Shown: one piece after another, positions 1 to 42,463 of the stretch
Position numbering within the stretch: position 1 is the first letter of the stretch
How the letters are laid out: every line of letters starts with the position of its first letter
Assembly (NCBI GenBank): GCA_029856145.1
Contig: JAHQWK010000009.1
Coordinates: 1-42,463, forward strand
Direction of reading: 5' to 3'
DNA: 42,463 bases
From: Promethearchaeia archaeon
GTDB lineage: Archaea; Asgardarchaeota; Lokiarchaeia; Sigyniarchaeales; SOKP01
Translations under genes and position numbers: made by a program
The notes under the pieces: generated by a model
The model's input: the letters and a program-made list of their open reading frames with translations, nothing else
What the model was told of the DNA's origin: nothing
Database searches by the model: none

Positions 1-475
1 GATTTTAGCTATATAGATCCAAATCGCCCTCATTGTTGTCTTTATTGCTGTTTTCAAAAGGAGAACAAATGCATATTTTCTGAAATCTACCCTAGACTCT
101 ATAGGAAATACCAAGAAGATAGAGTTTTTATCACTTCTCATTCTCACACAAATAAAAATAAGCATAAGAAAATCAAGACAATTAGAAGTAAACTAAGCTC
201 AAAACAAAAAACTTCTTTAACTGATTTTGTATAATGTAAAAAGAGAATTTTCTATCCCAATTTCTGAGTAATAAGAAATTAGTAATTCGGCAATATCTTT
301 TTTCTTATATTGCGTTAAACATAAATAATCTTACTCATTTTTTTCATTCGGATTTCTCAAAGGTATTCATCGCCTTTGGATTTCTAAAGATTTCGTCCAG
401 AAGAGTCTCGTTCATGAGGCTCTTCTACCTTTTCCCTATTTTTTCATTTATATAAGTTCGCTATATAGTGAAGTT

Positions 476-754
476 ATGATCACAAATCAAAATCTCAATT
501 TTATCTTAAAAAAGTATTTTAACAACAATTTGAAGACCCTCACCAAAATCAACAAGTTATGCCAAGATAAAGAATTTGCCTACTACCATGAAATCGAGCA
601 ATTTCTTAATAGGGAAAGAAATCAAGTTTCCACCATTTTACGCAAGTTAGAAGCAGATAACCTCATTACTCGTGATAAAAGACATCGCCCCCAAAAAATT
701 TTTATGACTTCTTCAGGAAGAAAATTACTAGAAAAAATCAAATCATTTTTTTAA
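476..754 (+). CDS. Small winged-helix (MarR-like) DNA-binding protein
   Basis: 92 aa; HTH-wing pattern 'ERNQVSTILRKLEADNLITRDK...KIFMTSSGRKLL'; TTTATATAA box ~25 nt upstream. Confidence 0.7.
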   Translation: MITNQNLNFILKKYFNNNLKTLTKINKLCQDKEFAYYHEIEQFLNRERNQVSTILRKLEADNLITRDKRHRPQKIFMTSSGRKLLEKIKSFF

Positions 755-1405
755 GTTCTTTTACCTGTGAAGTTATTTTTTCTTCAGATAGTTTGTTAAA
801 GATTCATTGAGAAGTAAATCTCATCTTCCTTTAGAATAATAGTATAAGAAAAAAAGAAATTATGAGATCCAGAAAGTACAGGTGAACTACCTTCTTCTTT
901 TAGTTTTATGGTAGTACCATTAAAGCTATTAAATTCAGTTACGTTATCATGTTAGATAAATAAACTAAAAAGAGAAAAATAAAAAAAAGGTAAGAATTGT
1001 TTAATTAGATTCAGTTTCATCATCATCTAAATCATTTCCATGCACCTTATAGTCATGACTTTCTGCATATCTTTTAATGATCCGTTTTGATGAGAATATC
1101 GACTACAATTTCAAGTATAGTCGTGTGTGGAGTAGTCGCATTAAAGATTCGTTTAAGCTAGATGAATTTGAACAATATTTCAAGAAATTAACCAAATATA
1201 TTACCAATTTAGTAAGTCCAAATGAAATAAAATCCTATAAATCTATTTCAAATATTAATACATTTTGATAAATCCTTTTAATTTTATTTCTATTTATTTA
1301 ACATTTTATAATTATAATCTCAAAATAGTAAAAACTTCAAATTATAATTTTAGAAAGAATACTAATTGAAAACTTTATAATAATTTCAATATAAATAAAT
1401 ATAAG

Positions 1406-2008
1406 ATGTTGTTATTAACCTTTCAAAATGCCTTTTTGGATTTAATTACTACACCTCCCGGTTCAATGATATTTGTTATACTATTAGCTTTAACGACGGC
1501 ATTAATTAGCGCAGCTTTAACAAGATTATTAGTAGATACAGACGCGATTAACCGTAAACAAAAACAAATTAAAGGTCATGAGGAAGAAAAAGAAAAGATA
1601 GTTGCATTAGCTGAGGTTGACACTGAACGCTATATAAAGGCACGAAAAAGATGGGAACGTAAAGACTCTATGTTTAAACAAACAAAGCAAAGAATGGGTC
1701 TACAAAGAATGAAACCAACGTGCATAACGTTTCTCCCGATGATTATTATCTTTGGTATTGTGAATACAATGTTCGCAGGTAGACCGGTAGCAATGTCTCC
1801 TATGAATGCTAACGATGTTCCCTTAATTGGTGGCTTTATCGCAGCTGGTAATATTTTTATAAATTTCACAGCTTGGTATTTTCTCTGTTCATTAGGATTT
1901 AACACACTTGTTCAAAGGATCCTCAAACTTCAAAGTCAAGCTTCAGGTGGCATGGGAGGAATGTTCGCTGGCCAAAAAGCAAAAGCTTTGGAATTTCCGG
2001 AAGTATAA
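1406..2008 (+). CDS. EMC3/TMCO1 (DUF106, Oxa1 superfamily) membrane protein
   Basis: N-terminal TM, coiled coil, 'MKPTCITFLPMIIIF' and 'WYFLCS' motifs typical of DUF106; adjacent to rpl14e/cmk/rpl34e as in many archaea. Confidence 0.9.
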   Translation: MLLLTFQNAFLDLITTPPGSMIFVILLALTTALISAALTRLLVDTDAINRKQKQIKGHEEEKEKIVALAEVDTERYIKARKRWERKDSMFKQTKQRMGLQRMKPTCITFLPMIIIFGIVNTMFAGRPVAMSPMNANDVPLIGGFIAAGNIFINFTAWYFLCSLGFNTLVQRILKLQSQASGGMGGMFAGQKAKALEFPEV

Positions 2009-2035
2009 CACTATTAATTTATACAAAGGAAAATA

Positions 2036-2166
2036 CGCAACGGGAGGGATTTATTCTTATAAGAAGTATTTTCTTATATATTGAACCCCCGAGTGCATTC
2101 ACACACTGGCTTTCTGGGATGGCTTCCACTCCAAGCCAGCGCCGTACCGGGCTAGGCAACCGTTGC
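2036..2166 (-). tRNA. tRNA-Ser(GGA) with two introns (37/38: 2112-2128; T-loop 58/59: 2051-2080)
   Basis: Reverse complement folds: acceptor GCAACGG/CCGTTGC, discriminator G, anticodon stem CTGGC/GCCAG with TT-GGA, long variable arm, T-stem GGGGG/CCCTC; removing the two inserts restores 7-nt loops. Confidence 0.9.
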
Positions 2167-2214
2167 AAAAATGAAAAGAAGTAAAAAGATTATTTAGGAT
2201 TTTATACGTTTAAA

Positions 2215-2487
2215 CTATTTTATTTGAATAGACACTACTTCAGTCATTTTTTTCTCTAATTTAGCTTTTTGAATCGCTGTTTCGACTTCGTCATGTTTAG
2301 CTCCTTTTTTTATTTCAATTGTTTCTGCGATTGGTTCTATATGTCTATAATTTACCCTTCTTCTTCGAACTTTTAAACCATCAATTAGCAAGTAGTTTTT
2401 ATCAATTATATCAACAATAATACAATAATGTCCTGCTTCTCTTCCTGTTGTTTTTACGCACAATCTTCCAATATCATACACACTCAT
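2215..2487 (-). CDS. rpl14e: 50S ribosomal protein L14e
   Basis: 'IGRLCVKTTGREAG...VRRRRVNYRHIEP'; ATG at 2487 preceded by GGTGA. Confidence 0.95.
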   Translation of the reverse strand: MSVYDIGRLCVKTTGREAGHYCIIVDIIDKNYLLIDGLKVRRRRVNYRHIEPIAETIEIKKGAKHDEVETAIQKAKLEKKMTEVVSIQIK

Positions 2488-2626
2488 ATAATTTGTCACC
2501 AAATTATTTTTACTTGTTTCTTAATTACTGGTTATTTTTTATATCCAGTAAAGATATGTAATTTTTAGTAATTTTAAAAATCAATATAAGAATAAAATTT
2601 TTTCGATTTTTTAGATAAAAAGAGAA

Positions 2627-3160
2627 TTATACTTTTTCTAGGGTAAAAAGAATTTTTTCTAAAATTTCTTCAACTGTAAGGTTTTCTGTATTTATAACAA
2701 GGTCATACATTTGACTTAATTCCTCTTGATCATTTAAATCTATATTATAGAGACGTTTAAACCTCTCTAATTCTGATTTTTCTCTTAGTGCTGTCTCTTT
2801 TAACTTTTCTTCATAACTACTACTATCTCTTTCTGACATTCGTTTAACTCTGGTTTCTAGGGTGCAAGTTAATAATATTTTGAAATCTGCTATAGTCTTG
2901 AGGATATACCCACTTAGTTGACTATCGATAACAATATTTCCTTTTTGAGCAATTTCAATTATTTTGCTATCTAATTTTTTATCAATATCAGGGTTTTCTT
3001 CTACATATTCAGTAAATTCTTCTAAAGTCATATTAGTTTCTAGTGCTAGAACTCTAAAAATTTGGCCAGTACTGTAATACTGGATTTTTAGTTTTTCAGC
3101 AATTAATTTTGCTATAGTAGATTTGCCAGTTCCGTGGAGTCCTGAAATTGTTATTATCAT
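2627..3160 (-). CDS. cmk: Cytidylate kinase (archaeal type)
   Basis: 'MIITISGLHGTGKST' P-loop; position between rpl34e and rpl14e. Confidence 0.93.
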   Translation of the reverse strand: MIITISGLHGTGKSTIAKLIAEKLKIQYYSTGQIFRVLALETNMTLEEFTEYVEENPDIDKKLDSKIIEIAQKGNIVIDSQLSGYILKTIADFKILLTCTLETRVKRMSERDSSSYEEKLKETALREKSELERFKRLYNIDLNDQEELSQMYDLVINTENLTVEEILEKILFTLEKV

Positions 3161-3253
3161 TTTATATAAATTTTTTAAAGTTAAATCTAATTCAATTAAG
3201 AAAGGAAATATTTATGATTTTTACTGTTAAGAATAAATAATTATGCTAATAAT

Positions 3254-3532
3254 CTAAGACGTTTTTTGGCTCCAAACTGTTTCTTTTATTAATGTTCGAA
3301 GGCATTTTGCACAATACCTTCCACTTTCCATTCTATTTGCCCTTCTTGCCGTATTATGAGTTTTAGTCATTTTAGAAGGTCTTAGTCTTGGAACAGACTG
3401 AAGCGGTCTTTTACATATTGCACATTTTGCTCTTTTGGGTTTTCTTCTCCAATAATGGGTAACATTTCTGTTCCCTGGTGTGCTGATATTTTTCCTTGCT
3501 TGAGCTTTGGAACGTAAGCCTGGACGTGGAAT
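3254..3532 (-). CDS. rpl34e: 50S ribosomal protein L34e (missed by ORF track; ATT start)
   Basis: Manual translation: (M)PRPGLRSKAQARKNISTPGNRNVTHYWRRKPKRAKCAICKRPLQSVPRLRP...RRANRMESGRYCAKCLRTLIKETVWSQKTS*; CxxC...CxxC; upstream of cmk. Confidence 0.93.
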   Translation of the reverse strand: MPRPGLRSKAQARKNISTPGNRNVTHYWRRKPKRAKCAICKRPLQSVPRLRPSKMTKTHNTARRANRMESGRYCAKCLRTLIKETVWSQKTS

Positions 3533-3623
3533 TTGAAATTACCTTTTATTTTTCTGTTTGAGAAATAATTATTAATATATATGAAATTAAATTACTGAAA
3601 AAATATTAATTTTATTATTTTAC

Positions 3624-4244
3624 CTAAGGTTTTAGACTTAATTTGTTTTGAAATTCTTTAAATATTTGATATAAATCTTCAATTAATTTTTCTCTTAAAT
3701 TTGTATTAGAAAATATTTGATCATCATGATTTAAAGCATTTGTTTGAACTGATTTAACCCTAGATAGAATATCATCTAATCCTGGAAACTTACCCAAATT
3801 ATAAGTCAACTCTTCAAATAAATTAAAAATTAGATCGTTTTTTGTTAAACCATCCAAAGTTAACGCATCCATAAGAGTTATAAAAGATGTGGTTATTTCG
3901 GAAGTAATACCAGGTAATTCTAAAAAAGTGCGATTATTTGTAGCTATACTATTATCTGATAGATTTAGGGATGAAACTCGATTAATGATCTCTATAGCGG
4001 AGTTATAATCTTGAGTAAAATCCATTCTATTAAGGAGATCTGGCAGTTGAAGTTTATTTTCTTTTAAGGTAAAATTTAACTTTAATATGTTATTCATAGT
4101 TGTTTTTAATGCTTTTTTGAAGAAATTTTGATTAACTATCCCCTTTTGATATTTATTATTTAAATTTGTTATTGATTTAACTAATGCAAATAGTTCAGAT
4201 TCAATTTTCGATTCAGTTTCAGGATTATTATTATCTTCTGTCAT
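3624..4244 (-). CDS. vps28: Vps28-like protein (ESCRT-I subunit homolog)
   Basis: 'SELFALVKSITNL..KYQKG' and 'SEITTSFITLMDALTL' resemble the conserved N- and C-terminal Vps28 motifs. Confidence 0.8.
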   Translation of the reverse strand: MTEDNNNPETESKIESELFALVKSITNLNNKYQKGIVNQNFFKKALKTTMNNILKLNFTLKENKLQLPDLLNRMDFTQDYNSAIEIINRVSSLNLSDNSIATNNRTFLELPGITSEITTSFITLMDALTLDGLTKNDLIFNLFEELTYNLGKFPGLDDILSRVKSVQTNALNHDDQIFSNTNLREKLIEDLYQIFKEFQNKLSLKP

Positions 4245-4309
4245 GTCACACTTAAATAATTAAATAAATCAGAATTTTTATATTACTTTTGGATTGAGAG
4301 CTAATAAAT

Positions 4310-5212
4310 TTAACCAAATAATGTTGGACGTAGAAAGTAGAATAAAATAGCAACTATAACACCAATAATAATGTTAGGGATTAATACACGGGTGGTAGAA
4401 GAATTACTTAATTCTCTTATAGCGAGAGTTATTAAAATAGGTACCCATGTAGCAAGAGTTAAAGCATCGATTATATCTAAAATTGCCCAAGTTGGAGCAT
4501 TAAATACTTGATCAATATTAACCACATCTACCGTTGGAAATCCAAAAAGTACAACCAAAATCTTAATACCATTTATTAATAAAAATGGAGTGAACGCACA
4601 TAACATCATTCTGAATTTATATGCTCCTTCTAATGTTAGCATAGTACCACCTTTATATATACTAAATGGGCTTATATCTGATTCTTTATATTTTTCTTTT
4701 TGTTCTTTCACCCCTCCAAAGCGTGTTTCTAACTTATCTGTGAACCCTACAGCATAATTAGCTCCCTTGCTAAATAACCATATTAAAAACCAAAAGAAAA
4801 TTAATTGATAACAAAAACCAAATATAAAAAAAGAGGCAAAAAAGCCTAAGCCAATTAAGAAATGTATAATTGTAAAAGGTGGAATGCCTGCAAAATTAAA
4901 ATGTGAAAAGAAAGCTAAGCCCATTAATGCATATAATAAAGAACAAAACAATAAAATTAACCAGCCAGGAGCTTTACTTCTTTTATGATTAATATCGTGA
5001 AAAGCTTTTGGAGCATTCACAAAAAGATAAAGAATCTTCATATACCAAGGGTAAGGACCGATCCATTCTGCTTCATATCTTCTAAAAAACTTAATTTTTT
5101 CAAGTCTTTCTATTTTTAATCTAAAACCACAGAAATTACAAGCATAACTATCAGCTGTATTCTCATTTCCACATCTAGGACACCGTTGAAATGCGGCAAC
5201 TGTCTGAGACAT
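4310..5212 (-). CDS. Zinc-ribbon plus Yip1-like multi-pass membrane protein
   Basis: N-terminal CPRC..CNFC; 'LFVNAPKAFHDI' followed by ~5 TM helices. Confidence 0.7.
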   Translation of the reverse strand: MSQTVAAFQRCPRCGNENTADSYACNFCGFRLKIERLEKIKFFRRYEAEWIGPYPWYMKILYLFVNAPKAFHDINHKRSKAPGWLILLFCSLLYALMGLAFFSHFNFAGIPPFTIIHFLIGLGFFASFFIFGFCYQLIFFWFLIWLFSKGANYAVGFTDKLETRFGGVKEQKEKYKESDISPFSIYKGGTMLTLEGAYKFRMMLCAFTPFLLINGIKILVVLFGFPTVDVVNIDQVFNAPTWAILDIIDALTLATWVPILITLAIRELSNSSTTRVLIPNIIIGVIVAILFYFLRPTLFG

Positions 5213-5328
5213 TCTTATAAGAATATTTTAATAATTTTTATAATAAACATATAATAAAATAATCTTATAAAAATTTCTTCTAATCTTCAGATAAATTCTT
5301 GATTAATTCTTTCTTTATATAGGAGTTA

Positions 5329-6390
5329 CTATAGAAATTCTATTATAAAATGTGTTTTTTCATTTTTAACTTGATAATTTCTTTGTAAAAATAATTTAAT
5401 CAATTCTAGATTAGTTTTGGTGTGATTTGTTGCTTCAAGTACTTTTATTCTTGATGGTTCTTCAATAAATCCCATGAAAGGAATTAACTGATCACTTAGA
5501 TAATTATCAACGGGAATTTGTTTTTTAATATATGTTATAAGTTTATTAGCTGCCATAATACCTAGATTTTCGGAAGTAATTTTTCGTTCACCTAATATCG
5601 TTCCGGAAGAAATTACTGCACCTGTATCTGAATATGCCCATAAAGAAAGACCTACTCCTGGACTTAAGGAATTTACATATTTATAATTAATCTTAGCGTC
5701 AATTCCTAAATTTCTGTTTATATGGAGAATCGCAGATTTTTCTATTCTTTCACATACTTTTTTATTAATTAAATGATTGGTACAGATAATTTCACCTTGG
5801 ATTAAATCAATATCTCCTAATTCCGTTAAATCAAGCGATTTGAGCTTATTTTTAGGAGGATAGATTGCACATTTTGCAACAGCACCTCCTTTAGGATAAA
5901 AGCCATGGTTCTTAATATCAATATCAATGTTAAACCCATGATTTCTAAAAATATTATACGTTACTTGTTGAAGATAATTAAGACTTGGAGCCCATTTTCC
6001 AAAAGTTCCACCACCGTGAATTAAAAGTTCAATTTTCTCTGGTTTTTTAAAACCCAAGCATGCGATTTGAATAGGTTGAAGAAATAAACCAAGGCTCCCA
6101 GCAGTAGCAATTTCAACCTTAATTTTACTTTTTATTGTTCGTTTAGGATTTAAGGTGATTTCCTTAGTTCCAACCTGGCATTCCGATAAATCACTATTTG
6201 TTAATTCTGATAATGTTTTTAGACCCATCAAATGTTGTAATCTTAATCCCGGTTTAGGCCTATTTGCTCTTATATTTTTTATTCGAATTGGACGTTGTAA
6301 TAATATTGAAAAGCCTGCTCCTAATCGAAGTATAGCACCTCCACCTTCACCGAAAGACCCATCAATTTCTAAGATTTTGTCTGACGTTAT
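5329..6390 (-). CDS. rtcA: RNA 3'-terminal phosphate cyclase (ATA start, 353 aa)
   Basis: Frame extends upstream of the listed ORF: 'LEIDGSFGEGGGAILR...IRANRPKPGLRLQH'; also 'GFYPKGG', 'YLSDQLIPFM', 'HTKTN'. Confidence 0.93.
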   Translation of the reverse strand: MTSDKILEIDGSFGEGGGAILRLGAGFSILLQRPIRIKNIRANRPKPGLRLQHLMGLKTLSELTNSDLSECQVGTKEITLNPKRTIKSKIKVEIATAGSLGLFLQPIQIACLGFKKPEKIELLIHGGGTFGKWAPSLNYLQQVTYNIFRNHGFNIDIDIKNHGFYPKGGAVAKCAIYPPKNKLKSLDLTELGDIDLIQGEIICTNHLINKKVCERIEKSAILHINRNLGIDAKINYKYVNSLSPGVGLSLWAYSDTGAVISSGTILGERKITSENLGIMAANKLITYIKKQIPVDNYLSDQLIPFMGFIEEPSRIKVLEATNHTKTNLELIKLFLQRNYQVKNEKTHFIIEFL

Positions 6391-7520
6391 GAGTTATTCA
6401 CTTTTTTATATAGAGATTTTATTCTATTAACTCCATTAAATTCTTCAATTAGTTCAACAACTTCTTTGGGTACTAAACTTCTCCACTTTTTATCATTCTT
6501 GATAATTAAATTTCTAATATTATTGGCATTGAATTTTTTTTTAAAAATGTTTATTTTCTTCTCGACTTTAATTCCTTTATTAAAAAATAATTCTCTTACC
6601 CAGTCACTATTCGAATAAACTGAATCAGTTTCCTCTACAATTGAGATTACATGATCTACCCATTTTTTAGCGTTAAAAATATCGGGGATATCATATATTT
6701 CATAGGATTTTGAGGAGATACCTCTTTTTTCTAAGGCAGTATTAAGGAACCTTTTTCTTTCATCGGTTGTAAATGGATCATTTACAGTATGAGATAATTG
6801 AGAGCTGCCTATTCCAATTTTAATTTTTTTATTAGATTTTAAAATTTCTTTAATTACATAAATATGTCCATGATGTAAAGGTTGAAATCTTCCAATAAAC
6901 AGAGCAATTCTATTTTCATTTTCAATAGAGGATTCTGTTATTTTCTCGAAGAGAGAGGAAATTTTTGTATTTAAGAGTTTTTCCCAAATTTTTTTTGAAT
7001 AATCTATATATTTTTCAGTTTCTAACAGTTTTTCAAGTTCAGCTTTATTATAGAATCTACTAAATCTAATATCTAACTCTTTCTGATCCGGATTTAAAGG
7101 AACATTATAATCAACAATACCTAAAAAAATGTATGCTATTTCATCACCTTCTGTATTTAAATCATAAAATAGCACCTTCTGAACTTCTCTTGGAGGAATT
7201 CCAAATTCCTCTTCAAGTTCTCTTAACGCATTTTTCTTAATTTTATTTAGATCTAAAATTCTTGCCCAATTTACATGTCCTGAAGATGAGTCAGTAAAAT
7301 ATCCTGGGAATGCTTTTTTATTTTTTCCGCGTTTTTGTACCAAATATAATATAGCACCATCTGGGGCTACTGATAATATAAAAAACCTTGTAATTAAATG
7401 ACTTATCTTTTTCTTATGGGCCTCTGTTCTTTCCATTGGAAAAATATATTTAGAAATCTGGCCAGATTGTAAAAATTTTCTATTTTCTTTACCAATACAA
7501 GCTAAAATTTCTCTTTCCAT
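6387..7520 (-). CDS. Fusion: N-terminal Nudix (IDI-like) domain plus C-terminal NMN adenylyltransferase
   Basis: 'QKRGKNKKAFPGYFTDSSSGHV...ALRELEEEFGI' Nudix box; 'FIGRFQPLHHGH...IGIGSSQ...PFTTDER...WRSLVP' NMNAT motifs. Confidence 0.88.
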   Translation of the reverse strand: MEREILACIGKENRKFLQSGQISKYIFPMERTEAHKKKISHLITRFFILSVAPDGAILYLVQKRGKNKKAFPGYFTDSSSGHVNWARILDLNKIKKNALRELEEEFGIPPREVQKVLFYDLNTEGDEIAYIFLGIVDYNVPLNPDQKELDIRFSRFYNKAELEKLLETEKYIDYSKKIWEKLLNTKISSLFEKITESSIENENRIALFIGRFQPLHHGHIYVIKEILKSNKKIKIGIGSSQLSHTVNDPFTTDERKRFLNTALEKRGISSKSYEIYDIPDIFNAKKWVDHVISIVEETDSVYSNSDWVRELFFNKGIKVEKKINIFKKKFNANNIRNLIIKNDKKWRSLVPKEVVELIEEFNGVNRIKSLYKKVNNS

Positions 7521-7536
7521 ATCAAAATCCTTCTCT

Positions 7537-8367
7537 CTATAATTCTATAGTTATAATATCTCCTACTTTAAACCCCAATTTCTTAGAAGCATTTCCCTGA
7601 TTAATTGAAAGTTCAAGAAAGCCTGTTGAACCAACAAGAAATAAAATTGATTCAATTGGGACGCTTGAAAAATTTAAAGTAAAAAATCCTTTATATATTT
7701 TCTTCTTAATTTTAACAATAATTTCTGTACCTTCGTTTATGATAAATTCACTATTTTTAATTATATTATTTCCCATTGGTATATTAGTTGTTCCATTTCC
7801 AAAAGAGTCAATATATTGAATTGAGCATTGGATAACTTTTTTTTCAAAATCAATATCATATGTAATCTGGGATTCTTTTAAATTATTAAGGTTAAAATTA
7901 GGGCCAAATGTACTTAAAGGAATACCAGATATTATTTGTGCTGCTACTGGAGCCATAATATCTCTTCCATGAAATGTATTTGAAATGGGTTTATTAAAGA
8001 ATTCATCGTTTTGTATTTCAATGCACTCAACTATATTTTTAGTAAAATTACCAGAAAATATTCCATTATTAGGACCAATAAAATAATGGTTTGATGTGGT
8101 TTTTAGAGCTAGAATTTCTCGAGGGCTCCCAACTCCAGGATCAACTACGATTATGAATATTGTTCCTTCAGGAAAGTGCTTATACGTGGTTTTTAATATA
8201 TATGATGCTTCGATTATTGAATAAGGAGTAATATAGTGGGTGATATCTATTATTCTTATATTAGGATTAATTTTTAAGATAACACCTTTCATACTCGCTA
8301 CATAATGTTGACCTTTTAAGCCAAAATCAGTAAGTAAGCATATTAATTTTTGATTAAAATCTGCCAT
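7537..8367 (-). CDS. SAM hydroxide adenosyltransferase (DUF62; chlorinase/fluorinase family)
   Basis: 'LLTDFG', 'VVDPGVGS', 'TFHGRDIMAP', 'IDSFGN', 'LELSINQGNA'. Confidence 0.92.
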   Translation of the reverse strand: MADFNQKLICLLTDFGLKGQHYVASMKGVILKINPNIRIIDITHYITPYSIIEASYILKTTYKHFPEGTIFIIVVDPGVGSPREILALKTTSNHYFIGPNNGIFSGNFTKNIVECIEIQNDEFFNKPISNTFHGRDIMAPVAAQIISGIPLSTFGPNFNLNNLKESQITYDIDFEKKVIQCSIQYIDSFGNGTTNIPMGNNIIKNSEFIINEGTEIIVKIKKKIYKGFFTLNFSSVPIESILFLVGSTGFLELSINQGNASKKLGFKVGDIITIEL

Positions 8368-8436
8368 TTCAGAAAAAAAACAAGCAATTTAATGGATAAT
8401 ATTTATGAAAAATAATGCAAGAGAAGTTTATTTATT

Positions 8437-9333
8437 TTATCTATATTTTTCATCAATTTTATAAAATTCTTCTAAAGCTTTTGATTTTAGTCTATATTCC
8501 TCTTCTTTATCAAATTGAACTAGTTTTTTAGAAATCTCACTTGCTCTTCTATATAAAGTGTAAGCTGTATGAAAATCCTCATTTCTAAGAGCATTTCTCG
8601 CCTCTTGTATGAATCTTTCTCTTTCTTTAGATAGTTCAGGGATCTGTTGAGAAAAATCACCCTTTTCTCTAAGTGAAGTAGCAATATCCATTATATAGAG
8701 GCTTTCTGCGATTTCAGCTGCTTTATTATAAAATTTGGCTGCTTTCTCATAATCTAAAGATTTAATTGCATTTTCAGCGATTTTGTAGTTTTCTGAAATT
8801 TTAGTATGTTCTCTATTTTCAATTTTTTCTACAAGGTCTTGAGCAATTTTTCTTTCTTGCGTCTCGCCACTAATCATAAATTTAGTAATGTTAATAATAC
8901 TAGCTTTTAATGCTTCAGGTTGTAGTATATCTATTAATGGTTCTAAGTGCTCCAAATATATATCCTTTAATATTATTTCAAATTCTTCTCTTGATTTCTT
9001 AAGAATATTAAGACTAGGAATCTCAAACGCTTCTGCCGCTTCTTTAAGAGATGAGCGAAATTTTTCTGGTTTATCATTCTCATTTAGTAATAAACCAATT
9101 ATAATTCCTGACGCATTCCGAGTAATTTTTCCTTTAAATTTATGAATATATGAGAAAATTTGAAGATCCTGTATTTTTAGCAAATTATACTCGTTTTTTG
9201 AATGATCAAGATTTAACCTTAGAAAGAAATCATTTGTAATTTCAAAATCAGATTTGCCCTCTTTAAAAAAATATCCCATGATCTTGTAATCTGAATCAGT
9301 GGGAAGCAATATCACGAAACAGCCTGCAGGCAT
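8437..9333 (-). CDS. Hypothetical protein: N-terminal alpha/beta (longin-like?) domain plus TPR-like helical repeats
   Basis: C-terminal repeats 'YEKAAKFYNKAAEIA' / 'FHTAYTLYRRASEIS'; the N-terminal fold is a guess. Confidence 0.55.
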   Translation of the reverse strand: MPAGCFVILLPTDSDYKIMGYFFKEGKSDFEITNDFFLRLNLDHSKNEYNLLKIQDLQIFSYIHKFKGKITRNASGIIIGLLLNENDKPEKFRSSLKEAAEAFEIPSLNILKKSREEFEIILKDIYLEHLEPLIDILQPEALKASIINITKFMISGETQERKIAQDLVEKIENREHTKISENYKIAENAIKSLDYEKAAKFYNKAAEIAESLYIMDIATSLREKGDFSQQIPELSKERERFIQEARNALRNEDFHTAYTLYRRASEISKKLVQFDKEEEYRLKSKALEEFYKIDEKYR

Positions 9334-9407
9334 TAAAATTTATACACCTTTTAAATTTATTCTTGTTATACTAAATTAAAACTAAGCATAAAAAAATTAA
9401 AAATATT

Positions 9408-9827
9408 TTATTGACTAGAACTAATTATTCTATTAGTTTCTTCTCTGATACTTTGAATTATATTCAAAAGTTGGGCAAAATAAAGATTATCTGTCACTGC
9501 TTTTGAAGCTTGTTTTATTATATCAATAGCTTTTTTTTCTTCTTCTGTAATTGCTTCGATAGATTTTTTATCCCAAAGTTCTTTTATTTTTTGATTAAAA
9601 TCAACAGAAAGGTCTGAAAGACTTTTTGTAGACTGAACTCGGAACTGTTTTAAAACTTCTACTATCAATCTAATATTTTCTGTCATAGCTACTGTTTGCT
9701 CAGAGAAAGTTTGAGTCATTTGAGTAATAGACCCGCTCATTTGGTGGATTTGAGCTATAGTTCCATCTAGCGAAGCCATAATTTGATTTATTTTTTGAAT
9801 CATTTCATCAAGTAGTTGTTCTGCCAA
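9408..9827 (-). CDS. Coiled-coil hypothetical protein
   Basis: 139 aa heptad-rich; GGTGA then TTG start. Confidence 0.7.
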   Translation of the reverse strand: MAEQLLDEMIQKINQIMASLDGTIAQIHQMSGSITQMTQTFSEQTVAMTENIRLIVEVLKQFRVQSTKSLSDLSVDFNQKIKELWDKKSIEAITEEEKKAIDIIKQASKAVTDNLYFAQLLNIIQSIREETNRIISSSQ

Positions 9828-9859
9828 TTAGTTTCACCCATTATTATTATTTTAAAATG

Positions 9860-10273
9860 TTATTCTACTACCTCTTCTTCTTTAATAGATTCTTTAAGGC
9901 TTTTAACAGAATCAATCGCTTCTGATAGTAATAAATTTACGGTCTCTTGATTAAGAACACTCTCAGAAAGCTTAGAAAAATCCTCAAGTTTCTTGATTAA
10001 ATTTTTAAGAGCATCTAAACCTAAACCTTCTTGAATTAGTTTTAATTCCGTAGTTGTTCCTGCTCCAATTTCCTTAACAACATCAATATGTTTAGTTTGT
10101 GTAACGTTAATCTCATTAGAAAATTCCTCTAATTTTGCTGTTAAATTTGAAATTTTTTCTTCAATATTTAGATTAAGGCCATCTAATGATGTTTTTAACT
10201 CTTGAATTGCTTGGCCTAATTGTGCTATTCTTTTATAAATGTTCTGAAGGAGATCTGTTAACATTTCAGCCAT
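9860..10273 (-). CDS. Coiled-coil hypothetical protein
   Basis: 137 aa heptad-rich; similar size and N-terminus to the neighbouring gene. Confidence 0.7.
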   Translation of the reverse strand: MAEMLTDLLQNIYKRIAQLGQAIQELKTSLDGLNLNIEEKISNLTAKLEEFSNEINVTQTKHIDVVKEIGAGTTTELKLIQEGLGLDALKNLIKKLEDFSKLSESVLNQETVNLLLSEAIDSVKSLKESIKEEEVVE

Positions 10274-10418
10274 TGTATATCAACTTCTTTTTTTTAAAAT
10301 TAACTAAAGTCTCATTTTTTTCTTCAATTATAAATATAACAGATTACACCAATAAAAAAATTTTTATCTTTTTTCTGATTTAATTAGTTTATAATAATTA
10401 AACATTTTCAATTTATTT

Positions 10419-10592
10419 GGGCCATTTGCTTAGCTCTCATCTGAAGTTTCTCTGGATGACTGAAATGGTTAACAGGTTTGCAAGCTTGGTCAACAAGCGC
10501 AGGTCTTATAAATGACCGTCGGACATACAGCAAATAAATTTGTCCGAGAAAGTAAAAGCCTGAGATCCGGGGTTCAAATCCCCGATGGCCCA
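10419..10592 (+). tRNA. tRNA with three introns (10436-10465, 10472-10494, ~10511-10556); probable tRNA-Ile(TAT)
   Basis: Acceptor GGGCCAT/ATGGCCC+A; T-arm CGGGG-TTCAAAT-CCCCG; spliced D-arm GCTT-AGCTTGGTTA-AAGC; anticodon stem CAGGT/GCCTG with loop CT-TAT-AA; TTTATAA box ~25-30 nt upstream. Anticodon identity is less certain than tRNA status. Confidence 0.82.
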
Positions 10593-10723
10593 TTTTAATT
10601 AGATTTTTAAACTAGTCACATCGATTTATGGTAAAAAGTTCGTGAAACATCTATTTTACGTTTTTTCATATATATCTCAAGAATATTTCTAGATATATTA
10701 GAAGAATACCTTAGAAATAAGTT

Positions 10724-11404
10724 CTATTTATCTAAATTTGAACTAATTAACTCAAGGAGCCATCTTTTTATTTGTGTGAGGTTTTTAAGAATCCCGGGAA
10801 CAAGATTATCAGGAAATAAGTGTTCTGGTTCTAGTCTTTGAGCAATTTCCATCCACTTATTTAAAGCTAATTGCACTAAACTTGCACCTTCAGCTTCCAT
10901 AAATATTGGAACAACAGCAGCTGATTCTCTTGCATCCCCTATTGCAAAATAGATTTTTCGATTTATTCCTTTTAACATTACCAAGTTAGCGCATTCATCA
11001 AGTTTTCTTTCAACTAAAATGCTTTTTAAAATCTGAGTTTTCAGTTCTGTATCCTTTTTAGCAAATAATTCTTTTCTCCTTTTTAGTAAAGGTTGAATTT
11101 CTAATGTTACTTTATCACCAGTAGTCCCTTCACTAAAGTATTTAGTGATTTTTAGAGATTTATCTAAAGCTTCTATTGCTGCAAATTTTTTGCTATTTGA
11201 ATAAAAGACTGCTATAGAACCACCTTCATCTTCACTTGAAGATTGTTTTATATAGATATTTCTCATAGCAACTGAATTACATGTATGGTAGGCTAATTCA
11301 AATAACTCTCGAGGGAGTAAAGGATAATATACTTCTTCTATTTGTTTAGAAAGCCATTGAGAAGTAATGACATTATTAAATTGGTTTAAAAGCCGGTTTT
11401 CCAT
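10724..11404 (-). CDS. Hypothetical protein
   Basis: 226-aa ORF with AGGAG RBS; no recognised motif. Confidence 0.7.
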   Translation of the reverse strand: MENRLLNQFNNVITSQWLSKQIEEVYYPLLPRELFELAYHTCNSVAMRNIYIKQSSSEDEGGSIAVFYSNSKKFAAIEALDKSLKITKYFSEGTTGDKVTLEIQPLLKRRKELFAKKDTELKTQILKSILVERKLDECANLVMLKGINRKIYFAIGDARESAAVVPIFMEAEGASLVQLALNKWMEIAQRLEPEHLFPDNLVPGILKNLTQIKRWLLELISSNLDK

Positions 11405-11527
11405 TACGAACTCCTAACTAACGATTTTAAATCGTTCAAATAATTTTTATTAAAATATAGAACTACTAGTTTTTATTTATTTTTATTTCTGTTTAAATAG
11501 AATAATAAAAAATTTGAAATATTTTTA

Positions 11528-12892
11528 TTATTGAACTATTTGATTATACGCTTTTTCAAATCTCTCCACAGCAGAAACGATATCTTTTTCTGTTGCTCCA
11601 ATTGCAGCATTCATTACAATATAAGGAGTTGGATAATTACTACAACATGTCCCAAATGCATTTTCTTTTGGGTTATATACTCTTGGTCCTGTTACTCTTA
11701 AATTATATAATGCTCCACCAAGAGCATATAATTTTTCTTCTTTCATATTTTTTAATGATAGTGCTACTGCAACTGGATTATAAATATCGAGAATTCTTTC
11801 ATTTAATATTTCAGCAATTTCACTTAGTTTCGTTTCAAGAATTTTACGGTTTTTTTGTTGTTCCTCAATTAATTTCTGATAACCATTAATCCCAATTGAT
11901 AACATTGAAATTAAGAAATTCACAACTGGGGTGGCTGAGGCACGACCGGCGTATCCTTGGCTGATTTTTATTATATTTTCTTTTGAGGGGGAGGCAATTA
12001 CTGCTCCACCAACGGGTGTAAGAAAATTTTTATCTGTTGATTGAATAATAGCATCTACTCTTCCTGCATCGATTCCAGATCGAATTAATTTCATCCATTC
12101 TGGGCTTTGAACACCATATGCGTTTATAACGATATGGACAAGATTATTCTCTTGTGCAAATTTGCTTATTTCTTTAATATTATCATGTTCTCGAGGCGGA
12201 AAAAAGCTAGTAAGTGAGATGATCGCAAAACAGTCATCATCCAAATTATTTTTTATTTCCTCAACTGGAATTCTGACCGCATCCCCAAAAATCTGTCCTG
12301 GGACAATTTTTGCTTTAAAACCCATGAAATCAATCGATTTTAAAAGGGATTTATGATCGATTTGAGGAACTAAAACTGTTCTCTTATAATTTAAATTATC
12401 TTCACTCTGATCTTGTTTCAAAGCTCCTAAAGCTAAAGATAACGACATTCCTGTGCATACGGGTACTACAATTGCATCTTTTATGTTTGGTAATCCAGTA
12501 TTTCTCAATATGTTTCGAGCTAAATAGTTAGAAAGTTCATACATTATTGAAGCTCCAGGTGCTTTTGGCTGAGCGGCCGTTAAAAAACCACTTCTTCCTA
12601 CACCATGACAAAATCCCGCGGAAGTTCTTAAGTGTAATTTTGAAGCGATTCTCGCTTCTCTTTCACCTACTCTAGCGGCGCTATTATCTTTATCTGTATC
12701 CATATTTGAAAGAGTCTGGAGGAGGAACTCAATTTGTTCGTCAGTCCAAGGTTCAATAGGTACAGATCTTTGTTCAAAAAGGATTTTTATAGGTTTCAAG
12801 AACTCATTTAAAACAAGTTGACCTCTATTTAGCATATTTTCAGGAATATTCAACCTTTCAAAAAAATCTGTTATTTTATTAAAATCAACCAT
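11528..12892 (-). CDS. spcS: O-phosphoseryl-tRNA(Sec) selenium transferase (SepSecS)
   Basis: 'GEREARI', 'HGVGRSG..AAQPKAPG', 'QSTDKNFLTPVGG' (PLP lysine), 'YAGRAS'; ATG 12892 (or GTG 12901); directly downstream of tRNA-Sec. Confidence 0.96.
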   Translation of the reverse strand: MVDFNKITDFFERLNIPENMLNRGQLVLNEFLKPIKILFEQRSVPIEPWTDEQIEFLLQTLSNMDTDKDNSAARVGEREARIASKLHLRTSAGFCHGVGRSGFLTAAQPKAPGASIMYELSNYLARNILRNTGLPNIKDAIVVPVCTGMSLSLALGALKQDQSEDNLNYKRTVLVPQIDHKSLLKSIDFMGFKAKIVPGQIFGDAVRIPVEEIKNNLDDDCFAIISLTSFFPPREHDNIKEISKFAQENNLVHIVINAYGVQSPEWMKLIRSGIDAGRVDAIIQSTDKNFLTPVGGAVIASPSKENIIKISQGYAGRASATPVVNFLISMLSIGINGYQKLIEEQQKNRKILETKLSEIAEILNERILDIYNPVAVALSLKNMKEEKLYALGGALYNLRVTGPRVYNPKENAFGTCCSNYPTPYIVMNAAIGATEKDIVSAVERFEKAYNQIVQ

Positions 12893-12914
12893 AAAAAACA
12901 CTTTATGTATAATT

Positions 12915-13007
12915 TGGCGGCCCTCGAGGGGAATCGAACCCCTATCCCTCCGCAGGATAACTGGGTTTGAAGCCCAGTGTCAGAGACCACTCCAACCGTC
13001 AAGGGCC
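12915..13007 (-). tRNA. selC: tRNA-Sec(TCA), 9/4 fold, CCA encoded
   Basis: 9-bp acceptor GGCCCTTGA/TCGAGGGCC, 7-bp D-stem GTTGGAG/CTCTGAC, anticodon loop CT-TCA-AA, long variable arm, 4-bp T-stem GGGG/CCCC, G73-CCA. Confidence 0.96.
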
Positions 13008-13101
13008 ATACATAATAAATATTTCTAATTCAATTTATTTATCTTTTTAAAAGAAGTTTTTGGTTATTTTTAATGGTATAACCAATAAATAATATATTTA
13101 A

Positions 13102-14316
13102 TTAGAAGAATTCTGATATTTTTTTTCCTTCTTCAAAAATACAATTAGCCTTCTCCATAATATCAGGGATATTAATTTGTTGAGGGCACTTTTCAAGACA
13201 CTCCCCACATTGAATACATAAACTTGCTGCTCCTTCTACCTCTTCTTCTTCAGAAAGCCTTTTTTCCAATTCTTCTGGTGTTTTTGCCATCCTATTATAG
13301 AAAAATAATAGTCTATCTTTACGTTGTTCACCCCAGTATCCTAATTCATTTAACAATCTAAAGATCCATGTAATAGCAACACCATTCGGACATGGCAAGC
13401 AATATCTACAACTAGTACAAGGCACGAGATCATATTTATCGTATTTTTTTCGTAATTTGGAAATAGTATGCAACTCTTCTGCAGATAAACTATTTTTTGC
13501 GGAGTTATTTGCTGATTCGATATTTTCTTTTACTTGTTGCATATTGCTCATTCCACTTAATACAACGGAGACTTCATGATGATTCCAAACGAATTGTAAA
13601 GCCCAATCAGCCATAGTTCTTTTGACTTTTGATTTATCTAGAATCGCTTTAATATCTGGTTTCGTATCTAATTTTTCATATGGAATAGCCAACTTGCCAC
13701 CTCGAATAGGTTCCATGATTATTAATGCAATGTTCTTACTTCCAGCATATTCTACTCCTTTGGTACCTGCTTGATATTCTACATCAAGATAATTAAATTG
13801 AATTTGACAACAATCCCAATTATAATAATCAATTATTTCTTTAAAGACATCAAAATTATCATGAAAGGAAAATCCTGTGTATTTAAATAATCCTTTCTCC
13901 TTCGTTTCCTCCAATTTTTCAACTAAATTTAACTTTTTGATTTTCTCTAGTCGGTTTTTAGTTAAACCATGGAACAGATAAATATCGGGTTTAGTTTGTA
14001 ATCTCTCAATCTGTTCACCGAGAAATTTATCAAAATCCTCCCTTTTCTTAACTAACCACATTGGTAATTTTGTTGTGAGATGAACTTTCTCACGATAACC
14101 ATCTTGGAGCGCCTTTCCCACAATTACTTCACTTTCCCCGTTGTGGTAAGGATATGCGGTATCGATATAATTTACTCCATTATCAATAGCATAACGAATC
14201 ATTTTAATAGCTTCTTCTTCATTAACAGTCGTTTGATTAATCATAGGAAATCGCATAGCTCCAAATCCAAGAACAGATACTTCCCAGTCAAGGGATCCCA
14301 TTTTTCTATACTTCAT
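13102..14316 (-). CDS. Aldo/keto reductase with C-terminal 4Fe-4S domain
   Basis: 'LGFGAMR', 'IDTAYPY', 'CTSCRYCLPCP', 'CIQCGECLEKCP'. Confidence 0.92.
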   Translation of the reverse strand: MKYRKMGSLDWEVSVLGFGAMRFPMINQTTVNEEEAIKMIRYAIDNGVNYIDTAYPYHNGESEVIVGKALQDGYREKVHLTTKLPMWLVKKREDFDKFLGEQIERLQTKPDIYLFHGLTKNRLEKIKKLNLVEKLEETKEKGLFKYTGFSFHDNFDVFKEIIDYYNWDCCQIQFNYLDVEYQAGTKGVEYAGSKNIALIIMEPIRGGKLAIPYEKLDTKPDIKAILDKSKVKRTMADWALQFVWNHHEVSVVLSGMSNMQQVKENIESANNSAKNSLSAEELHTISKLRKKYDKYDLVPCTSCRYCLPCPNGVAITWIFRLLNELGYWGEQRKDRLLFFYNRMAKTPEELEKRLSEEEEVEGAASLCIQCGECLEKCPQQINIPDIMEKANCIFEEGKKISEFF

Positions 14317-14565
14317 ATTTTAGTCCCATTCTTTTTTATGATAGATATTCTAAATTTAGAAGGATAATTGAAATTTATTATTAATTTTTATCAAGAAATT
14401 AAGTTTTCATCATAATATTGTGTAGATATTATAAGTTTTAATAAAATAACTTCTTCAAAATAAAAGTAATTTAAATAGCGAGTTACTAAATTTTGACTGT
14501 TTTTCTCTTTATAAATATCTAACTGTTATCTATTTAAAAGAATATTATTAAAAAAGTGAAAACGT

Positions 14566-14721
14566 ATGAGCAGTGATCTAGAGTTAGAAATCGATTTGAA
14601 TTTAATTGAATGTCCCTTTTTTCCATCGTGTGCACTTCCAAAAATACAATTTTTATGCAAAATCCCAGAGTGTAAAAACTGCCCCGATTATATTTTTAAA
14701 TTACAGAAAATTAGAAAATAA
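14566..14721 (+). CDS. Small Cys-rich protein (51 aa; not in ORF track)
   Basis: MSSDLELEIDLNLIECPFFPSCALPKIQFLCKIPECKNCPDYIFKLQKIRK*; AAGTGA RBS; stops 4 nt before the convergent neighbour. Confidence 0.6.
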   Translation: MSSDLELEIDLNLIECPFFPSCALPKIQFLCKIPECKNCPDYIFKLQKIRK

Positions 14722-14725
14722 AGAG

Positions 14726-15448
14726 TTAAAATTTACTAGTAATTTGGTTTCTATGTTTAATATATTCCTTCAGATGTTTGATTTTTTCAAGTTTAAAGCG
14801 CTCTAACCCTAATTCTGACATAGTAAGTTCATAAATTTTTTCAATGAATATGACAATTAAGAAAGCAGTAGCACCCCATACCGTGTATTTCTGAGCATTT
14901 TCATCATCGATGTAATTAAAGTAAAAAATAGGAAACTTTTTTTCTTCAATATCAACAGCTTGTTCTCTAAAATTAGTCTTACTTGTGAAAAAATCAATTG
15001 GAATTTTTAAGATTCTTTGAACCTCTCTCTCGTCTCTTACTAAAACTTGATTTTTATCAATAATTCCTAAAAATGGTGTGATAATATAACGTGTCATAGT
15101 AGGAAAGTCATCCAAACATCCCAAAATAGTAATATTTTCACGATGTACACCTATTTCTTCTTCTGTTTCTCTTAATGCTGTATCTCTTAAAGATTTATCA
15201 AGTTGGGGCTCAAATTTTCCTCCAGGAAATGACATTTCCCCCCGATGTCTTGTACCCTTATCTGAACGATGAATCAAAACTAGTTCATATGGTTTATCTT
15301 GATGTGGAATTATTGTAAAAAGAACAGCGGAACTTGTAAAAAAATCATCTTTAATGGAGACTCGTAATGGAGATTCGCAAGGATATAAGGCATTCTTAAT
15401 TAAATCTCTATTAAAAATTAAGTTTGCTGTATCCATTTGTTTTAGCAA
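14726..15448 (-). CDS. CoA pyrophosphatase (Nudix, NudL/Pcd1-like)
   Basis: 'HRGEMSFPGGK...TALRETEEEIG', 'VWGATA'. Confidence 0.9.
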   Translation of the reverse strand: MLKQMDTANLIFNRDLIKNALYPCESPLRVSIKDDFFTSSAVLFTIIPHQDKPYELVLIHRSDKGTRHRGEMSFPGGKFEPQLDKSLRDTALRETEEEIGVHRENITILGCLDDFPTMTRYIITPFLGIIDKNQVLVRDEREVQRILKIPIDFFTSKTNFREQAVDIEEKKFPIFYFNYIDDENAQKYTVWGATAFLIVIFIEKIYELTMSELGLERFKLEKIKHLKEYIKHRNQITSKF

Positions 15449-15519
15449 AAATTTTAAGACATTATATATTTAAAAAACATAATATTTTATTCTAATAAAG
15501 TTTTTACAAGAGATTAACC

Positions 15520-15813
15520 ATGAAACTTCCGAAGGAGATTAAAGATAAAAAAGAATTAACCAGATTGGCAAAAAGTAAAAAATGCTCCATAAAGGGTTGT
15601 GGTGAAATTGCTATTCGTTCACTTTCAGAAAATTCTTGGAAAAATTATATTGAAAAAGCAGATCTAAAATTTAATACTAATTCTTTTCATAAGATTTATT
15701 TGTGTAAATCCCATTATCATCAATCCAATAAATATAGGAAATCACAAGAAAAGATATTTCAGAAAAAAGGATTCTTAGATAATTCAGCAGCGGCTAAAAA
15801 AGGAAAATGGTAA
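15520..15813 (+). CDS. Small basic zinc-finger-like protein
   Basis: 'CSIKGC...YLCKSHY' (C3H ligand pattern); GGAG-like RBS. Confidence 0.65.
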   Translation: MKLPKEIKDKKELTRLAKSKKCSIKGCGEIAIRSLSENSWKNYIEKADLKFNTNSFHKIYLCKSHYHQSNKYRKSQEKIFQKKGFLDNSAAAKKGKW

Positions 15814-15991
15814 TATTAAGGAATTAATACCATTTGTTCATAAATAGAATTTAACATTAGATGTTGTCCTTGAATAATTCCAATCGCTAAAAGTGATAAT
15901 CCTATTAGCAAAATTATGATTGCAATTAATTTATTTCTCATATTTATCGAGTATTAAAATATTTGTTAATAAAATATTTTTACGAAAAATC

Positions 15992-16861
15992 CTACTTTGT
16001 CAAATTTTCTAATGTTTTAATTTTAGTTTTGATTTTTTTTAGTCTTAGGTCAAAACCTTTATCTTTTTTCTTATATTCATCTTCCGTTATCTCTTTTGCG
16101 TGAAATCTACCTTTATTAAGTTTTCTTTCACCTGATAATTCTGCTTTTTCCAATTTTAAATCTTGAATCCATAATTTCATTCCTGCGATTAAATCATCTT
16201 TCTCATTTTCTAAGTCAGATTTTTCTTGTTTATATTTTTCTCTTAATTTTTCAAAAGATTCTTTATCAACTTTATGTAATTTATGCTCTCTTGCTAGATT
16301 TTCGAGTTGAAATACTTTAGTATCAATATCATTTGTAATCCTTTGTACAATAAAAGGCTCTTCTAAATTTTGTTTAATTACACTTTCTTTTTGTTTCAAT
16401 TCGCTTATTAACGTCTTTAGGGCCTCTAATTTTATATTTATTTCTTTTTTAAAATTTGTATCATAATCATACCTAGGATCTTTAGTGGATTTTGAAATTT
16501 CAGTTAATTTTTCTACTAGGACTTTTTTATTTAGTTGTATGTCATTAAACTCAATATAATAAACCATTTGTTCTTTTACTTCTTCTGGAAGAGGTTTAAC
16601 ATCTCCAGTTTCTTTTACTTTTTTGAATAATTTTTTTTTCTTATATTCTGATTCCTCATCCAGAATTTCTTCACTCTTTTCTTCTTTTATTTCTTCTACC
16701 TTCTTTTCAACTGGTTTAACTTCTTCTTCTTTCACAGCTTCTTGAATTTTAGGTTTCTTTTCTCGTTTAGGAAGATCAGTAAGCTGAGGTTTACCACATA
16801 TAATACAGAACTTATCGGATGGTTTCGTAGGATTTCCGCAATAGGGACAAAATTTACTCAT
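15992..16861 (-). CDS. Zinc-ribbon plus coiled-coil protein
   Basis: 'FCPYCG...FCIICG', low-complexity E/K linker, long helical C-terminus. Confidence 0.75.
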   Translation of the reverse strand: MSKFCPYCGNPTKPSDKFCIICGKPQLTDLPKREKKPKIQEAVKEEEVKPVEKKVEEIKEEKSEEILDEESEYKKKKLFKKVKETGDVKPLPEEVKEQMVYYIEFNDIQLNKKVLVEKLTEISKSTKDPRYDYDTNFKKEINIKLEALKTLISELKQKESVIKQNLEEPFIVQRITNDIDTKVFQLENLAREHKLHKVDKESFEKLREKYKQEKSDLENEKDDLIAGMKLWIQDLKLEKAELSGERKLNKGRFHAKEITEDEYKKKDKGFDLRLKKIKTKIKTLENLTK

Positions 16862-17104
16862 AAAATCATCAATTTTAAGATGTTTTAATATCCATTATTT
16901 AAGAAAAATAAAACTTTAATTATAAGTCTATTAGAGTCCAATATTTAAAAGAATTATTATGTTAATAATCAAGTTTCTTTCTTTTTAGACTGTCAAAAAA
17001 TCTAAAAATCGTATGAAACTCAAATAATTTTTCGAAATATGCAAAATTTTATATCATATTCAGTAAAAATGTATAAATTTTTTTGATGTTTTTAGTTATT
17101 AAAG

Positions 17105-18523
17105 ATGGACATTGAAAAGAAAATCCCAATTCACATCGGATTATTTGGACATATTGATTCTGGGAAGACTGCAATAGCAGAAGTACTTAGTCAAATAATT
17201 TCCACAGCGGGTATTGATGCGCATCCTCAAAGTAAAGAACGTGGTATTACTATTGATTTAGGTTTTACTAGTTTCTTACTTGACAAGTACTTAGTTACAT
17301 TAGTAGATGGTCCAGGTCATGCTGATTTAATAAAAATTAGTGCTTCCTCTGTAGAAATTATTGATTGTGGTTTAATCGTTATTGATATTAATAAAGGTCC
17401 TCAAGTTCAAACTGGAGAACATCTTGTTATGGTTGAATCTCTTAAGATCGATAACCTCATTGTTGTTCTCAATAAAATTGATCTATTCACTGGTAATATT
17501 GAAGAAAAAATAAAAATAACAAGAGAATTTTTTGGTTCAACCCCTTTTGGTTACGGTGTACCTATTTTTGCTGTTTCTGCAAAAAATAAGATTGGATTTG
17601 AAGAATTAAAAGAGGGAATTCTAAAAACTATAGAATCTTTAAAAGTTGAGAGAAATATAAAAGGAGATGTTATAATTCCTGTTGATCATCACTTTCCTAT
17701 AAAAGGAATAGGGGCAATATTAACTGGTACAATATTGAATGGTTCTTTAAATATAAACCAAAATTTAGAAATTTTACCAATAAAAACCTCCGGCAGAGTT
17801 AAAAACATTCAAATATTTCACCAAAATGTTGAGTCAGCAAAAGCAGGTGATAGAGTGGGTATTAATATAAAGGGAATTGATTTGAAAAAAGTTTTTCGAG
17901 GTTGCTATGCTACATCCAATCCTAATGCTTTTGAAAATAGCAATATAATTGAGGTAAAAGTAAATAATAATACTTTATTCAAACCCAAAACAAGTTTCGG
18001 GACTCAAATGCATATTACTATTGGAATGTTTACTACTACTGGAAATATTTATCCTTACTATGAATTGGATGGAAAGAGAATTCAAACAACAGTATCAAAT
18101 AAAGATCGAGGATTTAAAGCAATAATCTTATTCAAAGAAAAAGTTTTATTCAGGAAGAAGAATATGTTTATGTTACTCAGCAGATTAGATTTACCTCCAA
18201 CTACTTTAAGAATATTAGGATCAGCAGAATTATTGAAAATTTATAATAAACCACCTATATTTTATAAATATAAAACTAAAAAAGGAAGTATTAAAAATCC
18301 AGATCATCCTGAAGGAATTATTTGTACTGGTTTAGCACAAAGCGTAGCTGGTGCGAAAAAGCTTATTGGTAAAATATTAGAACCGCCCTTTACCAAGATT
18401 TTAAATACTTTTGGTACTAAAGGTGCTGTAATAGTGGGTAGTAAAGACCCAAAAAAACTGGCACAGAGAGGAGATCCAGTATTACTCAAAGAATTAAGAA
18501 ACTTTCATCTAAAAAACATTTAA
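17105..18523 (+). CDS. selB: Selenocysteine-specific elongation factor (aSelB/EFSec)
   Basis: 'GHIDSGKT', 'SKERGITIDLGF', 'DGPGHADL', 'NKID', 'DHHFPIKGIG', C-terminal 'TFGTKG'; near selC/SepSecS. Confidence 0.93.
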   Translation: MDIEKKIPIHIGLFGHIDSGKTAIAEVLSQIISTAGIDAHPQSKERGITIDLGFTSFLLDKYLVTLVDGPGHADLIKISASSVEIIDCGLIVIDINKGPQVQTGEHLVMVESLKIDNLIVVLNKIDLFTGNIEEKIKITREFFGSTPFGYGVPIFAVSAKNKIGFEELKEGILKTIESLKVERNIKGDVIIPVDHHFPIKGIGAILTGTILNGSLNINQNLEILPIKTSGRVKNIQIFHQNVESAKAGDRVGINIKGIDLKKVFRGCYATSNPNAFENSNIIEVKVNNNTLFKPKTSFGTQMHITIGMFTTTGNIYPYYELDGKRIQTTVSNKDRGFKAIILFKEKVLFRKKNMFMLLSRLDLPPTTLRILGSAELLKIYNKPPIFYKYKTKKGSIKNPDHPEGIICTGLAQSVAGAKKLIGKILEPPFTKILNTFGTKGAVIVGSKDPKKLAQRGDPVLLKELRNFHLKNI

Positions 18524-18554
18524 ATTTTTAAAAATTAATATTATCTTAAGAGAA

Positions 18555-18998
18555 GTGTTTAAATTGGAAAAAGCAAAAGAATATGAAATTGAAATCAGCC
18601 AAGAAATACTAGATGAGTTAATGCGTAATCTAGAAAATTTAGAAGCATCAACTGATTTAGAGGGGTCAGCAGTAGTTTCAAAAACGGGGTTAAGAATTGC
18701 AAGTTCTGAAACGACTGATGTTGTAGGGGATATTTATAGTGCGAGTCCAGCTATATTAATCTCTTTAGGAGAAAAAATTAGCCAAGGGTTAGAGCAAGGG
18801 GAATTAAGAGACATTGTTATTAGAGGGACTAAAGGGTATACGATTATTCTTGTTGGATCCGCTGATAATAATTTCATGTTATTTACAAATTGTAAAAAAG
18901 GGTATAAATTAGGGTATTATTTTCATAAAATTAGGAAAGCATTCAGAGAAATGGAATCTGTTTTGAAGAAAATTGAGACAAAAGATACGAAATACTAA
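18555..18998 (+). CDS. Roadblock/LAMTOR2 (LC7) domain protein
   Basis: 'EGSAVVSKTGLRIAS...LEQGELRDIVIRGTKGY'; real start may be TTG 18564. Confidence 0.88.
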   Translation: MFKLEKAKEYEIEISQEILDELMRNLENLEASTDLEGSAVVSKTGLRIASSETTDVVGDIYSASPAILISLGEKISQGLEQGELRDIVIRGTKGYTIILVGSADNNFMLFTNCKKGYKLGYYFHKIRKAFREMESVLKKIETKDTKY

Positions 18999-19063
18999 AA
19001 TTTATTGCTTATTCTATTGTTTAACCTTATTAAAATGTAAAAAGAAAAAAAAAGGATTTATTT

Positions 19064-20839
19064 TTATCCGAAAATCCACTTTATTGTATCTCCATTTTGT
19101 AAGTTGTATTTATTTGCTGAAACTCCTGGAAATTCATCATTGATAGAATAACGCCAATTTCCTCTTATATGATCAACACTTTCTACTAGAATTCCCATAT
19201 CTCCATAATCAGTATATTCTATATCACACCACTTTTTTAAAGCATCAAAAGCAGTAGTATTATAATCACTTAATTCAAAATCTTCCCACGTTCTTATTGT
19301 TCCATTTGCATAATCGACAATTAGCGTTATTTCTTGAACTTCTCTTAAAGGTTCATTTACTTCACCTACCTCTATACTGGAGGTAAATACAAAAAATGAA
19401 GCAAAACTAGCGCTAGCTAGGATTGCGATCAAGACATATTTATTAAATTTCTTGAATTTTGTATTAAATCTTGAAATGATTAATGAAGTGGATATGGTAA
19501 TTATACTAATTGACGTAATAACTATATACGGTAAAGATTTTAATAATAGATTACTTGGAGTACCATTTTCTTCTTTTGTAGACTCCCATGGTATATAACT
19601 CTCAATTGCCATTTCAAGTTTATAGCTTCCAACAAAAGTTTCGACCCAAAGTAGAAGTCCTGTCCATTTTTCATAAATTAGATAAGTTCCTTGGCCTCCA
19701 TCGCTTTGATCAAATGTGATTTTAATTGTTAACTCTGTTTCCTCGACAGAAACTAACCCATTTACAAATCCTGATGCTTCCTGCAGTGCTAATTTCTTTA
19801 CACGGGTTAAATTATCCATAATATGTATTAGAAAACCAGGTTGAAAATTATTATACCCAAGTGTAAGAGCCCATCCTAATTCACTATTTGATCTATTGGT
19901 AAGTGTAAAATTCGTTATTAAGGCATTGGAAATGTTTTTTACTATTTCAATATCAAACCAAGGAATAGGATCATCAAAAATATTCCCCCAATCATTCGGA
20001 TCTTTATTGTAATAACCTGTAAAATTCACAATTATTTGACCCCCAGAATTAGTCTTCCATTCACCTTCAAGGCCAAATGTAAAATTATACCATCCAACAA
20101 CTCCACCAAATTGATTAACATTATAAATAAAACTAGAAGTGTAATCTAGTGTGAAATTAAGTGATTGAATTTCAAGTAAGTATCCAAAAATACTAGTTTT
20201 CGCCCAAATTAATAACCCTGTCCATTTATCGTATATTAACTCAGTTTTCTGACTTCCACCAATTTGATTAAAGCCAATATAAAGAAAATCGTATGTTTCT
20301 TCAATATCAATTTCGCCTACAATATCATATAATCCGCCTGGATCTGCTTGGTTTGTCGCTAGCTCCTTAATGTGTGTGAGATTCTCATCTGGAATTAAAA
20401 ATCCTGACTGAAAATTGTTATAGCCTAGAGTTAATGCTCTCGCAACTTCACTATTAGATCTATTATTTAAAGTAAAATTATTATTAAGAGTACCAAGATT
20501 ATTCTCGTAGATTTCAATGTCATACCAAGGTATTGGATCACTGAATACATTACCCCAATCATTTATATCTTTATTATAAAATTCTGTAAGATTAATCCTT
20601 ATTTGCCCTCCAGGATTAGTCTTCCATTCACCTTCAAGGCCAAATGTAAAATTATACCATCCAGTTGAATCCCCGAATTGTACAACTTCATATACATAAG
20701 GTTTATTGAAATTGAGATTTTGGGAATATGATTCCGGAATAGTGTGTTCAGCCTTAACTAAAGGAATAGAACCCGAATAGAGTAATTGAATAAATACTAA
20801 AATCGAAATGAAGTATATTGCTTTTTTAGTGTTTTTCAT
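19064..20839 (-). CDS. Surface/membrane protein with two tandem ~189-aa domains, two TM helices and C-terminal DUF4430 (transcobalamin-like) domain
   Basis: Signal peptide; repeated 'GWYNFTFGLEGEWKTN...DPIPW'; C-terminal 'TTAFDAL...YGDMGILVESV...WRYSIND...LQNGDTIKW'. Confidence 0.75.
   Translation of the reverse strand: MKNTKKAIYFISILVFIQLLYSGSIPLVKAEHTIPESYSQNLNFNKPYVYEVVQFGDSTGWYNFTFGLEGEWKTNPGGQIRINLTEFYNKDINDWGNVFSDPIPWYDIEIYENNLGTLNNNFTLNNRSNSEVARALTLGYNNFQSGFLIPDENLTHIKELATNQADPGGLYDIVGEIDIEETYDFLYIGFNQIGGSQKTELIYDKWTGLLIWAKTSIFGYLLEIQSLNFTLDYTSSFIYNVNQFGGVVGWYNFTFGLEGEWKTNSGGQIIVNFTGYYNKDPNDWGNIFDDPIPWFDIEIVKNISNALITNFTLTNRSNSELGWALTLGYNNFQPGFLIHIMDNLTRVKKLALQEASGFVNGLVSVEETELTIKITFDQSDGGQGTYLIYEKWTGLLLWVETFVGSYKLEMAIESYIPWESTKEENGTPSNLLLKSLPYIVITSISIITISTSLIISRFNTKFKKFNKYVLIAILASASFASFFVFTSSIEVGEVNEPLREVQEITLIVDYANGTIRTWEDFELSDYNTTAFDALKKWCDIEYTDYGDMGILVESVDHIRGNWRYSINDEFPGVSANKYNLQNGDTIKWIFG
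20048..20663. repeat. 49-bp exact direct repeat (20048-20096 and 20615-20663) within an intragenic tandem duplication
   Basis: attagtcttccattcaccttcaaggccaaatgtaaaattataccatcca occurs twice, 567 bp apart. Confidence 0.9.
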
Positions 20840-20875
20840 TGATTTTATTCACTTTTTTCTAAATACACATACAAA

Positions 20876-20909
20876 AATGTAGGGAAAACTAGTACAAGTT
20901 TCCTACATT
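20876..20909 (-). promoter_or_regulatory. Hairpin followed by a T-run in the 5' leader of the DUF4430 gene
   Basis: aatgtagg/cctacatt plus aaact/agttt inverted repeat; TTTAAAT box at 20941-20947 upstream on the minus strand. Confidence 0.4.
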
Positions 20910-21095
20910 CTCTAATATGATTTTATTAAAGAAAGATTTAATTTAAAGGTTGGTAATTTATCCTACAGAGTTCTGAGCTCCTAATCTTAGAAAAACGAAT
21001 CTAGAGAGGACATAATTTTGATTGTTTATTTAACTTCAATAGAAGTTCATGTAGTCAATCTATATATAGAACTAATGATATGAAGAGTACATAAT

Positions 21096-21803
21096 ATGCT
21101 TGAAGAATTTGATTTTGAGAAATATTGGTTGAATAAATTTTCTAAATGTCTAACCAAAATCGCAGGAGAAGATATCAGACAAGAAGTTTTAGTTGGTAGT
21201 GAAAATTTTACCGAAAGCACCGACGTAGATGAAATATTTAGTTGGTCTCAAAAAGCAATAGAAAAACTCGATTTGCTTGTTGATGAAGAAAAGCGCATTG
21301 ATATTATGACAGGATGTGCTTGTCAATACTCAAAACAAGATTTACAAGAAATTAAGAAAAAATATGAAGAGACTAAAGATCGTGATTTAGTTCACGAAAT
21401 GCTTCAAGAAAAATTTGAAAACTTCTTAAGAAATACTCTTAAATTAAATGAGGAATATTTTAATTTTATTGTTAATAGAGGGTGGGGTTTAGCTGGTATA
21501 AAAATAAAAAATAAAATTATTGCGACTAAAATACCTAAAAGTGGATTTCTTGTAGAATACATGAAAGAATCAGATCTTGAAAAGAAGAAAGCACATTATT
21601 GTCATTGCCCTAGAATAAGAGATGCCTTAAAAAAGCCTGGAACAAGAATATCTCCAACATATTGTTATTGTGGAGCTGGTTTCTATAAGGGTATTTGGGA
21701 AGAGATACTACAAAAACCGGTAAAAGTTGAAGTTTTAGAATCTGTATTTAATGGAGGAGATGTATGTAAAATAGCAATACATCTACCTTCTGATAAAATG
21801 TAA
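21096..21803 (+). CDS. Cys-rich conserved protein (DUF6144-like)
   Basis: 'GCAC', 'YCHCPRI', 'YCYCGAGF', 'GGDVC' motifs. Confidence 0.7.
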   Translation: MLEEFDFEKYWLNKFSKCLTKIAGEDIRQEVLVGSENFTESTDVDEIFSWSQKAIEKLDLLVDEEKRIDIMTGCACQYSKQDLQEIKKKYEETKDRDLVHEMLQEKFENFLRNTLKLNEEYFNFIVNRGWGLAGIKIKNKIIATKIPKSGFLVEYMKESDLEKKKAHYCHCPRIRDALKKPGTRISPTYCYCGAGFYKGIWEEILQKPVKVEVLESVFNGGDVCKIAIHLPSDKM

Positions 21804-21825
21804 GAAATTGAATAATAGAAAATTA

Positions 21826-22290
21826 TTAATGTATTGCCCTATTCTTGATTTTTTCTTTTAATCCTTGTAAAGCTTTAGACCATGCATTTTCAAAATAATT
21901 TCGCGCTTTTTGCCATTCTTTATCATTTCTCCAGCCTGTATGAAATAAATAAATGATTGTTTTATGTGGATCATTATCTTTACAAGATAAAAATATAATC
22001 ACGTGGGTTAATGGATCAGCTGTATTCATAAAGTTTTGAAAATCAACTGGACCTTTCCAATTGAATGAAATATATTTATTTTTTTCAATTCCTGTAATTT
22101 TACATCCAATTGTACTATTGATTTGTTTGTTTTTTGGGTCCCAAAAAAGCTCATATTTACCTCCAAGCTTAGGATATATATCAGCTTCTTCAGTTAACCA
22201 ACTTTCTAATAGTTCGTTAACGGTGAAGCATTTAAATGCAGTGTTTATATCGCAATTTACTTCTTCTTTAATCAGAATAATATTCTCCAT
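21826..22290 (-). CDS. SRPBCC/AHSA1-like protein
   Basis: 'ELLESWL', 'GGKYELFW', 'ISFNW', 'HTGW...WSKALQGLK'. Confidence 0.88.
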   Translation of the reverse strand: MENIILIKEEVNCDINTAFKCFTVNELLESWLTEEADIYPKLGGKYELFWDPKNKQINSTIGCKITGIEKNKYISFNWKGPVDFQNFMNTADPLTHVIIFLSCKDNDPHKTIIYLFHTGWRNDKEWQKARNYFENAWSKALQGLKEKIKNRAIH

Positions 22291-22430
22291 AATAAATTAC
22301 CTAATAATTTCTATCTCTTAGTTGTTTTTATTTGACAGAATTGTAACCTGGTAAATTATCCTATATATTTTTAATACTAATTGCATTATTGATCTTAACT
22401 TTAATGAAAACAAATTAAACTGAGATTCTA

Positions 22431-23075
22431 TTGGGGTTAAAATTGGAAACAAAAGAGATTAGTGAAACAGTTGAAATAGTTAAGACTGAACTAGAAAATG
22501 TGAATCACTCAATATGGTTAGAAAGAAAATCTTTTCGAATTGCACTAATTAGCACCTTTGCAGCATTAGCGATAGTTTTAGGTTATATACTAGCATACAT
22601 TCCTAATATTGAATTATTTACTCTTACTATTTTCTTCTCGGGTTTTATATTAGGCAAACGAGATGGAATGATAGTTGGATTTTTAAGTTCATTTATTTTC
22701 TGTTTTTTTAATCCTTTAAGCCCCTCTCCTTTACCACTCTTGATTTTTCAACTTGCTCATTATTCCTCAACTGGATTAATAGGAGCTCTGTTAAGTATTT
22801 TTTTATCAAAGAAAAAAAGATTTAATTCAGATAAAGATTTGTACAAAATTTCTGTAATGGTGCTATTCGGTTGTATTGGTGCATTAATTACGACAAATTT
22901 TCAAATTTTCGCTTCGCTAGTTTATACTTTATCTTTTTATGGTACCATTAATCAATTTATTCCCCATTTTCTTGCAGGTGCATTATTTACAGCTATACAT
23001 ATTATTGGAAATACGCTTGGATTTATTTTTATATTGCCTGGATTAATCCAGTTAGCAAACAAGATGCTTCATTAA
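22431..23075 (+). CDS. ECF transporter S component (possibly for cobalamin or a precursor)
   Basis: Six TM helices; 'IPNIELFTLTIFFSGFILGKRDG'; 'IHIIGN'; start may be TTG 22443. Confidence 0.75.
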   Translation: MGLKLETKEISETVEIVKTELENVNHSIWLERKSFRIALISTFAALAIVLGYILAYIPNIELFTLTIFFSGFILGKRDGMIVGFLSSFIFCFFNPLSPSPLPLLIFQLAHYSSTGLIGALLSIFLSKKKRFNSDKDLYKISVMVLFGCIGALITTNFQIFASLVYTLSFYGTINQFIPHFLAGALFTAIHIIGNTLGFIFILPGLIQLANKMLH

Positions 23076-23089
23076 AAAAAGCCAGATTT

Positions 23090-23233
23090 TTAGAAAATAG
23101 CTAAAAAAGCTAGTGTAGAAGGTAGCATTAAAACTAAAATTATAATTATACAAATTAATAAACAAGTATTTCTCTTTTTTCTCTGATTATCAGTTTCATC
23201 AATATCCTTTTCATCTATATCTACAATTTCCAT
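23090..23233 (-). CDS. 47-aa putative tail-anchored membrane microprotein (not in ORF track)
   Basis: MEIVDIDEKDIDETDNQRKKRNTCLLICIIIILVLMLPSTLAFLAIF*; fills the gap between rpl15 and the convergent ECF gene. Confidence 0.55.
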   Translation of the reverse strand: MEIVDIDEKDIDETDNQRKKRNTCLLICIIIILVLMLPSTLAFLAIF

Positions 23234-23297
23234 CTTATGATCTCTTTAGGAAATTTCACTCAAAATGGTTAAGAAATAGTTAAAATTAATTTTTCTT

Positions 23298-23783
23298 TTA
23301 TTCTACTTGAGATAATAAGTTAATCTTACCTCCAGCAGCTTGAATTTTTTCCATAGCTTTTTTAGAAGCTTTATTTACAGTTATATTAATTGCTTTATTA
23401 ATTTCTCCACGACCAAGTATTTTTTGAATGTTAATTTCATTCAAATTTATACTATAGGAGTTTCCTGATTTTATTGCTTTTTTATCTAAAACGAAATTAT
23501 CTATTCTTTTATCTAAGTCTTTAATATTAATTGTATTAATCTGATAAATTCTGGTAATATCTTGGGGTCTCTTAAAACCTTTCTTTCCCAAGTCCCAATC
23601 TGGGTCTGGAAATCCGAGTTCCTTTTGTTTTAAGTAGTAGCTCTTTTTGCTTTTTTTCCATTGAGTAGTTTTTCCTCTTCCGGCTCTTTGTCCTGTTTTT
23701 CTATGCTGACCTACTTTACCATACCCGTGTGTACGTCTACCTCTCATTTTTCGGACTTTTTTAGGATATTTTCTTGTAATCAT
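23298..23783 (-). CDS. rpl15: 50S ribosomal protein L15 (uL15)
   Basis: 'RKMRGRRTHGYG', 'KILGRG', 'AMEKIQAAGG'. Confidence 0.96.
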   Translation of the reverse strand: MITRKYPKKVRKMRGRRTHGYGKVGQHRKTGQRAGRGKTTQWKKSKKSYYLKQKELGFPDPDWDLGKKGFKRPQDITRIYQINTINIKDLDKRIDNFVLDKKAIKSGNSYSINLNEINIQKILGRGEINKAINITVNKASKKAMEKIQAAGGKINLLSQVE

Positions 23784-23797
23784 TACTCACCTTACAA

Positions 23798-24322
23798 TTA
23801 TAACATTTTATGAATTAATCCATTAATGTAAATACCTACATTACCAAGTGTTCCCCCTTCATTGTAATGTTTCTTTATTGTCCCTCGATGTCCTTTTCTG
23901 GGGGGATGTAATCGGAAAACTGGTTTAATTTTATAAATATCCTTTTCTTGATATTGTATTTCTCCAGTAATAAGAGCTTTTGCTAATTCTCTGAAATTCT
24001 TATATTTAGTTAGATTTTTGATATACTCCTCAGTTAGAGTGCGATTTCCTTCTGTTTTTCCTCTTACTCTTAACAATCTAATCAATGTTTTTTCATCAAT
24101 TTCACCATAAGAAATATAGTCTTTACATTTGACAAGCATTCCTTCAAATGAAGGAGTCCCCCAAATAAGTACACCATGATTTAATTTATGCATTCTGAGC
24201 ATTTTTAACGTATCTAATATCTTTCTCCTCATCCCTGGAGCGCCTCTTATACGCACTGCAAAAAATAATTTCGGTGTGGATTCTGTCTCCTTTATTTTTG
24301 ATCTTTTTTTTGCCATAGCCAT
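23798..24322 (-). CDS. rpl30: 50S ribosomal protein L30 (uL30)
   Basis: 'AVRIRG', 'FRLHPPRKG'. Confidence 0.96.
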   Translation of the reverse strand: MAMAKKRSKIKETESTPKLFFAVRIRGAPGMRRKILDTLKMLRMHKLNHGVLIWGTPSFEGMLVKCKDYISYGEIDEKTLIRLLRVRGKTEGNRTLTEEYIKNLTKYKNFRELAKALITGEIQYQEKDIYKIKPVFRLHPPRKGHRGTIKKHYNEGGTLGNVGIYINGLIHKML

Positions 24323-24339
24323 TTATACACCACTAATAT

Positions 24340-24954
24340 TTATAAATTGAAGTTATATTTATGTGCATTTTTTAGAGCATCGAATGTTGCTTTCACAAGA
24401 TTCTCACTTGTTCTTGTATCACCAAAAGTCTTACTCCAAATATCTTCAATCCCACATAATCTTAATACTTGCTTAACTTTATCAGCGCATGCCAATCCTA
24501 CTCCTACTGGAGAAGGTATTAATCGAATCCTAACTGAACCACATTTTCCTTCTATTTTAAAAGGAATACTATGAGTTCCTCCACACCCACATTCTCCACT
24601 TCCACAACCTCTCATAATAGGAACTACAGATAGTTTTGCTTTGTCAATAGCCTTTCTAATAGCAGGGCCGACTTCTTTACTTTTTGACGCCCCAACACCC
24701 AGGAATCCATCTGATCCTACAATTACGACTGCTTTAAATCGACTACGTTGACCACTAGCAGTCATCTTTTGAACCATCTTGATCTTCACAACATCTTCAC
24801 GTAATTGTGGTAAGAGAATATCTATTATTTCTTTTTCCTTTACCACAAGATTATTTTGAAAGATTTTATCTAGAGTTATGAGCCCTTGTTTTACAAGTTC
24901 ACCCAATTTGGTTTTAGGGAACCATTCCTCTCCAACACTCCTTAATCGACTCAT
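24340..24954 (-). CDS. rps5: 30S ribosomal protein S5 (uS5)
   Basis: 'WFPKTKLG', 'GQRSRFK', 'GKCGSVRIRLIP'. Confidence 0.97.
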   Translation of the reverse strand: MSRLRSVGEEWFPKTKLGELVKQGLITLDKIFQNNLVVKEKEIIDILLPQLREDVVKIKMVQKMTASGQRSRFKAVVIVGSDGFLGVGASKSKEVGPAIRKAIDKAKLSVVPIMRGCGSGECGCGGTHSIPFKIEGKCGSVRIRLIPSPVGVGLACADKVKQVLRLCGIEDIWSKTFGDTRTSENLVKATFDALKNAHKYNFNL

Positions 24955-24968
24955 CTTATTACACTATT

Positions 24969-25562
24969 TTAAGATTTATTTTCTATTAATTTTAATGAAT
25001 TTGAAAAAAGTTGGTCAATTTTTAAGGGATTAACTTTTTTCTTGTTTATATAACCAGAAAATATTTGTTCATATTTTTCCGGCTCATTTGATTTTAAAAT
25101 TTTCGCATAATCTTCGATGTGAGTACCTTTAATTCTATCTTCTAAATTTTCTGGAAAAAATTCTTCACGGTAAGGAATATTTATTCCTGAATCTATTACT
25201 CCTTTGCATGCTGCAAGTACTCGATTTTTATGGTAAAAAATTCCTAAATCAAAAATTGCTTCTTGAATATTTTTAGCTTTTGCTCTTGTTCCTGCTAAAT
25301 AACCTGTTAAATATGCTGCGGGTATATTTCCAGTATTTGCATTCCAATCAAACTTTAATGGTAATTCCTTGGAGAAAGCAGATATTAAAACTTTATCTCC
25401 TCCTAATTTTGATTGAATAATTTGAACTCTCATATGATCATTTGTTGCTCGAACAGTAACTCTCAACTTTCTAGATTTTAGCAACTTTAACCTTTTATGA
25501 TAATCTGTTTTACCCTCATTGCGGCGTCGTAATGATCTTTTATACCTTGGGCCTCTTGCCAT
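24969..25562 (-). CDS. rpl18: 50S ribosomal protein L18 (uL18)
   Basis: 'RRRNEGKTDYHKRL', 'AAYLTGYL'. Confidence 0.97.
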   Translation of the reverse strand: MARGPRYKRSLRRRNEGKTDYHKRLKLLKSRKLRVTVRATNDHMRVQIIQSKLGGDKVLISAFSKELPLKFDWNANTGNIPAAYLTGYLAGTRAKAKNIQEAIFDLGIFYHKNRVLAACKGVIDSGINIPYREEFFPENLEDRIKGTHIEDYAKILKSNEPEKYEQIFSGYINKKKVNPLKIDQLFSNSLKLIENKS

Positions 25563-25564
25563 GT

Positions 25565-26026
25565 TTATCGACCTCTTCCTCGTCTTATTAATTCTTTCTC
25601 TTTAATATATCTATTCATTTGAGCGACACTAACGAACATGCCACCTTTAGCATTCTTATATAATTTCCGATAATTAGCAGTAGTAATTAATTTTCGATTC
25701 CTAAGTTTTTTCAACTCTCTTCTAAGGGGTCGAATTCGTCTAATCCATGCTCTTTTCTTTGGGGTTCTAGCATGTTTTGTCCCCTTTCTTTTACCTAATC
25801 CTCTCGCTCTTCCTTTCTTCTTCCTTTCATGTCTAAGATTTTTTCGGTATTTTGAGACGCCTTGTTTATATTTTTTCTGAATCACTCCTTGTTTTATTAA
25901 ATTTCGGACATCTTCACGGGTTATAGCTAATGAGATGTCTTCAATTAGGTATGGATCAAAATAAACTCGATTCTCCCCACACTTGAGAATCTCAGCAGCC
26001 ATCCTTTTTTGTGGTTTTAAATTCAT
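25565..26026 (-). CDS. rpl19e: 50S ribosomal protein L19e
   Basis: 'QKRMAAEILKCGENRV', 'WIRRIRPLRR'. Confidence 0.97.
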   Translation of the reverse strand: MNLKPQKRMAAEILKCGENRVYFDPYLIEDISLAITREDVRNLIKQGVIQKKYKQGVSKYRKNLRHERKKKGRARGLGKRKGTKHARTPKKRAWIRRIRPLRRELKKLRNRKLITTANYRKLYKNAKGGMFVSVAQMNRYIKEKELIRRGRGR

Positions 26027-26027
26027 A

Positions 26028-26519
26028 TTATTCTCCCTCTAAGGCATCTTCTAACTCATCAATATCTAAAAATTCTTCATCTTCCATATCTGACAACGGA
26101 GCTTCTACTATTGCTTCTAACCTTTCAAGCTCTTTTTGTGAAATTCCAAGGTTTAATATTTTAAAACCTCTTTTTTGACAATAATCGATAAGAGCAACGC
26201 GTTTTTTAGAACCTAACTTGCTAGAAATTTTAATTGCATGACGATTTTTATTTAAATCGTTTAAATCTTGTATTGTGGTAACCCTAACTTCTTCATACCC
26301 AGATGGATGTAAACCCCTTACTTTTTTTGGATTTCTATATCCTACTGTTGGAGATTTAACACCTGATTTCTTTTTTTTTCTAGTTTTTGAATCAATCCCT
26401 CTGGCTTTTCTCCAAGAATCTGAAACTCTTTTATATCTCCAAGATTCAACTCTTTTAAATGAGGGTCTTTTTTTATTATTCTTTTTCCGAAGTTCCATCA
26501 ATCGTTTATTTTGTGTCAT
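26028..26519 (-). CDS. rpl32e: 50S ribosomal protein L32e with acidic C-terminal extension
   Basis: 'WRKARGIDSK', 'RGLHPSG'. Confidence 0.97.
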   Translation of the reverse strand: MTQNKRLMELRKKNNKKRPSFKRVESWRYKRVSDSWRKARGIDSKTRKKKKSGVKSPTVGYRNPKKVRGLHPSGYEEVRVTTIQDLNDLNKNRHAIKISSKLGSKKRVALIDYCQKRGFKILNLGISQKELERLEAIVEAPLSDMEDEEFLDIDELEDALEGE

Positions 26520-26534
26520 AATAATAACCTCAAT

Positions 26535-27113
26535 CTATTGTATTTCCCAGATTACTTCCTCTCCCAGCATTTTTTTATATAAATAAACACCATCTTGAAA
26601 GACTCGTGGGTCTTTTTTTCTAATACGACAAGCTCTTTTAACATTAGCGGCAACTTGTCCTAATAATTCTTTATCAGGACCAATGAAATATACGTCATCT
26701 CCTTTCACTTCCACTTCTACATTTTTTGGATAATTTGCCTTTCTAGGAGCTCTTTCTCCTAAGAAATTAACTATGTGAATCTCTTGTTTATCCGATTTCA
26801 CTTCACAATTACAAGGAAAATGTGAATAACAAATTTTTGAGATATATTTATAATTAGTTTGAACACCAATGATTAAATTATTAATAATACTAACTACAGT
26901 TTTAATTAAAGCGAGAGTTCCACTTTTTGGAAAATTAGTGGAAAATGTAATTTTATTCCCTTCAATAGAGGCTTTAATACCTCTTACATGCGAAAAATCT
27001 TTTGTAATATCTCCATTTGGTCCTTTTACTCTGATATGATGCCCACCTTCCAGAGTAACTTTTACTCCTTTAGGAATTTCCAATTCTTCCTTAAAGAATG
27101 CTATTTTTACCAT
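26535..27113 (-). CDS. rpl6: 50S ribosomal protein L6 (uL6)
   Basis: 'YSHFP', 'NFLGE', 'KDPRVFQDGVY'. Confidence 0.97.
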   Translation of the reverse strand: MVKIAFFKEELEIPKGVKVTLEGGHHIRVKGPNGDITKDFSHVRGIKASIEGNKITFSTNFPKSGTLALIKTVVSIINNLIIGVQTNYKYISKICYSHFPCNCEVKSDKQEIHIVNFLGERAPRKANYPKNVEVEVKGDDVYFIGPDKELLGQVAANVKRACRIRKKDPRVFQDGVYLYKKMLGEEVIWEIQ

Positions 27114-27135
27114 TTGATCTTCACTTCATATAAAT

Positions 27136-27519
27136 TCAATAAATATAACATAGTGTATGACCACCTAGATTCTTTCCTTCAGCTTCACTCATTGTCATAA
27201 TTCCTTGATTTGTGGTCAATATTATTAATCCTAAACCAGGCGCGGGCAATAATTTTCTTTCCAACAACTCAAATTGAGAAATTTTATAATTTAACCTCAT
27301 TAACCCCGCACATTCATTAATTTTACCTAATAAGGCGAGCTTGAATTTTCCCTGTCGTCCATCATCATATCTTTCGAATTCTCCAATATAGGCATGTCTC
27401 TGAAATATTCGAAGAATTTGTTGCAGGACTTTAGACGCTGGAGTGATCACCACTTCTTTTTTTCGTGCTTTTTCTGCATTTTTAAGAGCACAACATGCAT
27501 CTGCTATTGTATTTGTCAT
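27136..27519 (-). CDS. rps8: 30S ribosomal protein S8 (uS8)
   Basis: 'YIGEFERYDDGRQG', 'LTTNQGIM'. Confidence 0.96.
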   Translation of the reverse strand: MTNTIADACCALKNAEKARKKEVVITPASKVLQQILRIFQRHAYIGEFERYDDGRQGKFKLALLGKINECAGLMRLNYKISQFELLERKLLPAPGLGLIILTTNQGIMTMSEAEGKNLGGHTLCYIY

Positions 27520-27556
27520 TAAATCTCACGCTTTTCAATATATTTTTATATAATTC

Positions 27557-27706
27557 TCATTCAAATCTTTTAAATCCAATATCTTTCCCTATTTCATAAA
27601 AGCATCTTCGGCATATATATAAACCATAACGTCTAATTACACCTCTGTGAGTATGACAACGTCTACACTCACGAACTCCCTTCCCATAATGCTTGCCTTG
27701 TGGTAT
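27557..27706 (-). CDS. rps14: 30S ribosomal protein S14 (uS14; missed by ORF track; ATA start)
   Basis: (M)[48 protein letters not shown]; between rpl5 and rps8. Confidence 0.95.
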
Positions 27707-27725
27707 TTTATTTCACCTTAATTAA

Positions 27726-28319
27726 TCATATAAATTCTAAATCTAACTTTTTTACGATTTCAACGCCAAATTTTTGTTTTAAAAAATATTGGTTCTCTTC
27801 ACGGGATACATAATGATGATGAGGAACTTTAGTACGAGACTTTCTTCTAAACTTTACTCTCATCCCAGGCTTTATTACTCTCCCTACACAATCTAATCCC
27901 CATATTCCAATTCTATTATCATATTCAATACCTGGAATAGAGATATGTTCGGTTATTCCAAAACCAAAATTTCCATAATCATCAAAACTTTTTCTTAAAA
28001 TTTTATTATTATTTACAATTAATAATTTTTTAAGCAACTTTTCTGCATTTTGACCCCTAACAGTTACTTTTGCTCCAATTGGGCGTCCTTTTCTTAGATT
28101 AAATTCTTTCACATTTGTTTTTGACAGTGTTTTAATTGCCTTTTGATCTGCAATCGTTTCTAAAACAGTTACTGCTTTTTCTAGCTCCTCTCCACCAACT
28201 CCAACACCAATATTTAAAACAATCTTTTCTAAGTATGGTTTTTTCATCGGACTTTTCCATTTCTCTTCAAATTCTTTTGAGAGAGCATCTGGAGTTTTTC
28301 TTCGCGTTTTACTAGACAT
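27726..28319 (-). CDS. rpl5: 50S ribosomal protein L5 (uL5)
   Basis: 'KIVLNIGVG', 'PIGAKVTVRG', 'GNFGFGITEHI'. Confidence 0.97.
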   Translation of the reverse strand: MSSKTRRKTPDALSKEFEEKWKSPMKKPYLEKIVLNIGVGVGGEELEKAVTVLETIADQKAIKTLSKTNVKEFNLRKGRPIGAKVTVRGQNAEKLLKKLLIVNNNKILRKSFDDYGNFGFGITEHISIPGIEYDNRIGIWGLDCVGRVIKPGMRVKFRRKSRTKVPHHHYVSREENQYFLKQKFGVEIVKKLDLEFI

Positions 28320-28345
28320 TTTTTTCTCACTTGACTTTTATCTAA

Positions 28346-29101
28346 TTAATTTTCTATTTTAGGTAAATCGATTTCAGAATTTTCTTCTCCTATAATAAAT
28401 GTATAATCATATAGTGTTTCTGTATGATCACCATTATGCTGAATTGAAACTGTACTTGCTTTGGGGCCATATCTTTTCAATACATTACTAATTTTTCCAA
28501 CTTGTCCAATATTTTTTCCAGAAAAAATGATGGCAATATTATTTTCTTTAAATCTTAATACTTTTTGAATTTCTTGCTCAGGAATGGAAATTTTCAAAAC
28601 ATCCATTCTCTTATATTTATCTTCTTTAGGTTTTCTTGGATCTTGAACTTTAATTAATATATTTCTCCCATCGTGAAGATTTAATTGAATATGACCTCCT
28701 TTGATGGTAGTTTTATTGTTTATTCTACATAATTTGAAATTACTCTCTTGTTCAGAGATTTCATGTAGAATTAGACCATGATGAGAATCGGGTAATATTC
28801 TATAATATTTATTCATATTGTCTATTGATAATACATCCATCAGTCCTATAGGGTATGATTTATTCCTAATTATTTTTCCATCAATTTTAAAATGACCTAA
28901 GCCAATAAGTTTTTTAGCTTCCTTATGAGTATCAACAATAGCAAGTAGATCTCTTACAATATGAAGAAGAGGTAAACAAAATCTGCTAGGATGAGGGCCT
29001 GGGGTTGGGTTTACAAAAAAAATTCCATGTTTTCTTTTAATTTGTAGATGAGCGGGAGTATTAAGTCTTTTCAATACCTTTTGACTGCCATGTCTAGCCA
29101 T
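28346..29101 (-). CDS. rps4e: 30S ribosomal protein S4e
   Basis: 'PGPH', 'PIGLMDV', 'QLNLHDGRN'. Confidence 0.97.
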   Translation of the reverse strand: MARHGSQKVLKRLNTPAHLQIKRKHGIFFVNPTPGPHPSRFCLPLLHIVRDLLAIVDTHKEAKKLIGLGHFKIDGKIIRNKSYPIGLMDVLSIDNMNKYYRILPDSHHGLILHEISEQESNFKLCRINNKTTIKGGHIQLNLHDGRNILIKVQDPRKPKEDKYKRMDVLKISIPEQEIQKVLRFKENNIAIIFSGKNIGQVGKISNVLKRYGPKASTVSIQHNGDHTETLYDYTFIIGEENSEIDLPKIEN

Positions 29102-29104
29102 TAT

Positions 29105-29533
29105 TTATTTTTCCACCTCTTTCTCTTTCTTTGGGCCTTTTAATTCTTCTTCATAAAATCCATATAAAGCTTTTCTCTCAATCATGTTTGCGCGCCATTG
29201 GTCCATTTTCTTCTCTTTATAAAACTTAGTTATAATTAGATTTGATATATGTATCGGAGGATGAAATTGTGTGCCATCAGTCTTCTCGAATTGAGCTTCT
29301 TTAATTTTAGCTCGCTGATTTTTAGTAATTTCAATTACTTCGCCTTCAAAATCGGTAAACTCGCCATGTGATATTCTTACATGGTCACCAACTCTAAGGG
29401 GAAGTCTTTTAATCCCATATTCATCACGGAGAAAATCAACTACCCGTGTACTAAGCAATTTTGAACGCTGATGATTGCTATAATTATTTAAAGCTTTTCT
29501 TTGTTTTCCTGGTTTTCGCGATTTTACTTTCAT
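29105..29533 (-). CDS. rpl24: 50S ribosomal protein L24 (uL24)
   Basis: 'KPGKQRK', 'LRVGDHVRI', 'IHISNLIIT'. Confidence 0.95.
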   Translation of the reverse strand: MKVKSRKPGKQRKALNNYSNHQRSKLLSTRVVDFLRDEYGIKRLPLRVGDHVRISHGEFTDFEGEVIEITKNQRAKIKEAQFEKTDGTQFHPPIHISNLIITKFYKEKKMDQWRANMIERKALYGFYEEELKGPKKEKEVEK

Positions 29534-29547
29534 TTTTAATCTTCCTA

Positions 29548-29973
29548 TTATATTATTAATGATGAAATTGAGGCGAGTCGTGGGAACATTTCTGCTGCTT
29601 CTCGCGCGATTGGACCCCTGATCTCTGTCGCCTTAGGGTCACCTTCTTTTGTAATAATAACGCCTGCATTATCCTCAAAACAAAGCCTGGTTCCATCTAA
29701 TCGTCTATAGATCATTTTTTGTCGAACTATTACTGCTTTTACTATATTTCCTCGCAATTCTGGTTTCCCTTTTTTTATTGTAACAGTGCATACACTTCCA
29801 ACTGAAGCTTTTGGTAATCTTCTTAATCGGGTTTTAAAACCATCTACATTTATTATTTGAGCTATCTTCGCTCCTGAATTATCGGCAATAATGATCCGTG
29901 ATCCATTACATAAACCATAACTTGTTCGTGGTTTGGTGTATGTTTTTCTTCCCATTTTTCTTCTGGTACCCAC
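29548..29973 (-). CDS. rpl14: 50S ribosomal protein L14 (uL14)
   Basis: 'ADNSGAK', 'FEDNAGVI', 'GPIAREAAE'. Confidence 0.97.
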   Translation of the reverse strand: MGTRRKMGRKTYTKPRTSYGLCNGSRIIIADNSGAKIAQIINVDGFKTRLRRLPKASVGSVCTVTIKKGKPELRGNIVKAVIVRQKMIYRRLDGTRLCFEDNAGVIITKEGDPKATEIRGPIAREAAEMFPRLASISSLII

Positions 29974-30327
29974 TTAAACCACCCTACTTGAAATTTTTTC
30001 TAATATTATAAATGCTTTTGATTTAGAAATTTTTCGAGATTCTCCTACTTTTACTAAATCTCCTATTTCAATCTCAGACAGTAAACAATCTGGTAAATGA
30101 CAAGCTAATCTCGTATTTCGACGTTCGTATCTTTGATATTTTTTAATAAATTGAACATAATCACGCCTAATAATGACGGTATTTTTTGATTTTTTACTTA
30201 CAACAACTCCTTGTGTAATTTTTCCCCTAATTCTTGTAGTACCATGATAAGGACAAGACTGATCTTTACAGTCTTCAGCTTTACTTTTAGGAGGTACAAC
30301 ACCAGGGATACCAATATTTCTACTCAT
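29974..30327 (-). CDS. rps17: 30S ribosomal protein S17 (uS17)
   Basis: 'CPYHG', 'KYQRYERR', 'ESRKISKSK'; ATG 30327 overlaps the upstream TGA (ATGA). Confidence 0.96.
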   Translation of the reverse strand: MSRNIGIPGVVPPKSKAEDCKDQSCPYHGTTRIRGKITQGVVVSKKSKNTVIIRRDYVQFIKKYQRYERRNTRLACHLPDCLLSEIEIGDLVKVGESRKISKSKAFIILEKISSRVV

Positions 30328-30641
30328 TTTATTAACCATCTCTTTTTCTTTAAACTTCTTAATCTATTCACAGGAAGCCCAACAATCTTATTGCCTTGAA
30401 CTTCTAAATAGTATTCCTCTTCTTCATTCATAAAGTTTGAAATTTCAAACCTAAATATATAATCTTTTTTGATATATTTCTTGAATTTATCATTTTTTTC
30501 TGTAATTAACATATCTCTTGTTTCATCAATCACAACGCCTATTGGTGAGAATTTTTTGTCATTTAACCTTGATTTGGGTTTAGCATAGGCATAAATACCT
30601 ATTAAATCGTGGTATATCAGAAATTTTGGATTTATCATCAT
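30324..30641 (-). CDS. rnp1: Ribonuclease P protein subunit Rpp29 (Pop4)
   Basis: 'HDLIG', 'GVVIDETRDML'; position between rpl29 and rps17. Confidence 0.88.
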   Translation of the reverse strand: MMINPKFLIYHDLIGIYAYAKPKSRLNDKKFSPIGVVIDETRDMLITEKNDKFKKYIKKDYIFRFEISNFMNEEEEYYLEVQGNKIVGLPVNRLRSLKKKRWLIK

Positions 30642-30835
30642 TTTTCTTCATTCATCACAGTAAGTAATCTTGCGATTTGCTTTCTTAATAATTTTGCTTT
30701 AGCAGGGTTATCCGAAAGGCCTCCACCGGTTTGCATTGAATATAGCATCATTAATTCCTCTCTTAAAGTAATTAAAGCTCTTTCCCTTTCTCTATCATCC
30801 ATTTCACGTATTCTCATTGCTGTTAAAATATCCAT
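30638..30835 (-). CDS. rpl29: 50S ribosomal protein L29 (uL29)
   Basis: 'IREM', 'NPAKAKLLRKQIARLLTV'. Confidence 0.95.
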   Translation of the reverse strand: MDILTAMRIREMDDRERERALITLREELMMLYSMQTGGGLSDNPAKAKLLRKQIARLLTVMNEEK

Positions 30836-30863
30836 ATACCATCACAAATTTATTATTATAATA

Positions 30864-31682
30864 TTATTTCTTTTCTGGTTCTTGTTCTTCATCTTCTTTA
30901 TCAGGAGTTAAAGAGATCTCGGAAATTTCTCCTTCATCTACCTCATCAATTAGTTTCTTATCATCTTTACTTAAAACTCCTTCTTCCTCTTCAAATACAT
31001 AATCTGCTCGTGTTTTTGCTAATTTTGCTTCCTCTTTTGCTTGAGCCTTTACTAGAAGATCATCCTTGATTTTAACACCATCTCCCATTTTTGTATTCGC
31101 ACGCATTATTTTCACAATTACTCCTAAAGTACCTGATTTCTGAATACATTGAGCAACACCTTTATCTACTCCTTCTTGGGCGGGTTGGCCACTCTTAGAC
31201 ATAACACCTGCACGAAAGATTTGAGTTCTTGCTCTTTGAGAAGTAACCTTTCCTGAGACGATAATCTCAACTCCACGTGCTCCTGCATCCATAACTTTTC
31301 TTAAAATATAATATCCTGCTCTTCTATAGTGGCGTCCCCTATCTAAACTATACGCCAATCTTTCTGCCATAATTTGAGCATCAAGGTCTGGCTCTGCAAC
31401 TTCTTCGACCTCAATCTGAGGCAATAGGCTTGAGATCTTAATTAGAACTCAATTTTCCAGCTCAAATTGTTCTTGAAGTACATCCGTTATCTCTTGAATA
31501 CGTTTACCACCTTTTCCAATTACCAAACCTGGGCGTGAAGTTCTTAATGTTATTCTTACTCCGAGTGGAGTACGTTGTAACTCTATTCCTGCAAATCCCG
31601 CACGAATTAATTCTGAGCGTAAGTATTCGTTTATTTGCATCAACTTAATCCCTTGTTCTATGAAATTTTTTACAAGCGGCAA
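30864..31682 (-). CDS. rps3: 30S ribosomal protein S3 (uS3), interrupted by a 30-nt insert (~31422-31451) containing an in-frame TGA
   Basis: 31449-31682 encodes the KH domain ('RPGLVIGKGG...FELEN'); 30864-31424 encodes 'PQIEVEEV..PDLDAQIMAERLA...GARGVEI'; both parts are in the same frame. Confidence 0.95.
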
Positions 31683-31835
31683 TTATGTCACCAATAGAAA
31701 ATTCTTATTGTTTATATACATATTATTTCTACTATTAACGTTTCTAACTTGATAAGTGTAGTAAGAAATTATAAAATTTTAAGTTTATTAAAAAGAGATA
31801 TAAATGTGCTAAGAAATAAAAGTGAAAAACTTAAA

Positions 31836-32297
31836 TTACAAGGAAAGGTCTTTTACTCCAATTTTCTTAAAAAGAGGGGCTAATAAATTCAGAATCTTCT
31901 GAAATTCTTTATCAATTATATTAATTTCTATTTCTCCCTCCCTTTCTATTGTAAAATTTGTAAGGTCAATCAATAATTTAAAATTCCTAACTAACTCTCT
32001 TTTCTCATCATTATCGATATAATCTCTATACTCTTTCAAATCGTTATGGAATACTGAATCTAATAATTTGCCATAATCAAACTCCATATGCCTATTACCA
32101 AGAAACTTGAGATTATTATCTAAGCTTTTTAATAGTTGAAGATAACTATTTATCAAAGCAAATTCTCTAAATTCTGGATTATCTGCGTTCTTCAACGAAA
32201 ACCTTAAAAGATTCAAAAGAATGTCATAGGTTTTTAAAATTCGCTTTGAAGCTAACATATCAATATGATAAAATAATTTTACTCTTAAATATTTCAC
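31836..32297 (-). CDS. Hypothetical helical protein; candidate immunity protein of the upstream giant protein
   Basis: 153 aa, starts 32 nt after the giant gene's stop on the same strand; function inferred from position only. Confidence 0.5.
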   Translation of the reverse strand: MKYLRVKLFYHIDMLASKRILKTYDILLNLLRFSLKNADNPEFREFALINSYLQLLKSLDNNLKFLGNRHMEFDYGKLLDSVFHNDLKEYRDYIDNDEKRELVRNFKLLIDLTNFTIEREGEIEINIIDKEFQKILNLLAPLFKKIGVKDLSL

Positions 32298-32329
32298 TAT
32301 TTTTTAGTAAATTTAGAATATAAAGAAGT

Positions 32330-35300
32330 TTAAATAAGGAAATTAGACCTTGCAAACCTTACTAACTCGTCCCAACTATACCCTGTATAAGAAGTCAAAA
32401 ATCTATTTGCGTTCCTTTTCAATGAGTCTATTGGGTAATAATAATCTTCATGCAATCCTAAATCAATAACAAGTTTACCCATATTGTAATAATGTCTACT
32501 GCTTCCTAGCTCATGGATGTGATTACGCAATAATTCAATAGCTAATTCAAAATAGTTTTTAACAGGAATATTAAGTGCTTGAAATTTTAAATCTTTAAAG
32601 GAAACTCCAATAAAAGATTGTATATAAAAACTCCCCCGGCTTCTAAGTGTGCTCTCTGAAATCCCGAAAATTCTAGAAAATTCCAGATCTATTGATAGCT
32701 GTGAGGCACTATATCGAGTATTACGACTATTTTGCCTAATCAAGTCAATTGCACGATTATATAGTTCTTGATTCGTAGGTTTAGGAAAGACACTTTCTAC
32801 AACTTCTTCTATACCTTTGTTGAAGACTTTTCTAAATACATTGGCAATGTAATCATTCCGCTTCTTTAAGTTATTTCCGTATTGAGGTCTGTCAAATCCT
32901 TGTAATCTCTCTCTTAATGATTTATAATCTTTTATACCTAATCTAATCTGTTCCAAGAAAATAGTCTTATATATTTCAAGCCTTAAATCTTCAAATGACA
33001 TACTCTCCTTATATACATCATGATAGAGGGTGAAAAGGATAGATCTAATCATACTCTCAGAAGATTCTATTAATTTATCTAATCCTAACTTTAATGAAAT
33101 TGCATTTATATCATAGCCTTTCCTAAATAAATATTCTATTCTTGACAGAAACGGCTTAAGAACTTCATTACTAAACATTTCAGCGATTTGTATTCTAGAA
33201 AAACTTTTACCTAATTCGTTTAATACAGGGAAATAATACTTATCCCTTAATTTTTTGAAACTTCCAAAATTATTATTGATTATTTCCCTTAAAGACTTCA
33301 TTTTTCCTTTATATCCTAAAGATTTCAATGATTCAAAGATTTGACTTATAGTAAAACCTACAGAAGCACTTTTGATAATGAAGGATAAAAGATAGTTTGA
33401 AGTCCAAGCCCCTGCTGATTTATCTTCTTTATTTAACCCAACACCTTTACTTCTTTGCAGATGAATTCTGTCAATTTCAGCTTTAGATAGAGTATCTTCA
33501 GAAAAGTATAATTTCTTAAGTACAAACTCAAAACGAGTATCGATAGCAGTGTAAATTGCTCTCCAGTCTAACCTACGATAATCTACTCTCCCATTAGGCT
33601 TATATGAAATCAATCCTAAACTATCCAAGTGCTGACGAATTAACCCACGAATTGTTATTCCGCCTCCGTTTGGACCTCCACTCTTTATTTTATTAAAGTC
33701 CTCTATACTTAAGGAATGTAAAGCGTTATAATCCAAAAATTCATGAGAGTCTTTATAATAGAGATTTCGACCTTTAATTATTTTACGATTATATTGATTC
33801 TTTCTAATTGGGTGAGAAGTTCTTGACTTGCCAGACATTGTTAGCCCCGAAACCTTGTCTACCCATTCATAAAGGAACCCCCACCACTGATATTTTCGCT
33901 TCCCTTCAACACTAAGAATCTGAATTGTTTTTACTTTATCCAATATTTCTAAATCTACTTCATATTTAAGTATATCGTGATGCAGTCTGTCGTAGCCTAA
34001 TTCTCTTCTATTCTCATTTATTTCATTAAGATTTTTGGAAATTACTTTACTAGCAACTTTAGTAAGTCTTAATAATTGAGTTCTCTGGATACCATGGAAC
34101 ATTCTTAAATCTAAAAATAAATCTAGTGTCTCTTGCCAAGAATCTAATGTACCTAAAGACTTATAATTAAATTTTGACTTTGGATTAGTGTTAACCATTC
34201 CAATCGTTATAGGTGCAGCGGACAAGAATGGGGCAATAGCAGGAAATATGAAACCTATTACTCCAACGCCTATCGCTACGGCTGCTGTCATTAACCCTTT
34301 CTTATGGTCTCTCATCCAACTCACAAGTCTGTTTGTGTCACTCCTTGCGGCGTAAGTAGCTTCAGTAAATGCACGGGCGGTAGGAAGCGGCTTTTGAGAT
34401 TCTTGGAGTCTACTTGCCTGATATTGTAAATTATTAATGAAGTTAGTCATAGAGTGTCTTTGATTATCAGAAATCATAGATTGTGGGGCATTCATAATCC
34501 CTGCTTTCTGATGTCTTGATTCTAAAATACCTTTAACGGCATCCTTCAATTCAAATAGACTGTCAGCTGAATCACCGCCGACAATCATAAGATTTCCAAT
34601 AGTCATGCCGATTGACCCACCGAAACCACCCATTATAGCACCAATAAACATCATCACCGTGAAGAAGCTGTCAAGGATATAATCTTTCCGATTATCTTTT
34701 TGAATTTGAGCTTCTTGTGCTTGTTGCCTCATCTCATTCATCTGCTCTATGGTTAGTTGCTGCTGAGCAGCTATATTCTGAAGGTTCAGCGAAGTCTGGG
34801 GCCTCACACTTGCCCACATAAACTGAGTGACTGCGCTGAAAAGGAACTCACGCCCGGTCTCAGCAAGCCCACTGAGGTATATTTGTGCTGTCTCGTCCCA
34901 ACCAAGATCTGCTACCGCGTTGGTAACGTAGGCTTCAATCCAAGGGTCAACAAATACTTCTTGAATACTTTCAGAAATCAGCGCTTTCGTGATTTTAAAC
35001 ATGTTATATCCAAGACCTCTAGATGCGGGATTAAGAAGACTATTAAATAATTCTCCTGCATTCATATTATTATAAAGATTAGCTAGCCTTTTTCCAGCAG
35101 TCTCTGCTTGAATAGCATCATCTAGCTTATCAAATAGATTATTAGCTAATTTACTAAATGCTTTGTCAATTACAATCGTAGCGCCCATTACAATAAGAGT
35201 ACTAATAATAGTGACAAATATGGTGTAGCAAGCCTCGGAAAGTCTCTGTTGAGTCTGCTCCGCAATCATAAATTGATATGTGTATTCTAAGATCGCCTGA

Positions 35301-38300
35301 TGGGCAGATTGCATTGTAGCAATTGTATTAGCTTCTTCTAGTGTGATGTCGTCTCGCTCCACCGAAATATCCCTATATTTTTCTATGCAAAATTCGAGAA
35401 TAATATGACCTTCATACCCCTCAACATTGTTATATAGATCTTCCTTGCTAGCAAGACATTCATCTAAAAGTATTGTAAAACTAGAATTTAAAATTACTTC
35501 TCCTGTAATCGCATTAAAAATAAATTCCGGAATATAGTCAATGTCCAAAAGTGGAAGCTGATTTCCCAGTGAATCTACATAATAAGGCACGATATTCACG
35601 ATATCTGACATAATTAAGCGATTTGCCACAGTATCCTCGGGGATTAACTGTATGATATCTGTAGTGCCATTATAGACTTTGTAGATGTGATAATACTTAT
35701 CTTCTAAGTCCCCATATTCTTCGTGATCTACATAAATAGGATAGTCAAGGTAAAACTCTGGAGCTAAAACTGTATCAGAATCGATAAACTGTAATGAGGG
35801 TCTCACGCCAACCATGTATGGAATAAGGCGATCATATGAAATACTGTCTTCAGGATCGCTTTCAGTTGCCTTATAAATCTCATTTTCTAAGTACATAATG
35901 GAATTTTTCATGTAAAGAGCACGTGGATCACGGGGTTGAGTGAGACCTAAGTTATCTAATATTGGAAGTTGCTCAATAGATATTCCATAAAATTCCTCAA
36001 TATCTTGATTGAAGAATGACATCAACAGGGAATCATCAAAATCCGAATATTGCAGATAAGATCGTGTCTGCTGTGAATAATCTAATAATAGTGGGTTAAA
36101 TTGAGTGCCGAAAACGGTCGTCTTCTCGATATGAGCAGGGGCAAGAATAACCTCTCCCTCATATATATGTTTATCCGTCTCAGCTTTTACGGGAGTATAG
36201 ACTCCTGCTTTACTTCCTTGAAGTGTATTTGGCATGATATCGCCAAAATATCTATCCATCCACCACTTATCTGATAATGTTTCGATGTCTTGATATTCCT
36301 CGTTATAAGTGGTCTGAGAAGCTAAATAATTGTTGATCTCTTGTTGTTGGGCAATTGCCATAGCAGAGTTTAAAAGCCAATACATAATCATACCGACAAT
36401 AAAACCAATTGCAGTCCCGAAACCTGGCAACGCCGAGCCTATTGAAGTACATGCTCCTATTATACCAGCCAAGACTATTCCCGTGACCTTTCCAACTACA
36501 AAAGCCGTTAATTGTGAAACTACTTGCCATGCGATATCTCCAATGATTTTCTCAGCAGAAAGAGATTCTATAAATATTTGATGCGTAAGCCGCATTGCAA
36601 ACCTAATTAAATCACTGGACGTCCCTGTATATTGTGATTTCCAGATGTCAAATAAAGAATCTCTGAATGTAGGCTCTACAAACATGCCATCATAACTGTC
36701 AGTATCTTGATAATTAATTAATTTATGACCGGTATATTTTAATGCCATTTTCAAAGCTATGTCATCATCTGCGGTAGCCGCACTTGTAATAATATGTTTC
36801 TCCGTAATCATGACCTTATGAGGCTCAAAATAGGAGTTTCCGTCATAATCAAACCCGATTCCGACCACTTCACCATCAGAGTCGGCAATAAAGATCGTAC
36901 TGTGAATACCATCGCCATCTTCATCATAATAAAGATATCTATACCCTTCAAGGTTATCTGGAGCATACCCTCGGACGTTATCATAATATACTCCCGTTTC
37001 TGGAACCACCTCGATAACATCAGCGACAATCTTTTGCTCAGTTAAATAATCATTGATCCCTGTACCTTCATTATAAGTTGCAGGTATTGAAATAACTTTC
37101 TGAGTTGCTAAAATATTATCAAACTGAACAGAACCGTTAATTATAATTCTTCTATCAAATATAGCTGGAATTCCATCTCTAGGATGAGAAAGGGATAAAA
37201 GATTCTCAAGAGCAGGGACGTAGGTAATAACATCATTGGAACTATCCTCATCTCCATTATCATTTATAACTGGCACAAGATTATTGTCTAAGTTATATAC
37301 TTCCGATAGCTCATTTGGAAATACATCATCATAATATCTGGTGCTTACAACCTCGCCATACTCGAAATCTCTGAACGCATAGGACATACTTGAATCAGAA
37401 ATAATATATGTAGAATTCCTATATTCTGTTAAATATCCCTCATAATGATCAAGATCATCATTCAAGGGTGTGAAATGAATATGGGTAATTTCTGTGGAGT
37501 AAAGAACTGTATATGAGCTGTAAAAGGTCTGTTCATAAGATATTTCATGATCAATATATCCATCATAATCATCATCTTTCTGAATTAAAGTGATTAACTT
37601 TTGTATTCTATAAGTTATTGTACTGTTAGTGATGATAGTACGTTGTGCTGTCACTTTATAATCGGGATCTTTACTATCAATAGAGTATCTTTCAGTCTTT
37701 CTTACATCATTTACTTTATCAGTATGAACTTCTGTAGTTGCTACTTCTTGGACAAGCGTATGGAACGTAATTTCTCCCGCTGGGTTGATGTAGCCATACT
37801 TGAAAGAATCATAGACTCCATTCTGGGTTATATCATCTTTCTGGATAACGAGCTCATGGCTACAATCCTCATCATAATCAAAGAGTTCCAGTACTGTCTT
37901 TGGATCATTAACTTTTGTGAAATTATCGAAATCTTGATACTGTTCCATCTTATCTAATGAATAGGTCAGATCAACATTATCATCATCTACAAACTTACTA
38001 TTTCTCGTGTAAGTAAAATATTCAAACATAGAATCTTCAGAACCGACCGCATAATCTTCCATAAGGAGGAAGTAATCAATATCATTATATTCAAAGTCTA
38101 CATAGAGCGAATCATTCTTGGTCCATAATGGAACTTCAGGATTATTATTAATTGCTGCTTGTAAAAATCTAAATTGGGTATAATCTGAATATGCCCCTTC
38201 TGTGAAGTTAAGATAAACAATAATCTTCTCAAAATTATCTAATGTGTATCCATCTGGAGCTGAAATTTCGATTAATTTTTCACTTGAGTATATATTTGCA

Positions 38301-41300
38301 TTATCTGGATCAAAATCTTTCCCAGTTTCGTTGAAAAAGTACCCTTTAATCAGCATAATATCGAGGTCTTGGGCGTTAGAGTAGTCCTGTGATAAGGTGA
38401 AATTTGCAGTTTGAATATTTTTATCATATGGATATACAATCTCAACAGCTATATTTCTGGCTTCAAATTCACTAAGCGTCTGGTTATAATATACAGAATC
38501 GTACTCCTCTGAGGCATCGTCATACCACTCAAACATAATATCTAAGGTGCTGATATCAACATTTGGAGCTTCTATGGTGTGCCATTCTTTCCACGCGTTC
38601 TTATCTGCCCATGAAACGTAAAGATAGCTGAAGTTCGCAATATGGGGGTGATAATAGTCGTATAGATCAGTAAGGTCTTCTTTGTCCTCCGTATAGGCGT
38701 CATAATACTCTCCTGAATACATTAGGTTCCAAATAATATCATAAATTCCGGATGAAGTATTTATCGCAAAAAGATGAGAATCAAAATAATAATAATTGCC
38801 ATCATCATCAAATGCGTCAAAATACCACGTTTCATTAATATTAAACTTATCACTATATAGTGGCAAGAATTCAGTTGCATCTAAAGTTCTTACTTCGCTA
38901 TAAATATCAGTATAATCACCATAATAGAAAGTCTTAATATGATTATTTGGATAAATATCAAAAATCTCTGAATCGTACAATGTTGCATTATAATCAAATT
39001 CAAAAATAAAGAATGAATCAACAACTATTTGGTATCGTGGATCATTTGAAGTAATTAATATATCCGTAATATAACAATGTTCTATATTATTACTGTCTAA
39101 TATTTTGAAATCAGAATAGATATCATCAAAAGAAATATTAAATACTCTCTGTTGATAAGTATTATAAAATTCGCTTTCGAATGGTGTCAAGTCTAATTGA
39201 GTCTCCCATGCTACTAATTCTTCTCGGTTTGCATACATATCCTCCTCTATGGTATAGGAATTACCATCGGTATTAATTCCAATAAGTGAAATCTCGGCAA
39301 TCGGAACATCTGGCTGTCCAGTAAGATAATTATCAATATAAGGCGCTCTCTGAAGTACCATCTCATCGACAGTAAATCCAATCGCAGATTCCAATGTAGC
39401 ATTATATTTTAGATATAAGATATCGCCATCTTTCATGACCATTAGATTTCCATTAGGATCGATATAAGATCTTGGAAGGGAAATATTATTATACTCAACT
39501 GAATATGTCCTTCTATTATCATAAATCTCAAAAGATTGCCTTCGTGTATCTACTTCTGTAATCTCATATATGGGTTCATATAACTCATTCAGAACGATAA
39601 CACTCTGATTATCTGAAAAGATTCTTCTAATTAAATCAACATTGAGATATCCCCCCTCAGCATAGGCAGAGTCCCATTCAATAGTCTGAGTCGTTGGAAG
39701 TCCCTCTCCGTAAAAGTCTCCCAGAAAGTCGGTGTGATTGTTAAATATTGGAGTAAATACGATATGAGCATTATTGGCAATGGTAAATTGATCCCAATCA
39801 TTTGAATCAGGAAGTGAAATATACATTGTGCCTGAGTCATCCTCAAACATATCCAGTGTAACATTGGTAGATCCAATGAAAGTATCCTGATTGTAGTAGA
39901 GACTGACATTAAGATAGGAAAGTACATCAGGATTGAGGAAACCCATTTTCATGATCAACGTATCATATGATTGCCATCCGCTGGTTGCGTCATTAAGATC
40001 CTCAGTTATATAATAAATTAAGCTATTCGAATTATTTAATATCGCAAATATTTGCTGTACCTTGCCTTTGCTGAGAGCTTTATACGGATCAATATCATAA
40101 ATAAAGTGCGAAGATTCATAATTTGCCATTAAAGTATCTTCTGGAGATTGAGCAGTCGTCCAATTCAGAAGTGTTATATTGTTATTACCTAAGTCCACCC
40201 TTAGATCGTGGTAATATTGATATTTATTATGGAGATCGGCAAAAAGATCAACGAATAACTTTGTTCCGTGAACAATGTCATCATATGAAGAGATATCCAC
40301 CTTCAATTCCTTATCCTCAAAATCAATATGTTCATCAAGAATATACTCTCTTTCATCCGAACTATTATAGAAGAAGGCTACCACTATAGGAGTATTATCT
40401 GGATAGCTTTCTGGAGAATTTCTCTCTAAATTAAATTCAGCAATATCAGGAGTATCATCGGTCGTGTCCACTTCAAATTCAAATGAAAGAATGCTCTTTT
40501 CTTGCAACCTATAGTTTAATGCTAACTGATATTGATAATTCGCAGATAAGTTGTAATATAGAGGTGCTAAAATACTTGCCCCGCTGAAAGGGTAATAATT
40601 ATTGTAAAATTGCATGTGATATGGCTGTACTTCAATAAATACATGCTTGGTGTCAAGTAAACCGCCGATTGTTTTAAATTGGTAGGTAATAGAAAAATTA
40701 TCCCCGATACTTAAAGATTTATATATCGCGTCCGTGAACGTAATATTATTACCCTTAATGGAAGAAATATTACCAATGGTATTAATTATATCATTAGTAG
40801 CATTTTTTATGATCAATTCATATCCAGGACCATACAAAATATTATCATATTTCGTATAATAGCTTACACTTTCTTTATTGTAATAGTATGTGACTAATAC
40901 TTCTGAATCTTCTATAATATCAATATAATTTTCAAACCATTCATAAGACAGGTAGAAGGTAAAAATTGGGTCATTAGGATAGTTAGTATCATGTTGCCAC
41001 GCTTTAAAGTAGTTATTATCTAAATATCTTTCTCCTGCTTCAGTCTGAACAGTCATACCAAATGGTTCAACATCCCCCCATCTCTCTTGAAATTCTCCGC
41101 CATAAGTCAAATTAAGCGATACTTCATATTGGTCGTCATCAAATCCTGTAAACTCAAATGTAGTAAAGTTATATTCATTTGGATAGAATTGAAATTCTTC
41201 TGTATAGGTTGATTTAAAGTCGTCAACTGAAGCATACTCGCTCAAGTGAGCAAATGATACATTAAACGCAGCAGAACTTGTCAAATCAGGGTGATATTCG

Positions 41301-42463
41301 AATTGGTGCCAATTGAGATAAGAAGCATCTGGGAAGTTCCAATGAAGCTCTACATTATAAGTATTTGCCCCTTCTTCTATTGTATAATCGAGATCGGTAA
41401 ACTCATAATCAATATGGAAATCAATTTGGATAATATCACTTGAAAGTAGGGAAATAATATCATCTTTTATTTCATAGAAATTAATTTGATTACCTTCCAC
41501 TTCATAATGAGTTCCTTTAGCAAGTTTTATTGAGGAAGGATTGTAATTAATTGCATTATCAGGATTATAAGTACTATAATTATCTTCGGTTAACGCATAT
41601 CCTTGCCATGACTCAACCCAATCCCAGGGTTTACTCACCCTATCAACATTAGATACTGTTATGGAATTAATTCTACTTGTGGCATTTGGTATAACAACTG
41701 CAAACTCCACACCAGCAGGAAGTCCTGTAGTAATAATATCTTCTGAGTCGGTTAAATCAATTCTATGATGTAAGTACAGTTCTCCCTCTACATATGCCCC
41801 TTGGCTTGTGATTGGTAATTCAGTTAGTTTGAAATTTTCAGTATTATACAAATGAGCATTAAAAGAATCTACATCAACAGAATAATCATTATACTGCCAA
41901 TTCATATCATATTCTACATCAGATTCATAGACTTCTCCGTATGGATATGTACCCTTTCCTCCATAGAGGTTAATTTCCCCTTCAATATATTCTGGAAATT
42001 CTAAATCATAGGCATCTAAGTGAAATCCGAGGGAATCTACCAACCTATTATCTGCTGAAGCTAATGATTGGAAGCTGTACTCATTATTATCAACAGGAGC
42101 AAATACTAAGTTATCATTCTCATCTCGACATAATTGTACTAACTCACCGTAATCACTAAACCCTTCGACCGCAAGTGTTAGCCATGCATCATCATAGACT
42201 CCATATGCTTTATTTAGATTATCAGTAAAAATTTGTATATAATGAGTGTGAATGGCCTTATTAACATCTAATTCACCTTGCTTATTGTTCATTGGCTTGG
42301 ATACTGCTTGAAGAATTCTATCATCGGCAGTAAGTTCAAATGTATCAAAAAGGATATATTGAAGTGGATATGGGTTTTCTCCATAACTGAGAAAATCAAT
42401 TTCAAGATCTATTGTTGTATAACCCTTTACGGCATAGATAGGTTGTAAGCTAACTTCAAAGTC
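32330..42463 (-). CDS. Giant protein (at least 3377 aa, 5' truncated by window): acidic beta-rich body, DxDxDG loops, hydrophobic helices, C-terminal GIY-YIG-like nuclease/HTH region
   Basis: Frame stays open for 57 more codons upstream of the listed ATG (42292) to the window edge; motifs as described under findings. Confidence 0.85.
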   Translation of the reverse strand, partial: DFEVSLQPIYAVKGYTTIDLEIDFLSYGENPYPLQYILFDTFELTADDRILQAVSKPMNNKQGELDVNKAIHTHYIQIFTDNLNKAYGVYDDAWLTLAVEGFSDYGELVQLCRDENDNLVFAPVDNNEYSFQSLASADNRLVDSLGFHLDAYDLEFPEYIEGEINLYGGKGTYPYGEVYESDVEYDMNWQYNDYSVDVDSFNAHLYNTENFKLTELPITSQGAYVEGELYLHHRIDLTDSEDIITTGLPAGVEFAVVIPNATSRINSITVSNVDRVSKPWDWVESWQGYALTEDNYSTYNPDNAINYNPSSIKLAKGTHYEVEGNQINFYEIKDDIISLLSSDIIQIDFHIDYEFTDLDYTIEEGANTYNVELHWNFPDASYLNWHQFEYHPDLTSSAAFNVSFAHLSEYASVDDFKSTYTEEFQFYPNEYNFTTFEFTGFDDDQYEVSLNLTYGGEFQERWGDVEPFGMTVQTEAGERYLDNNYFKAWQHDTNYPNDPIFTFYLSYEWFENYIDIIEDSEVLVTYYYNKESVSYYTKYDNILYGPGYELIIKNATNDIINTIGNISSIKGNNITFTDAIYKSLSIGDNFSITYQFKTIGGLLDTKHVFIEVQPYHMQFYNNYYPFSGASILAPLYYNLSANYQYQLALNYRLQEKSILSFEFEVDTTDDTPDIAEFNLERNSPESYPDNTPIVVAFFYNSSDEREYILDEHIDFEDKELKVDISSYDDIVHGTKLFVDLFADLHNKYQYYHDLRVDLGNNNITLLNWTTAQSPEDTLMANYESSHFIYDIDPYKALSKGKVQQIFAILNNSNSLIYYITEDLNDATSGWQSYDTLIMKMGFLNPDVLSYLNVSLYYNQDTFIGSTNVTLDMFEDDSGTMYISLPDSNDWDQFTIANNAHIVFTPIFNNHTDFLGDFYGEGLPTTQTIEWDSAYAEGGYLNVDLIRRIFSDNQSVIVLNELYEPIYEITEVDTRRQSFEIYDNRRTYSVEYNNISLPRSYIDPNGNLMVMKDGDILYLKYNATLESAIGFTVDEMVLQRAPYIDNYLTGQPDVPIAEISLIGINTDGNSYTIEEDMYANREELVAWETQLDLTPFESEFYNTYQQRVFNISFDDIYSDFKILDSNNIEHCYITDILITSNDPRYQIVVDSFFIFEFDYNATLYDSEIFDIYPNNHIKTFYYGDYTDIYSEVRTLDATEFLPLYSDKFNINETWYFDAFDDDGNYYYFDSHLFAINTSSGIYDIIWNLMYSGEYYDAYTEDKEDLTDLYDYYHPHIANFSYLYVSWADKNAWKEWHTIEAPNVDISTLDIMFEWYDDASEEYDSVYYNQTLSEFEARNIAVEIVYPYDKNIQTANFTLSQDYSNAQDLDIMLIKGYFFNETGKDFDPDNANIYSSEKLIEISAPDGYTLDNFEKIIVYLNFTEGAYSDYTQFRFLQAAINNNPEVPLWTKNDSLYVDFEYNDIDYFLLMEDYAVGSEDSMFEYFTYTRNSKFVDDDNVDLTYSLDKMEQYQDFDNFTKVNDPKTVLELFDYDEDCSHELVIQKDDITQNGVYDSFKYGYINPAGEITFHTLVQEVATTEVHTDKVNDVRKTERYSIDSKDPDYKVTAQRTIITNSTITYRIQKLITLIQKDDDYDGYIDHEISYEQTFYSSYTVLYSTEITHIHFTPLNDDLDHYEGYLTEYRNSTYIISDSSMSYAFRDFEYGEVVSTRYYDDVFPNELSEVYNLDNNLVPVINDNGDEDSSNDVITYVPALENLLSLSHPRDGIPAIFDRRIIINGSVQFDNILATQKVISIPATYNEGTGINDYLTEQKIVADVIEVVPETGVYYDNVRGYAPDNLEGYRYLYYDEDGDGIHSTIFIADSDGEVVGIGFDYDGNSYFEPHKVMITEKHIITSAATADDDIALKMALKYTGHKLINYQDTDSYDGMFVEPTFRDSLFDIWKSQYTGTSSDLIRFAMRLTHQIFIESLSAEKIIGDIAWQVVSQLTAFVVGKVTGIVLAGIIGACTSIGSALPGFGTAIGFIVGMIMYWLLNSAMAIAQQQEINNYLASQTTYNEEYQDIETLSDKWWMDRYFGDIMPNTLQGSKAGVYTPVKAETDKHIYEGEVILAPAHIEKTTVFGTQFNPLLLDYSQQTRSYLQYSDFDDSLLMSFFNQDIEEFYGISIEQLPILDNLGLTQPRDPRALYMKNSIMYLENEIYKATESDPEDSISYDRLIPYMVGVRPSLQFIDSDTVLAPEFYLDYPIYVDHEEYGDLEDKYYHIYKVYNGTTDIIQLIPEDTVANRLIMSDIVNIVPYYVDSLGNQLPLLDIDYIPEFIFNAITGEVILNSSFTILLDECLASKEDLYNNVEGYEGHIILEFCIEKYRDISVERDDITLEEANTIATMQSAHQAILEYTYQFMIAEQTQQRLSEACYTIFVTIISTLIVMGATIVIDKAFSKLANNLFDKLDDAIQAETAGKRLANLYNNMNAGELFNSLLNPASRGLGYNMFKITKALISESIQEVFVDPWIEAYVTNAVADLGWDETAQIYLSGLAETGREFLFSAVTQFMWASVRPQTSLNLQNIAAQQQLTIEQMNEMRQQAQEAQIQKDNRKDYILDSFFTVMMFIGAIMGGFGGSIGMTIGNLMIVGGDSADSLFELKDAVKGILESRHQKAGIMNAPQSMISDNQRHSMTNFINNLQYQASRLQESQKPLPTARAFTEATYAARSDTNRLVSWMRDHKKGLMTAAVAIGVGVIGFIFPAIAPFLSAAPITIGMVNTNPKSKFNYKSLGTLDSWQETLDLFLDLRMFHGIQRTQLLRLTKVASKVISKNLNEINENRRELGYDRLHHDILKYEVDLEILDKVKTIQILSVEGKRKYQWWGFLYEWVDKVSGLTMSGKSRTSHPIRKNQYNRKIIKGRNLYYKDSHEFLDYNALHSLSIEDFNKIKSGGPNGGGITIRGLIRQHLDSLGLISYKPNGRVDYRRLDWRAIYTAIDTRFEFVLKKLYFSEDTLSKAEIDRIHLQRSKGVGLNKEDKSAGAWTSNYLLSFIIKSASVGFTISQIFESLKSLGYKGKMKSLREIINNNFGSFKKLRDKYYFPVLNELGKSFSRIQIAEMFSNEVLKPFLSRIEYLFRKGYDINAISLKLGLDKLIESSESMIRSILFTLYHDVYKESMSFEDLRLEIYKTIFLEQIRLGIKDYKSLRERLQGFDRPQYGNNLKKRNDYIANVFRKVFNKGIEEVVESVFPKPTNQELYNRAIDLIRQNSRNTRYSASQLSIDLEFSRIFGISESTLRSRGSFYIQSFIGVSFKDLKFQALNIPVKNYFELAIELLRNHIHELGSSRHYYNMGKLVIDLGLHEDYYYPIDSLKRNANRFLTSYTGYSWDELVRFARSNFLI

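What the first reader, a model, noticed from the sequence alone, without database searches (positions are those of the whole stretch)
10419..10592. Three-intron tRNA with a 6-nt micro-exon and apparently obligatory splicing order
Seen: intron 1 (10436-10465) forms TTAG/CTGA with bulges CT|C and AA|T and a TCATC/GATGA stem. Exon 2 is only TGGTTA (10466-10471). Intron 2 (10472-10494) forms TGGT/GTCA with bulges TA|A and AC|A and a CAGGTT/AGCTTG stem; its outer GCT/AGC helix becomes contiguous only once intron 1 is removed. Intron 3 (46 nt) has a TCGGACA/TGTCCGA stem but only a poor BHB. Established: multi-intron tRNAs are characteristic of Thermoproteales and are often missed by standard scans. 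Inference: sequential splicing by a broad-specificity endonuclease, which would also make the rps3 intron plausible.
Basis: partly seen in the sequence, partly recalled or inferred. Interest (0 to 1): 0.72.

Follow-up and report, generated by a model that had tools for sequence, protein, structure and literature searches.

The report
Self-guiding intron in archaeal isoleucine tRNA
This is a real three-intron isoleucine tRNA gene (anticodon UAU) of an Asgard archaeon, and the triple intron is ordinary there; what matters is that the intron beside the anticodon carries a conserved fold-back helix plus an ACA box, shared by such tRNAs across archaea, that looks like a built-in signal for converting the wobble uridine to pseudouridine so that AUA is read without misreading AUG.

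Summary
The gene and its three introns are real; relatives lacking intron 1 or 2 confirm the boundaries. It is tRNA-Ile(UAU) of a Lokiarchaeia-type Asgard archaeon without TiaS. Multi-intron tRNAs and nested splicing order are already known. A preferred order 1, 2, 3 is plausible.

All 88 family copies keep it. Its 5' end pairs with tRNA bases 29-32, then come a covarying 7-bp stem and ACA 12-14 nt on (87/88). Searches that did not ask for ACA found it at exactly 13 nt in 24 of 26 UAU genes from other Asgard, Thermoprotei, Bathyarchaeota and DPANN, against none of about 27 control introns. Three different partner strands build the stem. This matches the Cbf5 ruler and puts U34 at the target. 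Pseudouridine-34 (perhaps also 36) is inferred, not shown (about 0.6).

The scan noted UAU without TiaS, and a tRNA-Tyr intron self-guide, on other DNA before, but not this element. I found no paper on it.

The parts
10419..10592 (+). pre-tRNA-Ile(UAU) gene, 174 nt; 75 nt after splicing; CCA not encoded
   Evidence: orthologues
10419..10435 (+). exon 1 (positions 1-17)
   Evidence: joined exons in relatives lacking intron 1
10436..10465 (+). intron 1, D loop 17/17a, 30 nt; central helix plus intron-side helix, only 1 bp on the exon side; present in 20 of 88 family copies
10466..10471 (+). exon 2, 6 nt (17a-21); its first base is shared by the motifs of introns 1 and 2
   Evidence: sequence
10472..10494 (+). 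intron 2, position 21/22, 23 nt; present in 73 of 88 copies
10473..10479 (+). 5' part of intron 2, complementary (7 bp) to 10556-10562, the 3' splice site of intron 3 plus anticodon-stem strand 39-43; may hold the anticodon stem open
   Evidence: p 0.96-0.99 in the full precursor; C appears opposite position 39 only when that is G, 11 of 11, about 3 changes on a gene tree
10495..10511 (+). exon 3 (22-38), including bases 29-32 (10502-10505) that pair with the intron
10507..10509 (+). anticodon UAU (Ile, reads AUA); U34 = 10507 is the proposed pseudouridine target
   Evidence: class I body, A73; the other possible reading (UAA, Leu) has its own class II gene elsewhere; arm found in 86 of 91 family genomes
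10512..10557 (+). intron 3, anticodon loop (38/39 by helix register; 37/38 gives the same product), 46 nt; kept in 88 of 88 copies
10514..10517 (+). guide-like strand GACC pairing with 10502-10505 (G29-C32)
   Evidence: at least 3 contiguous pairs in 88 of 88; 93.6% of cells paired, one-sided changes only; median p 0.97
10519..10547 (+). 7-bp lower stem, 10519-10525 with 10541-10547, enclosing a variable A/U-rich loop
   Evidence: 6 of 7 pairs with compensatory changes, 0 of 500 shuffles as high
10527..10529 (+). ACA box, 13 nt after the G that pairs with C32
   Evidence: 87 of 88 ACA, 1 ATA; 24 of 26 outside Lokiarchaeia at exactly 13 nt
10552..10555 (+). 3' strand GTAA of the splice helix of intron 3 (pairs with U33-U36)
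10558..10592 (+). exon 4 (39-73)

Best explanation
The locus encodes the AUA-reading tRNA-Ile(UAU) of a lineage without TiaS. All three introns are cut by the two-subunit EndA and joined by RtcB (inferred from motifs and gene content). Before splicing, the anticodon arm refolds: the 5' end of intron 3 pairs with bases 29-32 and stacks on a 7-bp stem followed by one base and ACA (shown by covariation and folding models). This 13-nt-plus-ACA stack has the dimensions of an H/ACA lower stem plus 3' guide duplex, and of a T-arm/acceptor/CCA minihelix. Cbf5 with Nop10/Gar1 would anchor on the ACA and convert U34, the second base of the loop like U55, to pseudouridine, and possibly U36 too (inferred). 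That would pre-empt Elp3-type U34 modification and AUG misreading (inferred from yeast and Haloferax data). Intron 2 can sequester strand 39-43, so the likely route is intron 1, then intron 2, with intron 3 last: a preferred order, not a strictly obligatory one.
For: Intron 3 is kept in 88/88 copies while the other introns come and go. ACA sits 12-14 nt after the pairing G in 87/88. The stem covaries. Searches blind to ACA gave ACA at exactly 13 nt in 24/26 distinct genes from Odin, Atabey, Hermod, Borr, Thermoprotei, Bathyarchaeota and Woesearchaeota, plus ATA at 13 (Nanobdella) and ACA at 14 (another Nanoarchaeota), against a per-site chance of 0.005-0.04. The lower stem is built with three different partners: the tRNA's own 20-26 strand (compensatory changes), strand 39-45 (Thermoprotei), or the intron itself (Loki). 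Controls: ACA at that offset in 0 of 7 other anticodon introns of this genome, 0 of about 20 CAU introns of TiaS-positive Asgard (read by eye), and none of the non-tRNA chance hits. TiaS is not found here, in 91 family genomes, in any same-class genome searched, or in 12 other carriers. Cbf5, Nop10, Elp3 and Pus10 are present; Gar1 gives a weak hit. Literature: Cbf5 binds ACA plus lower stem and the 3' guide duplex matters most; an unpaired UVUN with an ACA box gives two alternate pseudouridines (PMC7075261); Cbf5 treats acceptor stem plus CCA like P1 plus ACA and binds ACA better (PMC2018633); a U34 mutant tRNA-Ile misreads AUG in Haloferax (PMC3895270); yeast makes the same two modifications in an intron-dependent way (PMC11408192).
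Against: No modification or binding data exist. There is no upper stem, K-turn or 5' guide, so this is not a standard guide. The guide duplex is short (3-5 bp in Loki). The spacing to the last firm pair is 13 nt, one short of the usual 14-16; read strictly, U33 would be the target unless it pairs or stacks with the base opposite (a standard pair only in some lineages). Seven of 15 Loki genes outside this family lack ACA at that offset. The non-Loki sample was limited to one anticodon-stem sequence, and kin are not independent. Folding models ignore tertiary structure and proteins, and they misfold the mature D arm. Pus10 is an alternative enzyme.
Confidence: 0.6

Rival explanations
1. The fold-back element is real and directs a U34 (or U33/U36) modification, but the enzyme is not Cbf5; for example Pus10 recognising a T-arm/acceptor mimic, or another wobble-modifying enzyme.
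For: The geometry also mimics the T arm plus acceptor stem (U33-A37 spaced like U54-A58). Pus10 is present and is the normal U54/U55 enzyme in archaea (PMC11077068). No K-turn for L7Ae.
Against: An internal ANA with tolerated ATA variants is the Cbf5 PUA signature (PMC7075261). Cbf5 is found in 4 of 5 distant carriers, including two 0.5-0.7 Mb genomes.
Confidence: 0.15
2. The fold-back only delays splicing or shields U34 from Elp3 and other enzymes; U34 stays unmodified, as in Mycoplasma mobile, and the ACA binds a protein without catalysis.
For: The alternative fold is predicted to dominate and to exclude the splice helix. Unmodified UAU decoding exists in bacteria (PMC3575796: listed, details from own knowledge).
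Against: A delay does not need a fixed 13-nt ruler ending in ACA. Shielding ends once the intron is removed, and Elp3 is present.
Confidence: 0.13
3. One reading: the notable feature is a strictly obligatory order, intron 1 before intron 2, imposed by the exon-side helix.
For: The motifs share one base; intron 1's helix is the only one populated in the full precursor; nested dependence is known in archaea (PMC3978253).
Against: The helix is incomplete in 41 of 73 orthologues; introns 1 and 3 need no such helix; the energy gain is about 1.6 kcal/mol; the enzyme type tolerates relaxed motifs (PMC4090602).
Confidence: 0.25
4. The antisense stretch and the ACA are neutral relics of how one ancestral intron arose, inherited or transferred with the gene.
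For: One origin is likely; several Loki genes lack the element.
Against: The 13 nt differ widely in sequence while length, pairing and ACA persist across DPANN, TACK and Asgard, with three different stem partners.
Confidence: 0.07
5. Pseudo-tRNA or assembly artefact.
For: Missed by ARAGORN and Rfam; U31-G39 wobble here.
Against: Exons are conserved in 86 of 91 family genomes; it is the only AUA-type reader found, and AUA is 3.5% of codons; TiaS is not found.
Confidence: 0.02

Closest known systems
Box C/D guide nested in the archaeal pre-tRNA-Trp intron (Clouet d'Orval 2001; Singh 2004; via PMC11408192, PMC4090602)
   Same: A tRNA's own anticodon intron carries the signal for modifying position 34 of that tRNA.
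   Different: Here the signal is ACA-box type (pseudouridine, not 2'-O-methyl), far shorter, and built partly from the tRNA body, apparently in cis.
Archaeal H/ACA sRNAs Sso1/sR115 guiding pseudouridine-35 in pre-tRNA-Tyr (PMC2651775, PMC11077068)
   Same: Cbf5 machinery acting on the anticodon of an intron-containing precursor; lower stem, ACA and about 14-nt ruler.
   Different: Those are separate trans-acting RNAs with K-turn and two guide strands; here there is no upper stem, K-turn or 5' guide, and the target is U34.
Guide-independent Cbf5 activity on tRNA U55 (PMC2018633)
   Same: Two stacked helices, 13 nt, then a CCA/ACA anchor for the PUA domain; target is the second U of the loop.
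   Different: The mimic is formed by the anticodon strand and the intron; the anchor is an internal ACA; the loop is 4-8 nt.
Eukaryotic intron-dependent pseudouridines 34/36 of tRNA-Ile(UAU) made by Pus1 (PMC11408192, PMC4090602, PMC9602550)
   Same: Same tRNA, same intron region, same proposed outcome and purpose.
   Different: A stand-alone TruA-family enzyme in eukaryotes; an RNA-encoded ACA signal is proposed here.
tRNA-Ile(UAU) of Nanoarchaeum equitans, Korarchaeum cryptofilum and ARMAN (PMC6000648, PMC12397907)
   Same: UAU anticodon, with an anticodon intron reported for Korarchaeum and ARMAN-2.
   Different: Described as rare species-level gains; no intron element reported in what I read; here class-wide, with the element traced across many lineages.
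Multi-intron, nested-order archaeal pre-tRNAs (Sugahara 2007; Tocchini-Valentini 2009, via PMC3978253) and intron-rich Asgard tRNAs (PMC11291895; bioRxiv 10.64898/2026.10.13.758758)
   Same: Several BHB-type introns, D-arm introns missed by scanners, order effects.
   Different: Nothing essential for the triple intron itself; the intron-2 pairing with strand 39-43 is an added, covarying constraint.

Membership tests
tRNA-Ile(UAU) | Cloverleaf after splicing with loop CU-UAU-AA, class I variable loop, A73 | tested here: met
   orthologues with a canonical 37/38 motif give the same loop
tRNA-Ile(UAU) | No TiaS/agmatidine route in the genome | tested here: met
   genome 97% complete; no Ile(CAU) gene found, but my tRNA inventory is incomplete (initiator Met also not found)
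tRNA-Ile(UAU) | Charged with Ile and reads AUA, not AUG | not testable with these tools
   needs biochemistry
EndA-spliced (BHB-type) tRNA introns | 4-bp central helix with 3-nt bulges at each intron | tested here: met
   all three have a 4-bp helix, conserved or covarying
EndA-spliced (BHB-type) tRNA introns | Strict motif with helices on both sides | tested here: not met
   introns 1 and 3 lack a contiguous exon-side helix; these are relaxed motifs
EndA-spliced (BHB-type) tRNA introns | Broad-specificity two-subunit EndA and a ligase in the genome | tested here: met
Strictly nested, obligatory-order multi-intron pre-tRNA | The later intron's motif cannot form until the earlier intron is removed | tested here: inconclusive
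   motif 2's central and inner helices can form with intron 1 present, at about 1.6 kcal/mol extra cost; outer helix not conserved; intermediates not observable here
Archaeal box H/ACA sRNA | Lower stem followed by an ACA/ANA box | tested here: met
Archaeal box H/ACA sRNA | 3' guide pairing with the bases 5' of the target U | tested here: met
   3-5 bp with 28/29-32; shorter than usual
Archaeal box H/ACA sRNA | 14-16 nt between target and ACA | tested here: inconclusive
   13 nt to the C32 pair; 14 if the base facing U33 is counted
Archaeal box H/ACA sRNA | Upper stem with K-turn or K-loop, and a 5' guide strand | tested here: not met
   none conserved in alignments A1 and A3; no Rfam match
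Archaeal box H/ACA sRNA | Separate RNA acting in trans | tested here: not met
   outside Loki the lower stem needs the tRNA body as partner
Archaeal box H/ACA sRNA | Cbf5-dependent pseudouridine at the predicted site | not testable with these tools
   Cbf5 and Nop10 present; activity untested. It works like an H/ACA lower module but is not filed as a member.

The most novel reading that the evidence does not exclude
Archaea that read AUA with a UAU anticodon (DPANN, TACK and several Asgard classes) share an intron-encoded, cis-acting Cbf5 landing module that makes pseudouridine 34 (and 36) before splicing. It would be an RNA-encoded counterpart, and possible forerunner, of the intron-dependent Pus1 route of eukaryotes; in Lokiarchaeia a second intron was co-opted to hold the anticodon stem open for it.
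Probability: 0.5. Interest if true: 0.85.

Novelty: new variant of a known kind. Interest (0 to 1): 0.72.

Why it matters
How TiaS-less archaea read AUA with a UAU anticodon without misreading AUG is unexplained in the papers I could read; in Haloferax a U34 tRNA-Ile does misread AUG (PMC3895270). The element gives a concrete answer that can be tested cheaply with one transcript and three recombinant proteins. It would also explain why this intron is retained in every family copy while its neighbours come and go, give a tRNA intron a defined function, show Cbf5 working on a minimal self-guiding substrate, and link Asgard AUA decoding to the eukaryotic solution. The feature as first reported (three introns, 6-nt exon, order) would rate about 0.25 on its own.

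Tried and rejected
ARAGORN and Rfam miss the gene. A Leu(UAA) reading of the ambiguous intron-3 boundary was rejected: the variable loop is class I and a separate Leu(UAA) gene exists. The canonical 37/38 register for intron 3 here was rejected: at most 1 of 4 central pairs, against 4 of 4 at 38/39. No conserved K-turn was seen in intron 3. The excised circular intron as a classical trans guide was rejected for non-Loki lineages, because the stem partner is the tRNA body. Patterns returned only noise. (399 genomes, zero hits) used a pattern I mis-registered by one base and carries no information. Covariance model R1 reached other Loki families and one other class but missed Odin and Atabey; it contains the ACA, so all but one of its hits were re-found by ACA-blind patterns. 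The promoter scan uses a bacterial consensus and was uninformative. Tocchini-Valentini 2009 and 2011 are not held, so they are cited second-hand. Ten literature searches found no report of the intron element; subscription papers were not searched. No complex or structure prediction was run.

Full report
Observation. Removing 10436-10465, 10472-10494 and 10512-10557 gives a 75-nt class I tRNA with loop CU-UAU-AA and A73. ARAGORN and Rfam miss it. Orthologues were found in 34 of 36 genus members, and I assembled 88 family copies. Intron 1 (17/17a) is in 20, intron 2 (21/22) in 73, the anticodon intron in all 88, and other copies carry variable-loop or T-loop introns. Copies without intron 1 or 2 show the predicted joins, so the boundaries are confirmed by natural variation. 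Intron 3 has a conserved 4-bp central helix in the 38/39 register.

Host and machinery. The genome is 3.55 Mb and 30% GC. A ribosomal protein clusters mostly with proteins labelled Lokiarchaeota or Promethearchaeota (source labels are mixed). It encodes two EndA subunits. The catalytic one aligns with the Aeropyrum enzyme across the specificity loop, KPR included (loop role from PMC12397907). RtcB is present. Multi-intron tRNAs are already described for Asgard (PMC11291895; bioRxiv 10.64898/2026.10.13.758758), and dependence of one intron on removal of another is known (PMC3978253).

Splicing order. The motifs of introns 1 and 2 share U10466. In the folding model only intron 1's helix is populated in the full precursor (0.40-0.46), so intron 1 first is plausible. 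The stated reason does not hold. The exon-side GCU/AGC helix is complete in only 32 of 73 intron-2 copies, and in 10 of 20 intron-1 carriers after intron 1 is removed. Introns 1 and 3 have no full exon-side helix, so the enzyme must do without one. Removing intron 1 reduces the cost of forming motif 2 from 11.9 to 10.3 kcal/mol. A different constraint appears: the 5' part of intron 2 is complementary to strand 39-43 and the 3' splice site of intron 3 (median shuffle p 0.005 over 53 distinct introns). The base facing position 39 is C only when 39 is G (11 of 11; never with A39, 50 copies), with about three changes on a gene tree. This favours intron 3 last. It is auxiliary, since 15 copies lack intron 2.

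Identity. The anticodon is UAU. TiaS is not found in this genome, in 91 family genomes, in any same-class genome searched, or in Odinarchaeum, Atabeyarchaeia, Borrarchaeum and two further families, while most other Asgard families have it. The UAU arm is in 86 of 91 family genomes. AUA is 3.5% of codons here. This strategy is known from Nanoarchaeum and Korarchaeum (PMC6000648), and this scan noted it in Asgard several times before.

The element in intron 3. In all 88 copies the intron begins, after 0 or 2 nt, with G-R-Y, which pairs with C32, U31 and G30 (at least 3 contiguous pairs; only pair-keeping changes). A 7-bp stem follows, with compensatory changes in 6 of 7 pairs, then one base, then ACA. 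ACA lies 12-14 nt after the G in 87 copies and ATA in one. This fold, not the anticodon stem, is predicted to dominate in 73 of 84 distinct precursors. I then searched outside the family with patterns that did not contain ACA. Of 26 distinct true tRNA genes from Odin, Atabey, Hermod, Borr, another Asgard family, Thermoprotei, Bathyarchaeota, Nanoarchaeota, Woesearchaeota and unnamed metagenome contigs, 24 have a 37/38 intron of one base, 13 nt, then ACA. Nanobdella has ATA, and one Nanoarchaeota gene has ACA at 14. The per-site chance is 0.005-0.04. The stem before the ACA is made with the tRNA's own 20-26 strand in most of them (84.9% of cells paired, compensatory changes, 0 of 500 shuffles as high), with strand 39-45 in at least three Thermoprotei genes, and with the intron's own strand in Loki. 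Other Loki families show ACA at 13 in 8 of 15 genes; one more has the same unit deeper in a longer intron, and the rest lack it. Controls are negative: 0 of 7 other anticodon introns in this genome, 0 of about 20 CAU introns in TiaS-positive Asgard, and none of the non-tRNA chance matches. Twelve carriers tested lack TiaS, and 4 of 5 have Cbf5. These genes are probably homologous, so this shows conservation under divergence, not independent origins.

Mechanism. Shown by sequence comparison: the pairing, the fixed spacing and the ACA. Established knowledge: Cbf5 anchors on the two As of ACA and the lower stem, the stacked 3' guide duplex sets the distance to the target, and an unpaired UVUN with an ACA box yields two alternate pseudouridines (PMC7075261). 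Cbf5 also modifies tRNA U55 without a guide, using acceptor stem plus CCA in place of lower stem plus ACA, and binds ACA better (PMC2018633). Inference: the element copies that geometry, five plus seven plus one nucleotides and then ACA, with U33 and U34 in the places of U54 and U55. Where the first intron base is A, U33 pairs and the loop is exactly U34-A35-U36-A37. Cbf5, Nop10, Elp3 and Pus10 are in this genome; Gar1 is a weak hit. The purpose is inferred from two facts: a U34 tRNA-Ile in Haloferax gains 5-cyanomethyl-U and binds AUG (PMC3895270), and the yeast intron secures pseudouridine 34 and prevents Elp-type modification (PMC11408192). I put Cbf5-made pseudouridine 34 at about 0.6. The main doubts are the missing K-turn and 5' guide, the short duplex, the 13-nt spacing (U33 could be the target), Pus10 as an alternative enzyme, and the losses within Loki.

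Comparison and novelty. It works like the lower module of an H/ACA guide fused to its own substrate, but it fails the membership tests for upper stem, K-turn, 5' guide and trans action, so it is not filed as an H/ACA sRNA. The nearest precedents are the C/D guide in the tRNA-Trp intron and the separate H/ACA guides for pre-tRNA-Tyr (PMC2651775, PMC11077068). This scan noted a K-turn self-guide in Asgard tRNA-Tyr introns (not checked by me).

Verdict. The triple intron and order are ordinary; the conserved ACA element in the anticodon intron is the finding. It is a new variant of a known kind, interest 0.72.

Noticed in passing
window 31420-31449 approx., minus strand (rps3): 30-nt insert with an in-frame stop; removing it restores the LEMPQ junction of relatives. 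G359 has a different 30-nt hairpin insert at the same site, and G021, G265 and G017 have split rps3 near there. This supports a BHB-type mRNA intron.
   Followed up: partly
window 11528-13007, minus strand: SepSecS directly next to tRNA-Sec.
   Followed up: no
window 2036-2166, minus strand: tRNA-Ser(GGA) with a 37/38 intron and a T-loop intron; its anticodon intron has no ACA element.
   Followed up: partly
L179 (G059:C102:5182-5265): tRNA-Ile(UAU) with a 62-nt intron in which the GACC, 13-nt, ACA unit lies inside a longer hairpin, closer to a classical H/ACA topology.
   Followed up: partly
L139, L145, L175, L176, L186: Loki-class UAU genes whose intron lacks the ACA at the usual offset; natural controls for what replaces it.
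   Followed up: no
L274-L285: Anticodon introns of CAU tRNAs in TiaS-positive Asgard share a recurring GGGC/GGCCAGA-like motif of unknown role.
   Followed up: no
L031 / L181 (G263:C1:387314): Intronless, divergent tRNA-Ile(UAU)-like gene in a TiaS-positive Asgard genome; may be mobile-element-borne or degenerate.
   Followed up: no
window 10482-10492 versus 10433-10435 plus 10466-10471: The 3' half of intron 2 nearly repeats the spliced D-loop sequence, suggesting origin by local duplication.
   Followed up: no
G400:C21:21101-22073 (Thermoprotei carrier): cbf5 appears in two pieces in different frames, as for the known crenarchaeal cbf5 mRNA intron.
   Followed up: no
L208 (MGFH01000131.1:2585-2645): tRNA-like UAU arm with an insert in a contig labelled Wallbacteria; no ACA element.
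   Followed up: no
window 32330-42292, minus strand: ORF of at least 3320 aa near the contig end.
   Followed up: no

What the first reader, a model, noticed from the sequence alone, without database searches (positions are those of the whole stretch)
31410..31465. Essential rps3 gene interrupted by a 30-nt hairpin insert with an in-frame stop: candidate tRNA-type (BHB) intron in an mRNA
Seen: the mRNA reads ...GAG CTG GAA AAT [TGA GTT CTA ATT AAG ATC TCA AGC CTA TTG] CCT CAG ATT GAG. Removing exactly 30 nt restores the usual archaeal S3 junction (LExPQIEVEEV) with no residue lost. The insert folds as TTGAG-T-TCT-(AATTA)-AGA-T-CTCAA, and the flanks can pair (TTGAG/CTCAG). A relaxed bulge-helix-bulge can be drawn (bulges AA|A and AT|T around an imperfect TGGA/GCCT helix); cutting it removes 30 nt in frame and gives E-M-P-Q. 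The size matches the tRNA introns in this window (17-46 nt, two of them 30 nt). Established: archaeal EndA/RtcB splice BHB introns, and mRNA introns of this type are rare, best known from crenarchaeal cbf5. Inference: either mRNA splicing of a ribosomal protein gene in an Asgard archaeon, possibly regulatory, or a clean split into KH and C-terminal polypeptides (the insert starts with a stop and ends with a TTG start), or UGA readthrough. A single sequencing error cannot make a structured 30-nt insert.
Basis: partly seen in the sequence, partly recalled or inferred. Interest (0 to 1): 0.92.

Follow-up and report, generated by a model that had tools for sequence, protein, structure and literature searches.

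The report
tRNA-type intron in Asgard uS3 gene
The only gene for ribosomal protein uS3 in this Asgard archaeon is broken by a 30-base hairpin that very probably has to be cut out of the messenger RNA by the tRNA-splicing enzyme, a kind of splicing that I found published inside an archaeal coding sequence for just one other gene, and relatives suggest that such introns move between lineages on exchanged DNA patches.

Summary
The single rps3 of this Lokiarchaeia-type genome carries a 30-nt insert (31424-31453, minus) with an in-frame TGA. A 97.6%-identical natural allele lacks exactly these bases, and the junction equals the bulge-helix-bulge (BHB) cut (E-M-P-Q). Identical inserts occur in other assemblies, so it is no artefact. 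Thirteen distinct inserts (30-31 nt) sit at this site across the family; sequence diverges, pairing is kept by compensatory changes (0/500 shuffles), and exon codons are constrained. Two more BHB intron sites exist in rps3 of relatives, often frameshifting. Split-gene and readthrough readings fail. An (alpha-beta)2 EndA and RtcB are present, and histone, aIF2-gamma and pyrG carry similar inserts. The central helix is relaxed, not canonical. New here: intron-bearing alleles are mosaics and mostly follow a replacement promoter/leader beside foreign genes, suggesting lateral spread. The scan noted such introns before in other Asgard genes; I found no paper.

The parts
31454..31682 (-). rps3 (uS3) exon 1: TTG start, 76 codons plus 1 nt, most of the KH domain
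31424..31453 (-). 30-nt BHB intron (site B, phase 1, inside the Met77 codon): 1 bulge nt, 9-bp stem, 5-nt loop, 4-nt central-helix strand, 2 bulge nt
30864..31423 (-). rps3 exon 2: end of KH domain, S3 C-terminal domain, acidic tail
31449..31451 (-). in-frame TGA that ends the unspliced reading after 77 codons
31460..31469 (-). outer exon-exon helix, 5' arm (pairs with 31412-31422)
31456..31459 (-). central helix, exon strand UGGA (pairs with 31426-31429: U.U, G-C, G-C, A.G)
31453..31455 (-). 5' bulge AA|A; predicted cut between 31454 and 31453
31430..31452 (-). intron hairpin: arms 31444-31452 and 31430-31438, loop 31439-31443
31426..31429 (-). central helix, intron strand GCCU
31423..31425 (-). 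3' bulge AU|U; predicted cut between 31424 and 31423
31412..31422 (-). outer exon-exon helix, 3' arm
31688..31692 (-). Shine-Dalgarno-like GGTGA of the alternative leader shared by most intron-bearing alleles
31774..31794 (-). conserved AT-rich promoter-like motif of the alternative leader (function inferred)
31836..32297 (-). 153-aa orphan ORF standing where rpl22 normally is; its homologues next to rps3 mark intron-bearing alleles
32330..42463 (-). giant ORF (at least 3377 codons, open at the contig end), part of the foreign block upstream of rps3

Best explanation
It is an endonuclease-type (BHB) intron in the rps3 mRNA. The transcript folds exon 1 against exon 2 and the insert into a hairpin, leaving two 3-nt A/U-rich bulges four positions apart. 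The (alpha-beta)2 splicing endonuclease cuts after the second base of each bulge and RtcB joins GAA-A to UG-CCU, restoring E-M-P-Q and a 262-aa uS3. Unspliced message stops after 77 codons. Shown: insert, boundaries, conserved pairing, enzymes present. Inferred: cleavage and ligation in the cell. More tentative: the intron is a tolerated passenger that is gained and lost by recombination of 100-250 nt DNA patches, often together with a replacement promoter and leader.
For: Exact 30-nt gap against a 97.6%-identical allele and 85 L-E-M-P relatives. Twelve 30-nt inserts of one architecture with mean 38% identity in the variable part; 91% of cells paired, 8 of 9 stem pairs with double changes, 0/500 shuffles, slid controls 23-58%. 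Exon Leu wobble base covaries with its intron partner: G-C 7, A-U 3, G-U 2, never A-C. BHB-compatible codons in 12/12 intron-bearing vs 3/78 intronless genes. Sites A (8 genes) and 0 (4 genes) are also BHB-shaped, many 31 nt. EndA alpha keeps the Tyr/His/Lys triad and the loop lysine equivalent to A. pernix K44, needed for relaxed substrates; beta paralogue and RtcB present. Same 30-nt design in tRNA introns and in pyrG, aIF2-gamma and histone genes of this genome.
Against: Central helix is only 2/4 Watson-Crick here and its A.G position is unpaired in 12/12. The last intron base plus TG always makes TTG or ATG, so a restart is formally possible. Statistics are across related genomes and partly post hoc.
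Confidence: 0.92

Rival explanations
1. Split gene: translation stops at the TGA and restarts at TTG 31424, giving two polypeptides that assemble in the ribosome.
For: TTG or ATG lies at the 3' junction in all 12; gene callers report the two ORFs.
Against: The break is inside the KH domain (profile position 62 of 78). No SD before the TTG. Stops fall at different codons, giving unrelated tails. Eight carriers also have an insert in the GxxG loop, mostly frameshifting, which a split cannot rescue. It does not explain exon-intron covariation. The TG is simply the remainder of the Met codon.
Confidence: 0.04
2. UGA readthrough or selenocysteine insertion gives uS3 with 10 extra residues.
For: The stop here is UGA, the insert is in frame, a hairpin follows, and tRNA-Sec lies in the window.
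Against: Most relatives have UAA or UAG, some two stops; the Loki's Castle allele is 31 nt and shifts frame.
Confidence: 0.01
3. The insert is removed, but not by EndA/RtcB (DNA-level excision, ribosomal bypass or another nuclease).
For: The central helix is imperfect.
Against: Junctions match the cut-after-second-bulge-base rule at three sites in rps3 and in other genes; site 0 has a perfect 4-bp helix.
Confidence: 0.02
4. Assembly artefact or dead gene.
For: Draft metagenome-assembled genome; raw reads not inspected.
Against: Identical insert in 10 other assemblies, 13 distinct versions, no second rps3, rest of the gene intact and 97.6% identical to an intact allele.
Confidence: 0.01

Closest known systems
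cbf5 pre-mRNA intron of Desulfurococcales and Sulfolobales (Yokobori 2009, PMC2738675)
   Same: Short (16-44 nt there) intron inside a coding sequence, relaxed BHB, cut between bulge residues 2 and 3, hetero-oligomeric EndA, lost in some lineages.
   Different: Other phylum and gene; one site in one gene there, three sites in rps3 and many genes here; splicing shown by cDNA there, not here; distribution here is far patchier (9+ changes on the tree) with mosaic alleles.
BHB intron in the 5' UTR of Haloferax HVO_1309 (Schwarz 2020, PMC7714728)
   Same: mRNA substrate of the splicing endonuclease.
   Different: Untranslated region; no reading frame depends on it.
Asgard tRNA introns (Valentin-Alvarado 2024, PMC11291895; Goswami 2026, 10.64898/2026.10.13.758758)
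   Same: Same group of organisms, BHB boundaries, repeated gains, (alpha-beta)2 EndA; tRNA introns of this genome share the 30-nt design.
   Different: Those papers cover tRNA genes only (no mention of mRNA in the 2026 preprint) and found no general route of arrival.
Intron gain with mobile-element integration at Caldiarchaeum tRNA-Thr (Sugahara 2012, PMC3293823)
   Same: A 5' gene fragment left upstream, foreign DNA between, and a downstream copy with more introns; seen here in G021 and G107.
   Different: tRNA gene with a recombinase-coding element; here a protein gene, and no integrase or resolvase was found in this genome.

Membership tests
Archaeal BHB (EndA/RtcB) intron | Two 3-nt bulges on opposite strands, four positions apart | tested here: met
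   Geometry holds in all 12 aligned alleles
Archaeal BHB (EndA/RtcB) intron | Cut after the second base of each bulge gives the exon junction | tested here: met
   Equals the gap against intronless alleles
Archaeal BHB (EndA/RtcB) intron | Flanking exon-exon and intron helices; structure kept while sequence changes | tested here: met
   Outer helix 98% and inner helix 96% of cells paired; covariation 0/500 shuffles
Archaeal BHB (EndA/RtcB) intron | Splicing endonuclease able to cut relaxed motifs, and ligase, in the genome | tested here: met
   Two EndA paralogues, triad and K44-equivalent in one; intact RtcB
Archaeal BHB (EndA/RtcB) intron | Cleavage and ligation of the RNA | not testable with these tools
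Canonical (strict) BHB motif | Fully paired 4-bp central helix | tested here: not met
   2/4 here, 3/4 in 8 of 12; A.G in all. It is a relaxed motif; site 0 in relatives is strict
cbf5-type coding-sequence intron | Short, ORF-less, breaks a needed reading frame, relaxed BHB | tested here: met
   30 nt with stop in the single rps3
cbf5-type coding-sequence intron | Located in cbf5 of Crenarchaeota | tested here: not met
   Gene is rps3; relatives are Promethearchaeota/Lokiarchaeia
Spliceosomal intron | GT...AG ends | tested here: not met
   Ends are AT...AT
Group I or II intron | Ribozyme core of hundreds of bases | tested here: not met
   30 nt; no Rfam intron match in window 1-32400
Selenocysteine recoding | Conserved in-frame UGA at a Cys/Sec position | tested here: not met
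   Stops vary in type and position

The most novel reading that the evidence does not exclude
Lokiarchaeia carry a genome-wide class of about 30-nt BHB mRNA introns, and the rps3 introns spread laterally: foreign DNA landing at the rps3 start supplies a replacement promoter and 5' gene part bearing up to three introns, which then pass between lineages by homologous recombination. This would be a first visible route of arrival for archaeal endonuclease-type introns in protein genes.
Probability: 0.35. Interest if true: 0.92.

Novelty: new variant of a known kind. Interest (0 to 1): 0.82.

Why it matters
If true, ribosome production in these closest prokaryotic relatives of eukaryotes depends on mRNA splicing by the tRNA machinery, which papers I could search report in an archaeal coding sequence only for cbf5. 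It gives a precise, cheap test (one RT-PCR junction) and a natural pair of alleles with and without the intron. It means databases mis-call such genes as fragments: uS3 is a common marker, and a Loki's Castle metagenome entry (KKN44047.1) is one such fragment. The mosaic alleles speak to how BHB introns arrive, which a 2026 preprint calls the central open problem.

Tried and rejected
De novo BHB scans of the genome, alone or for introns shared with G005, were dominated by noise and give no count. No tyrosine integrase, resolvase or reverse transcriptase found in this genome with PF00589, PF16795, PF00239, PF00078, so 'integrative element' is unproven. The 153-aa ORF has no Pfam, Atlas or viral-contig relative. 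One IMG/VR contig ending in an intronless rps3 piece (L358) is a GC-rich phage contig joined abruptly to it, probably chimeric; not used. No phage match to the intron. An alternative register pairing exon GGCU with intron AGCY was considered and dropped: two mismatches in 12 and no 3-nt bulges. Whole-gene transfer among carriers was rejected: their third positions outside site B are no more alike than background. Several relatives have withheld bases over rps3 and were left unscored. Literature searches found no report of Asgard mRNA introns; most subscription journals are not covered.

Full report
Observation. On the minus strand rps3 begins at TTG 31682 and meets an in-frame TGA at 31449-31451; the frame resumes 30 nt after the break. 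It is the only rps3 in a 97%-complete genome. The region folds into a 9-10 bp exon-exon helix enclosing a 9-bp hairpin. The closest named relatives are Promethearchaeota / Lokiarchaeia genomes.

Boundaries. Several 30-nt deletions keep the frame, but relatives pick one. Of 96 intronless genes, 85 read L-E-M-P with GAR ATG CCN. A contig from another assembly (L334) is 767/786 identical over the coding sequence and lacks exactly 31424-31453. That is the segment removed by cutting after the second base of the bulges AA|A and AU|U, the rule for BHB introns (PMC2738675).

Not an artefact. The truncated N-terminal product is on record on 24 contigs read, and 10 of 10 inspected carry the identical insert. 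Nine species genomes of the family, out of 129 with a match (some partial or masked), and three metagenome contigs carry a 30-nt insert at the same bond. A Loki's Castle allele has 31 nt.

Structure, not sequence, is conserved. All 12 aligned inserts have 1 nt, a 9-bp stem, a 5-nt loop, 4 nt and 2 nt, with mean identity of 38% in the variable part. On the gap-free alignment 91% of cells pair, 8 of 9 stem pairs show double changes, no shuffle of 500 reaches the score, and slid registers give 23-58%. The wobble base of the exon Leu codon covaries with its intron partner (G-C 7, A-U 3, G-U 2). Four synonymous exon positions needed for pairing are all present in 12/12 carriers against 3/78 intronless genes (features picked after seeing the set, and kin are not independent, but carriers need at least 8-9 changes on the tree). 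The weak point: the central helix is U.U, G-C, G-C, A.G here, and the A.G is unpaired in all 12, so the motif is relaxed.

More introns in the same gene. Eight carriers have a second insert (30-31 nt) in the KH GxxG loop. Four genes have a third after codon 8 with a perfect 4-bp central helix; G107 has all three. The 31-nt ones shift frame, so these genes cannot work without precise removal.

Rivals. Pfam KH_2 covers residues 17-89 of the intact protein, so the break at codon 77 is inside the domain. Every aligned carrier has a stop, but of different type and position; with the 31-nt allele this excludes readthrough and selenocysteine, although tRNA-Sec is nearby.

Machinery. The genome has two EndA paralogues and an intact RtcB. 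The 198-aa one is closest to Aeropyrum EndA alpha and aligns with Y125, H133, K164, R157, W183 and K44, the loop lysine that gives broad specificity (PMC3241643).

Genome context. Against 2.41 Mb of relative G005 (1.85 Mb of this genome aligned), the frame-breaking inserts inside well-conserved coding sequence were 29-30 nt and BHB-shaped: rps3, a histone, the aIF2-gamma P-loop and the pyrG glycine motif here, one hypothetical gene in G005; a few other broken hits lay at gene starts and scored lower. tRNA introns of the genome share the 30-nt design. Inserts noted by the scan in uL11 and mevalonate kinase are present and shared with G005. The scan has reported the same kind in other Asgard genomes; those are unchecked notes, not support.

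How the intron is distributed. Carriers are scattered. Several have 3' halves 97-100% identical to an intronless allele but only 76-80% over nt 150-250, which span sites A and B; intronless control pairs stay at 89-95% (partners were chosen on the 3' half, which biases this somewhat). So the intron region is exchanged as a patch; direction is not settled. Eleven of 13 carriers have an SD-like leader, nearly all with a non-ATG start, against 16 of 129 intronless genes, and 8 of 13 against 5 of 129 share an upstream promoter-like motif. In this genome rpl22 lies on another contig, followed by the ordinary rps3 leader that stops dead at the start codon and then by genes not aligned in G005. The 153-aa ORF upstream of rps3 has neighbours-of-rps3 homologues in 3 of 135 genomes and 2 metagenome loci, all carriers. 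G107 and G021 keep intronless 5' remnants of rps3 after rpl22 that end a few bases past site 0 and site A. This resembles the tRNA case of PMC3293823, but no recombinase was found, and in this genome the gene differs from L334 mainly in the first 10 codons, so a rearrangement unrelated to intron gain remains possible.

Comparison and verdict. Published archaeal mRNA substrates that I found are the cbf5 intron and one Haloferax 5' UTR; the Asgard papers treat tRNA only. This works like the cbf5 intron and meets every testable feature of a relaxed BHB intron, but it is a different gene, phylum and scale. Splicing is inferred (0.92), not shown. Novelty: new variant of a known kind. Interest 0.82.

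Noticed in passing
G000 C1:34460-34488 (+): Histone gene with a 29-nt insert; the gap against G005 is 29 nt and BHB-shaped, which contradicts the scan note reading it as a 23-nt GT-AG intron.
   Followed up: yes
G000 C5:34200 (+) and C23:64787 (-): 30-nt BHB-shaped inserts with stops in the aIF2-gamma P-loop and the pyrG glycine motif; both absent in G005. Inserts often fall in glycine-rich motifs.
   Followed up: partly
G000 C28 near 14775, C3 near 203041, C10 near 33370, C32 near 34917: Further BHB-shaped inserts (uL11 28 nt and mevalonate kinase, both shared with G005; NifU-like; a small gene) seen while checking scan notes.
   Followed up: partly
G000 C31:14087-14116 (+): 30-nt BHB-shaped insert in an unannotated stretch whose flanks are 97-100% identical to G005; no Rfam match. 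Possibly an unknown non-coding RNA with an intron.
   Followed up: partly
L020, L293, L066, L116 (5' end of rps3): Third rps3 intron site after codon 8 with a perfect central helix; G107 has three introns in one gene.
   Followed up: yes
window 31836-42463 and G000 C14:1-14529: rpl22 and rps3 are separated by foreign genes (giant ORF with paralogues on C28 and C9, 153-aa orphan; on C14 an 1189-aa phosphoesterase-like ORF and others). Remnants of the same block lie before rps3 in G074 and G107.
   Followed up: partly
L345:1386-1420 (Loki's Castle metagenome, KKN44047.1): 31-nt site-B intron; the database entry is the 63-aa fragment.
   Followed up: yes
window 2019-2168 and 10408-10593: Intron-containing tRNA genes missed by ARAGORN and Rfam; tRNA-Sec at 12915-13007 has no intron.
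   Followed up: partly
L126:295-870 (G097) and G006 C64:8460-8879: Second, divergent rps3-like copies in two relatives.
   Followed up: no
rps3 starts across loci: SD-led rps3 alleles start at TTG, GTG, CTG, ATC, ATT, TTA or GTT, pointing to relaxed start-codon use.
   Followed up: no
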